The notes under the pieces: model-generated | Databases searched by the model: none | What the model was told of the DNA's origin: nothing | What the model saw: the letters and a program-made list of their open reading frames with translations, nothing else | Program-made: the position numbers and the translations under genes | Shown: in pieces, positions 1 through 64,000 of the stretch | Position numbering within the stretch: position 1 is the stretch's first letter | How the letters are laid out: every line of letters begins with the position of its first letter | NCBI RefSeq assembly: GCF_003704095.1 | Contig: NW_020844169.1 | Location: forward strand, 186,001 to 250,000 | From: Pocillopora damicornis | Taxonomy: Eukaryota | DNA length: 64,000 nucleotides | Direction: 5' to 3'

Positions 1-3000
1 TGGTGACTCACGGTTACGGCTTTCCAGGAATTGTACATCTAAGTAAGATGCCCCCAAACGTTCAGCCAGATACCTCCAGTTTCCGGGCTTGGACTCGATG
101 TCTAGCAGCTTCATTAATTTCATACGGACATCTTGTGGAATCGCTTTTCCTTTATGAGGACGTTGCCGCAGCGAAACTCCGTATTTAAAAGGATACCGAC
201 CATTTCCCTTCGAAAAAGAATGAGATCATTGAGGATCTTAAAGAATGTTGATTCAAGGGAGGAGGGCTTAAGCTAATATCAGCTAACATCAAACTTTGAA
301 ATCCCTTAAAGATTTTCCTGAGAACTATTTTCTTAACAATTTACAGCCCTAAACAGCTGCTTAGACCTAATCACTCATGAAATATGCACAGGGAACGCAA
401 AAGTGGTCATCCTCGATAAATTTAAGGGCGTAGTCTTTTTTAAATCAAACAAAAAAACTTAATAAGAGGGCTTCGTTGAAGGGCAATTCATAAATTTGGG
501 CCCACTAACCTTCATGAAGATGTGGAATCTCTTCATATATTCTTCCCAATAAGCGGAATAATCTTCATTATCGTCGTTTTCGTCTAAAATGAAAGGAAAA
601 ACCGCGTTTCAGATCCTGTCGGGTTTTTTTTACCGGGAGCTGGGAAGAAGCTGAATAGATGTGAATGCTACCAAAAAAATGTTAGTGCCAATCGGAACGC
701 ATAATACTTTAACACCCCCCCCGGGCAACCTACGGATAGTTGACCATCGTCTGTGCCCGGGTGGTGGGGAATTTGAACCTTGCCTCGGTGGGGTGGGGCA
801 TTTGAACCGGGGGTGCGAAGTCTTTCCAGCGAAATATCTATGTCTTAAAAGGTATAGAGTCCGCTTTCGTGACCGAATGGCTTAGAGAGACGATTTTAAT
901 TTCGTAGATGCTTACAAGCAGGAAACCCAACAGCAGCACCAAAAACCAATACTTAACTTAACAACATTCGCTGATCACACAAATTGTTTACTGTAGGACG
1001 GGGCATTTGAACGCAATTTTGGTTGGAATTTGGACGATCCAATCTTAAAAAGTTCAAATACACGAGGGATTGATGTTGAAGCTTCGAATGGATCCACGCA
1101 TAGGTCTCATGTTCATAAACGAGGTAAAACAGCAGCAATCACTTAACGTGTTTGGGATATAAGATACCTGACTTACACTGTCGTATATGAAATATCTCAG
1201 CCTCAATAAGACTCTCGTTAAGATAGGCGATATTTCAAGATAGATAAATTTTGATACCTCGTGTTGAGCATTAATAAGTGGTCCAGCCGTTGAAAGATTT
1301 TGGTTTCAGAAAAGTAGTTAAAACCGACGGGTCTCATGGCGGGAGGGGGAGAGAGAAGACTTCGACTTCGTAGCTCCACATTCTCACTAGATTGCGCCTA
1401 ACAAAACTTAAGGTGTAATATTTGCAGTTCTTCCCATGACAGGATGAAAGACAATGAACATCTCAATCATTTCACGATGGCCTCTCGCCGACGCATGATT
1501 AAAAAAAACAAAACAAAACAAATTAAAACTTTTTCCTACAGAAATATCTTAATAAATGTGAACAGCACCTCACGAGTAACTTAGAGGAACCTTTTTTCTT
1601 TAAAGGGAGTTGCCAAAAGAGCCGCTAAATTTGCGAAGCGCACAAAATGCGAAATTACGATGCCTTGAGTGCAACAAGATGACATGACCCATTCCGCGAA
1701 ATGATAGAATGGAGGAACGGTAGAACGGTGGCATGCCGGATCGGTGGAATGGCGGAAAGTCTTAAAACACAGAATGACGGAATATCCTAAAACATGGAAT
1801 GCCTTGTTGAAACTTAAGTCTGCCAAAAATGGAATTGCAATATCTTTTTCATGATTAACAGAAAAAATTAAAAGCAGCATTTCTACTGTTATCACTATTA
1901 CTATTATCATTATTAATACGATTAATTTTTACTATTTCATTCTTGGTTACACGTCAATTAGTCACTAAACTCTTGAATCACAGGTTTTCTGTTTTGAATG
2001 TGAATACAAATCTTCAGCAACACTACCTTCTAACGTTATTTTACAACCTTTGGTTTTTTCAGTGCTATAAAAATTGTGCCATATCAGTAGTCACATGCAG
2101 TCTCAGACCACCTATTTTCAGGTTTTAATAGGAATAATGAATGAGTTGCAAGTAATCGGATCCTTGCGTTTGCGCAAAGCTTTCTGGGATCGCCACCGAG
2201 CAAACACTGCAACTGTTAAATCAGAAATGGGTGCGGGTATTATCGATACAAGGGTTGCACGAAATTTTGTTCAAACAACCGTAAAATATGTAGTAAAATT
2301 TAGCGGTTACCTTTTCTCCATGCGCAAGAATTATGAAATTCACAAATATCAATTATAATTTGCCAAGAAATAACTCAATGAGGCATTTTCTGTTTTATTT
2401 ACAGGTGTTACCACTGCTATCTTTTCTCTTAGCTTGGTAAAACAAGAAAAAAAAAAAGAATGCTACAACAGCTACCTCGAGGAAGCAGGAAATTAAAATG
2501 ATATAATCGTGATACATTAAGTGATTAAACACCTACATTGCCTCTTTGTTGTGATCAATGAGAACGAAAGCGCTGATTGTCGGTTCAAAACTGAACCTTT
2601 TCTTATGCGATGATTAAAAGGTACAAATGGGTCGCTAAAGGAGCGATGCAGAACTGATTGCATGTCCACATTTTCTTCCGGAGTTCCCATGATCTTACTT
2701 TTCCTAACAAGATTCTCTGAAGAGCTCGAGAAGAAAAGTGGCAGCTCAAAAACATTAGGATTTTTCTCGACTAGCCATCACTTCACCAAGGGATTTCCTT
2801 TTGTTTTTCATCGCTTTTTAACTTAAGACCAACAGCTCGGTTAAACAATTTTCATCCCCGCTGACGACGACTTCTCTCCTTTGAGGAAGTATATTTCAAT
2901 TTCCGAGATAGTAATTTGTTTATGCAAGAATACAACTAAAAAGACTTAAGTGAGTTAGTTCCTTGTGATTTATGGCTACTTTTGTAATATGTCAAGACCA

Positions 3001-6000
3001 TTACGCGATGACGATTCCACAATGGACCTCACGCTGGGAGAGAAATCGGTATATTTTATAAGATATTTCGTGCTAATGCTAACGAGAACTTTCTCTTCCC
3101 TCGTATCAACATTATCTTAATCTATTTATGATAACACTGCGGCGAAAAAAGCGTTGACCTCTCTACAATAAGGTTTTTTTTGGACATCGAAACAATCCTT
3201 CGCCATATATTTTCTTCTAACGTGTAATGTTTGCCCCGTGGCGATCCCAGAAATCTTTGCGCAAACACAAGGATCTGATTACTGGCAACTTATTCATTGG
3301 TTATAATAAAAGTTTAGATCTAATCTTTTTATCTGCACTAGAAGTCAATCCACAACAGGAAAAGTAGTTACGCAGTGCTTTCGTTTATACTAAAATCAAA
3401 TATGCGTAGTTTCTAGTTTAGCCAAATTGCTAATTATGGCAAAAAGCCAATATTTTTTTGGTTAAAATGAACGATTTACCAGTTAGAGACCAGGGCCGGG
3501 TTGTTCAAAGCTAGGTTAAGATAACCCTGGGTTAGTGTGAAATCTGATTTCAGATCTGATGGCTTTAAGAGAAAATTCAGTCGGATTCTTTTTGTCACGA
3601 ATATGATTATTTGATGCTCTATAAAGAACACCAGAAACTATCCTAAAAAGGCATTTGAATAAAGGAATAAAGAAATTCAGATTAAAATTTAACCTTTGGT
3701 TAGCGCTAATCAACCTTCGAACAACTGGGCCCAGGAAAGCAGTGCTAGTGAGATATTTGAGAACATTCGGTCAACATTACTATGGAAGTGTCAGTTTAAC
3801 TCTTTACATACCAACATCCATACTCTACATATTATGATAATGTGGTCTGCTTACAGTATTACTGCGAGGAGAAATTAAATGCTGATCACTTGTAAGGTTT
3901 ATAGGGTTAACCTTACATGGCTTTTCGTCCCATTCTTCTAAATGAGCATGGTACCCTGGAATTTCAGTGCTTGAAGTTACTGGCGTTTTACTACCCCGTA
4001 CTTAGATTTTGTAAGATGTTCTATAGTGTTGAGTCAAGCTTTTTTGAATTTCTGTTATACCTCTAGAAAATAATAGGACAGAGAGGGAGGCTTCTAATCC
4101 AGGCCTTGGGATAACCAAGATATCTAATATAACATAACCTGCTTTCAGTTTTGTGCTTTCTGCCTCGAAAACCGAGCCAGTTATGAATAATAGAGAAGAC
4201 TTACCTCGCTAGAAGGGTTGTTCCTTTGTATCGTGTGGGTTTCTTAAGTTAATATAGGGAAGTTTAGCTCAGTTTTGCTCATGTAGTCTACTTTGCCCTC
4301 TATATAATATAAAAAGACCCATTTGGCATAATAACCGAGAATTTTTCCCTTCAAACGTAGTTCATGCCTCACTCGACTCACTGACTTTTTCACAAGGTAA
4401 GTTCAAATAAGATCTTCTCCATTTATGCCAGACTATTGGAAATAGTTCCTTGAGAGTCGTCCCTTGAATGGCACCATACTCCCTGGTGGTTACTCTTGAA
4501 TTTAAGGTTGGGCACTAAGCAATATCTGCTCCACAGAGGATCTCCATGCATGGTAATCAATAATGTAGAAATATGCCCCATCACATACTCTCTTGGCGAT
4601 TAACCCTTTACACCCTAATGTCATTATACATATTCTCCATACTGTTCTTTATACATATCCTAAGGTGCTGACAAGGAGAATTTGTTTACGGACCAAAAGC
4701 TTTTTTGTTGGTGATCATTTCCTTCATTCTTATGACCTTAGGGAGAAATTAGATGCTGGTCAGGGTTTAAAGGATTAATTCAGGCTACTAGATCGATATG
4801 GCATACTTGGCAATAATTCCGCTACCATAGCCTGCAATGAATATTGACAGAAGCTTATAAGGTTCTGACATGATTGCTATGATGGTAACGGAATTAGTAG
4901 CCTGCAGTGCAAGCGTCTTATTGGTGCGAGCAAACGCTATTAGCTCGCGATCGTTTATCCGATCAGCCATGTTTAATTTGGAGTTAGAGTGGACGGTAGG
5001 AGTAGGGGTCGGCTGCTTGGTACAAATCTCTTTCTGCCCTGCCTTCCGCTACCATTTTTGTTGAGAAGATACTGCGCACTCGCTCGCCAAATTACGCCTG
5101 CTCTGCAGGCTACGCAATTAGTAGCATTGCTGTAAGTATTGTATCGTAAATTGTATTGTCCACTTTGTAAAAATTGTTCCTTGAGACTGGAATTGGGAAA
5201 AAGAAAAAAACACTTGAGTTCCGCAAAAAGTGCAATATTTAAAGTAACGAAACGTTACGTTGTAGTTTTATAGCTGGTAACGCAACGCTATCAGTAGTAG
5301 TGTAACACACGTATGNNNNNNNNNNNNNNNNNNNNNNNNNNNNNNNNNNNNNNNNNNNNNNNNNNNNNNNNNNNNNNNNNNNNNNNNNNNNNNNNNNNNN
5401 NNNNNNNNNNNNNNNGTGACTTCATCTTTTTTGTTTTGTTTTATCTGTTATATTTACAATAACATCATACAACCTATTAAGCTCCTACTAGGTATAATGT
5501 TCTGTAATGTACTATTACATTATACTTTTACACTTGTCACTGGAAACCTCAGTCAGCCCAAGGACACAATCGCTAGCAATTTCATGAACAGTTAAGCATG
5601 TTCATTATGTAATATTTAGTCAATAAGTTTTTTGTTTGCACAAGGCATCTTTGATGTCAACTTGATTGATTGTTCTATATCAAATCATTTTTATATATGT
5701 ATTTGGGTATGAGCAATTTCGTAGTCTTAACTTTTTGAGGTGAGGAGGAGCCATAAGAAAAAGAAACCAGAATAATGCTCTACATACCATACACAGTGGA
5801 TAATTTTCCACCAAGCCACCCACCAAATGGAGATTATGCCTCACATTTGAGGACAAAGTCTTTTAAAAATGTGTCTTTGTGAAACTTCAGCATGCCTCAT
5901 CATGTTGCCCCCCCCCCCCCTCACCTTGCAGGAAGTAGGTTTGGTGGTTGCCAGTGACAAGTGCATTGCAAAATACTAAAACTGATAGAAGTTTACTCAC

Positions 6001-7669
6001 TATCCTTAACCCTTTAACTCCAAAGATCTCATTAGTAATTCTCTTTACTGTCTTCCAAATAATTCTCATTATGTTAGTTTGGAGAATTTGATATCAGATC
6101 AATTAGTAATCCCACAATTGACATTTTTCTTTATTCTCATCACTTGTGTGCATGATGTTGTATGGATGAAATAGGGAGAAATTCTAGCCTGGTCACTCAC
6201 TGGCCACTCACTGGCCTGGTCACTCATGGGAGTTAAAGGGTTAAACATAAAGGGAAAATATTTAAATTAATGATAGGTCCACTAGATAATAACGATAATA
6301 ACAAGGCATAATGTGCAACTACAATGTGTACAAATGATGCATAAGGCCCAATTACACAGGCATGATACATAAAATGTTCAATTACATTGTCCAGGAACAA
6401 GTATGATGTATATTTTGTCCTATTAATGCTGGGGAGATTAAAATCAAAATAAAAGAAATTAAAGATGGAAATTCTAAATACCAAAGGAACCAAACTGAAT
6501 GGGATTTAATGTAAAAAGTGAATATAATTATTTTTATGTTCAATTTATGCATGTTTGAGCTCTGAATCATGATACAAAGATATTGCAATGATAATGTATA
6601 TCGAAAACTATGTAAAGGAATTCTCTCCTAAATTTGACTGTCTGGTTATTTTTCAGGGCTTACTGTAGTTGCGAACCGAAACCAAAATTAACTTTTGCAA
6701 ATTATCTGTGCTGGCAAAGATGCCAGTTTCATTCAGGATAAGGTTATAGCAACGAAATAGTTCACGAACGGTTGGCTTTGAGCGGCTGTAAAAAATACCA
6801 GTTTTATTCATGATTATCTTAATTAACGAAATAGCCCATGAACGAACGGCTTTAAGGGATTGTAAAATAGCCAGTTTCATCCATGATCATTTTAAGTAAC
6901 GAAATAGCTAACGCAGGAATGGCTTCGAGCGACTGAAAAAAATACCAGTTTCATTCATGATTATTTTAAGTAACGGCATGGCCCACGAACGAATGGCTTC
7001 GAGTGATTGTAAAAATGCCAGTTGGTCGGGTACTTTTGCGATGTCTTTTATTTCTCTAGTGACCAAGACAAAATTTGTCAACGAAAAATGTGCTGGATAC
7101 AAGTAACGGTCTTCCTTTTGCGCGCCAAAATCTTAATTTTCGTTTCACAAGATAGACACTGAAATGAGAAACTCTAACAAACGGTTCGATCTTTCTCAAA
7201 ATGGTTACAAAAAGGGCTCTCTTTTAGAAAAATATCAAATTTTTTTCGTTTGTTTTTGTCCTTTTATTTACCCTAGTGTTTCACAACGGAATAGTCAGTG
7301 GCACCAAAGACGCCGAGCCATGTTTTGTTTGATTAAGAAATTAAAACGATGTTCCTACTACTTACGAGTTTTCGACATCTTTATCGTAGTTCATGAAGAT
7401 TCACTTAAGTTTGGTGACACTTAAAACTTGTAGAAAACGACATTTACGACACATGTAGAAAACTCAGTAAAATTCAACTTATAATTTACGACTAATAGCT
7501 AAATTTGTTCACTTTCGATCGAAGTTCACAGGCTAAAAAATACCAGTAAAATTAAAAACAACTTACCTAGATTTCGAAGATCTTTATAAGGCCTCTTTGA
7601 TATACAAAGGAGGCTGGAAAACCAACGAGAGAACGTAGAGAAGGAAATTTTAAGCAAGGAAGTCATCAT
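1..7669 (-). CDS. Death-domain-only protein, copy A (3' end runs off the window)
   Basis: Exons 7669-7567 (MMTSLLKISFSTFSRWFSSLLCISKRPYKDLRNL, donor gtaagt, phase 1), 583-510 (DENDDNEDYSAYWEEYMKRFHIFMK) and 207-<1 (GNGRYPFKYGVSLRQRPHKGKAIPQDVRMKLMKLLDIESKPGNWRYLAERLG...). Exon lengths (103, 74 nt) and splice sites match copy B. Extra exons in the intron-1 gap cannot be excluded. Confidence 0.7.
3494..3731. mobile_element. PIF/Harbinger-like MITE
   Basis: TIRs GGCCGGGTTGTTCAAAG...CTTCGAACAACTGGGCC with CAG on both flanks. A shorter relative lies at 36487-36600, also flanked by CAG. Confidence 0.65.
4604..4774. mobile_element. piggyBac-like MITE (family 1)
   Basis: TTAA-CCCTTT...AAAGGA-TTAA; the paralogous site at ~10479-10482 has a single TTAA. 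Relatives at ~12762-12968, 41680-41870, 47533-47745, 54430-54733 and 59338-59530. Confidence 0.75.
4898..5112. mobile_element. AcademH-like non-autonomous DNA transposon
   Basis: TIRs TAGCCTGCAGTGCAAGCGT / ACGCCTGCTCTGCAGGCTA with a 9-bp TSD (cggaattag/cgcaattag). Empty paralogous site at ~10593-10601. Confidence 0.75.
6010..6240. mobile_element. piggyBac-like MITE (family 2)
   Basis: TTAA-CCCTTTAACTCC...GGAGTTAAAGGG-TTAA; empty paralogous site at ~13472-13475. Other TTAA-CCC-type copies at ~38614-38794, 41945-42156, 43728-43890, 45722-45930, 49040-49215 and 57447-57647. Confidence 0.8.
6720..7025. repeat. Minisatellite, ~74-bp unit, ~4 copies
   Basis: CCAGTT(TCATT) recurs at ~6723, 6798, 6871, 6945 and 7018 with a shared AACGAAATAGC...GGCTTCGAG core. 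Confidence 0.8.
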
Positions 7670-7870
7670 CAAAGATCTTCTCAAAGAAGCTTGGCAAAAC
7701 TGAAATACCCGCGCGACTCAAAAGGGAGCCAATCAGAACAAGTTGAGTAGGTCATATGATGATTACGTATTAGGATGCGGTAAAAGCCGTATCAGATGAA
7801 CAAACAGTCTTGCTGGTCAGCAGTTCAACTTAACACTGTAAGGAACGTTGAATAAGCTAAATGTCTAGAC

Positions 7871-8054
7871 ATGACTCGCAAAGTTTCGCTTGTTGCCTTT
7901 TGTTATAGTTATAATCTCTACTGCTCTGTTATCCGAATACTTGCACAAACAAGGTAAAACGGTGATTTTGATTTTTTTATATTTATTTGTCGTCTCTTTT
8001 TTGTGTATATGCTTTTTGTACAGACTGGAGCCAGAAAAGATGCTATTGAATCAG
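7871..8054 (+). pseudogene. Truncated duplicate (exons 1-2 only visible) of the Pga1-like membrane protein gene
   Basis: 7871-7953 and 8024-8054 encode MTRKVSLVAFCYSYNLYCSVIRILAQTR|LEPEKMLLNQ, paralogous to 18196-18378. They are followed by an assembly gap and then the 3' end of DD copy B, so the rest could be hidden in the gap. Confidence 0.6.
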
Positions 8055-8542
8055 GTAAGTTTTAGGGAGTATTACAATATAATGATAACAACAACAATAA
8101 TGATGATGACGATAATGATAATAACAACAGAGAGGATAATAATAATAGAAATTCCATCTTTATTGTCATCTTTTGAGTAAAACACATAATCTAATATCAT
8201 TGTAATCTAAAATTATTATTATAACCTAAACTTACACAGAGACATTTGTAATANNNNNNNNNNNNNNNNNNNNNNNNNNNNNNNNNNNNNNNNNNNNNNN
8301 NNNNNNNNNNNNNNNNNNNNNNNNNNNNNNNNNNNNNNNNNNNNNNNNNNNNNTAATACTGTCCTATGTCTTTACATCCACTGCGGATCCAAGCTCGATT
8401 TCTCTGTGGAGCGAGGTTGGCATGGTCTCATTTCCTTAGTAGTGGCCTACTCGGAACCAATTCCTCGCGTAATTTAACACAGTAACAACGTCAGCGCGGT
8501 CATGGTCAATGCGGAACCCACTGTCCTGGTCTTTTACATCTA

Positions 8543-10826
8543 TTAAGGATCCAATCGATTTCGTTGAGGAAGAGTAGGGAGGAGTGTGGGCTTATTCCCT
8601 GACCAGTGGCCTATTTGGCATCTATTAATCTCGTCATTTAACACAGAAACAACATCGTGGCGGTCAAAGTCAATAAAGATGTCTCTCAAAAAAGTTAAAG
8701 ACTTGTTCATTGTTTCGAATACGTTGAGGACGTGTTGCGTTGGTGACTCGTGGTTGCGGCTTTCCAGGAATTGTACATCTGAGTAAGATGCTCCTAAACG
8801 TTCAGCCAGACACCTCCAGTTTCCGGGCTTCGACTCGATGTCTAACAGCTTCATTAATGTCGTACGGACAGCTTCTGGAATCTTTTTTCCTTTAAGAGTG
8901 CGTTGCCGTGGCCAAATTCCGTATTGAAAAGGATGCCAACCATTTTCCTTTGAAAAACGAATGAGATCATTGAGAATCTTAAAGAATGTTGATTCAAAGG
9001 GGGAAGGCTTATGCTAATATCATAATTTGCAACCCCCTGAGGATTATCGCGGTAAATCTTTTTTTAACGATTTACAGCCCTAAAAAGCTGGTTAGACCTG
9101 ATCACTCATGAAATACGCACAAGGAACACACTATTGGAGAGGCAAAAGTGGCCATCCTCGATAAATTCAAGTGCGTAGTCTTTTTTAATCAAACGAAAAA
9201 CTTAATAAAAGGGCTTCGTCAACAGGAAATCATGGATTAGTGCCCACTAACCTTCATTAAGATGTGGAATTTCTTCATATATTCATCCCAATGAGCGAAG
9301 TTATCTTCACTATCTTCGCTTTCGTCTACAATGAAGGGAAAAACCGCGTTTTAACTTCCGTGGGTTTTTTCGGGGAGCAAAAACGCGAAAGCCTAAACTT
9401 GTGGTGTAAAACGAGCATCACGGGGGCGAAAAGAATCTGAATAGATGTGAACCCATCTAAAAAAAATCCAGTACTAATTAGAACTCATAATGCTTTAACA
9501 TACTCTCGGGGAAGAGACAAAACAGCAACAATCACTTAACGTATTTGAGATATAAGATACTCGTCTTACACTATCCTATATGAAATATCTCAGGGGCGGA
9601 TCCGGAAATATTTGTTGAGGAGAGTCCAGACTTTTATTTAGAAAAAAATATTTTCTTTTACTTAAGCCTTAATAAGACACTCGATGAACTAAGCGATATT
9701 TCAAGATAGATAAATTTTGATACTTCGTGTTGAGCATTACTAAGTGGTTCTGACGTTGAAAGATTTTTTCGGTTCCGGAGAAGTAGTTAAAACCGACAGG
9801 TCTCGCGGCTGGGGGCGGGGGCAGATCCCTACCCCTCCTCCCCTTCCGCCTCTTGGATCCGCCACTATAAGCGGAGTTTGGGGCATGAACGAAGGAATTA
9901 AAAGTCTTAGTCCACGGACCAGGTTGGAAGAAAGCTCACACTCTCATAATTTTTGTGGCTACTGCCTCCTATAGGGAGCGAGGCCACATATGTCGTCGAA
10001 ATGTAGGAGTGAGTGATTGAGTGAGTGTAACGATGGAATGCCGAACTTCATCCGATTTTGACCCGATGTCACTTATCGTTTGTTTTGGTGTATTTTCGTA
10101 GTTCGACATTCACACCAGAGATTATAATCGCAACATATACTCAAGAAAGAGGGATGTCTTTCGAAACAAATTATTTTGTGCCTAAAAACCCAGGGAGTAA
10201 TTTTTCAGTTCTTCTCGTGACATTATGGAACAGGATAAACATGCCATTTCACGATCGCCTCTCGCCGACACGTGATTAAAAAACAAAACAAAACTTTTCC
10301 CTGCAGAAATATCTTGATAGATGTGATCGGCACATCATGAAAAACTTAGAGGAAACGTTTTTCTTTGAAGAGAGAGCATTTCATCGTTTGAATCAGTAAC
10401 TTATTATCTGATCTACTGAGAGTCTCCCTGCGTCGCAATCAATGTAGAAATGTACCCCATCAAACACTATCTACGTGATTAATTCAGGTTACTAAATCGA
10501 TAAGGCGTACTTCGTAACAATTCTGCTACTGTGGCCTGCAATAAGTATTATCAGAAACTTAAAAGCTTCTGGTATGGCTGTAAGTAAGGTAACGCAATTA
10601 GTTGCATTGCTGTAAGTATTGTACCGTAAATTGTATTGTCCACTTAACGAAAAATTGTTTCTGATACTGGAATAAGAAAATTGAGAAAAAAAAACACTAG
10701 AGTACCGCAAAAAGTATAATATTTGAAGTAACGAAACGTAACTTTAGTTTTATTGCTAGTAACGCAACGTAATCAGTAGTAGTGTAACTCACATATAATA
10801 AATATATCTTATTAGACGTTTTGGTG

Positions 10827-10858
<32 letters not shown>

Positions 10859-13800
10859 TCGTATTTTGACGAGCCCGTAGGGCGAGTCAAAACACGAACC
10901 CTAACACTTACCCTGCACTTATTGAAAAAAGTTATACATTGGTGAAACTGGAAGACAACTAGGTGACCGATTCTGAGATCACCTTCGCGGCGTTCTTGAA
11001 AGAAATGACAAGGACACATCCAAACCAGTAGCTAGACACTTGAATCTCCCTTATCAGTTTGCGGCCTTTCCCTACCTCTAGGCAGTTCAGAGAGCCGCAA
11101 AACCCCTAGGGCAAAAATGTTTCTTTCAAATCGGCACTCTCATTCCCCTCGGTATCAACGAGCGTTTTTCATTCAACTAATTTTTTTCGTCACCATATTT
11201 CCACGTGACAGAAATTTGTTCCACCTTAACAAAAGATATATGACTGTACGATCTACGGTGAAAAAAATTATGAATTTGGAATAATTGAATAACAATTATT
11301 CAATGACAAATATGCATTCAACTCACTATCTCTTTTCTGATTAACCGAAAGCGTGCAGTGAACTTTTGAAATCGGCGTCTGAGACGTCATGTAACTACAG
11401 ACTATACAATAATCACGTCAAGGGCACTCAAGGACACTGGTAATCACGTCATGTATATGAGTGCAGTGCACGATTTCTAATGGTAATCATGTCAAATTCA
11501 CGTGCTTTGTTTTGTTTGCTAATTTGTATATTTTAACAAGCTTAATAATACATTATCAGTTCCGCTTACTATGGTGACCATTCAACGATGACTGAGGAGC
11601 TGGAAACTCTCCACCAGACACGTAAAGCATAAAACAATGAATCATAAAACAATTTTCGTGTATCATAAAACAATTAGATTCGGTTTTGGTGATATCCGGA
11701 AAAATCAACGTCTCATTAAGGGTTATCAGCCGAAGCCTACTTCGACCTTGATTATTCTGAATATCACAAAGACCTCATCCAATAATTTATTAATATTATT
11801 GTTCTCCAATTCCCTTCCCGGACTTTAATATCAAGTTTTTTTTTCAGTAGGATCAGTAATTTCTGCTTGATCAAGATGTTTGATTGTACATTAAAACCCC
11901 ACTAACACGAACCATCTTCTAACTCAAACACGGTCCACTTAACCTTGAATTTTACCCCTATTTTTCAGTCATAAACAGTCAACTCAAACTTGGTAATTGT
12001 AACTCCCTGTTAAATAGTACTACTACCCGGATAACTTGAACTTTATAATGGTAATTGAACCGAGTCGAGAGCAATTTGACTGAAATCATATGCGATTTCA
12101 AAACTAAACATGCGCGCAGCTCGAGTTTGAATTCACAAGTATGATTTCAGACCAAAATTGGATTAAAAGAAGTTCAATTACCACTTTAAAATTGCAAAAT
12201 TCAGCCACTCAATACAAGTTTTTAAGTCTGTACAGATATTTTATTGATTCAGTATATTGAGCTGGTTTGACGTCTCGACCTTATGTCGCATCTATTGTGA
12301 AATCACTGGTGATCCTGCAATCTGATTGGCTTTCACCAGTGCGGTTTAATCACAAATCACACCACTTTTTTCTCAACCTATGAGAAAACTTTACAACCAA
12401 TCCTTATTCAAACTTCAAGACTTGTTTAAAATAACCAATCAGTTAGAGGAAAAGGAAAGGCGGCATTTACAACTTTTTACATACTAGCTCAGTACTGGAT
12501 CAATGAAATATCTGAAGACTGAAAAAATCCTGTATTTGGGAAGCTGAATTTTGCAATTTCGAAATGGATGTAATAAAGTGGCAATTGAACCATTGACTGA
12601 TCCGTTCCCCTTCCCTTTTCTTAATTTTTGTCTATTTCTCCTCATTTTATTTTCTCCTTTTCCTTCACTCACTACAATTTTCAATGTCCACCGATTTATG
12701 AAGAGTTATGCTGTATACAGGGTGATGTTCAGAAGCTCGGAGTTGCAAATGTGGTTGTTCATTAACCCTTTACACCCTAGTATGCACCTTCTCCATACAG
12801 TTACCTAGACATTTCCTAAAGTGCTGAAAAGGAGAATTTGTTTTAACAATCAGGGGCTTCTTTAGTTGGTGATCATTTCCGTTATTCTCATGATCACAAA
12901 TGAATGATTCAGCGGTACAATTGTCAGGAGAAACTAGATGCTGGTCACTCTTTGGGTTGAAAGGGTTGACTCACACACTCAAGAGATAAAGCCTATTGTA
13001 ACTTACTCATGCGAGACCAGTGATTAACTACAAGGCACTTTACAGGGTTGAGTATCCATGATCTGACTCCTACTACAATACCAAGACAACCATGTCCAGC
13101 TGTTAATTCATACATCTCCATTTTGTTCCTTTTTCTCCATTTTTCCCCTTCATTTCATTTCCTTTTTTCCCCTTTCGTTTCTTTGAATCCCTCTTTATCT
13201 TATGTTCTCTCATTTTCTCTCACCTCTTTTTAATCTATGTTATTTTCACTTTTTTTCTTTTTTCTCTATTTTTATCTAATTTTCTCTTTTTTATTTCTCT
13301 TTGTTTTTNNNNNNNNNNNNNNNNNNNNNNNNNNNNNNNNNNNNNNNNNNNNNNNNNNNNNNNNNNNNNNNNNNNNNNNNNNNNNNNNNNNNNNNNNNNN
13401 NNNNNNNNAGTGGTTACCAGTGACAAGTGCATTGCAAAATATTAAAACTGATAAAAGTTTACTCACTATCCTTAAACATAAAGGGAAAATATTCAGATAA
13501 ATGATAGGTTCATCAGGTAATAACAACAGTCGAGAAATTAAAACAATGTTCTTACTAATTATGAGGTTTCAACTACTGTATCTTAGTTCATTAAGATTCA
13601 CTCAAGTTAGGTGACATGTAAAACACGTAGAAATAGGACACTATAACTCAGTAAAAATCTACTAAAAATAATTTACAACTAATAGCTAAACTCATTCAAT
13701 TTCCATTGAAGTTCACAGGCTAAAAAATACCAGTAAAACTAAAAATAACTTAAGGAGGCTCTATAGGGTTTTTGTTCAATGTTAGTGTGTGCACCAGTGA

Positions 13801-16450
13801 AATGTTTTCTGAAAAATTTTAATGTTTTTTTCTTTTCAAGGTCACTAAAAGCCATCAAAAGGCAATGAACAGGGTTCAGACAATTGTTTGCTGTAGTAAA
13901 TATGATCAAAATGATTTTCCTTATTAAACTAAGGTTCCACAAAGGGAGGTGCTTGCCAGTGATAATTTGGCTTTGCCCTTGATTTTCTTCAATTTACTTC
14001 ATTGAGATCTCTCAAGATTTTCACAATTTATTAAATTTGTCCTGCTGATCATTTAAAAGCCAAAAAAATAGGAGTTACAAAGGCAGTTTCCTCGCTATTT
14101 GAAATTTTGTGTTTTCTCCTCAAGTTTGGTCTTCAGAATTATTATAAATGGACACTAGGAAGGGCACAAATCTTAAGAAATTCCACCGAAGAAAAGTGAT
14201 AAATCTTGCTCAAAAGATCCCTATTTTCTCTATTACATAACATTTCATTATGGAATAGAACTTTACCAAGATCTGTATCTGAGTATGCATAAACTTTCAA
14301 CTCTGTTGCCTTTGGGCAATCTTTCCCACTGTGTTTTCTTTTTGCTTGACCTCTTTTTCAGATGTAAAAGGCCTATGAATATTACAGGTGAATTTGCTGG
14401 AAACCCTAGATTCCATAACATAATTACTGTAATGTGTTAAACTGTTTTAACACACCTTTTCAGATGACAATGGAGCTATTGTATCGAGCCACCATGTTTG
14501 TTCTTAAATTTCACACTATGTTTGCATCCAGATCTCACCTGGTCAAAAAACCCTATAAGGCCTCCTTAAAATAATAATAATTCTAGTATTTCTATAGCCC
14601 TGTTTCCATAGAAATGATCAGTAGCACTTTAGAATGATTCACCAATTACAATATTCTACAACAATCTAAGTATACCATGTAAAATGTAACTGAGACTTAC
14701 AATTAAATAAAACAAACCAGATTGAATAATATTCATAAAAACTTGAATAAAATAAAATTTTTGGTCTTAAAAAGTTAAAGAAAAAAACTGACCAAAAAGG
14801 TAGGTCTTAAGATTGCTTTAGAAAATTGCCAATGGAAAAGCATGCAATTCAGTGGGCAAACTCTTCCACAAACATGGTGCAGCAGGACAAAAAGATCTAG
14901 CACCAAGGGTAGAAAGCATTTTCTCTTTAGGCAGCTCCAGCAACAAGGTGCCATTAGATCTAAGTTATGGGAAGCCATTTATGCCAAAAATATCAATCGC
15001 TAGTAATAAAACGCAATATTTAGTGCTTTTTCTTAAATAACTCTGTATTTTGTCCTTTCAGTCTTTTGCTGAAGATTGTAAAATGCGAGGCACTGCTTTC
15101 TCCCTGATAGGTTGCTACTTTCTCCTCAAGAGGTTGAAATAAGAGTGATTTTCATTCTAAAAATATTTTGTTTCCCATTCGCTAGATCTAGACCGCTGAC
15201 TTTGAAAGAGTTTCCATTGTTTGTGCCCAGGCGTGGCTCACAAAAATGCAAAACGTTTGGTTTCGCACAATGATTTGGTGGTGTTAGCTAGGCGATCGCT
15301 TCGCGATTCGCGCAATATCGGTTTTTCGCGTCAAATTTAACGTGGAATTCACTCGTCAAGCAATGAATTTTTCTTTAGAATCGATAAGAAATTGATACTT
15401 GCACTAGCGATTGATATCTTTTAATAGCACCAACAATTGACTAAACGTCCAGCAGCTAAACACAGTCTTAAAGTAACTGAACGACCGGCAGTCCGATATT
15501 TTTCCATATTTCTCTTCGAAATCCATACGAAAATGTTCTACCTTTATTAACAATCGTCAAGCGCTTCCTGGCAGCCAAAAATTTCGAACTTAACGTTTTT
15601 CGCCAACCCGGTATACAGAGTACGAAGCCATCAAGGCGCTTAACACTTAGAAACTATTCAATAATTACACGTCTGGAGGCGGTCCTCAAATACCTCCATA
15701 TTTCTCTTTGAATATTCCAATTTTCCCTGGGAAATATTCTACCTTTATTTAGAATCCTCAAGCGCTTCTAGAGAGTGAAAAAAATTCGAACGTTGTCTGT
15801 GTCGCCGACTTTGTACACAGAGTACGAAGAGATCCAAGCGTATTAAACACTTAACAAATTTTCTTCGAACACTGCCGCACACTGTCTTCGAATAGCTAAA
15901 CGTCCGGCAGTCCGGTATATTTCCATATTTCTATTGGAAAATATTTTATCTTTAGAATATTTCAAAGAGAAATATGGAAGTATTTGAGGACGGTGTCCGG
16001 CCGTGTCATTGAAAAGTTTCTAAGTGTCCAGCGCTTGGATGGCTTCCTACGCTGTATACATGTTCGGTACGGCTCCCCATACTAAGTTGTAAGAGGACTT
16101 CGGCCAAACACTAATTAAATCACTAATTTACAGTGGCGTAAATCCATGAATTGCCTTAAAAGCTAAGATTAATATCTTATAACGAATACGAGCAACTACT
16201 GGCAGCCAGTGAAGATCGTAGAGTTGGCGTAACATAGGAATGCTTGCTGATGTTCATAGCAAGCCTCGCCGCTTCATCCTGAATACGTTGTAATGTTAAG
16301 ATCTGCGATTTAGGTAAACCATACAAGAGACTGACTAATAGTCTTACCAAGATTTCCAAGATCTTTGTAAGGTCCCTTTAATTTACCAAAGAGGATGGAA
16401 AACCGACGAATGAAGCTCGCAAAGAAGGGAATTTTAGACGGTGTATTCAT
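8543..16450 (-). CDS. Death-domain-only protein, copy B (~193 aa)
   Basis: Exons 16450-16348 (MNTPSKIPFFASFIRRFSILFGKLKGPYKDLGNL), 9325-9252 (DESEDSEDNFAHWDEYMKKFHILMK) and 8947-8543 (ENGWHPF...LMKLLDIESKPGNWRCLAERLGASYSDVQFLESRNHESPTQHVLNVF...DFDRHDVVSVLNDEI...). Phases join in frame. The W-x-x-LA-x-x-LG / SPT / R-x-DVV pattern is typical of death domains. Confidence 0.75.
10905..11180 (+). mobile_element. Penelope-like retroelement fragment (GIY-YIG endonuclease 3' end), degenerate
   Basis: Translates to KKLYIGETGRQLGDRF*DHLR...KPVARHLNLP...FQIGTL..GINERFSFN*, with stops and frameshifts. Confidence 0.85.
13754..14565. mobile_element. Kolobok-like non-autonomous DNA transposon
   Basis: TTAA-GGAGGCTCTATAGGGTTTTT ... 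AAAAACCCTATAAGGCCTCC-TTAA. Confidence 0.7.
14990..15417. mobile_element. MITE nested in the LINE fragment
   Basis: Perfect 15-bp inverted termini ATATCAATCGCTAGT / ACTAGCGATTGATAT. Confidence 0.55.
15440..16070. repeat. Diverged ~195-bp tandem repeat with a terminal inverted copy
   Basis: TTCTACCTTTATT, CAAGCGCTTC and ACAGAGTACGAAG each occur twice ~200 bp apart. 15955-16065 is the reverse complement of ~15610-15720. Confidence 0.7.
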
Positions 16451-16600
16451 CCTCAAAAGGCTTCACAGGAGGAAGTAAGTGCTTGGCAAAATGGCTTGAC
16501 GTTGAACTACATATCGCGTAATTCTATAGGGAGCCAATCAGGGCAACTTGAAAGGGTCACATGATGATTACGTACTAGGGTGTGGACCAGGCTGTGCGCG

Positions 16601-18118
16601 CACTCTGATTGCGTTCCAACATGGTCCTAACATGAAGAAACGAGACATATTGGCATCTTTTTGTGGTTGAGTGATCTCTGGTGGTGCTGAGATAGCGTGA
16701 ATAAACGTGGAATGTAATGGAGATTCACTGTTTGTTGCCGTTCCTTCGAAAGTTAAAAAGTGTTTGCGGGCCTGCGCGACTCCTGTTATTCCTCTGTGAC
16801 AAATTCGTTGTTGGGAAGCAACCGAAGAGATTCAGAAAGAGTCGAGACACCAGCCGTGCCCAAGAATCTATTCATTTGGCGGCAGTTACACTCGCAGCCG
16901 ATGGCTGTGTGAATAATATAAAATTCACGAGTTATTTAACGGGGAATCGACCCTTACAAACGCATTAATTAAATTACAAAGAGACAACGACCTTCTAAGA
17001 CACGAACTACTTTCCGTGTCATATACCTAATGGCGTAAATACGGGATTTCGCAAAAGGAGAAGCCTTACGCCTTCTAAGATCAAATTCGCCACGAATGTA
17101 TTTATCAACGTCTGATAAAAAATGTACATGGTTTCAAATATGCTTAAAGAATAAAGAATACCTGGAATAAGGTTTTGAGAAACGTATCTCTTGAGTTATT
17201 GTATTTTATACCTGAAAACAGAAAAAATAGCGCGCACAAATAATAATATTACCTTTTGTAACACAATCTCATCCGGCTGTGCCAAACCTCAAGAAGACCA
17301 AGAACATACATATGGAGTAATAACTCCTTGAAACTAACCTTTATTATCGCATCGCAAACAAAAGTCATTAAAATATATCCTTATAACAGCCAAGCTTTCA
17401 GGTCTGAAGATTTAAAAGGGCAAGCGAATGGCAGGAGTCGCGCAAGCCTATCGACATTAACGCTCGACTGCCTTTTGCTTTCCGGCTTATCCGGCGTGTC
17501 GCTGTGTGCATTGTAGAGCTATTCATTGGTCAAGTGACTTTTTCCTTTGCTCTAATTCATCTGTCCTTCATTCATTGATCAAGATAATACATTTACCGCA
17601 CAACACTCGCCATTAGTAAATTTCCTTTTTACTCAGGAAAGTAGATTTACAACACAATTAAGTATACGATGTAACGCTGTGTAACGCAACAATAGGCCTC
17701 TTCTCGGCCATAATCGGTCTCAAACACTAGCACTTAAAATGTGAAAAACACATGTACCGTTGTAGAGTGTTTGAGAGCGTTTGGTCAGAGCTGTTAAAGA
17801 AGGATCAAAGCGACCATCCAAATCTTTGAAAGGCTTCAAACTACGACGTACATCAAATTTGACCCTCTCAAAAACCGGTCTCAAATTACTTACTTACTAA
17901 CGTGATTTATTACCGGACAATGTCAATACTAACTCTTCNNNNNNNNNNNNNNNNNNNNNNNNNNNNNNNNNNNNNNNNNNNNNNNNNNNNNNNNNNNNNN
18001 NNNNNNNNNNNNNNNNNNNNNNNNNNNNNNNNNNNNNNTCAGTCAAAATCTGCCGATTTCTGCTGCTTTCACCGCCATATTGAAAATGGCGCTACCACAA
18101 TGTAACGCAATCGGAGTG
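16601..18118. mobile_element. EnSpm/CACTA-like element inserted in the DD-B / Pga1-like promoter (spans a gap)
   Basis: Ends CACTCTGATTGCGTT / AACGCAATCGGAGTG, flanked by CG on both sides. Absent from the paralogous promoter at ~7770-7790. Confidence 0.55.
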
Positions 18119-18195
18119 CGGAAAGCCGCATCAGATGAACAAACAGTCTTGCTAGTCAGCAGTTCAACTTAAATAATGAGGCTAAGTTTTTAAAC

Positions 18196-21100
18196 ATGAC
18201 TCGCGAAATTTCGTTGGTTGTTTTTTGTCATAGTTTTATTCTCTACTGCTCTGTTATCCGAATACTTGCACAAACAAGGTAAAATGATGATTTTGATTTT
18301 TTCATATTTATTTGTAGTCACTTTTTGTGTACACGCTTTTTTCACAGGCTGGAGCCAGAAAAGCTGCTATTGAATCAGGTACGTTTTAGGGAATATTACT
18401 ATATTTATAACAATAATAATAATAATAATAAAATAACAAGAATGATAACGATAATGATAATAACAATAGAGATGATAATAATAGAAAATTTTATTTTTAT
18501 TGTCATCTACCGAGTAAAATACATAATCTAAAATTACTGGAATCTAAAATTATTACTATAACTAAAACTTATATTATGATATTAGTGATAATGGTAGTAA
18601 TAATAGTAATTGTAATGATAATAATGATAATGACGATGCCAATGATAATGATAATTTTAATATAATTTCATGAAAAGTTATGTTACCTAAGATTACCATA
18701 CCGCCTCACCTCCTCCATCTGATGATTTGTAATGCAAAACGTTGGAGAAGACCTGATGCACTTTTAAAAAGAACTACTTGGACCTACAGCTAGAAAACCT
18801 CTCAAACCCCCCAGTCTTTGAGGAAATTTGTGCTATCTTAATGAGAATACAAAGATATTTTAAAACACAGGAAAAATTTATCTATTACCAAATCCATTCC
18901 TTTCTGTGCCTAATCAATTACAAGTGTGCTGTCCATATAACTTCCAAGCTGAACAATGAATCTTCTTGTACTGCGGCTAGTTCAAATTGCTAAATTACAT
19001 TCTTGCAGAAATTCCCAAAACTTTTGAGATAATGAATTGATCCTTTCTCCTCTGTGATTTTTTTCTGTGACTGTGTTCTATTATTCAGGTTCTGCATCAC
19101 AGAGAGACAGTCTTGTACCACTTAGTCCAACTGAAACCAAGCAAAAGTTACGAGTTGCGAGTGTCATACCCTTCTACGGTACTATACTTTGAATTTTGTT
19201 TTATGTGAGATTCACGGTGAACTTGTGGTGAGTGTCAAACTTCTAATCACAAGATCCAGCTTCAAGCCACAGATGAGTCAAAGTATTATGTTTGTGAGCA
19301 AGACATTTAGTGACCACATTACCTCTCATTAACCATGGGTATAAAGAAGTATCACAAATCCGTAAGGGTAACAAATTGAAATGTGAGGGGGGGCTTAACA
19401 CTGCAATGGACCAGCATTCCATTTAGGGGGGGATTGTGGAAATTCTAGTAATACTCCTAATCTTAATATCACTGAAACCAGGTTAATCTTCAGTAGTAAT
19501 GGTGTCTAATTCATAGGCTGAATCAGTATTTTCTATTTTTGATGGCTAAAATCTAAAAAGAAATGGTAATCCAAACCTTAAACTGTCTTTTATTCACATT
19601 TCTTTTATATTTTTCACACTTGACATATACTGTCTCCCTCCCTATCTTTTTTAATTCCTTGTTGGCCTTTTGAGGAACTTTCCTTGAAGGGGAGTTTCAT
19701 TAAAGAGTGAAAACTGGACTTACATTTACCACCTTACAATTTACAGTGTATCAACAGCAGCTACACAAACTTCTCACCACAGCTACTTTGTTAATTCATC
19801 TTGAATTCACCCCTCCCCTCCCAACAAAAGTGTGCTTCTGCACAAATTCCAACATTTTTTAGTAGTCAGATGCTGAGTAAGTTAGCCCAGCTGAAATTGA
19901 AATATTTGTCCTCCAAGCAGAATTTCTCAAAATATTTCATAGCATATGCAATGTTATTTTTCTTGTCAGACCCCAACAGATTTTTATATTCAGCTGATTC
20001 CTCGCAAAGCTCTACAGGCTAGTAAAACAAGGAAACTCCTTAATATTGAAAAACTGGTTTTCAGTAACGAGTTAAAGGTATCAGTTTTACTTATATTAAA
20101 AAGTTTGTAATTTTTTTGTGCATAGATGTGAATATATCTTCCTTAAGTTCCAAATCTAGCTGAAGTAGAGGGTATGTATATTGGGATATTCTATCTTTCA
20201 CAAACTTCTGTGCTTGTGCCGTGTCATTTATTCTGAACACTCTTCTAAAAGATGTGTATTGCAAGTAATTTTTATTGTCTAAAGTTATATTGAAAAAACA
20301 CATAATTTTTCTTTGATAATGTTGAATTATGTACACCAGAGCATTGAAATTTTTTCCGGAGATTTGGTAGTCATGTGGTTATGGGCTGGACTCCTCATTG
20401 AAAGGTTGTCTTGTGATCTAAGTTGGTATCACCAATTGTGTCCTGTCCTTGAGCAAGACATTGTATCACACAGTGCCTCTCTCCACTCAAGAGTTCAACT
20501 GGGTGCTGGTTAACTGTCAAAGAAACCTTACCAAATGCTTGGGGTGGGATAACCTTGTCATGGACCAGAAACCCTTCTAGGGTGGTGGGGTGCGGGAGTA
20601 GGAACATTTTTAGTCATTTATTGTAGCTATGAAAATCAAGAGGAACTTGAGGGCTTTGATGTGTTTGTTCTTCATGTTGGGCAGCCTACATAGATTTTAA
20701 CAAAAGATAATTTTTACTGAACTTTCAGGAACAATATGCAAATGTCACAGCAGTCAGAACTGGAATTCCTTACAATCCTGCAAGTTTAGCTGAACCTGTA
20801 GTTTACAATATAGGCAAGCAGACATTCTAATTTTTCATCATTCACTAATCACAGTATTACTGAAAAATTGCGTTAAAAGGTAATTACCTCTTCCTGCTAT
20901 TAGCGATGAAGAGGGATCCTTGATTAGCAGAGTTTAACATTTTGTTGCTTTTATTTGTAGTTAAATTACTTTGCCAGGAACTTATGAATTCTTGGAGATC
21001 TCTTTTCTTAACTTTCTTGTGATTTTTTATTCAGTATGTTTGTGGCAAATTGTCACAAAAGGAACCCAAGAAATTATTTGATTGTTCCAGTTGTTTCTTT

Positions 21101-21411
21101 ATCCTCCTTCTCACCTGGGGGTTTTAGTTAAGCCACCAGGGGTTCCTTCTTCCCTCATTAAAGATGTCCAAACAGATTCACTGTCTTTTTTGTTTACTGT
21201 GTTGTGCAAGACTGGTGTAAATTTATATTAATAAATTGACTGTCATGTTTATTTTCTATCAGTGCTTGAAGAGCTCTTATTGGGAATTCCCTGGCATACA
21301 TGGAGACTTGGTGTTCTTGTTCTTCTTGTTGTGTATATAACTTTCAAATATCTTGTTCCCCGCTTCCTAATGTATATTGAAGAAAATGTAAGAATACATG
21401 GCAAAAGATAA
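18196..21411 (+). CDS. 181-aa single-pass membrane protein, plant/fungal Pga1-like family (tentative)
   Basis: Exons 18196-18278, 18348-18378, 19089-19178, 19970-20077, 20729-20813 (GC donor) and 21263-21411 splice to an open 546-nt CDS. It has a signal peptide, motifs LKPSKSYELRVSYPSTTPTDF, RKLLNIEKLVF and VVYNIVLEELLLGIPWHTW, a TM segment and a short tail. Confidence 0.8.
18408..18665. repeat. AAT/GAT-rich microsatellite in Pga1-like intron 2
   Basis: (AAT)n/(GATAAT)n tracts; paralogous tract at ~8075-8150. Confidence 0.8.
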
Positions 21412-22808
21412 TAGTTTTGCAATAAATTCTACTGGTTCTCTTTGATCATTGATTGTCTTGTGTTGTATTAGTATTCATTTGTTCCTGTAATAAGCTGAAT
21501 TACACACTCAGGCATTTTGATTGCTTCTTCCTTATTATCTTCAATCTAGAGGACAGACATGTAGATAATGTCACTATTGTCAATTTTTTTGTTTTGTTTT
21601 TAACATGCTAAACATTTATATTCCAAGTTGCCATGGGTCTGTTCAGTGATAGATCACAGAAAACTTCAAAATGTGGTAAGAACATCAATGATACACTCAG
21701 CTGTGCCTTGTGTGCCACTGTTTTGTCTTACCACAATTTTACATCATCTGTGATCTATTACTGACCAGGTGTATGGCAACATGGAATCCTTTTGTTAAAC
21801 TGTCTGCTCAGTACAAATGTTGTTTCAGAAATTAGAAGAGAAAAATTTTTAAAAAAAATGATCGACCCATGCAAAGTTCCTTGGGGAAATATAATGTTGT
21901 TTAGTTCTCCCATAGCAATCCAGAAGATGGATGAAATCAGTAAGAACTAAATTGAAACATTTGCTGTGTTTCAGAGTCTTGTTTTGACTTCTTAATGCCT
22001 CAGTGACTTATCTTTTAATGTCTTCTGATAATATCACCATTTAATTAAACACCAAGGTCTTGAGAAAAAGAAATGATACCCATGTTGGGAAGCTTTTGAT
22101 TATTTCACAACTTCTCCTTGTGAGGTGGGAAAGGTATTGAGGATAAGCTTGTTTATGGTTGCATGTAAAGGTTGACTTTTAGTTGTCTATGACTAATATC
22201 ATTGTGTTAAATCAGAGACAAAGGAAAATATAAGTAAAACAATCACTCTGAAGGAGGCCTAACTCACTAAGCATCTGCTTTAGAAGGCCTTTATGATGGC
22301 CAATCAATGTGAACAACTTGGTTGATAAAACCAAATTATTTTGTTAAGTTGAACAGGACATTTGATGAATTTAATTTGACCCTATCATCCTATATCTGCA
22401 TCATGATACCATGTATGAATGATCAAAACCAAACTGTCAGTACTGCAATGACTTTTGTCTTGAATTTTTTTCTCCCATATGAAATGGATGGACAAATCAA
22501 GGGGTGGACAGGTAGCTTTTGTTGAAATTTGTCTACAAAGATAAAGGGAACAATAATACACTCCAAAACAATTTTTATCATTGCTTGATTTTTAATAAAA
22601 TACTTTGTACATGATTACAACTGTATTTACAATTTTGTTACTGCCAGTGGCAGGGTTTCTTAACTTTTTTCTTTGCTATTTAACCTAAATAACATATACC
22701 TTGGAGATAATTCTTAACCACTTTTCCTCAAAAGTGTCGAGCTGGTCACAATTAAACAAAACCAAAAAAAGGAATCAGGTTGACATAAAACTGGCGCTTG
22801 GGTTTTCA

Positions 22809-24507
22809 TTAAAAGAAAGGATTAGCAATGTAAATAACTCTGTGTTTCTCAATGGTTTCAATGTCTCTTTCTAATTGTTTCATTTCTGCCTCCATTCTCT
22901 CTTTTCGGGCCTTCTTTGGTGCTGTATCAGTAACGACAGAAAGTCCTTGATATTGGTGGTGAAGTTCCTCCCAGTTCTTTTTTAGTCCATCAAGTATTCC
23001 TTGCCTGTAAAATTAAGTAAAATATAAATACAATAAATAATTACATGATGCAATATAGTGGTAAAAATATATGAAAATTTTAGAACTTCAAAAGGCAAGT
23101 GTCCAGCTACTTTCAATGACGTTTTAAATCTAAAAATAATGCACAGTTTAGATCAATAACGCCACATAGGTAACACTCAATTCAACAAATCAAGTTCACA
23201 TAAAGTCCATCATCTGAATCATTTGAAAACTTTTCATGAATTTAGATTGGGCAGCCAATCTAAATTCATGAAAAGTGAAGCAATGCACAGCAAGGAATAA
23301 TACACCTCATAACCTACAATAGAAACGATCAGTTCAGTTGATAGCTAGTATTGAAAAACCCTTGTCAATCACCTCTCTTCTTCTGTCAAATTTTTCATTG
23401 CTCCTTGTCTACATCTCTCTTGTACATAAGCATCATACTCCATCTGTGCTCTCTCTACTTCAGCCTTCCTTTTTTCCAGATAAGCTGGGGTCTTGCCATA
23501 ATCTTTCTTGTTCACATATTTTGGAGTGAGACCTGATGGGACCAGTTGATGTGTGGCTCCTCCACGTGTGTCCACAAATTTTTTCTCAGGCATCTTGGGC
23601 ACAGACATGATATTCTCCACAGCATTTGTTGTGATATGATTTTTTGTGGAACGTAATCCCATAAGAGGTTTTTCTGTGTGTTTTGGGACTGGGGGACGTC
23701 TTTTATCATGATCAGGATACGTGAAGTCAGTTTCTAAAAGAAATAGTTGAGTTAATTATTGAGACTGCTATTCTGTACACAGCTTTTTTAATAAAGACTT
23801 CATATGTTTCCTGGAAAAGCTTGTGTGATCTACAGACTGCGGAAAGAATTATGAAACTACTCCTTCTTACTCAACACACGATTACACTAAAGCATTTTAA
23901 AAGCTACAAACAACTATTTTTGATGACTGAAAAGGTTTCTCTGTCAATAAGTAAACTTCGCAATTAATCACTGTTATTTAAAGATCTTTGCTTACTTTCT
24001 GGCAGCTTGAACTCCTTGGAATGTTTAGCCAAAAAATCCTTGGGTTCTGTGACAGCTACTTTCGCTGGGCCCTGAGGAGGACAGAGGAAAATTTCAGTCC
24101 ATACACGATGAAATACGATTGCATACAATCACAGATCAACTGCACAAGACTCACATGGTAACGGAGGTCATTTCTTAACAACAAACGCTTACCATGGTTT
24201 TAGAGCTTTGCTTCTTCGTCTTCTGCTCCTGTTTCACAGTTGAAGCAAAATTAGAGCGATACCTGAGGAAATAAATTACTCAGGAGATCAAGGCCATGCT
24301 TAAAATGGGACGAAAGGTAACGAAAACTTAAATTTTAAGTTAAGATGCAAAATTTCGCAATCGCGGTAAACTTGGCAAAGATCAAGGGCCGCGTCGAAAT
24401 AAAACTTACATTGAAGGCTTTGGAGGCCTCTCTTGAATCTTTGGAATCAAATTGTATATACTTTCTACATAATCTTCTCCTCGCCGTGAAGACACTTGCA
24501 TAGCCAT
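22809..24507 (-). CDS. ENKUR: Enkurin (ciliary/flagellar, calmodulin- and TRPC-interacting protein)
   Basis: Exons 24507-24410, 24262-24193, 24071-23996, 23733-23373 and 23004-22809. Motifs ESIYNLIP, KTMGPAK, NHITTNAVENI, KKDYGKTPAYL and GLKKNWEELHHQYQGLSVVTDT. Confidence 0.93.
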
Positions 24508-24612
24508 GGCTGATTTCTTGGTACAACAAACCTAAACCTGTAGTTGGCTTTCCTCAACACTCACAAAGATGGCGGAGTCTTTACTTATAAAACATACGGG
24601 TGTTGACTGCCT

Positions 24613-24675
24613 GTTGCTAGGCAATGATTCTGATCATGTGGTCTCACTGCGTTTTCGATATCGCTGCCTGGCAAC
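24613..24675. promoter_or_regulatory. Two RFX X-box-like motifs upstream of ENKUR
   Basis: GTTGCTAGGCAAT (24613-24625) and GCTGCCTGGCAAC (24663-24675), about 105-170 bp upstream of the ENKUR ATG. Confidence 0.6.
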
Positions 24676-26695
24676 AGGGAGTCATTCCCAGTTTTAATTT
24701 GGAAATTCTAAGCTTCGGAGGCTTGGGATACAATGACTTGCGACCAGGCCTTTTGTTTTCAATTGGAGCCAGAAAATCGCTGAAATACTTCTGAAGGTGT
24801 TGAAAAGTATTGTTAACAGGTTTTCTTCTGCAAACCACTTGAAAACAGCGAGAATGATTGGCAAAAGGAGATGGATTTACAAGACAATGCAACCCTGCTC
24901 AGCTGAGCGCTCTAGTAGTAGCTCAACCCACATGATTTACGACTGGGGTGAGTTAGTCGATACACTAACCTCGTTTTTCGGGGTACAATAAGGAGGCTGA
25001 GAACCAGCGCCCCTTGACTGGTTAACCAGAGGATAAGCTGCACACGAAAACGTTTGTTTTTTTATTGAACTGCAATTCACTTGGGAATTAGAGCTACTTT
25101 TGCTATGAAAAGCTCGCCTCGGTAAATAAAAAAAGAACACGTTTTCTTTTTTTTTCCTGGCAACTAATTTGCCTAACCTCTTGCCGTTGAGCATATTTTA
25201 GAGGGGTTACATACATGTTGTTTGGATTTCAGTACAAATTGAGGGAAAGGCAGAAAATTGCATTCCCAAATCTACAGAAGTTACGAACCCCCTAGACGGA
25301 GAAAATTTAAACGCATTCCCTTGTAACAAAGATGGAATTATTTCCATCAAAACTGACTTCCATTCTAGGAATTTCTGGTGAAAACCCAACAGAAATTAGT
25401 AAAACCTATACAGAGCCTTCAAGAGGAAAGATCTCAATTAGTTACTCTCATCTGAAAAGCTTGTGTTGGTTAGAAATAATTGAATCAAACAAACATTACG
25501 AACAACCTCTTGCAAAGGTTAAATCAAGTTCACGATGGACATTTAACCGCCAAATACGTACTGCATTTCGAACAAGGCGCTGGAACAAGGCGTTCACTGA
25601 AGTCTCGGAAAGCGGGCCAAGGGCCGCGCTGGAGGTAGTTTACCTGAGGTTACTCTGCTCAATCTCCACACATACTTTCGCTTTGCACCGTTGTTGTAAT
25701 CACGTTGGTTTTGGTTTAACGAAACACACCCGAAAAGCGCTCCTATGCAACACGTGACAGGAACCACAACTTCGACACGTTTTATTCTGTATTCAATCAC
25801 AGATAAGCTTACATGAATCAGAGATCTACCTCTCTCGAAAAATTTCCTGAGCGCGAAGTTAAGAATTTATCAGTCAGTCTGAGATAGTTCAGAGAGTGCA
25901 TGAGGATTACTCAGTAGTTTCAACCTCGAGAAATACCATCTTCAGCATTTTTGCGTTTTTCTTTTAGGTCTAAGTGCTAACTTTCTCTGAAAAATAGACG
26001 CAATTCTCATTCGACCCGGGTCAGTCTAGGCCTCAGTGGTTAAAAAACAAGGCGGGCTGTACCGAACGCGCGTTCAATTTTAAAGAATCCACACACGTGC
26101 TTAGCCGGAAGACGAACTGTTCGACCAGGCAGAGTGCTATACCATGAGCATAGGCACGTTTGTTTGCCCAGGCATACATTAGGTTAACACTCGCGAGGCA
26201 AATTTTCTTTAAGTAGAGATAATGGGGATTGATTTTTTTCAATAATGTAACCTCGTCTTTAAACCTTCCCAAAGCAAAGGAAGCCCAAATTTGTGATCAC
26301 TACGCAGATATTTAACTATTAATACGCACAGACGTTCCATAATTGCACTAAGGGCATGAAAGCTGATGAAGTAATAAAATCACGTTCCTGTTAATCATTT
26401 GTTGGTCTAGTGTATTCAATAACTCACAGGGATTATTAGTTTTGCCACTTTTTAAGAACTTGCGACTACATTTTCGTATTTATGCACAAACTGTTTCAAT
26501 TCAATTTCGAGCCCTGAACGCAGGAAACGAAGAAAAGCGCAAACTAACCTAAAACAAAATCTTCAAGTTCTGCTATGTACAGCGTGGCACTTGCACGCTT
26601 TCTACAAAGGATAAAATGTTAAATTACTAAGTGCGTGATGATGCTATGTCAGAAAATGTTCAGCGCAGAGCCATTGCCTTGACATCTTCCTCAGA

Positions 26696-29600
26696 TCAGA
26701 GGAAATAGGATAGTTCGGATCTTGAGAAATGGTTCTTTTCATCACTGGGTGCTGTAGGATATGCTGCTACCAGAGCATCCTAAAAGGAGACAAAAAGCGG
26801 TGACATAGGTAAAATTTCTGAATAACACATAAATGAAAACACGACTAAGACGGAGGAGGATATATGGTAAGAGTAAACGTTAGTGACAGTTTTACCTGTG
26901 ATCCAATATACAAGCTGTTGTAAATCTTCCAGTAGACATCTCGAACCTTTCGCGCCGGATGAAACATTCCCTGGGAAATGTAACGATAAAAACGTAAGAT
27001 GAAAAGTTTTTTTCAAAGATTTCAATCCATCACAAAACTATCGACAAGCCACGACATGTAACGCAACGTAACATGAAATGGAAGATGTAAAGTTAATCGA
27101 AATAAACAATACCCTTTTGACATGGTGCAAGAGAAATGATTGGTAGTAGTAAACAGATTCAACTCATGTCAAAAACAAAAACTTCGAAGGAGTTATAACC
27201 TCTCACCTGTAAACAATATTGAAGTACTTTAGAAGGTCCTAAAGCCACTCTCATGCCTTCGATAGACTCCATCACTGCGTTCACGACATGAGGCGACGTC
27301 TCAAAGATGTTGGGCCACACGTAATTCATAAGGTGAGTGAGAGCATCTTCACAGCCAAAGCCTGACACTCCCAGGGCCATGTGCTTTATTGCGGCACACG
27401 CTGTTTGGCGATGAACCAGATCTCTGAAAGGATTGGAAGACCAGTCGTAAGAATAAGTAACTAATACACATGAAAAGGTCATTCTGTTATGAACGAAGAC
27501 TGACAATATCTAACCCTATGAGGGTCATTGCAGATACCGTAAACGGCTGAATAAGCCCCTGTCTAAAATTTAGAGATTCTACAAAGCCCCCCTCACCCGT
27601 TTCAATGACCTGGAAGTAAATGAGCCCCTCCCCACCCCCCCGTCGGCTCTCAGAGCGTTGACGATCCTTATACTGAAGTAACCCTGCCACCCCGCCTAAA
27701 TTCAGCTGGAGATTTTGGTCCATTTTCTGTTTGGAGGATACAGAAACCAATAACAATTTGTTAGTATATATCCCTTAACAGAGCGCCGTTAAATTAAGTG
27801 TTTGAACAGCACAGTCTGATTGATTATGGGGATGGCATGAGTTTTCAGGCTCAATCAAAGCATGAAACCACTGAGAATCCGCGTTGCGACGCTGAAAAAG
27901 GTGTGTCTAACCTGTCCATGAGAGCATCTTCCAATAGAGGTGTCACGGCATAGATGTAATCTTTACCCATTTCGCCAATGTATTCAAACAAGAACGACAG
28001 TGACTTAAGGACGCCATTTTGGACGTTCAGCTCTGGGACACGGTATTCATTCATTAGGGCTGGTAGAACAGTGAATGGCGAGCATGTCTCTGCAACAATG
28101 GCGATAGCGACAGTGGTGCACACTCTGTTCTGCCGTTCCTGCACTTTCAAGTTGTTGAGCAGTGTGGCGAGTACATCTTGAGGACTAGACGACAGGTAAA
28201 GATAACATGAAATTGAGTAAGAAGACGTCGGTATTAATCAAAAAAACACTTAAATTTTTGTTTATGCGACTTAGTGTAACTCAAAGAGCAATCTCTGGCC
28301 AAACAACCGGACGTATGCCGGAGATTTTTCTTCACAAATGGAAAATGTTTAAAATTTCACGAAAGAGAGAACGTTTGTGTTGACTAAATTATTTTTGTTT
28401 TCGCCTTCAAACCTCTGTTTATAGGAAATTAGCAGACGTATGCACTGAAAAAATTGATAAGATTTCTTTTACAGGATGTCCCGTAATACGAAGAAAAATA
28501 TCGCGATGAGTAAGCAGCCAAACGTATCAACTAACTTAAAAGCGAAGACATGAAACGTAGTGAGGATCGTTAGGCAACAATTGAAGATCTGGCTGGGCTC
28601 TACAGTAAGTAACTTACCCAATTGCCTTGGCGATGTATCCAAAAGTGTTGACAGTAGCTCTTCTGATAGCTTTCTTGTGGGCCTTCAGCAGTTCAAGGAG
28701 CTCAAAACAAATTCTCATCCACTCACGCGCACCGACATGTTCTGCTCCTCTGTCTGCAATCCTACCAACCAAGTCGATACAGTTCTCCTGAACCTTCTCG
28801 TGTCTGGTGAAGGAAAAGACCAGATGTAAAGATGATTTCTAGCCCTCTATGAGCCTTTGTAACATCGATATTTCGAAGTGCTAGAATGTGAAGCGAAAAT
28901 TTCCTTCAAAGTAACAGACACTACATAATATCAGCTTGTTTTAATATCAGTTTTTCAATCCGATGTCTCATTTTTATATGCAAACTTTTCAGTGGCTTTT
29001 AATAACGTTAAACAAAGCTTCAGTGTTCGTCATTGCTCGCGCTACAAGGTCGTGCTTACTTTGGTAAGATAGGAAAAACAATAAAACGGAAAAACCCGCA
29101 CCTGTTCTTGAGAATGGGTGTGAGTCTCGGCAAAAGATCTTTGATGGGTGGAGTCATTTTGTTCATTCCAATAACGTTGACAATTGCCTATAAACAAACA
29201 CATAACTAGTGGTTAGTATCCGGTCTTCACATAAGCAACGCTCTTTTAAAAACTATTTACCGTTCGTTTATGCTAACAGAACTGTAAAATCCAAAGCTAA
29301 TTATTCTTGTCGATCGCCATCTCTTTGTCTGTAAATCTTGAGCAGTTTTGAAAATGAACTAACTACGTAAAGGGGATTCATATTAGAGAGTCTTCCCAAA
29401 GTAGTGGTGCAATTTTCGAGCGCAAAGTTTTGCATCGAATATGTTGGAAATAGAAACTCGTCGATGAATCTTGTCCAGGAAAAGACGCTGGAGTAGAATT
29501 ACTCTTACTCAGTTCAAAATTTTACTGACAAGAGTCTCGGTGAATTAGTCTATTTTGACAAATTTTGTGCCTTACAAACTTTTCCTCAACAATTATACTT

Positions 29601-31432
29601 GCACAAGATATGGCCAGAAATTTACAGTTGTAAATTTATAATTTACACTTGCAATTTGTATAGGTAATGACACGATTTCGATTGCAATTTGGTGTTAATA
29701 AGCATGAGTAAATTTTTCAAAGACAACAAAAATTCACGAGCCGTAGGGCAAATGCAATTTGCTGTCTTTGGAAAATTTACAAGTGCTTTATTACAACACA
29801 TAGCACGAGAAATCATTTAATTACCTGTTAGTAATGTACATGAAAAAACATCGCAGAGTCAAGACACGTAAATTTCTACAACACGCTATTTGTAATTTGC
29901 ACTCATGTTACAACTTTGCACTCGTGTTACAGGAGACTGCACTCGTTTTCAGCCAATCAGAGCGCGTAATTTTTTTCACGTACATTATTAACAACGTAAA
30001 GGAGACCTTTCTGGAGTTAAAGCGGTTTCATAGAAAATTCACTGTTTTGGGTGATGTTAAACCAATCCTTTTACCATAATTTCCTATAAGTGTGTTTGCT
30101 CACCTTAAGGGCCCCCAAGATACTCCCCAGTACTTCAGGGTACTCTTCTCCAAGGTATTCGTACAGTACGACACCTAAGTGGCCCATGAGCTTCTCCTGT
30201 AGACAAAGACAATTCCATGTTTCATCAGATAATAAAAAAAGAAAGAAGGTATAACAGAAACGTTTTGGAAATGTTCATAGCGTTATTAACAATCATACTA
30301 ACGATCGGGACCTGCGAGCCAATTATTAAGAAGTAACCATTGATGTTGATAGCTCGCCCGTTAGCTGTACAATGTAGAGAAATTACAGGACGTTACAAAT
30401 TATTCTCTCCACGGATTTCAGGACTTAATAAGCTTAAAAATTTTCGCTTTTTCCTTGCGTACTCCAATCTTTCTTCTACTTCGCGTAAGGCAGATTAGTG
30501 ACTTTACCATATGAAAGACTTGTTGATAGTGAAGTCTGAACGTTAGGGTAAGAGTAGTACAGAAAGGGAATATTGTCGGTAATAGTGACTGACGTTTTGA
30601 CAACCTGAGTGGAAGTCATCAACAAAGCAAGAGACAGAGAAAAAAGTACAAAAAGAATATCACTCTGAAACTTGCCTCTCCGCATGTCATCATGACTTGA
30701 GCGATCCTTGATATGAGATCAGCAGCCTGTTGTCTGACCTTAGCTGATTTGTTGTTTAATCTCCACAGGATTGTACCACAGATCTGAGGCAGGTATGGCT
30801 TAACACGCTTACCCAGCGCATTCACCACTGTACCGAAACCATTCAACATAACAATGTCCTATGGAGAACAAATGAGTAAAGCTCAGCGAAAAAACCAGCA
30901 TTTTCACACAAAGGCCACAACACAAAATTAGAGAGAAAATGTGATTAGGCGAGAAGCTAGTGGAATAACAGAAAACGCACCATTGTTCACAAATTTCCTT
31001 GCAGAAATGAGAATTCTGCTGGACAAATATTGAGGTATCAACCCTTAGAAACCGAAAGCTAGTTCTTCTAGTTGATATTTATTTTTCTGTTTGTTTACTG
31101 TTTCAAACAATTTGGTGTTTTATCGAGACAAATGAGCTCCAAGAGGCGCGTTTCTCCGCTCGCGGGAGGATTGGAGATCAGCAGGGGAGAGGTTTTTCGG
31201 GAGTCTGGCGCTAATAATGCTCATTTTCAGTGTTGGACCTCTTGCAAACCTCACTCGCCCCATACTTTCCAGCGGGCGAAGAAGCAGTCGTACCGAAGCA
31301 CTTATAACGAGCGCCTGCTCTCAGGCTACAACTTAGCTGATTTATGTTTTTAAAGTTCTCATTACCTTTCTTGACAGAGTATCGAAATGCTATGGAGAGT
31401 GTGTGCAGTAGTCACTCTTGGAGTGAAAAAAC

Positions 31433-31463
<31 letters not shown>

Positions 31464-34400
31464 CAAAAAACAAAAAACAAAACAAAACAAACAAACAAAC
31501 AAAAAGGTAATTACCTCCTGAGTTTGTTCCTGAAAGGCATACAGGATTCCGTCAATAAGCTGCTCTTCAAGACGGGAATCAACATCGGATGAGCCCAGGT
31601 TACCCATGGTCTGAAAATAAAAACCATTAGAGTTTTTTTCGCAAACTCACCCAGAAAACAAACAAGAACCAAAACAATAACAATATACAGAACGTCATAA
31701 ATGGTGGTATGAAGGACAGTGACCTTTTAGGACGTGTGAGTGCATAATACATATAGTGTAATTTTGCTTGGGGCATGTGATCTAGTTTTGAGTTGGAAAA
31801 AAACACAACGAAAGATTTGGTGTAATTTTGGAGTTAAGTTTTCGGTTCTGCCACTAAATTGTACGTGGAATTCAATGAGTGGTTTAACTCGAAACCACAT
31901 GGTAGGAACTGGCTTTCTGACGTTAGGGTGGTAAGAGATAATATGTTAATAGTTACCTTTTCAATCGTTTCCATGACCATTTTTCGGTACTGTTCATTTT
32001 CATCTTTGAGATCGTCCACTATTCGGTTGATGATCTCAGATGCTCCTACTTTGTTGGCCAGTTCCACAGTTGTATCCACAAGCTGTCAAAATTATACAAA
32101 ATATACAATGTCACTTTAATTCTGAGATTGGAATACTTTACACATTATTATTACTTGGTGCTTGAAAACGGATTACAAAGCCCATTCTAAAATAAAAGCT
32201 TCTCTTAAAGAAAAAAGTGAGAACTGATGTTTTATATTATGTTGATGCTGTAGACACAGGAAAAGAAGATCGAGAAATAAGGTTTCTAAGACGCTTATTA
32301 CTTTCCTAACAATGATAACAAGATGCTTACAAAAATTTAACTCTTCAAGACCCTAAATTTCAGACTACTCTGGCTAACTTACTTTTAATACAATTTGAGC
32401 ACAATGCATACATATCATGAACTTGACTGACCTGTCTGTAATTTCTCCTATCCAATGCCATCCTGTGCTGCCAGAAATGTTTGAAGAAATCTGGTAAAAT
32501 CTCATCTTTGATGTACTGCGGTTCAACACCATCCGTGGCACAGCACTGCTTCACTACCTGCAAACCAGACAAGCCAAAAGGATATTAGCCAGCTACTAAA
32601 CATGCGCAGTGATACAACTTGATTTTCTGTTTTGTTATCTTGCACTTGGGTTTATAACAAAGTTCACAACGTTAAGTTGGTGGACCATTTTTGAAGTATG
32701 TTAACCAATTAACCTGATTTGAAGAAAAACAAGAATTCTTTAGCTGTTTACCTTCAACACAATCTTTTTCATTTCTTCGTCAGGGCTCTGAAACTCACGA
32801 ATCAAGATCAGCATCACTTCTCTGGTATAGTAGTTGGCATACTCTGCATCCATGAGTGGAATAAGGTATCCAATAGCCTTCAGAAAGGCAGCCAGACCCT
32901 GCAAAAACACATTTGAAGTAAGCAATGGTATGAAAAACCTTCACCCTTTTTATTCAACCCACGTCCAAATCTCTGGACACAAAACAGTGATAAATGCAGA
33001 ATAGATAAGGCAGCAAAGTGTCTCTCTCAAATACGTTACTTTTGAAGAAATAATAAGGTAAGATTTTGTGTGCAACATCTTCATTTTCCAGATTCAAAGT
33101 TTTCAGCCAAACCACAAGGCCTGTGTAGAAGATTTTAAGTTAATGCACACTGTAATCAATAGTTGACCCCAAATTCAAAATTTTCAGACCTTGTACAATA
33201 ACATTTGGCCAAGGAAATTTGAGAGATATTCACTTCAGGAGAATTGGATCTCAACAAGAATTGACCACTTCTTGCACCTTGGAAAAACATCCAGACATCT
33301 TGCTATTTTATAAACACTTCATCTGTATTATCTATGCTTATTAGAGGCCTTATAAGTGTTTAAATTTCTGTAGTTTCTAGAAAATCCAAGACTCTCCACT
33401 AAGCTGTGTGACACATTCTTTTAAAAAGTTACCTTTCCTCTGTGTTGTCTTATACCCTTCCACAAGGGCTTCAGGACACTATCAAAGGACTCAATACCAT
33501 AGGGTGTAGCAGCTTCAGCCAGGGCAGCTAAGGCAAGAGCAGTGATAGTTCGTACCTTCTGCTGTTCATCAACCAAACCTAACAAAGCAGCCAAGATATA
33601 TATTTCAAGAGTGTTACTCATCCACAGAATACCCATTAAGGTATTACTTGGTGCATTACTAGTAAACATTTCTTTGTAACTCAGATTAAATAATTTGGTG
33701 AAAAATCGAGAACAAAACCCTTGCCTGAAAGCCTGCCTGCTCCCATCATGGTTTGCAGGATAATGTAGTAAAATTGAAAGGAGAAATTGCATTTTTGTCC
33801 TTTCTGGATGTTCATCAGTAGCTATGCTATTACATTTTTCCGTCCAGACATTATCTACTCTTTCCACAATACAGTGGACAATATCTCTATGTTCTAAATG
33901 TGGTCTCTTTGATAGATGTAACTCACTTTTACTATTTTGTTGGTAGAGTCTAGAAGAAAGCTATTGCTTATACTGCACAATAAGTGTGGATAAGATAGTT
34001 TAAGATAGTTAAATGATATCAAGCTATCTAAAAATTTTGTACTACATAGGGCTATATATTGTGTCAGTCACTCTTTTGAGCTTTCAATCTTAAAATCTTC
34101 TGTACAACCTCTCTTACCATGTTCAATAATCTCCACTAAGTTTCTCAAATGAGGCAGGATAGCACATCCCATCAAAATGGCTATCTGCTGGACAATTTTG
34201 ATTCCAGTGTGACGTGCTTGCCATGATTTCTTGCTGCGACATACAGCTTTTAAGAATGGTAACAAGGAAGGAATGCCAAGAGCTGAAGCTACAACTGCAA
34301 AAGCTCTGCAATGAATAGATCACAACAGTCATGTAAGTTGTACATGTACATTTACATCAACATATATGATTGGAGATAAAAAACTAAACACGAACTTTTA

Positions 34401-37400
34401 TTGACTAATATGTATGGAGCTTACCTTGCTGTTGTGTTACGGACATACTCATCAATATTATCAATATCAGGTCTCATGGTAGAGATCATTGTGGCCAAAC
34501 CAGCAGCCTAAAAGACAGATATACATTAGCAATATAGTGAATCATCTTTTCCACTTCATAGTTACATGACATTTGATCAGTCTTTGTAGGCCACACATTA
34601 GTAAATTGTACAATATTCAACATGGCTTGATTATGGCAGAAGCCGATTTCTTCTCTTTATGAGTTGTTTAAGTCTCTGTGAAGGAAGACACCTTCCTTGA
34701 AATGGAAAAGAAAAAACAATGCTCTTATACCACCCTAAAAGAGAAAAAAATATTGTTTCAGAAAGACAAAAATGAATCCTCTACTAACCTTAGCCAAGTT
34801 GGAAATAATTTCACGTCCCTCCACTCTAGCATAGTAGTCTTCATCAATCAAAAGTGGCTCAATAACCACAAGGATCTGCGAGAGATAAGGCCAAGTTCAG
34901 TAAATGGCATGAATATAAAGAGCATACTACCTAAGAAAAAGATGCACTGAAGCATAGCAACCATTTAGCTTACCTTATGGACAAATGGACGAACAAGATC
35001 ATCAAGTTTGTACAGAATTCTGTCAATGACCTTCACCAACAAATGACGTTCCTGTAAACAAAAAAACTCCTTCATCAGAGGGATGAAAATGATTGAATCA
35101 TCAAAAGTAAAAATGAGCAAGGATAGCTATAGACAATTTTTAAAAAATCTTTACATTTAACAAAAATTCAGGCTTAAGAGTTCAGACTTCATGTAAAGAT
35201 GTACAGATGAGTGCATGCTAGCTATTTTAGTGTGTACACAATTTAACAAAGTATCTGGGAATTTATTTTCTTCCAAGCAAGCAAGTGGTAAATGGACAGA
35301 GGGCATTACTATCAGGAAGTCTAAGTACTTATTTTTTAGTTTAAAATGATTTTAAAATAGATCAATTTTTTCTTTGATCCTGCTATGTTACCAAAGTAAT
35401 TAACCAAAAGAACCCACATCAAACTGTTTTTAAATCATATAAACTATGCCTAAAATACAAGTGCATGCAAAGAACTGCCCAACTTCACCAAATAAATATA
35501 AATTCCATTTCACACTGAGCATCAAAAGAACAAAACCAGAAGTTTGTTCAAATTTTACGTCACCTGATCTTCAAGTGTAGGAGACATAAGAAGAGGTAGG
35601 ATCTGGTTGAACAGTGGACCTGCTCCAAACTCACGAGCTTTGTCTGTGATCTGACGCAAGGCAGCCTTTCTCATGGGTGGAGTGCCATTTTTAATCTTCA
35701 GTAAGAGTTTCATGATCTTTCTTTCCTTCAACTCTTCTGGACTAAGAGTGCTCTCATCAACATCCACCTGTTGATATCATGAGGCTAGGTGAGACACAGC
35801 ACAGTTTAAACAAATTAACAAATCTATTATTTAGTCATTTTTTCTAAACAGAACGAAATACTCCTGGGCGTGTTTTACTTCATAACCATTATTGTACACT
35901 CTCTTGCCTCTTTCAAGTCATCAGCACAGAAATTCAATAAACAATATACATACTGTCCTGCAGAAAAATAATAAGATTTTAAAAAAGGTATCAACTAACA
36001 GTTCTTTTTTTCAGTAAAATGTGTGGGAGCTACTTCTTATATGTCTAAACCTTTTAAGTCTTGGGCTTTTTCAACTTACCAGCAGCTTATCAAAGTACTG
36101 TACATCATCTGGTTTCAAGTAGGGCAAGTTACCAGGTGGTTGATCTTCAACCAGTTTGGCTGATCTGTCTTCTTGCTGCATTAACAAATAAAAAGAAAAC
36201 AATTAGTCACAAGTGAAATATTTCAACAACAGCATAAGCGTTATCTTGAATAAATTCCACATGACAGAGATGAGATGGTATCATATCAACAAGCCATATA
36301 ATCTTTCCAACATTTTAAATGGATAGTGTGGATGACAAGAAAGGAAGTCAGTATCACATACCTGGATGAAAAAGCCACTTCCCCCTATAGGGGTGGGAGT
36401 GGCTGTTAGCTTACGGCTTGGAGTTCTGATAGGCTGATAGCCTGGAGGTGGCTCAAGAATCTGAAAGATAAAATGTTTATCATCAGGGCCCAGTTGTTCA
36501 ACTTTCTTTCTTTCTGGACTTTCTTTTAAAGCTTTCAGATCTGGAAAAAGATTTCACACCAACCCTGGGTTATCTTAACCCCAATTTAAACAACCTGGCC
36601 CAGGTTTATAGAAAGTTTGAAAGAAACAAGAAACTGGTGGTAACCAGTAATTTTTGAAGTGCAGTCAAGTCTTGTTCTCTCCTCACCTATAGATTTTAGG
36701 GTCTTTTTGTGTCATTTTATTGCACATTCATTGGAAAAGGACCACAAGTTTTGAAAGCATTACTAATACATGTTTAAAACAATAAGAGTGAAACATTTGA
36801 CCAGCTACCGAATGAAGACTGGTTCAAATGAAGTCCACACCATTCCACAGAATTGACTGCAAATTTGCTTAAGAATAGTCTGTTTCTTTGTGAAGCTCAA
36901 AAGCAAAAAAGAAAGGGAAAGGCCCTTTTTTCCCTCTAATTAATCCAAAATGAGAACAAAACACTCATACCTTGTATCCCTCTTTTGGGAAAAACGAATC
37001 CAGTTCATCATCAGAAAGGTACCTGTTCCTTTCATCAATTTCCCTCTCCCAGCGATATGCCTGCATCTGCTCTGGTGTCATAGCCATCTGTCCTGGGGTA
37101 GGTGTCTGCATCTGCATGGCTGCAGGTCCAGCTGGTGTCACGCCACTGGTACCAATCATTGGGGTGGTGCCACCCATTTGACTGGCAGGTGTCTCATCCC
37201 ATCGTGAACGTCGCTTACTTCCTGGAGTAGGTGTGGCTCCAGGTGTCTCGGCACCAGTGCGATCTGTTCTAGGAGTTTCTGCCCAGCCTGGAGTGGCATG
37301 ACCTGGAGTGGCATGACCTGGAGTTTCACCTTTGAGGAGAAAAGCCGTCCATAAACAAAAGTTTTCTTAAATGATCAGCATTTTATTTTTCATTTATATC

Positions 37401-40400
37401 TTATGTTCAATTTTCCAAGTTTAAGGAGGATCAATTGTCTCAATATACTACAATCTTTTCTATAATAATTACTCCCTAACGTTTTGGTAATGTATTGTGA
37501 TCCTGCTAGCCTAAAGGAACTTGCACTGTTCAGGAAATTTAGTTATTTCATTGTGCATAATGTAAATGGAAAAAAGTCAAGAGATCAAGATCATGTTTAA
37601 AAGCCGCAGCTGTCATTGTAAAAACAGAAGAACTTAAAACTGGTGACACTTCCCTTCAAAATCAACAACTGCCCAGGAAAGAGGAGATTATTGACATACT
37701 GAAAACAACAAACCTCTTTCTGTCTTGGGAGTTTCATCCCAGCGATTTCTCCTGGTTGATGAAATGCCTGGTAATCAAGCAAAAGCCATTAGAAATTAAC
37801 AATAGTTGACCCAAAATAAGAACATATATATATAAATATATGAGCCCTGAGCACACAAAAAGAAGACTTTACCTGGTGTGGTATTGCCGCCAGGAGTGGC
37901 ATGTCCAGGTGTGGCATGTCCAGGGGTCACATGGCTTGGTGTAGCTTCCCATATCCTGGTGCTAGGGGTAGCTCCTGGTGTCTCAGAGCCAGGCCTGTGG
38001 GGGGTAACACCTGGTGTTTCTGAGCCTTTTGCACGCCCAGGAGTTTCATCCCAGCGACTGGCAGAAGGAGTCGCCATCTGTAATGAAAGCAAGTAAAGGT
38101 TTTAAAATTTTATCTGAGAAAGAAATGGCTGCATTTGTTGCCTTCAAAGCTGACTAAAGACTGGTTGCAGGGTTCATAAACAGTACAAGAATTGAGTTGT
38201 CTTTGATTTATATACTGCTTTAAGGACATGAAACCAGTACTCGTAGATGTATCCTGAGGAAAAAAGAGTTTGACATCTCTGAGAAGCAAGTTTTCCTACC
38301 TCAGCCTGATCCCAACTGCTAGACTTTTTCTTGGCTGGTGTTTCATCCCCAGAAGCCTGCTGATCCCATCTGCGGCGCTTCCTCTCTGAAATGAAATGAA
38401 ACACAATTCCACTTGAGTGTTTAAACTGCAAACAACTCATATTCAACATTTTATTAGTATCAGCTAAGCAAGCTGCTTGCACCTATTTTACATGTTTCTT
38501 CCCTTCCTTCCCAAAATAAAAAAATAAAAAAGAGAAGATAAATATCCAACAATCATAAAAAGTACAGTGTTATCTTGTTGCAATATTACTACTTGGAGAG
38601 GGGATTGAAAAGCTTTAACTCTTTAAGATGATTAACATGTAACTTCAACCAACACACAGGTAATGAGAACACTCAAAGTTATAAGGTAAAAGTTGTTATA
38701 TAGAACGAACACCAAATTCTTGTAATTAATTTACAATGAAATATGTCACAGCTAGAGGGGAGAATTCACAATCAAATCTTGGTTGAAAGGTTAACAGAAA
38801 CAAACCTGGTTTTGATGCTGCAGCTGGTTGAGCCTTTTGCAATTCCCCTGAGGCTGCTTGGTTCCTGATATCATGAAAGATTTGCGCCTAGAAAGAAGAC
38901 AAACAAAATTTATCACTAGCTGTTCTAACCTTTCCCACAAACAAAGACCGTCCTACTTGATAACTTGAAGGAACATCATTTAGAAGGTTTCAATGACAGA
39001 AGTTATGTAACAAATCATTAAGAAAAAAAGCCCAACATTACTAATGAAAAATCTATAATACAGCAAAAATTAACAAAAAAGAGCCCTTCACAAAAATGAG
39101 ACTATTCCTTCTTCAGCTCAAAATATCATTAATTTAGTCCATAATCTATGTAAAGTGCACAGAATACAAACCTGCTCTCTCTGAAGAGCTGTTTCTTGAA
39201 TAATGTCCTGATACGTCCTGGTATTCATCAAATGGGATGGATCAGGTGTTTTGCCACCTTACAAGAGAAAAATAAAAAACAGAAACAATATTAGCTGCTT
39301 TCAAATTACCAAACACAACAGCACATGACAAAATAACAAAATTATCACAGCAGCTTAGCTAACAATATGAAGAGGTACAAAAGACTAGAAAATCCTACCA
39401 CAAAAATTTACCATGCAATTTCTTGCAATTCAATCCTCTGAAATTCTTTCAACTACTACTCTTACACAACAATTGCCAGTCTCTTCAAATCCATGGAAAC
39501 AGTTCAATTGTAACTGCCATTTTAGGACTTTCAGAAACCAGCAAGTGCATTTGTTAAAACTAAGCTGCTAGTTGCAAAAGACAGATTATGACAAACAGAC
39601 ACAATAACACCACACATGTACAATTGTTTTTTTTTTTGTCTGGAAAGGTGGCTGCGGCAAGGTAACACCAACCCAATGGCTAGTCTTGAGATGAGTCACT
39701 GACGTCGCATCTTGGCATGGCATCGAGTTAGTTGATAAACTCAAGCACTTCTCCTATTTAAAAATTCTTCAGAGGTCAGTAATCGACCACTGTGTAGCAT
39801 CAGTACTGGCTTAGGGCATCTTACTCTAAGTATGTACTGTGTATTCTACACTCTACAAATATGAAATTTCAATAAACTTTCCCTGGATTTTGAGGAAAGG
39901 TGTCCTCTTCACAATGCCTCTTTTTTTTAATTTACTAATTTTGGAAGGGATGAAGTTAGCTTTGGCATGATAGTACAAAATTTTGTCTGACTACATCTGT
40001 TTTTCTATTTTTTCTTTTTTTTTTAGTGAAGATTACTAAAATTCACCTTGCATTTCAGAATACAGAGTACTGTAAAAATTATATAATTTTGAGGAAAAAA
40101 AGAATTCCCTTTGCACATAGATTCATGTATTGATGATGAAACACTGTTGTGAAACCATCAAGAATTCAAATTACTTGCAAGTATAACACTTTGAAAACTG
40201 TTTTCAAACTTGAACAGCTACAATTTAGCAAACATTGAAATATTCAAACATTGTCATTCAAAAAATTATATAGCCTTGAAATTATGCTGGTAATGACATT
40301 TTGTTCCACAAGACTTGTACCAAAAATAAAACTTGAACAATAGTATCTATAAATAACCAACATTGAGACAAATACTCTTGCATTAATTTTGCGCAGTTGA

Positions 40401-43249
40401 TGAGTGAAGTTTCCATCACCGCTGAATGAAGAAAAGGGGTTTAGGAGTAAGTAAAATGAAGTAAACAGTTCTTACTTAAATCATAAAAGCAAAGAGCAGT
40501 TTTTGAATGACAAATGATGACCAAAAAATCTAGTCTACCAGCACATGGAAAACAAAATATCAAAAAAACATGTGGCACATAATTTTTTTCAAAAATAAAA
40601 TTCCACTGGATTTTAACTTTTGGTATGAAGAGCAGATTCTCTAATAATCTGAGTAAATTACTGTTGAATTACAAAAAAGCTATAACTGATACACTGTGTA
40701 ATTTTCTTTGCAACAGCCAATCAAAAACTGCTCTAGCCAGACTAACAACACTGCATAGGCAAGACAGCCTTTTGCAAAGAACCAAATAAAGTTTTGCATT
40801 AGCCAAACATCTACTTTAGGGTATATTCACAGATGAAAAAAGCAATGCTTAGTAAATTTGAGGCAGCTTAAGGAATCATAGGAGACCAATGGGATCAACA
40901 GTGTTGGTTACAAAGGATAATTTCCTTGTTCAAACTTAGCTGGAAAATTCTACTTCACTTGAAAAATTAAGCCTTTTTCAAGGGTGGGAGGCACAGATTC
41001 TTGGCAATAAGCTCCCTTGCCAATTCTTTAAAGGAATACTGCTAAGAAAGCTTAGGGGGAAGACTTGATTTAAGTCAACAAGAATCCTTCAATGATTCTT
41101 ATGTCACTAATTTGTCTGTCTCCATAGGACTACTGACAAAACTTTGAAAACTGCAAAATTGTATATAACGGCTAACAGGTAAATCAGTCAATAAATAGAA
41201 CTGAATTTGATCATCAATTGAATAACTAATTTAGATACCTAATAAAACATTTCTAGGTCAAGTCAAAACAAAGTTGCAACTGGATGTTGTAATGAATTCC
41301 AAAAAATTATCATTCTTCTCTACTCATGCTTAATTAAAATTATGTGACCATCATCACTGTGGGCAAATCATCAATTCCAACCACACTTTACCTCCTACTT
41401 GACTACTTTGTAGAAGGTTAAACACATACACAAGAAACACTGGCATAAAGAATACTTAAAAATAATCCATCAATCTACAACACCTACCATCTGCAAAAGG
41501 ATCATGCCTTGGTGGTGATATCACCATCTGCCTTCTCCTTGCTCTGTATTCATCTTCACGCTCAGCAATGGTTTGCTGCCTGTGTTGTGCAAACGGATCC
41601 ACCTGTAATCAATGAAGATAGAAGAACCTGTGATTCTTTTCTATCAAACTCACTTCTCTCTAAGCTTTTACACATTAACATCAGTTATACATATTCTTCA
41701 TACTGTTCTCTATACATTTCCTAAGGTGCTGACTAGGAGAAATTGTTAAATAATCCTGACTTTTTTAAGCTGATGATCATTTCCTTTAATCTTGTGACCT
41801 TGATGTCTGATTTGAGGATGACGCTGTAAGGAAATACTAAATACTTGTCACTCTCAGAGGTCAAAAGGTCAAATTGATTCCTTACTCAGCCGCTATATTA
41901 TTGTTGCTGTTTTTTATATACCTATGTCATACAGTACAGTCAAGATTAGCCCTTTACCTCCCTGAAGTGATTAACTTGTAACTTCCCCCTATAACATCCC
42001 TACATTAGCCAGCCACCAGGTAATGAGAATACTCAAACTTATCAGGAAGAAGTTGTATCTAGATCTATTACCAAATTCTCATCACTTATTTACAAGGAAT
42101 CGTGTGTTAAATACAGGGGAGAATTTACAATCTGATCTTGGGAGTTAAAGGGTTAACTCTTCTTCCATTCATAGTACTATCTCAATGAATCTCTACTTAT
42201 AAAATTATGAAAAGATTTGAGACAAATGACAAACATTGTTGAGGTTTACTTACATTCTCAGAGGACCTGGCTATATCATTTAACAGTGCTGTAGGGGCTG
42301 TATAAGTGTTCCTTGAAGGATGCATAATAGTGGTAGAGTAATCATCGTCATCCTGTTGTAAACAAATAAAAAAATACTTCAAAATTTAAAAAAATAGATG
42401 TGAGCAGTACTAGTACTTAAGCAAAAGGATAACTGCAACAAATCTATGGGGTCCTGAAACCAGGTTGTTAGACATTCTCAGTATAAATATTTAATGAATA
42501 CTAGATTTAAGGATGCTCACCTCTTCTTGTTCATTTGGAGCAATATCGATTGAATAGCCTTCAAACCTGAAATGAATATGAATAAACAGAGAGATCACAT
42601 CTGGCAGCATAAAGGAAATAAATTTATCACAGGAAAATTAATGATACGTGATACAAAAAAATGTATTCGGGATAATGCGACTGAAAATTTTCAATTAGTA
42701 CAGTCACTGATAATATTTGTAACATACAAGAATAATTATCGAGAGAGAAATAACGGACACTGACCTGCCACCACCCGCACCATAAATGTCGACATCATAT
42801 CCTCCTTCGCCAACAGAAGCTAACCCAACCTAAAAGGTACATGACCAACAATGCAAACAAGTCGATCATCTTCTTGAATTACATTTTTATCATACTAGTT
42901 GAGGTACTTTATGATGGTGAAGCCTAAAAAGCTTTTGATATCTACATTAAAAAAATACAGAAGGCAAATAACATAACATTTAAAATGTATCTCCTCATAT
43001 AACGCAGTCGAAAGTAGACGCGGATAAAAGAGTACGTCAGGAAAATCTAACCTTTTCACCGATGTCAACTTTGGGTAAATTCGATCGTTGAGCTTGTAAT
43101 TGCTGAATTTGCCACTCGATTTCTGAAAGGAAGAAAATGTACTTCAGTTACTCAGGCAATGGATAAAGCTGGCATAGTATAGTTTCTTGGAGTGTAAAAG
43201 AGACACATTTACCTTCATGTGTAGTCGGGGCTTTAGCTAAAGCGGCCAT
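26696..43249 (-). CDS. SF3B1: Splicing factor 3B subunit 1
   Basis: 32 coding exons by my reading, from ATG at 43249 ([12 protein letters not shown]) to TGA at 26696. Contains RWDETP ULM motifs, TPGH repeats, [58 protein letters not shown] and HEAT repeats. Confidence 0.99.
31426..31505. repeat. (AAAAC)n microsatellite in SF3B1 intron
   Basis: Direct reading of the sequence. Confidence 0.9.
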
Positions 43250-43492
43250 CTTTTTTCACGTTCGCACACCGTAGAAACCCACAATGCAACGAAATTTGAA
43301 CAAAAAAGTACCCGGATGAAGAGGACTTTCTGTTTAATCATACACCACAGAATTACACTATGCATCGAGGGCCCGCGATTTTCTAAACTTGTGTCTAACT
43401 TGGCGAGGTCAAACCATATATTTGGAAGAAATCGTAGACTTCCAGTTTTGCAAATGATAGCTGCTCTATTGGGAGAAGGAAGGACATAGCAG
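43250..43492. promoter_or_regulatory. 243-bp bidirectional promoter of SF3B1/RPP25L with ZNF143(Staf)-like and ETS-like sites
   Basis: Divergent ATGs at 43249 and 43493. AAACCCACAATGCAAC at 43275-43290 and CCGGATG at 43312-43318. Confidence 0.65.
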
Positions 43493-46400
43493 ATGGAGCA
43501 CTATACAAAAGTCAGCAGTCACGCCTCTGAAAGCGAGGAGAAGAAAGAAGCGTGTGATATTCAGGTCAAAAGTGGCAGCAAGATAAGGAACATCATATCT
43601 CAAGCCTTTAGACTACTGCAGGTATTGACCTGAAATTTAATAAGGATTATTTCTTGCTCAAGGACAACATGAACTAAGATATTTTAGGGTTGGTGTTTGT
43701 TTATTGCAACAAAAGGACAGATTTGCTTTAACCCTTTAACTCCCAAGATCTGATTCTTATTGTTAATTATCCCCTCCAGCTGTTACGCATAACCTGATAG
43801 GTTGAGTATTCTCAATACCTGTTCGCTGGATAACATATGGATATCAAGGGGAGAAGTAACATGTTAATCATGTATGGGAGTTGAAGGGATAAAAAAGCTC
43901 ATATCCAGTCTTAGGGGTAATAAACTGAATACACTGTTTTAAGGGAGAGGGTCAAAGATGAATTGCTGCCCTCAAAGTTATGTTGCCTTAGTAGATATTT
44001 TCTGTCTCTTTTTTCAGCAGCCTCAGGACAGAATACATATTACAGTCCCTTCCCTTTTATAACTCTAAGCCCTGTTATAAAAGTGGAGCTATGAAATCCT
44101 GTCACAATAATTGATGACTTGATATCTAAACTTACATAGAACCCCTTTATTTTAAACAACATTACTGTTTTCTTTCTTTCTTTTTTTTGACAAAGAACAA
44201 GAAGGGCAAGAAAATAGTTTTGATTGGATCAGGACCGACTGTGACCAAAACCATTACATGCGCTGAAATTATAAAAAGAAAGACAAAGGTAAAAATTGAT
44301 ATAGGTTCTATGATGCTGCTATATATGGATGTGTTGGTTCATTTACAGAGAACATGTTCTCCTACTCTGCTCCTTCAAAGTTATGGTCTGAAATAATTTT
44401 CTGAGCCTTTAACTGATATTTTACTCAAACAAAATAACTAAGTTTAAGCAAACTACACCATGTCACAACATATGATCTTTCTTATTGCCTTTCCTCTTCT
44501 AAATTTGAGCATTTCTCAGAACATTTCATTTCAATTTCTTTGAATATTTCTTTTACCCTTTACAGTGGCCAATTTATGTTTTCAACTCAGTTGTTAAACA
44601 CTAAATTACCTGCATTTCTTAGAGAGATGCCTCAGCTTTGTCTTGTGACTTTGCCTTGGTAACTTTTTTTGTTAGCATTAATTTTATTTCTTTTTTTCTG
44701 ATAATGCTACTTCCATGCCAGGGTTTACACCAGGTAAACAAGCTGTTTTACTCCAGGTAAGTGTACATTGAGCAATGCCTTTCCTGCAGTTGTATTTTTC
44801 CTTGATGTTCAAATACAACGGGCAATCATCCATTTTTCTCTAATCAGAATTCAAGATACATGGGAACCCAAGGAGGATCATCTTGATAAGTGAGTATAAT
44901 TACCTCTCTTATCAATGAATCCATTTAACAGCAATCTCTGACTAGCAATTAACAACCATGGGCCCTTTTAACCAATCTACCTCTAAGAATGACTAGCATC
45001 AGATTTCTCCTCACAATATCACCCCTGTAAACAACTTAGCATCATCTGACTTCACTACAGCCTGTTTTTTGGGTTTGAGTATACTCTTTATCATTAAGTC
45101 AAAGTTAAGATGTTACAGTACAAAGGTTAATTGTTGTGATTTGTATCTTCAGGCTTCAAGTGACAAGGAAAATTCCATCCATCAGTATTACTCTGTCCAA
45201 AATCCCTTTAGATGTATCTCAACCAGGGTAAGATGTCAGAGATTAGTAATAAGGTTTAGCTTGTCCATTCTCAGGAGTGACCGATATATGATAACTCAGT
45301 GATCCATATTAGCAGCTGTCAGGTCACCCGAGACAACTATAACATCATTCAGGCAAGTATGATAACACAAAAATTTGTCTGATGGACAACTAAATTTGGA
45401 AATTTTTTATTATTAAATTATTATTATTTGACATCCAAAACTTACCTGTGGTTTAGCCTTCCACCAACAATAAAGTGCTTTTACCAGGGAAAAAAAGCGG
45501 ATTTTAGTTTGCAAAGTTTTATTGTTGGAAGCCAATTTTTGTGGTACAATTATGGCCCCATTTATCTTGTACTTGTCATTGCCTTTCTTAAGTTTATAAT
45601 GCAATGTTACAGGCAGATATACAGGCAAGTTAAATCTAGCCAGGGCAACTATCTTTTCTGACATACTTGCCCAGCTGACAACTTTAGAAAATTACCTGTA
45701 TGGATCCCTACTGTCTCTTAATTAACCCTTTCACTCCCAAGATCCAATTGTTTGTTCTCCCCTCAAACTGTCTCACATTTCTGTGAGAATAAGTTATGAG
45801 AATTTAGGTCAGATGAAGACAATAACTTCCACATGAGTTTCAGTATTCCCATTACCTGCTCGCTGAATAATGTACAGGGATATTGTAGGAAGAAATTATT
45901 TGTTAATCACTTATGGGAGGTAAAGGATCATTAGCATTGATACATAGCAGACCCTTGATGAGAAAATAAGAGAATGTATCATCTAGGAGGTTATCATCAA
46001 TCAAAACCAAATTTTCACAAAAACTTGAAAAGAAATGTATGACTGATTGTAAAGAAACTGTGGGAGTGTAATGGTTGATTGAAAACAGAGGTCGTACAGA
46101 AGATTACTATATCCTGATGGTTATTTCTGCAAATATAGATGTCAGAAGTAAAGCAACATCACCAAAATCGCAGAAACTTTTTTCCCCCAAAATATTTTTT
46201 TCACTAATTTATCTTCCTTTGCCTGATTTCTGTTTATTTTGTCAATGCTAGATATGAAAATTGATAGCCAGATGATTTTTACAAGTTTAAAGTATTTTAC
46301 TTACTTTTCACTTGAGACTGTGATTCCAGGAATTTCTCTGATTTATGATTTTCAGTTACCAGGCTCCAGGAAAATCCAAAAGCCCTGTACAATTTGGTGA

Positions 46401-46668
46401 TGAAGACTGGGAACTAGCTTGGGAAGAAAATCAAGATGACTCAAGAACACCCAAACCAGAGAAAAGTTCAAGTACAAAAACAAAAAGAACTGCAGGTAAA
46501 AATAAGAATGAAACCAAAACAGATACTGCTGAGCCTTTTAAAAAGGTTAAAAGTTCAGAGATGTTAACCTGCAAGAGACAAAAAAGAGATAGGAACAGAG
46601 GAAGCACAGAGGAAGAATCAAAGAGTGGAGGAACAGAAAGTGAAAAGGGGAAGAATCAGAATGAATAG
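43493..46668 (+). CDS. RPP25L: Alba-domain protein, RNase P/MRP subunit p25-like
   Basis: Exons 43493-43621, 44196-44288, 44722-44756, 44848-44889, 45153-45227 and 46356-46668. Motifs VKSGSKIRNII, GSGPTVTKTITCAEIIKRK, GLHQV, DTWEPKE and PSISITLSKIPLDVSQPGYQAP, followed by a charged tail. Confidence 0.9.
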
Positions 46669-48677
46669 AGTAACAGAAAATATTTGAGCCATGATGTTGC
46701 AGTATGTAAGAAGTCATAGGAGGGACATTGAGATGGTGGTGCTTGGGATGGTGAAGAGAAACTCAAACATGATGGACAAACAGAGTCAACACCAGAGTGC
46801 TAGGAACAGCAGAACAGTGAAGAGATTCAATCCATTCAGGAAGAGGAGGCTGTTTTGTTAATGAGCAAGCAGAGCTATCAAAGACATCAAAAGGGTGGGG
46901 CTGCAGAGTGCCAATTGGAGCATTCAATGGAAAGGAGTGAGATACTTCACACTTAAAATACTGTAAAGACTTGAACATACCCAAAACAAACATTGGAATT
47001 CCAGTTTTAGTAACATAGGCTTGTTGTGATAAGTTACTTAATTTTAAACCCATCAAAGGAAATTATTTTGTCCATTTGAGTAGATAACATTTTCATGATT
47101 TTAAAGTGAAGAAAATTAGCTCCACAAGGCACAATCAACTAGCTCTGACAAATGTGGAATACCCAAAGTGGCTGTTTTAGAAACTCTTAACTGTTTACAG
47201 TGGCCAATTTACATCATCAACCCAGTTGATGGAACCATGCAATACCTGCCACCAACACAGAACCACAGTTTTTTACTTGAAATTGTGCTGCTGCCCCCCC
47301 ACCCACCAATCATTGTGAATTGTAAACATTTGGCAACTACTAAACAAGACATGAAATTAAAAAAGACAGTTTATTATAAATTACAGAAAAAGTACAATCA
47401 TTACTTTAATGCCTGATAACAATCATGCAAAATCTTACATACAAAAAATGGCAGTAGAGTTACACTCTATTCCAGCCTTGGCTTTCATATTTTAGTTTTT
47501 CATTCAGTAAATTACATTATCTGCCTTCTAAATTAACCTTTGACACCATAACATCAGGATACATATTCTTCATACTGTTCTTTATACATTTGCAAAGGTG
47601 TTGACAAAGAGAATTTGAGTAACAATCAATGCCTTTTTTTTAGTTGGTGATCATTTCCTTTATTCTCATGACCTTGATGTGTGATTCAGGGGTGATATTG
47701 TAGAGGAAATTAGATGCTGGTCACTCTTAGGGGTCAAAAGGTTAAGGGGCCACAAAACTGGATGACTAAAACTGCTTTTCAAGCCTATGAGTGCAAAGTA
47801 GCAACTGTAATTTGTAGTAACACAGAATATAGGGTCTTGAGAGACAAATTAAGGACCTTTAATAAAGCTTGAATATGACAGCTATGAGCTCATGATGATA
47901 CAAAAAGCTCCTAAACTTTTTCAATCTCCTATATATTCTCTGCAGAACAACAATGTCAAGTGTCTAGAGTGAATTTGAAATCTATCAGTAACTTATTCTT
48001 GTACACACTTTTCCAAGCATCCATATGGAGTCTTTAATCTCAATGGCAAAATATCAACTTTTACATGTAATAAAAAAAAGCCTAATGTTATAAATCTATC
48101 TTGTAAATGCCCAGTCCTTGTCATATGCTATATTTGTGTCAAAATAGTTATTCTCACTACCAAACAGAATGAAGAGTGGGCCATGAATAACTGACAAATT
48201 ATTTTTATAGACCACACCTCTGACCTGAGAAAAGGAACACACAACATATATTATTAGCCCAAGATGCTGGCAATTTGATGCGCACTTTAATGTATTGAGT
48301 AGCATCCTCATGAAAAGGAGTTAAAAATTAAAGCAGTGGGGGGTTTCTGTAACTGTTTTCAAAGCTCTTCTCTCATTTTTTCATTGAGAGCCATAAAAAC
48401 AACAAGCTTTGAAAGCTATTGATTACTTTAATTGAAGTTCTACTAAAGTCTAGAATAATGCAACTTAGCAAGTTGCCTCCCTTTAACAATATCTAGGGAA
48501 TAAATGAGTAACCCCATTACTTCATATAAAGTGAAATAGCTTATTAAATTATAAATTTACTGCTGCACATTCTGAAGAAAAAAAATCTTCCAGCTTATTG
48601 AACAAGGATATGATTAGCTACACTTTCAAAATAACTAATACAAACATTATGAAGTAATTTGACAAACTCAAACAAAT

Positions 48678-51045
48678 TTAAAACAAAATGTTTGCTCCTA
48701 GCAGTGCCAAAGTTGGATTTCCTTCATGACGATCTCTGTCCAAGGTTTGAATCCTTGCACGACAAACCACACACTTCAAGGGAAGATTGAGGTCGTTAAC
48801 AGCCACCTGCAGTGTTCTGACAAAACAGCGACGACAAAGAACTCGGTGTTTGCAAGGATATGTTTGAATGATGGCCTTAGCACTATTGCACACAATACAC
48901 TAGAAGAGGGAAAATAACAGTTCAAAGGACTTAATATTGTGCTCATTGAACAGTTTTGTTGAAATGTGCTATACATATCAATCCTTTATGACTTACAAGT
49001 GAATTGGTAAAGAATTATGTTACAGCAGAGGTTTTTATGCCCTTCAACTCCCAGATGTGATTAACATGTAACTTCTCACCATAGTATTCATACATTATTC
49101 AGCAAAAAGGAAATGAGATTACTCAGACTTATTAGGTAGAAGTTGTCATCTTGACCTAACACCACATTCTCGTAACTAATTTACAAGGAAATGATCTCTT
49201 GGAATTTAAAGGGTTCATGGGTGTACAACTCAAAGAAGCAACCTTTTTCAAAAATGGCAACATGTAAAATATTATAGCACAAGACAATGACTAATATTTA
49301 TATATACTAACAACTAAACAATTAAGGCAAAAAGATAATTGAACATAAACTTGCATCTATCCTGCATTTGAAGAATACCACAAATCTTTCAAAGTTTTGA
49401 ATGATGAATTCACCAGGTAAACAAACATATTATACTGAATGTTTCAACAATTTTACCTCATCATCTTCAGTATCAGGGAGTTCTGGTTGAAAGTTGTCTA
49501 ATGAGCCAAGGAGTTGCTCCTGTTGGAAAGAAGAAAATACCTTGATTTTCTGGAAATCTTTAGTTTGAGTTTTAGTTCTTCATGGAAGCATTTTGTTTCC
49601 TCTTCCATGGGACCTGGTCAGCATGACAGTTTTTTTTTATCTTTTGTTCATATCAGAAATTTCGGCTCAACTGCTGGGATGAACAAAGAACAGTCTTTCA
49701 AGAAATTTAGTCATTGTGATCTTTTGTTCACATGGGAGAATTTCTATCTCCCTCAGACAAATCTCAGGGTATGTTGCAGTTGATTTTCAAGAGTAGAGTG
49801 TAAAACAACTCCCTCAAATGCTCCTCCTGAATGGTTGATCTAGATTCACACTTAATTTTATACCATGATATAACAAAATCAAGTCAATCAGAATACAGGA
49901 AAGGTGTTATATGTATGACAGTTTTACACCTTTTCTCCTCATTTGACAGGTCACAATCAGTTTCTAGCTTTTTTTGGTATTTCACAGTAATAATTTGATC
50001 TTATATGCATTCCTTGTAGTTAGCATGAAGAATCATAATGAATGTGAGAAGAGTTTTGGTAATGTTGTCAAGATTCTAAATAATGAGAAGTCAGTTTACA
50101 GTCCCAGGATATACTGCAATTGATTCTCAAGAACATTGGGTCAAAAAACTCCTTCATGAGGCTAATAATGGTACTATGACCAAGTGGAGTCCAATTCGGA
50201 CTGTAATCATACAAGTGATTAACAAAATCAGATAACTCCCAATTTGTTGATCCTGATTATGATTACTGATAGAATTGGATGACATGCAGTCCTGTTACCA
50301 ATTAATGAAAACTATGACAAAATTTGAGAAAGAAACTAGACATCAGTTATTTGTTTTCATAAAAAAAATATCAACAGTTAACTCGGTAAAATGCGAGACA
50401 ACAGCACCTAAGCACATGACATGGTTTGTCCAATTACAAGCATGACGTATACACTGTCCTATTAGTGCTCAAATCAGGCTGGTGATAACCAATTGCGTTC
50501 GAGAATTTTGTTATAGTTTTGATTAAACATTGAATATCCCACTTGTCGTGTATATATCCCTGCTAAACAGAGAAAATACAAGTAACTGCTGGGATATTCC
50601 AAGGTACAGCACCGGAAAGGGATGCACAGCTACTGAAACTATATGTATCTACTTGGAGAAACATCAGAATAGGGAGCTTGCCTTGTGGATATAACAATTT
50701 GAACTGAAAGGGGCAATCCTAGGTGAGGGCTTCACAACTAAAACAGTCTTAGTGAACTTTAAATATGATATCGATTTTCGGTTAAACATAACTGAAACCA
50801 GCCACTAAGAGATTAACCGCACTGATTGAACATGAGGAAAGCTAACCTACCAGTTTATCCCGTAACTCCACGAGTTTCTCTACCCTTCTTCTTCTTATTT
50901 CCCTATGTAACGCATCTTCGTCTGCAAAAGTGTCTGTCCTTCTTCTTTTTTTATAGTAGCGATAAGCAAAATACGCAGACACAGCCACCACGCTAAAGAC
51001 GATTACTGAATTTCGGTTGTAAAAACGACTGATTATACTCGACAT
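48678..51045 (-). CDS. ~159-aa N-terminally membrane-anchored RING-HC (C3HC4) protein, putative E3 ligase
   Basis: Exons 51045-50851, 49519-49457 (EQLLGSLDNFQPELPDTEDDE) and 48899-48678 (CIVC...YPCKHRVLCRRC...KCVVCR), all phase 0. TM segment VIVFSVVAVSAYFAY is followed by KKRRR. Confidence 0.8.
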
Positions 51046-52780
51046 GGTTTACAAATTTGTCCTCAGTTCTCCACAATGCTACACTCTATATGCTACTTGA
51101 CGTTTTGACTACCCAAATGAGAAGTTTCTTTTCTGAATTCATAGCAAAATTTTGATGCTTAGACGTGTCACAAGAGTCAAACTTTTGCGTGTTCTGAATC
51201 CCTTATCTGTAATTTCTCTTTGTGATCAAACACGACGCTGCCTAACTCTGGGACAATGAGAATCATGGGAACTACGGAACTCAAACCACAGCAGGGGTGG
51301 GGATGGTAGTTAATCGACTCGAAAACGACTCACGTGGATTACTTGTTGCATTATCTCAGGAACGTGTGATGCTACACTCATATTGGACCCATTTTCTCGC
51401 GTAGCTGCTTTCCTTAGCAAAAGTGAACGCTTGAAGATCACTTATCACATATGAAGGACTGGGCACTTAAAGATTACAATGGAGGTCATTTTTTTCTGTT
51501 AAATGTAAATAGTATATTATTACGAAGGAAAACACAAAGAATCCCTTAGCTATATCTTAGAGACATTTCCAAAAAATTAAAATTGACCTCACATCTCTCA
51601 ACAATATTTATGTAATTTCTTAAGTGAAAGAGCTGTTTTAAAGCTACAATCTTCTTATACACAATAGCAATTGAAACAGTTCAATCCAGGAGGCTAGTTG
51701 TCATCCTTCTCACTGCTGTTCATGTTACTTCCAAGTGACTCACATGCAACTTTTCACTGTAACATCAACACCTAAGGGCTGATACAGGAATTCTTAAAAG
51801 ACTAGATCCAAACTTTGGTTTAGAAATCACTTTTGTGTATGAAAGTACTGTTACACAAGAGCCACAAAGTTGATACGTCTCATCATGTTGTTGGAATAAT
51901 TTTGGGTCCAGATACATAGTAAAAGTACCCTGTTAAGTGTTAACTCGGCATGACACTGACTTCTCTGCTGAGATTAACAAGAAAACATGCTGTCAGAAAT
52001 CAGTCTAACTACTGTTGTTTAAATTTATTGATGTGTCATATCACCACATGACAGCTTTCAAAAGATCAATGTCAATCATTTTAGAGAGGGATTAGGACTA
52101 CCACATGTGTATTGAGGGAGTGAACCTCATTGTGAATTGTGAGAACCAACAATCACAATTTCTAGTGATTAAAGCACTGTGATCTTCTACTATAAGTGAA
52201 TTACCATGAATTTCTTGAGGCAAGGGAGCCATTTGTGACAATGCATTACCTTGAAACAGGAATTACAAAGCAGGAAGATTGAAGATTGTGCTCTTGCCAT
52301 TAACTGCAATAACCAAACCCTATGGCTACAACTTTAGTTCCTGATATTTCTTTATTCATAAAATATTATTTTGAGGCATTTTTAAAAAAATCTTAGTGTT
52401 TCCTTAAATCAAGCACTGGGAAATAACAAGGAGAGTCACGGAGGCTTCCATTGTCAAACACAGTGAAGTTTGTCAACCCATATTGTGACAAAAGATCAAT
52501 TAAGATGAAATGCTTAAAAAAAGTTAACATTGATTATCGCATTAAAGTAAATTCTGATAGGTAACAATTCGTTCCAGTTCAATAAATTTCATGCCAGACA
52601 TTCCAAAGCCAATAAATGACCTTAAATGGCTAACAATATGGAATCCACAAACTAGCTAATATATCATACATTAGATCTTCGCTTCATTATTTTATATATT
52701 ACAAATTTCAGTAAAAAGAACAGACCCTCAAAAATTTTCTTAACAAATCTGAAATATTTTCATGGAAACTGTCGATAGTC

Positions 52781-53296
52781 TCAATCATTGTCATCCTTTT
52801 TTCCGTGTTTCAGGATGTGTGTGAACTTAACGAAATCCAGGTATCCATCTTTGTCAATCGGCGCGTCACGAAGCACATCATCAACCTGATCCTCGGTAAA
52901 TCTGTCTCCCATCGTAGTTAGAGCCTCTTTCAATGCATCTTCGTGCACTTTACCGTTACCATCGTCATCAAAACAGGCAAACGCATTATTTATTACATCT
53001 TCAGGATCTGTCCCGTTCAGTTTTTCACCAAACAGCGTTAGAAACATTGTGAAGTTGATAGGACCAGGAGACATTTTCACCATCTCTTCCAAATATTCGT
53101 CGGTAGGATCTTTACCCAGGGAAGCCAGCATGTCGTGTAAATCTTCCTTATCCACGAAACCATCACTGTTTTGGTCGATCATGTTAAAAGCCTCTTTAAA
53201 TTCCTGAATTTGGTTTTGGTCGAACATGGCAAACACGTTCGAAGTGGCTCGGTGAGCTCGCTTTTTTGTCGTCTTTTTGGTCTTTCTTGAAGCCAT
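52781..53296 (-). CDS. Myosin II regulatory light chain (non-muscle/smooth type, MYL9/MYL12/sqh-like), copy 1
   Basis: Intronless 171-aa ORF with [15 protein letters not shown] phosphorylation motif, EF-hand [12 protein letters not shown] and [21 protein letters not shown]. Confidence 0.97.
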
Positions 53297-55271
53297 CTTG
53301 TACCTTAAGCACTAACACGTATAAAATCGGATCGGCAAGCAAAAATAGAGGCGGTGTAAGAAACAGTTTTCGCTACTAATTCTTAACACTCCTCCCAAAG
53401 GAAATTTGGAAATTGAAATACGAAGCCACACGCCTTTACTTTCCCACATCACGTAGCGCATGAAGTCACTTCCGGTTCAAATACCGGAAGTTAACTAAGT
53501 GAACTGTGAGGTATACTCTACCAATGTCACTTGGTAAAATAAATCCCTCTCAGCTATAGAACATCCACTCAAAGTAGATATTTTATGAATGTTAGAAATG
53601 TTATGTTTTCATAAACTTTAGCAGAGGAGACCTTGCTTAATACTGTTTGGAATTTCTATGAGTTTGAAATCTTTTTTTCATTCACTGGATCAACAGACCA
53701 CTAAAATTCATATTCAAGTATGGTCTGCTAAATTTCTAGCAGTTACATTTAAAAAAAACATTCAGTTACACTTTTAATGATTGATAACACATGCACTTGG
53801 ATTTTGCAGTAACAGCAAAAAAGTTGCAGAGTAACCATCATCTTTTCTTCTTAAATTTCACACATCCTATCTCTCAAATGAAATTACAACTACGGACAGC
53901 CAAATCTATGTTTGGCATGTTTATGATATAAATATGAACAAAGAAATAGTGCTCAAAATTGACTTGCTTAGAAGTACAAACTTGCTCCACTCCTCCCTTA
54001 TCAATACTAGAAAGAAGATTTACTGACCACTCTTTTCAAATTAAACATTTTGCACATCTCTTTCAAGGATGGTAAGTGACATTTGCTGGCACTTTCTCTC
54101 TATCATACACTGTAAGTTCACCTGAAGTTGACACTTTCCCCACTGAACTGGATCAGTTTGAAACTGTTTTCCATTCACACTTTTGCTTTTGTGGCATTTC
54201 CTAAAAGTTGACAATACCAGGAAAGCTATCTCCTGAGTGGATATATTTGAAAATATAGCTCTCTCCTGCCCCATAATGAATGTTAGAGCATACAAATTTT
54301 TACCAATAGGGTTTAGAATTTCAATGCATTAACCAGTGGTTAAAACACCAATTTAGTAAGAGTTGTATGTAAAACCATAGAACTGAAGGGCACAGACATA
54401 TCTAAGTGGAATAAAGTAAAAGGGCCTTTATCCCTTTACGCACTAACATCAAAATGCATATTCGCCATACTGTTCTCTATACATTTCCTAAGGTGCTGGC
54501 ATGAAGAATTTGTTTAACTCCTTACATCCCAGCATTAAGGTATGTATATTCTCCATTCTGTTCCGTATATACTTCCTAAGGTGCTGGCAATGATAATTTG
54601 TTTAACAGTAAAGAGCTTCTTTAGTTGGTTATCTGTTTCTTTGTTCTCGTGTTCTCATGACCTTAATGTGGGATTCAGGGGAGATATTGCGAGAGAAATT
54701 AGATGCTAGTCTCTCTTAGGGTTTAAAAGTTAAATGAACTTTCAAACTTTAACCATCTATCACACAACAGTTATTAAGTTCTGAAAACTTGTTTGAAGCA
54801 CTTGAGAATGTTATGGGAATTCAAAATTGTTCAGAGGGTATAACATTTTCAGAAGTGAAGGCACTTCTTTTCAACTTGAGCAATAAAAGAGGTATGGAGA
54901 GCACCCGAGAAAATTATTATCTTCAAACCACAATGACAGAAATTTTACCATCACCGTTTAATTAGTTTAAAATAACAAACTGTTTATTGTACCAGCTTAA
55001 ACAGCTCAATTTTCTAGTCTATACCGCATGGATTTGAGAGAAAACAAGCCTACTGTTTAACAAACCAATTCAAATTTTGGTTGATGGTTAGAATTGTATG
55101 GAAAATAAACAGTCCGCGTAGGTATCATAACTTGTATTGCCATACATGAATAATCATTAAACCCCGTAACTGATTAATACACAAAAAATGTAAATCACGA
55201 AATGAAAGTTCTGCTAACCTGAAAACTGTTCTAAGCGTAAAGCAATGTCTGCTGAGCGGAATTTTAAACAG

Positions 55272-55790
55272 TTAATCATTCTCGTCCTTTTTACCGTGTT
55301 TTAGGATATGAGTAAACTGATTGTACTCCAGGTATCCATCTTTGTCGATAGGCGCGTCACGTAGAATATCATCAACTTGATCCTCGGTAAATCTGTCTCC
55401 CATAGTAGTTAGAGCCTCTTTCAATACATCTTCATGCACTTTGCCGGTTCCTTCATCATCAAAACAGGCAAAGGCATTCCTTATTACATCCTCAGGATCT
55501 GTCCCGTTTAGTTTTTCACCAAACAGTGTTAGGAACATAGTGAAATTGATAGGACCAGGCGACATCTTTATCATTTCTTCCAAATAATCATCGGTTGGAT
55601 CTTTCCCCAACGACGCAAGCATGTCGTGTAAATCTTCTTTATCAACGAAGCCGTCGTGGTTTTGATCTATCATGTTGAAGGCCTCTTTAAATTCCTGAAT
55701 TTGGTTTTGATCGAACATGGCAAAAACGTTAGAGGTGGCTCGGTGAGCTCGCTTTTTTGTTGTCTTTTTCGTCTTTGCTCTGGCAGCCAT
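55272..55790 (-). CDS. Myosin II regulatory light chain, copy 2
   Basis: Intronless 172-aa ORF with the same motifs; EF-hand [12 protein letters not shown]. Confidence 0.97.
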
Positions 55791-58015
55791 CTTGTTCGTT
55801 GGGTTTATCTAATACAAACTGAATGAAAGAATTGTTAAAACACCGAGGGAAAAAATAGTTCGTGCCTGAAAATTTTTAGCAACACCTCTGAAGCCGAACT
55901 TCTGCAAACAATTTATGCAGCTATGTCCGCTTCTCGGCGAAAGTCGCTGACCCGGATATTAGAACCTAGTCCCACTCAATAACCTATTGACTGAAGACAT
56001 TTTTCGCAATTTTTTCTTGTTGTTATGAGAATTAACTATATATGCCACTGGCCAACGTTTCTGTTAGGAGGGTATTTACCCTGGGAGACTCATCCACGTT
56101 TTTCTTCAATGAAAGTAACAGCCATTTTTTAATTGACTGATGAATTTTTTTTGTTTTGTTTTTCAAAGTTGTCAGAAGTTGCCTTTCTAAGGGTAATCCA
56201 AGCTAAGAGAGGTAGAAGACTAGCTGTGGAAAATGACTCAGAACTAGTCAATAAGCAATTTTCGTCACACAGATACTTCAGTATCACTGTATGGTAGTGT
56301 TCTCAAGGTAGCAAATTAATTCTTCAATAAATGAACATCAGTACATTACACGGAGCCAGGTTTCACGCATTCAGGGCCTCAATGGTTGTTGTAAGGGTGA
56401 ATAGTGCTATCCCACAGATAAATCGCTATCCAGCACACCAATGTTTACAAAATGTACTGTACTATCCACTGAATAGAGATTTATCCAGTGGATACTGTTA
56501 TCCACCCTTCAAACAACCTGAATTATAATATCCAGCTCTTCAAAACTGTTACCTTCAAAATCAATTATTTCATGCTACTCTGATAAATCCTCAATAACAC
56601 TGAGGGTAAAGATGATGGAAAATTATCCTTTATTATTGGACCATTATTGGGACATAGCATCAAAAAAAATACTATCCTCTACTTTGATCTTCATGTTTGA
56701 GAAGAATTCAGGAGACTCTTTCCCTTCCCTCCCCTCCATGTTTACTAACACTTGTGTCATTCTGTCAAGATATGTCCCAGTAGAACAAAAAGGGTACAAA
56801 TTCAGAGATTTTCAGGAAAAATTAGTTCAAAGAACAATTCACAGACATTGGGATCATGTACAAGATCATTAGTTTGCTTTAATGGAGGAATGAACACAAA
56901 CACTTTTTAAATCTTAGTTATGAATGTTTACGTTTCCTGGTATTGTAAGGGCCTTTCAGTAAGTTTTAATACTAAGCAGGTAAAAAGTAAAGTTGGGCTT
57001 ATCTTCTGAGTCTACCACTAGACATGAAGTATTTTGTTCAACTTCATTATGTATTGCAAATCTTAGCCAAACAATTCAAACTATTTCAACTTAAAACAAT
57101 TAAAAGATAAATACTTTTTAGCCTCTGAAGTTACCACACTTTTAAATAAAATTACTCCCAGTGGTTGAAATCCCTGTAATAAATTTAGCTTAGGAAGTCT
57201 TGAGAGTCTTGAAAATTAGGACGAAAAATTAAAATTAGGAACATTTACATCTGGGGGAGAATGTCATGAAAAAGAGACACATTCTCTAGAATATTCAACA
57301 AAGAGATCTGAGGAGGATGCCCACAAGAGTTTGGTTTTAGATATTTTGAAAGAAAAAGTTCAAATAAATACCTAAGGTTGTTCTGCAAATAACTAATATA
57401 AATTTAACAATGTCATGCATTGTTAACTTGTGTCTGTAGAATACACTTAACTCTTTAACTCCCAGCAGTGATTAATACATAACTTTTCCCTTTCATAGCC
57501 ATACATTATCCAGCAAACAAGTAATGAGAAAACCTAAACTAATCAGGTGTATATTATTACACCCAATTCTTGAAACTAATTTACAAGGAAATGTGTAGCA
57601 GCTAGAGGGGAGAATTTATAATCAGATCTTGGAAGTTAAAGGGTTCACATGGAATTTAAAACTAGCAGTAAGAGCTAATATGCAGTATCTATAACAAACT
57701 TCTATCTAATCTTCAACAGAGGACACATAATCTTTTCACATTTCATGTGAAAGGTATATATGAACTTAACATCACCAGTTCAAATACATTTTTCAAGTAA
57801 AACTCTGTCACTCTAAATGTAATTTAAAATATCAACATATGGAGAGTGAAGTAACCATAATTCTTCTACAAATTAAAAATAGAATAATTTCTTTACAATT
57901 TGAGAAGAAATGAGATAGGTCTTTAGCACCCACAAAAGGATATTCCATATTTTAAGTCAAAAATAATTGTAGTAACTGTCTTTTTTTCAGGCTGATGAAT
58001 CACCACTGCCCCCTT

Positions 58016-61000
58016 CTAAGCTGAAGACTTTGTTTGTTCTAGACTATCACCAAGTATATCTGAGTTTGCAGGTGCATTAGTAAATATAGTTCCAACAAAT
58101 GCAAAAGATCCCCAAACACGATGTGAGATAACTTTACAGCAACCAAGATCTGCCACATTGAAGCCTAAATGGTTATATCGTTCATCTGTTTCAAACAAAG
58201 TACTATTTGTGTGTGGTCCAAAAAACTGTGGAGTAAAGGGTAAGAATATAATCATATCTATTCAACAAAAGTAAGTGGCAGACGTTCATATTTAGTGGAA
58301 GTGACATAAGTTGCTAACACTGGTTCAATATTCCACTCATTAATAAACACAGGAAAACATTATTCAATTGTCACATCACATGATTAGAAATTCCAGCTGA
58401 CACCTAGGAGACAAATCAGTTTGCTGTTTTCAAGTATAACAAAGGGATTAAACTTTCTACTACAAAAATAGAAGTGTATCTGCTGAACCTGAACTTGGCT
58501 ACAATCAACCTGTGACCACCACTAAACTTGATGTTTCAAGCATTAGCCCTTTGTCAGAGCAAAGGGCACTCTGATGAAGGGCTTGTACTTGAAAGGTCAG
58601 TTTAAGAAACTCTTTAAGGTCGCCATATTACGTTCATTTGTCAACTCAGTCAAAAAAATAACATTATTTTGTAATACTCCCTACCAACACACCACCACAG
58701 TTTCTTTAGAAACTTATCCCCAAAACCATCACGGTTTGTACAGTACAGTTCTCAGAAACTAAAGATAAAATTAAATGTATACTGGTAAAAACAACTAGAG
58801 AAAGTTGCAAAACTCATAAACTTACTGCTGTTCCTGATGATGGGTCTATAAAGTCTGCCCAATACCCAGCTGCTAGGAGACTTTTACAGATTTCTTTTGC
58901 ACTTTCCACAAACTGCAACAAGAAAAAACATAGAAAAAATGAGAGATTATCAATACAATGAGTTTTTTTGAAGGTCTGTCTGCCTTGTTGTCACTGCAAC
59001 TGTTGTGATTATCTATTAATGAACAATTTTATCTTACACTAGCCATGAGGCTTTCTCGTTCTTCTTCAACATCTGGTGACCAAGCACTCATGTCATTTCT
59101 AGTATGCTGACTAATGCTGACAACTGTTAGTTGACCAATCTGTATTCCAATGCCAGGAAACAACTCCATAAAGCTTTGGTGAAGGAAAGAAGGGCACTGT
59201 TGTACACTGCATTCTACTGAACCAGAAGAACTGTCATTCTAAATGAAGAAAATAAGTTTGAAACCAAAGAGAGTCTAAAGTTGAGTACAATGCTGTACAT
59301 AATGACACACTGTAGGAGGGTTCAAGCCACTTAAGCCCTTAACCACTATGAGTGACTACCATCTCATTTCTCTTAGTTTATAATATCACCCCTGAGTAAA
59401 GAGAAGACAGGAAATGATCATCAACTAAAGAAAACTTTGATTGCCAGATACATTTTCCTTGTCAGCACCTTAGAAGATGTATAATATTCAGTATGGGGAG
59501 TATATATACTGATGTAAGGACATAAAGGTGAAAGCCAAAACTGTGCTACTTTTGAACAATTATTGTGAATTAAAATCAACAAAAACAAATTTTGAGATGT
59601 TTTTGCTGAATTGATTGTTGCTAAAGACTAACAAGGTACTAAAGAGTAACAGAATTGATTACCTCTGTTTCAACTGCTTCCTCATAATTTTCCACAAAAT
59701 CTTTGGAATAACTATCAATAATGACTGCTTTTCTGATATCATCTGATTCCAGTTCTAACAAAGCTTCTGCTAATGTCTGCCTTTGTGTTCCACATTCTTT
59801 TTTGGCTGGCTGTGGAAGCTGAGTTAAGTCAATACCAACATTACCAGGAAGAGGGAATTGAGGATCTTTAGGTGCAAATGGTCCTAGTCTGGCATCTGGC
59901 CAATTACCTGCAAAAAGGTTTATGTCTCTTAACAAAGGGTTCTCATGTGATCCTTACTTGTAGGCAAACAACAGAACAGTTCTCTTCTTCAGCGATTTAA
60001 ATTAATTATTAATTAATTTCAGTCCTTTATTAAGATAAACTGGACAATATAATTCAATCCAACAAATAGTTTGAACCTGGAATAATTATTTGAACATATA
60101 GTCTGATTGAAGAAGGGATGAAGAAATACATGAGACAAGAGGGGCAATCAGGAAGCGGGCCCAGGATAGGGAAGAATGGAAAGACTTTGTTGTTACCTTA
60201 TTCCCCAGGAGGTGTGATGGGCTGATGGTAACTAAGTAAGTGGGTAGAGTCTGATGATGAGGGTAGTCCTGAGAAGGACCTTTATACCAATATAGTGATG
60301 ACTCAGTGCTCTCTTGGTGACTGAAGTACCCCTAATTATTGTCTAAAATCACATAGAATTCCAGAAAATTCAACAGGTAAAAAGATTACTCTTCTAATTT
60401 GAAAATTTTTTATTGCGATTCTAGTATGTTATCCTACAAACAGGTAAGAGGAGTTGAAAAAAGCATCAGCAAGAGGGTGTTATGTTGTTATAACACCAAA
60501 TTGCCCTACAATAAACTGCATAGCAGTCAGTAGAGAGAAATACTAAAAGGTCTTGCAACTCAAAGGGTTAACCAGGTCTTCTTTTAGAAAGGATATTTTC
60601 TTTCCTCTTTTCCTCCATACCACAATTAACAATAATGATAACAATTTCAATTTAAGATATCATATAGGCATGAGTCATACTGTACCAGATCCATCTCCAG
60701 AAACTGCAGTATCTGTCCTTGATGTACTCAGCGATGCCCCTTGCTGAACATTCCTGACCATTTGATTGACAACAGCCCTTATACTAGGAAAGTACTCAAC
60801 AGCACGGTTCGTCCTTCTTAGAGCCTGTTAGAAAAAATGCAATTTTGGTTAACATGGCCTGTTTTAAGATTCTTAATTTCAGCACAAAAATGCCTATACA
60901 TCATGAGCTACAGGAATTGTTCATGAGATATATCAAACTCTTAAAGTTCATTCAAAATATTCCTTTGGGTTAAACAAGACAATTTAAACATTCAAACTGA

Positions 61001-61777
61001 TTATTATTTTTTCATGAGTTAGTGCACACTAAGTACATTATTAGATACATTTCACTGAATTCCATTTAAGATTGGAAGGTATTGCTTAATTGCTCAAGAG
61101 AACTGAATTCTTTGTGGCTATTTATTTTGCAGGGTATTTTTTTCTTGAGAAACTTTGTTTTAAGGATCAAGAATAATCTCCAACATTTTCCAAATTTAAA
61201 GCTTGTGACAACCATATACTACCCCGTAAACCTCTCTTTTAACCTACTTCATAAAATTGGTTGGCACAGAATCATGAGGAGAAATTTGAACTATTTGGCA
61301 ATGGTATGGGAGAAAAGTTCCCCCAGGAGAGATGAAATGTAAAGTGCTTTGATTAACTGTATGTTGATCCTGAAATATATTGCTAGGTGCACTAGTTTAG
61401 CTTCTTTATTGATAACGCAATGTGCAAGTTTGAACAATTTTGAAAGTTAAATTAACGACTTGATCGTATCTGGAATTTGACAAAAATTAGGCTTTCCTTG
61501 ACTTTGTATACAATGCTAAGATTATCTTCACTTATTAAAGGCCAACGAAAATGAATGTAAGTTTACATAGAATACGACTCAGAGCGTCACAGTTAAGTTT
61601 ATTTCACTAACAATAATCTAAAATTGGAAATGGTGCTCGAACTGAAAATTCTAAACTTAATTTACGATGATAGTCGTATATTCAACGAATCAACACTCCT
61701 GAAATAACCACAATTTTCGTCAAAAAACTTCATCAGCGTTAAATATTGAACTGTGTAAAACTTACTTTCGTGGCCAT
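58016..61777 (-). CDS. MMADHC: Cobalamin trafficking protein CblD
   Basis: Exons 61777-61766 (MATK), 60824-60686, 59907-59663, 59238-59038, 58912-58826 and 58225-58016. Motifs [33 protein letters not shown] and [27 protein letters not shown]. Confidence 0.95.
58526..58720. repeat. Penelope-derived inverted repeat with degenerate hammerhead-like core
   Basis: GATGTTTCAAGCATTAGCCCTTTGTCAGAG faces CTCTGATGAAGGGCTTGTACTTGAAAGGTCAG. CTGATGA at 58571 and GAAA at 58591. Confidence 0.55.
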
Positions 61778-62677
61778 TATTTTGTTCACGCATCAAATTC
61801 AGTCAAAACATAGGAAATTTACGATTTTCAGGCAGATAGAGAGAGAACTGGACAGGTATGACGAAATGCATGAAGTGAAAACCCAATTACCCACAATGCA
61901 TCAAAATATCACAGCAACAAAAAAAGCTTCCGTTTCCGTTTCCACTACAAACATCGAGATCACATGTTCTGCAAAGAAGTCTTAGGCTTCCTTCGATAGA
62001 ACAACTTCTGTCAGTTGGTGTTTCATTGTGGGCTTAAATTTTTTTCATATGCTCGGTTAATGATAATGAACATTGTACCGAACTTGAACATTCTATTCTC
62101 TATTCTCAGTCATCAAATTGTTGTTTTATTTTTTATCGGCAACATTCACCACGTCATAAACTCGCTACTCTCTCTCCTCAAACCTGTCATTCTAATCCGA
62201 ACGTCTCCTTTTTCAATTTTAGCCTGGTGGTGGATGCGTAGGGATCATGTCACGCAACTTCCGTTTACCATGATTGAACAGGTTTGACTCTCCTAACCAA
62301 AATCGGATTTACGCAACAGATAAGGTTTTACTTGATCTTATAGAAACATACCCTATCCCCAGGCTTCATTTCCTCGTGCTGAAAGGCGAGAATGCATATA
62401 TAATGTTTTTTTTCCTTATTTCAAAATATGTATACATATATGTATATATGAGAGGTTAGGAAGATGCGTGACAAGTGGCTGACATTGCATGACTATTGAT
62501 TTGGTAGCGTGACAAAATGTAAAGACCCGGGGCTCTGGGTTCCAATTTGGTAATACACACACAGCTTTGCAGATGACAACTTTGCACCTTTCGAGTACTT
62601 CACTAATTGTTTGCTTCATAGTTTTTTAGAGCGGTCCTATTGTAGTTCAAAAGCTCAGACCGAACTCCTCTTTAAAT

Positions 62678-64000
62678 ATGACGAAGCTGGCTCCCAGAAA
62701 AGCAGCGAAAAGAGGCCACATAGAGGGGGCCGAAATTAGACAACCCGCCAAAAAATCTTCGAAAAAACATATTCAGAGGAAGCAAGAGACATCTTCAAGA
62801 TGGAAAATTGGTCTCGTCATTGTCGTGCTTTGTTTATTAATTGGAACAATTGTTGTGTATTTCAGTCCTTTCACCCAAACTGGTCCCAGAGGAAAGGTTT
62901 CACAGGGTAGGAATGACGATCAAAATAAAAGAGCGAAAAAGTCGAAAGATGACCCAAGTGAGGACCAAAAACAGAAATCGACAGGTAAGATTTTTTTTAG
63001 AATTCAACGTTTTAGAATAAACGCGGTATTCTGCGTTGTAGGGTAATTAGATCTCAACATTAAGGCTGGATATTTGTTTATGCTAATAATCCTGATGGAA
63101 GGAACCAGTAACATTTCTGTTGCCTCGTAGAATTTGATTGCATACGGTAATAGAGTCAGCCAGATAAGTTCATATAAATATATATCCAAAAAAATATTAT
63201 ACAATAATTTTACACAATCCTCCCCGACTTTTTTCTGTTGGGAACTGATTGTTATATGGCTCACTAATCAAAAATTGAATTATTTTCTGTTATTATCGAT
63301 GGACTTGCCTGGCCTGACCTCTAGGTTTTTAAATACCTTCAAACAGGCTGAGATACCTTGACTCCAAAGAAAGACAATTCCCCACTTAGTTGTTGGTTTT
63401 CACGTTTGCAAAATCCGTTTAGTTTTATCCTAAAGTTGGTGAATCTTCAGGTGCTAAGGCCCCATTTATATGGTCTCAGGTACCCAAGACAACCTTCCTC
63501 CTCAAGGTTACTTTGTGTTATGAGGCATTTTGGGAGTTGGAAGTTGCAACAGCTGACCCCTCACTAGCCTCTCCTGTGACAGCTAGCCAGGTTACAAATT
63601 GCATAAAATTTGAGCTGCCTCATCTTGGGCAGGCAAGCCAAAGTTTTTGGGTAGCCTCTAAAAGGGAGAAACCAAAATCAAACAGCTCACCCTCCTAAAA
63701 ATTTTCTTAAAGAAATTAGTGAAAAATTAGCTTGGCCAGGTTAACTTGGGTGAGGGTTGTCTTGCAGACCATATAAATGGGCCCTTAATTAATTTTTTCT
63801 AGAAGAAACCCTCTCTTGTCCTGCATGATTGTATTTGATTGTACCATGGCCTGTGATTAGAAAAACCTAAAATTCTTGCAAAATTATCATAACAAATCCT
63901 ATGTTTTATTCACCCTTTGTAATTGTGGTGATGATTGTTATTTTTTTTGTTATCTAAAGGAGCTCATGAAATTCCTAAAGAATATAAAGATTTCAATCTG
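62678..64000 (+). CDS. Type II membrane protein, 5' part (identity not resolvable in window)
   Basis: Exon 62678-62984 (basic N-terminus, TM IGLVIVVLCLLIGTIVVYF, donor gtaaga, phase 1). Probable exon 2 starts at 63960 (GAHEIPKEYKDFNL...) and runs off the window. Confidence 0.7.

What the first reader, a model, noticed from the sequence alone, without database searches (positions are those of the whole stretch)
8543..16450. Hidden family of death-domain-only proteins with an N-terminal basic amphipathic helix
Seen: splicing three exons across a ~7-kb TE-filled intron gives a ~193-aa protein. Its 34-aa exon 1 is rich in F/L/R/K/S with no acidic residue in the first 29 aa (PFFASFIRRFSILFGKLK; copy A SFSTFSRWFSSLLCISKR). 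An acidic patch and aromatic helix follow (WDEYMKKFHILMK), then a death domain, with no TIR, kinase, NACHT or TM partner. Both copies keep identical exon sizes (103, 74 nt) and phases while exon 1 diverges strongly in amino acids. Known: death domains nucleate signalosomes (Myddosome, DISC, PIDDosome), and cnidarians have expanded death-fold repertoires. Inference: a membrane- or mitochondrion-targeted DD adaptor, decoy or effector in an expanding innate-immune array.
Basis: partly seen in the sequence, partly recalled or inferred. Interest (0 to 1): 0.75.

Follow-up and report, generated by a model that had tools for sequence, protein, structure and literature searches.

The report
Small coral death-domain-only gene pair
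This is a real, expressed and already catalogued coral gene, one of two neighbouring copies, that encodes a small protein made of little more than a death domain; the idea that its front end is a membrane or mitochondrial address tag is not supported so far.

Summary
The three-exon minus-strand model is correct: exon 1 16450-16348, exon 2 9325-9252, exon 3 8947-8543. Its exon peptides sit in order in RefSeq XP_027036881.1, [quoted passage not shown], 193 aa. So the gene is unstudied, not hidden.

- **Domain:** exon 3 carries a Pfam Death domain (E 5.4e-8). It models as a six-helix bundle.
- **Expression:** the exon 2/3 splice is present in 4 of 4 RNA runs from four studies.
- **Assembly gap:** the gap at 13309-13408 lies inside intron 1, which is full of repeats. 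It touches no codon.
- **Partner domains:** none was found. Of 140 open pieces in 7684-18168, 1 hits Death and none hits any other signalling domain.
- **Copy number:** the "family" in this genome is two tandem genes. Relatives occur in other Pocillopora and in Oculina, where NCBI names them "UNC5C-like".
- **Selection:** only the death-domain core is under purifying selection (omega 0.22, p 0.005). Exon 1, exon 2 and the pre-domain stretch evolve about neutrally.
- **N-terminal helix:** it has low model confidence and weak amphipathicity, and it is absent from several paralogue models.

This scan had already noted death-domain-only genes on other DNA of this genome (s1-765108). Interest is low to moderate.

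The parts
16348..16450 (-). Copy B exon 1 (103 nt, start codon at 16450, phase-1 donor). It encodes the 34-aa basic, hydrophobic leader.
   Evidence: It equals residues 1-34 of RefSeq P0052. This exon plus its promoter matches only two places in the genome. I did not test its transcription directly for copy B.
16500..16600 (-). Promoter-like block conserved between copies A and B, with TACGTAATCATCAT and CTGATTGGCTCCCT motifs.
   Evidence: Alignment A1. Reading the ATTGG as a reversed CCAAT box is from recall.
9326..16347 (-). Intron 1 (7,022 nt), filled with interspersed repeats. It contains the assembly gap 13309-13408.
   Evidence: dozens of dispersed copies for at least 5 stretches; no protein domain in its open pieces; position of the gap.
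9252..9325 (-). Copy B exon 2 (74 nt): an acidic patch plus the aromatic helix WDEYMKKFHILMK.
   Evidence: It is joined to exon 3 in 4 of 4 RNA runs. The motif is conserved in paralogues and in Oculina.
8948..9251 (-). Intron 2 (304 nt, GT..AG).
   Evidence: Joint 8946/9251 (cut +1), skipping 304 nt, in X1, X3 and X11; the same joint is placed at 8951/9256 in X12. It is 86.5% identical to intron 2 of copy A.
8543..8947 (-). Copy B exon 3 coding part: a pre-domain stretch, the death domain (aa 32-105 of the exon peptide), a 26-aa tail and the stop at 8543-8545.
   Evidence: Pfam PF00531 at E 5.4e-8 and 33.3 bits against a cut-off of 22.6. AF2 helices 84-172 at pLDDT about 80-85. Z 10-11 to solved death domains.
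8354..8542 (-). Copy B 3'UTR. It holds a degenerate second copy of the approximately 155-nt unit that ends the death domain, and it runs into the gap 8254-8353.
   Evidence: Alignment A5. RNA contigs cover 8354-8946 and continue beyond 8354 into the N run (records 10, 16, 23, 24).
7567..7669 (-). Copy A exon 1 (103 nt).
   Evidence: RNA contig X1 record 1 (321 nt) lies on 7567-7675 and leaves the genome exactly at the predicted donor, with 212 more letters elsewhere.
510..583 (-). Copy A exon 2 (74 nt).
1..207 (-). Copy A exon 3, the part inside the window. The rest lies left of the window at L002 1552-1878. Its stop comes 26 codons earlier than in copy B.
   Evidence: The RefSeq product is P0086 (117 aa).

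Best explanation
Copy B is the annotated P. damicornis gene LOC113665410. It is a transcribed three-exon gene, and its 193-aa product has one folded module, a death domain, behind a fast-evolving and probably disordered N-terminal extension. The gene is one of two tandem duplicates. It belongs to a small family seen in Pocillopora and Oculina corals.

**Shown**
- The gene structure.
- The exon 2/3 splice in RNA.
- The death-domain fold, and purifying selection confined to it.
- The absence of any other domain.

**Inferred**
- The protein works as a soluble adaptor, or as a competitive regulator (decoy or cap), by inserting its death domain into helical death-domain assemblies of the MyD88/IRAK, UNC5/ankyrin or p75/TNFR type.
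- The conserved W-(D/E)-E-Y-x-K-x-F helix of exon 2, or the variable leader, supplies a second contact.
- Translation probably starts in exon 1, because the exon 2 peptide upstream of its internal Met is conserved at the protein level between genera.
For: **Model and annotation**
- The exon peptides equal RefSeq XP_027036881.1.
- Death domain: Pfam E 5.4e-8.
- AF2 gives six helices at pLDDT about 80-85.
- VIA-align gives Z 10-11 and rmsd 2.0-3.8 over 80-100 residues to FADD, MyD88, IRAK4, p75NTR and UNC5H2 death domains.

**Expression**
- 18 of 19 listed runs hold exon 3. Ten are on record as RNA, and the holders span 9 studies.
- The exon 2/3 joint is in 4 of 4 RNA runs laid.
- The copy A exon 1 contig leaves the genome at the predicted donor.

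**Selection, A versus B**
- Domain core: 7 nonsynonymous and 8 synonymous changes, omega 0.22, Fisher p 0.0047.
- Nonsynonymous density is about 5 times lower there than in exon 2 plus the pre-domain stretch (p 4e-5).

**No partner domain**
- Of 140 open pieces, 1 hits Death. The only other hits are two marginal ones at E about 0.005.

**Exon 2 helix**
- It is conserved in Pocillopora paralogues A, B, C and D and in Oculina P0154.

**Exon 1**
- It is kept as a 34-codon open frame in three copies: B, A and P. verrucosa P0140.
Against: - No functional data exist. The adaptor or decoy role is inferred from the domain alone.
- I did not see the exon 1/exon 2 junction of copy B in RNA. Two contigs run 29 and 27 letters past the exon 2 acceptor, but those letters were not shown.
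- NCBI starts 4 of 6 Pocillopora family models at the Met inside exon 2.
- An X12 contig carries an extra base in the A-run at 8882. That puts exons 1-2 out of frame with the domain (ORF P0065).
- An unspliced contig in X11 covers 7400-7898, and a low-depth contig in X12 lies in intron 2. Some signal may therefore be pre-mRNA or DNA.
- The subfamily cannot be fixed. A wide profile ranks UNC5H2 first (7.8e-14, against MyD88 at 3.8e-12). A narrow family profile ranks MyD88 first (1.2e-5, against UNC5H2 at 0.018).
Confidence: 0.6

Rival explanations
1. The 34-aa exon 1 peptide is a functional basic amphipathic helix that takes the death domain to a membrane or into or onto mitochondria.
For: - Net charge is +5, +5 and +6, with 0-1 acidic residues in 34 aa, in B, A and P. 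verrucosa. F/L/I positions recur at i, i+4, i+8.
- The 18-residue hydrophobic moment is 0.51-0.65. Only 2.3% (A) and 1.2% (P. verrucosa) of shuffles reach it.
- The open frame, start codon and length are kept in three copies.
- An Oculina GenBank model (P0154) also begins with a hydrophobic, non-acidic 21-aa leader.
Against: - For copy B itself, 10-13% of shuffles reach the observed moment.
- AF2 pLDDT is below 50 for residues 1-42.
- The exon is T-rich (35-39% T), which alone yields F/L/S-rich peptides.
- Exon 1 is more diverged between A and B (67% ungapped) than neutral intron 2 (86.5%).
- Paralogue transcripts P0045 and P0048 have unrelated N-termini, and 4 of 6 NCBI models omit it.
- No targeting predictor was available.
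Confidence: 0.15
2. Exon 1 is only a 5' leader. The real product is the roughly 117-143-aa protein that starts at the Met in exon 2, or at MKLLD in exon 3.
For: - RefSeq models P0086 (copy A), P0085, P0005 and P0126 start at MK(K/R)FHI(L/F)MK.
- The Oculina RefSeq model P0155 starts at the end of exon 2.
- An X12 contig has a frameshift upstream of the domain, and its ORF starts inside exon 3.
- Exon 1 and exon 2 show no purifying selection between A and B.
Against: - The peptide upstream of that Met (F/H-A-H/Y-W-D/E-E-Y) is conserved at the protein level between Pocillopora paralogues and Oculina. Oculina has no Met at that position.
- Exon 2 has no in-frame ATG upstream of the Met, so a start in an upstream exon is needed for it to be coding.
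- RefSeq uses the exon 1 ATG for the B-type gene in two species.
Confidence: 0.2
3. The pair consists of decaying duplicates, that is, transcribed pseudogenes without a selected protein function.
For: - The C-terminal tails differ: copy A stops 26 codons earlier.
- The 3'UTRs hold degenerate partial domain copies.
- One RNA contig has a frameshift allele.
- The N-terminal parts evolve neutrally.
Against: - The domain core has omega 0.22 with p 0.0047.
- Both copies keep open frames and splice sites.
- The domain is 50-58% identical in relatives including the cluster with named Oculina members.
- polyA RNA runs from several studies hold it.
Confidence: 0.05

Closest known systems
MyD88 death domain (Myddosome: PDB 3MOP, 6I3N)
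   Same: It is the best solved-structure match for the narrow family profile (E 1.2e-5) and second for the wide profile (3.8e-12). Structural Z is 10.4-10.9. The motif pattern W-R-x-L-A ... S-P-T ... R-D-D is shared.
   Different: There is no TIR domain, either in the protein or in the locus. The protein is 193 aa with a unique N-terminus. Orthology is not shown.
UNC5 netrin-receptor death domain (PDB 1WMG, 3G5B); NCBI names the P. verrucosa and Oculina relatives 'UNC5C-like'
   Same: It is the top match for the wide profile (7.8e-14). Foldseek TM is 0.77 and rmsd 2.4. VIA-align Z is 10.1.
   Different: There is no Ig/TSP1 ectodomain, TM, ZU5 or UPA. With the narrow profile the match falls to E 0.018. 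The name is automatic and rests on the domain only.
p75NTR / NRADD death domains (PDB 4F44, 2N80, 2IB1)
   Same: Profile E is 1.4e-8 to 1.4e-6. Sequence identity in structural alignments is the highest seen, at 24%.
   Different: Those are type I membrane receptors. This protein has no signal peptide, TNFR repeats or TM segment.
Small death-domain adaptors such as EDARADD or Drosophila Tube (recalled, not tested here)
   Same: By recall, these are short proteins whose only folded module is a death domain behind a short partner-binding N-terminal region. That is the architecture seen here.
   Different: No sequence relation was tested or found. Neither EDARADD nor a standalone Tube chain is among the 47 listed PDB hits; Tube shows up only in the title of the Pelle-Tube entry 1D2Z. 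No TRAF-type motif was identified.

Membership tests
Death domain (Pfam PF00531, death-fold superfamily) | Profile match above the curated cut-off | tested here: met
   33.3 bits against a cut-off of 22.6, E 5.4e-8, profile positions 5-84 of 86.
Death domain (Pfam PF00531, death-fold superfamily) | Six-helix antiparallel bundle | tested here: met
   AF2 gives helices 84-95, 102-109, 114-122, 128-138, 143-152 and 156-172 at pLDDT about 80-85. Z is 10-11 to solved death domains. This is a predicted model only.
Death domain (Pfam PF00531, death-fold superfamily) | Homotypic assembly with other death domains | not testable with these tools
   This needs binding or oligomerisation assays.
UNC5 netrin receptors | ZU5-UPA-DD cytoplasmic supramodule behind an Ig/TSP1 ectodomain and a TM segment | tested here: not met
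   Of 140 open pieces in 7684-18168, 1 hits Death and none hits ZU5 or UPA. The RefSeq product is 193 aa.
MyD88 adaptors | Death domain followed by a TIR domain | tested here: not met
   No TIR hit in the locus. The protein ends 26 aa after the death domain.
Mitochondrial presequence / membrane-binding amphipathic helix | Positively charged, acid-free N-terminus | tested here: met
   Net charge is +5 to +6, with 0-1 D/E in 34 aa, in three copies.
Mitochondrial presequence / membrane-binding amphipathic helix | Helical amphipathicity beyond what the composition gives | tested here: inconclusive
   The share of shuffles reaching the observed 18-residue moment is 10.3% (B), 2.3% (A) and 1.2% (P. 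verrucosa). AF2 gives a helix at 10-20, but with pLDDT below 50.
Mitochondrial presequence / membrane-binding amphipathic helix | Positive call by a trained targeting predictor, or observed localisation | not testable with these tools
   TargetP, MitoFates and DeepLoc are not available. No localisation data exist.

The most novel reading that the evidence does not exclude
The family may be a coral-specific class of leader-tethered, death-domain-only scaffolds. In this reading a hydrophobic, basic leader is conserved in kind but not in sequence between Pocillopora and Oculina, and it parks the domain on an organelle membrane.

Alternatively, the free UNC5/MyD88-like domain could act in trans as the missing third module for the death-domain-less ZU5-UPA proteins that this scan noted elsewhere in the same genome (s1-778989, not tested here). 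That would make a split UNC5-type supramodule.
Probability: 0.1. Interest if true: 0.6.

Novelty: new member of a known kind. Interest (0 to 1): 0.22.

Why it matters
Corals carry very large death-domain repertoires whose wiring is unknown. Small proteins with only a death domain are the simplest candidates for adaptors or brakes in those pathways, and a two-gene family is easy to test.

As it stands, this locus adds a verified, expressed example with a clear selective signature: the domain is constrained and everything else is free. It also suggests that several RefSeq models of the family (117-128 aa) are probably truncated at the N-terminus. It does not reveal a new kind of system.

Tried and rejected
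**Genomic context of homologues.** The look-up of encoding contigs for the transcript-derived ORF P0010 and the P. verrucosa protein P0005 was closed. I could not read relatives' transcripts or loci.

**N-terminal search.** Searching with residues 1-58 of the public protein P0052 found nothing. This is uninformative. That database holds only cluster representatives, and P0052 itself sits under a 103-aa representative.

**Exon 1 in metagenome contigs.** An exact 28-nt stretch of exon 1 gave 0 hits.

**Tandem repeat in the 3'UTR.** TRF found none at 8354-8800. A direct alignment shows a diverged second unit.

**Subfamily assignment.**
- It is not robust by sequence. Single-sequence phmmer gave IRAK3 at 0.035, p105 at 0.057 and UNC5H2 at 0.54.
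- The wide and narrow profiles disagree.
- Structural Z values are tied within 1 unit for at least seven death-domain families.

**Sushi-repeat hit.** P0021 (E 2e-34, 28 stretches) matches only the tail RCQIGHWSGNKP, at about 5 bits per stretch. The motif is not kept in P. verrucosa (RSQIGHGSG). I rejected it as chance.

**Nearest paralogues.** I fetched 10-kb flanks of three distant death-domain hits (L006-L008). They lie on the wrong side of the minus-strand matches, so I did not analyse them.

**Literature.**
- A search for LOC113665410, XP_027036881, LOC131791132 and XP_066029620 found 0 papers.
- 'death domain' + Pocillopora + UNC5 found 1 paper, PMC8260672. I read passages only. It treats death domains joined to NACHT and in NF-kB, not small death-domain-only proteins.
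- A broader search gave 23 papers, of which I saw only the listing of 15.
- I did not open supplementary tables of coral expression or domain surveys (for example Supplementary Table 5 of PMC8260672). They may list this locus.

**Not done.**
My searches of the model went exon by exon.
The gene spans 7.9 kb, the limit was 6,000 letters, and only one call was allowed.

Full report
**What is there.**

On the minus strand, three exons with canonical GT..AG borders give an open frame.
- Exon 1 is 16450-16348 (103 nt): MNTPSKIPFFASFIRRFSILFGKLKGPYKDLGNL.
- Exon 2 is 9325-9252 (74 nt): ESEDSEDNFAHWDEYMKKFHILMK.
- Exon 3 is 8947-8543 (134 codons plus stop).
- An in-frame TGA lies five codons upstream of the ATG.

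The exon 3 peptide hits Pfam Death (PF00531) at E 5.4e-8 and 33.3 bits, against a cut-off of 22.6. Exons 1 and 2 hit nothing.

A second copy, A, lies just downstream on the same strand.
- Exon 1 is 7669-7567 and exon 2 is 583-510.
- Exon 3 runs from 207 across the left edge of the window.

All my searches of the model went exon by exon.

**It is already annotated.**

The window is contig C804:186001-250000 of a 234.35-Mb assembly in 4,393 contigs.

The 90% cluster of the exon 3 ORF contains XP_027036881.1, [quoted passage not shown]. It is 193 aa, on a 368,244-bp contig. Its sequence begins with the exon 1 peptide, has D at the split codon, and carries the exon 2 peptide from residue 36 and the exon 3 peptide from residue 60.

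Other NCBI models of the family:

| Protein | Source | Length | Start |
|---|---|---|---|
| P0086 | copy A, same contig | 117 aa | Met inside exon 2 |
| P0140 (XP_066029620.1) | P. verrucosa, "UNC5C-like protein" | 181 aa | exon-1-like leader, 20 of 34 residues identical to B, then the same exon 2 and exon 3 |
| P0005, P0126 | P. verrucosa paralogues | 117 and 119 aa | exon 2 Met |
| P0154 (KAL9967077.1) | Oculina patagonica, GenBank | 170 aa | different hydrophobic leader (MLNQLLLNRLGYVCAFFAALY), then HAYWEEYFKIFDIIMT and the domain |
| P0155 | Oculina patagonica, RefSeq | 128 aa | at the end of exon 2 |

No paper in the searchable library names any of these loci.

**The gaps.**

N runs lie at 5316-5415, 8254-8353, 13309-13408 and 17939-18038.
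- The flagged gap (13309-13408) is inside intron 1, thousands of bases from either splice site. The reading frame does not depend on it.
- I could not show continuity across it. The evidence that exon 1 belongs with exon 2 is indirect: two RefSeq models in two species, and the same layout in copy A.
- The gap at 8254-8353 sits in the 3'UTR. RNA contigs that cover 8354-8946 continue for some 200-270 letters beyond 8354, that is, into the unread stretch.

I filled no gap.

**Expression.**

Exon 3 words are held by 18 of 19 listed runs. Ten are on record as RNA, and the holders span nine studies.

I laid Logan contigs of four RNA runs from four studies on 7400-13300.
- The exon 2/exon 3 joint (304 nt skipped, GT..AG on the minus strand) is present in 4 of 4 runs.
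- One contig (X1 record 1, 321 nt) lies on 7567-7675. That is copy A exon 1 from six bases before its ATG to exactly the predicted donor. Its remaining 212 letters lie elsewhere. That count equals 74 nt of exon 2 plus 138 nt of exon 3, but the letters were not shown.
- Two contigs (X3 record 24, X12 record 16) continue 29 and 27 letters beyond the copy B exon 2 acceptor. Again the letters were not shown.

Against a clean picture:
- X11 has an unspliced contig over 7400-7898.
- X12 has a low-depth contig inside intron 2.
- The X12 transcript contig carries one extra base in the A-run at 8882, and its ORF (P0065) starts inside exon 3.
- Contigs cannot show levels or strand.
- Copy B exon 1 itself was outside the 6,000-letter stretch I could lay.

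**No hidden partner domain.**

All 140 stop-free pieces of 35 aa or more, without N, on both strands of 7684-18168 were scanned against Pfam.
- One hits Death.
- Two hit unrelated families at E about 0.005.
- None hits TIR, kinase, NACHT, TNFR, ZU5 or UPA.

Intron 1 is repeat-filled. Stretches at about 10914-11204, 11311-11583, 12756-12971, 13750-14569 and 15435-15947 each have dozens of dispersed copies at 76-86% identity.

**Size of the family.**
- In this assembly, the exon 3 peptide has two strong matches (B, and A at 82%) and three distant ones at E 2e-4 to 8e-4.
- Exon 1 plus promoter matches two places.
- The exon 2 peptide matches two places.
- Across 1.84 billion representative proteins, only 25 score E<=1e-3 and 12 score E<=1e-10.
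- Named members are Pocillopora and Oculina only.

This is a tandem pair in a small coral family, not an expanding array at this locus.

**Selection (A versus B, Nei-Gojobori).**

| Region | Nonsynonymous | Synonymous | omega | Fisher p |
|---|---|---|---|---|
| Domain core (exon 3 codons 32-108) | 7 | 8 | 0.22 | 0.0047 |
| Pre-domain codons 1-31 | 15 | 2 | 2.5 | 0.34 |
| Exon 2 | 9 | 1 | 1.26 | 1.0 |
| Exon 1 (ungapped) | 24 | 10 | 0.59 | 0.32 |

- Exon 1 is 67% identical ungapped at the DNA level. A gapped alignment needs +1, +2 and -3 indels. Neutral intron 2 is 86.5% identical.
- Nonsynonymous density in the core is about five times lower than in exon 2 plus the pre-domain part (p 4e-5).
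- Copy A stops 26 codons earlier than B (TGA for AGA), so the tail is not conserved.

**The N-terminus.**

In favour of a functional leader:
- It is basic: net charge +5, +5 and +6, with 0-1 acidic residues.
- It is rich in F/L/S.
- It stays open at 34 codons in three copies.

Against:
- The 18-residue hydrophobic moment is 0.51 (B), 0.61 (A) and 0.65 (P. verrucosa). It is reached by 10.3%, 2.3% and 1.2% of shuffles respectively.
- The longest uncharged run is 8-9 aa, so there is no TM segment.
- The exon is 35-39% T, which biases any frame towards F/L/S.
- AF2, run on a 27-row alignment headed by the public protein, gives pLDDT below 50 for residues 1-42, about 51 for the exon 2 helix (43-60), and about 80-85 for the domain.
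- Transcript-derived ORFs of two paralogues (P0045, P0048) have unrelated sequence before exon 2.

One argument that translation does begin upstream of the exon 2 Met is conservation. The peptide F/H-A-H/Y-W-D/E-E-Y before that Met is conserved between paralogues and in Oculina, which has no Met there. Exon 2 also has no earlier in-frame ATG. Hence the 117-128-aa RefSeq models are probably N-terminally short.

**Which death domain?**
- Single sequence against PDB sequences: IRAK3 0.035, NF-kB p105 0.057, UNC5H2 0.54.
- Wide profile (27 rows): UNC5H2 7.8e-14, UNC5B 5.8e-13, MyD88 3.8e-12, IRAK3 2.5e-9, p75NTR 1.4e-8.
- Narrow profile (13 close rows): MyD88 1.2e-5, UNC5H2 0.018.
- Foldseek: p75NTR, UNC5H2 (TM 0.77), NRADD and MyD88, all with E above 0.001 because half the model is disordered.
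- VIA-align: FADD, MyD88, IRAK4, ankyrin-G, RIPK1, p75NTR and UNC5H2 all at Z 10.1-11.0, which is tied.

The fold is a death domain of the MyD88/UNC5/p75 sequence neighbourhood. No orthology to any of them is shown. NCBI's "UNC5C-like" label rests on the domain alone.

**Verdict.**
A real, expressed, death-domain-only protein exists.
- The gene is already in RefSeq, the local family has two members, and the targeting-helix idea has weak and mixed support.
- The most likely mode of action is homotypic death-domain binding as a small adaptor or competitive regulator. This is an inference from the domain.
- Earlier notes of this scan describe many other death-domain clusters in the same genome, including death-domain-only genes and ZU5-UPA genes without a death domain. 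I did not test these. They only frame the speculative split-supramodule reading.

Noticed in passing
window 8354-8672 and L002 1310-1612 (minus strand): In both copies the last ~155 nt of the death-domain exon (helix 6 plus tail) is followed in the 3'UTR by a diverged second copy of the same unit. In copy B the series runs into the assembly gap at 8254-8353, which may be why the assembly broke there. TRF did not score it; a direct alignment shows it.
   Followed up: partly
window 8882 and 8544: A transcript contig of RNA run X12 carries one extra base in the A-run at 8882, which is a frameshift between exon 2 and the domain. It also has a changed stop codon (8544 T>A). Its ORF is P0065. This may be a divergent allele or species, a pseudogenised copy or a contig error.
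   Followed up: partly
window 8543-8623 (tail of copy B): The tail RCQIGHWSGNKP matches the end of Sushi/CCP repeats in a 1,638-aa protein, P0021 (28 stretches, summed E 2e-34). The motif is not conserved in P. verrucosa or translated in copy A, so I judged it a chance match.
   Followed up: yes
window 16500-16600 and 7700-7800 (minus strand): A conserved promoter-like block is shared by both copies about 60-120 nt upstream of the ATG (TACGTAATCATCAT..TGACC..CTGATTGGCTCCCT). It is better conserved than exon 1 itself.
   Followed up: no
window 16177-16359 (minus strand): Right after the exon 1 donor, intron 1 of copy B has an open piece (..LLYGLPKSQILTLQRIQDEAARL..). From recall it resembles the C-terminal end of non-LTR retrotransposon ORF2 proteins. 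Pfam gave no hit, and copy A lacks it.
   Followed up: partly
window 15611-15720 and 15952-16059: Two inverted copies of a ~105-nt repeat, with many dispersed copies elsewhere, lie inside intron 1. The arrangement looks MITE-like.
   Followed up: no
window 12719-12915: Summed contig depth is very high in all four RNA runs (571 to 5,773) over a short interspersed repeat in intron 1. This is an expressed repeat family, not this gene.
   Followed up: no
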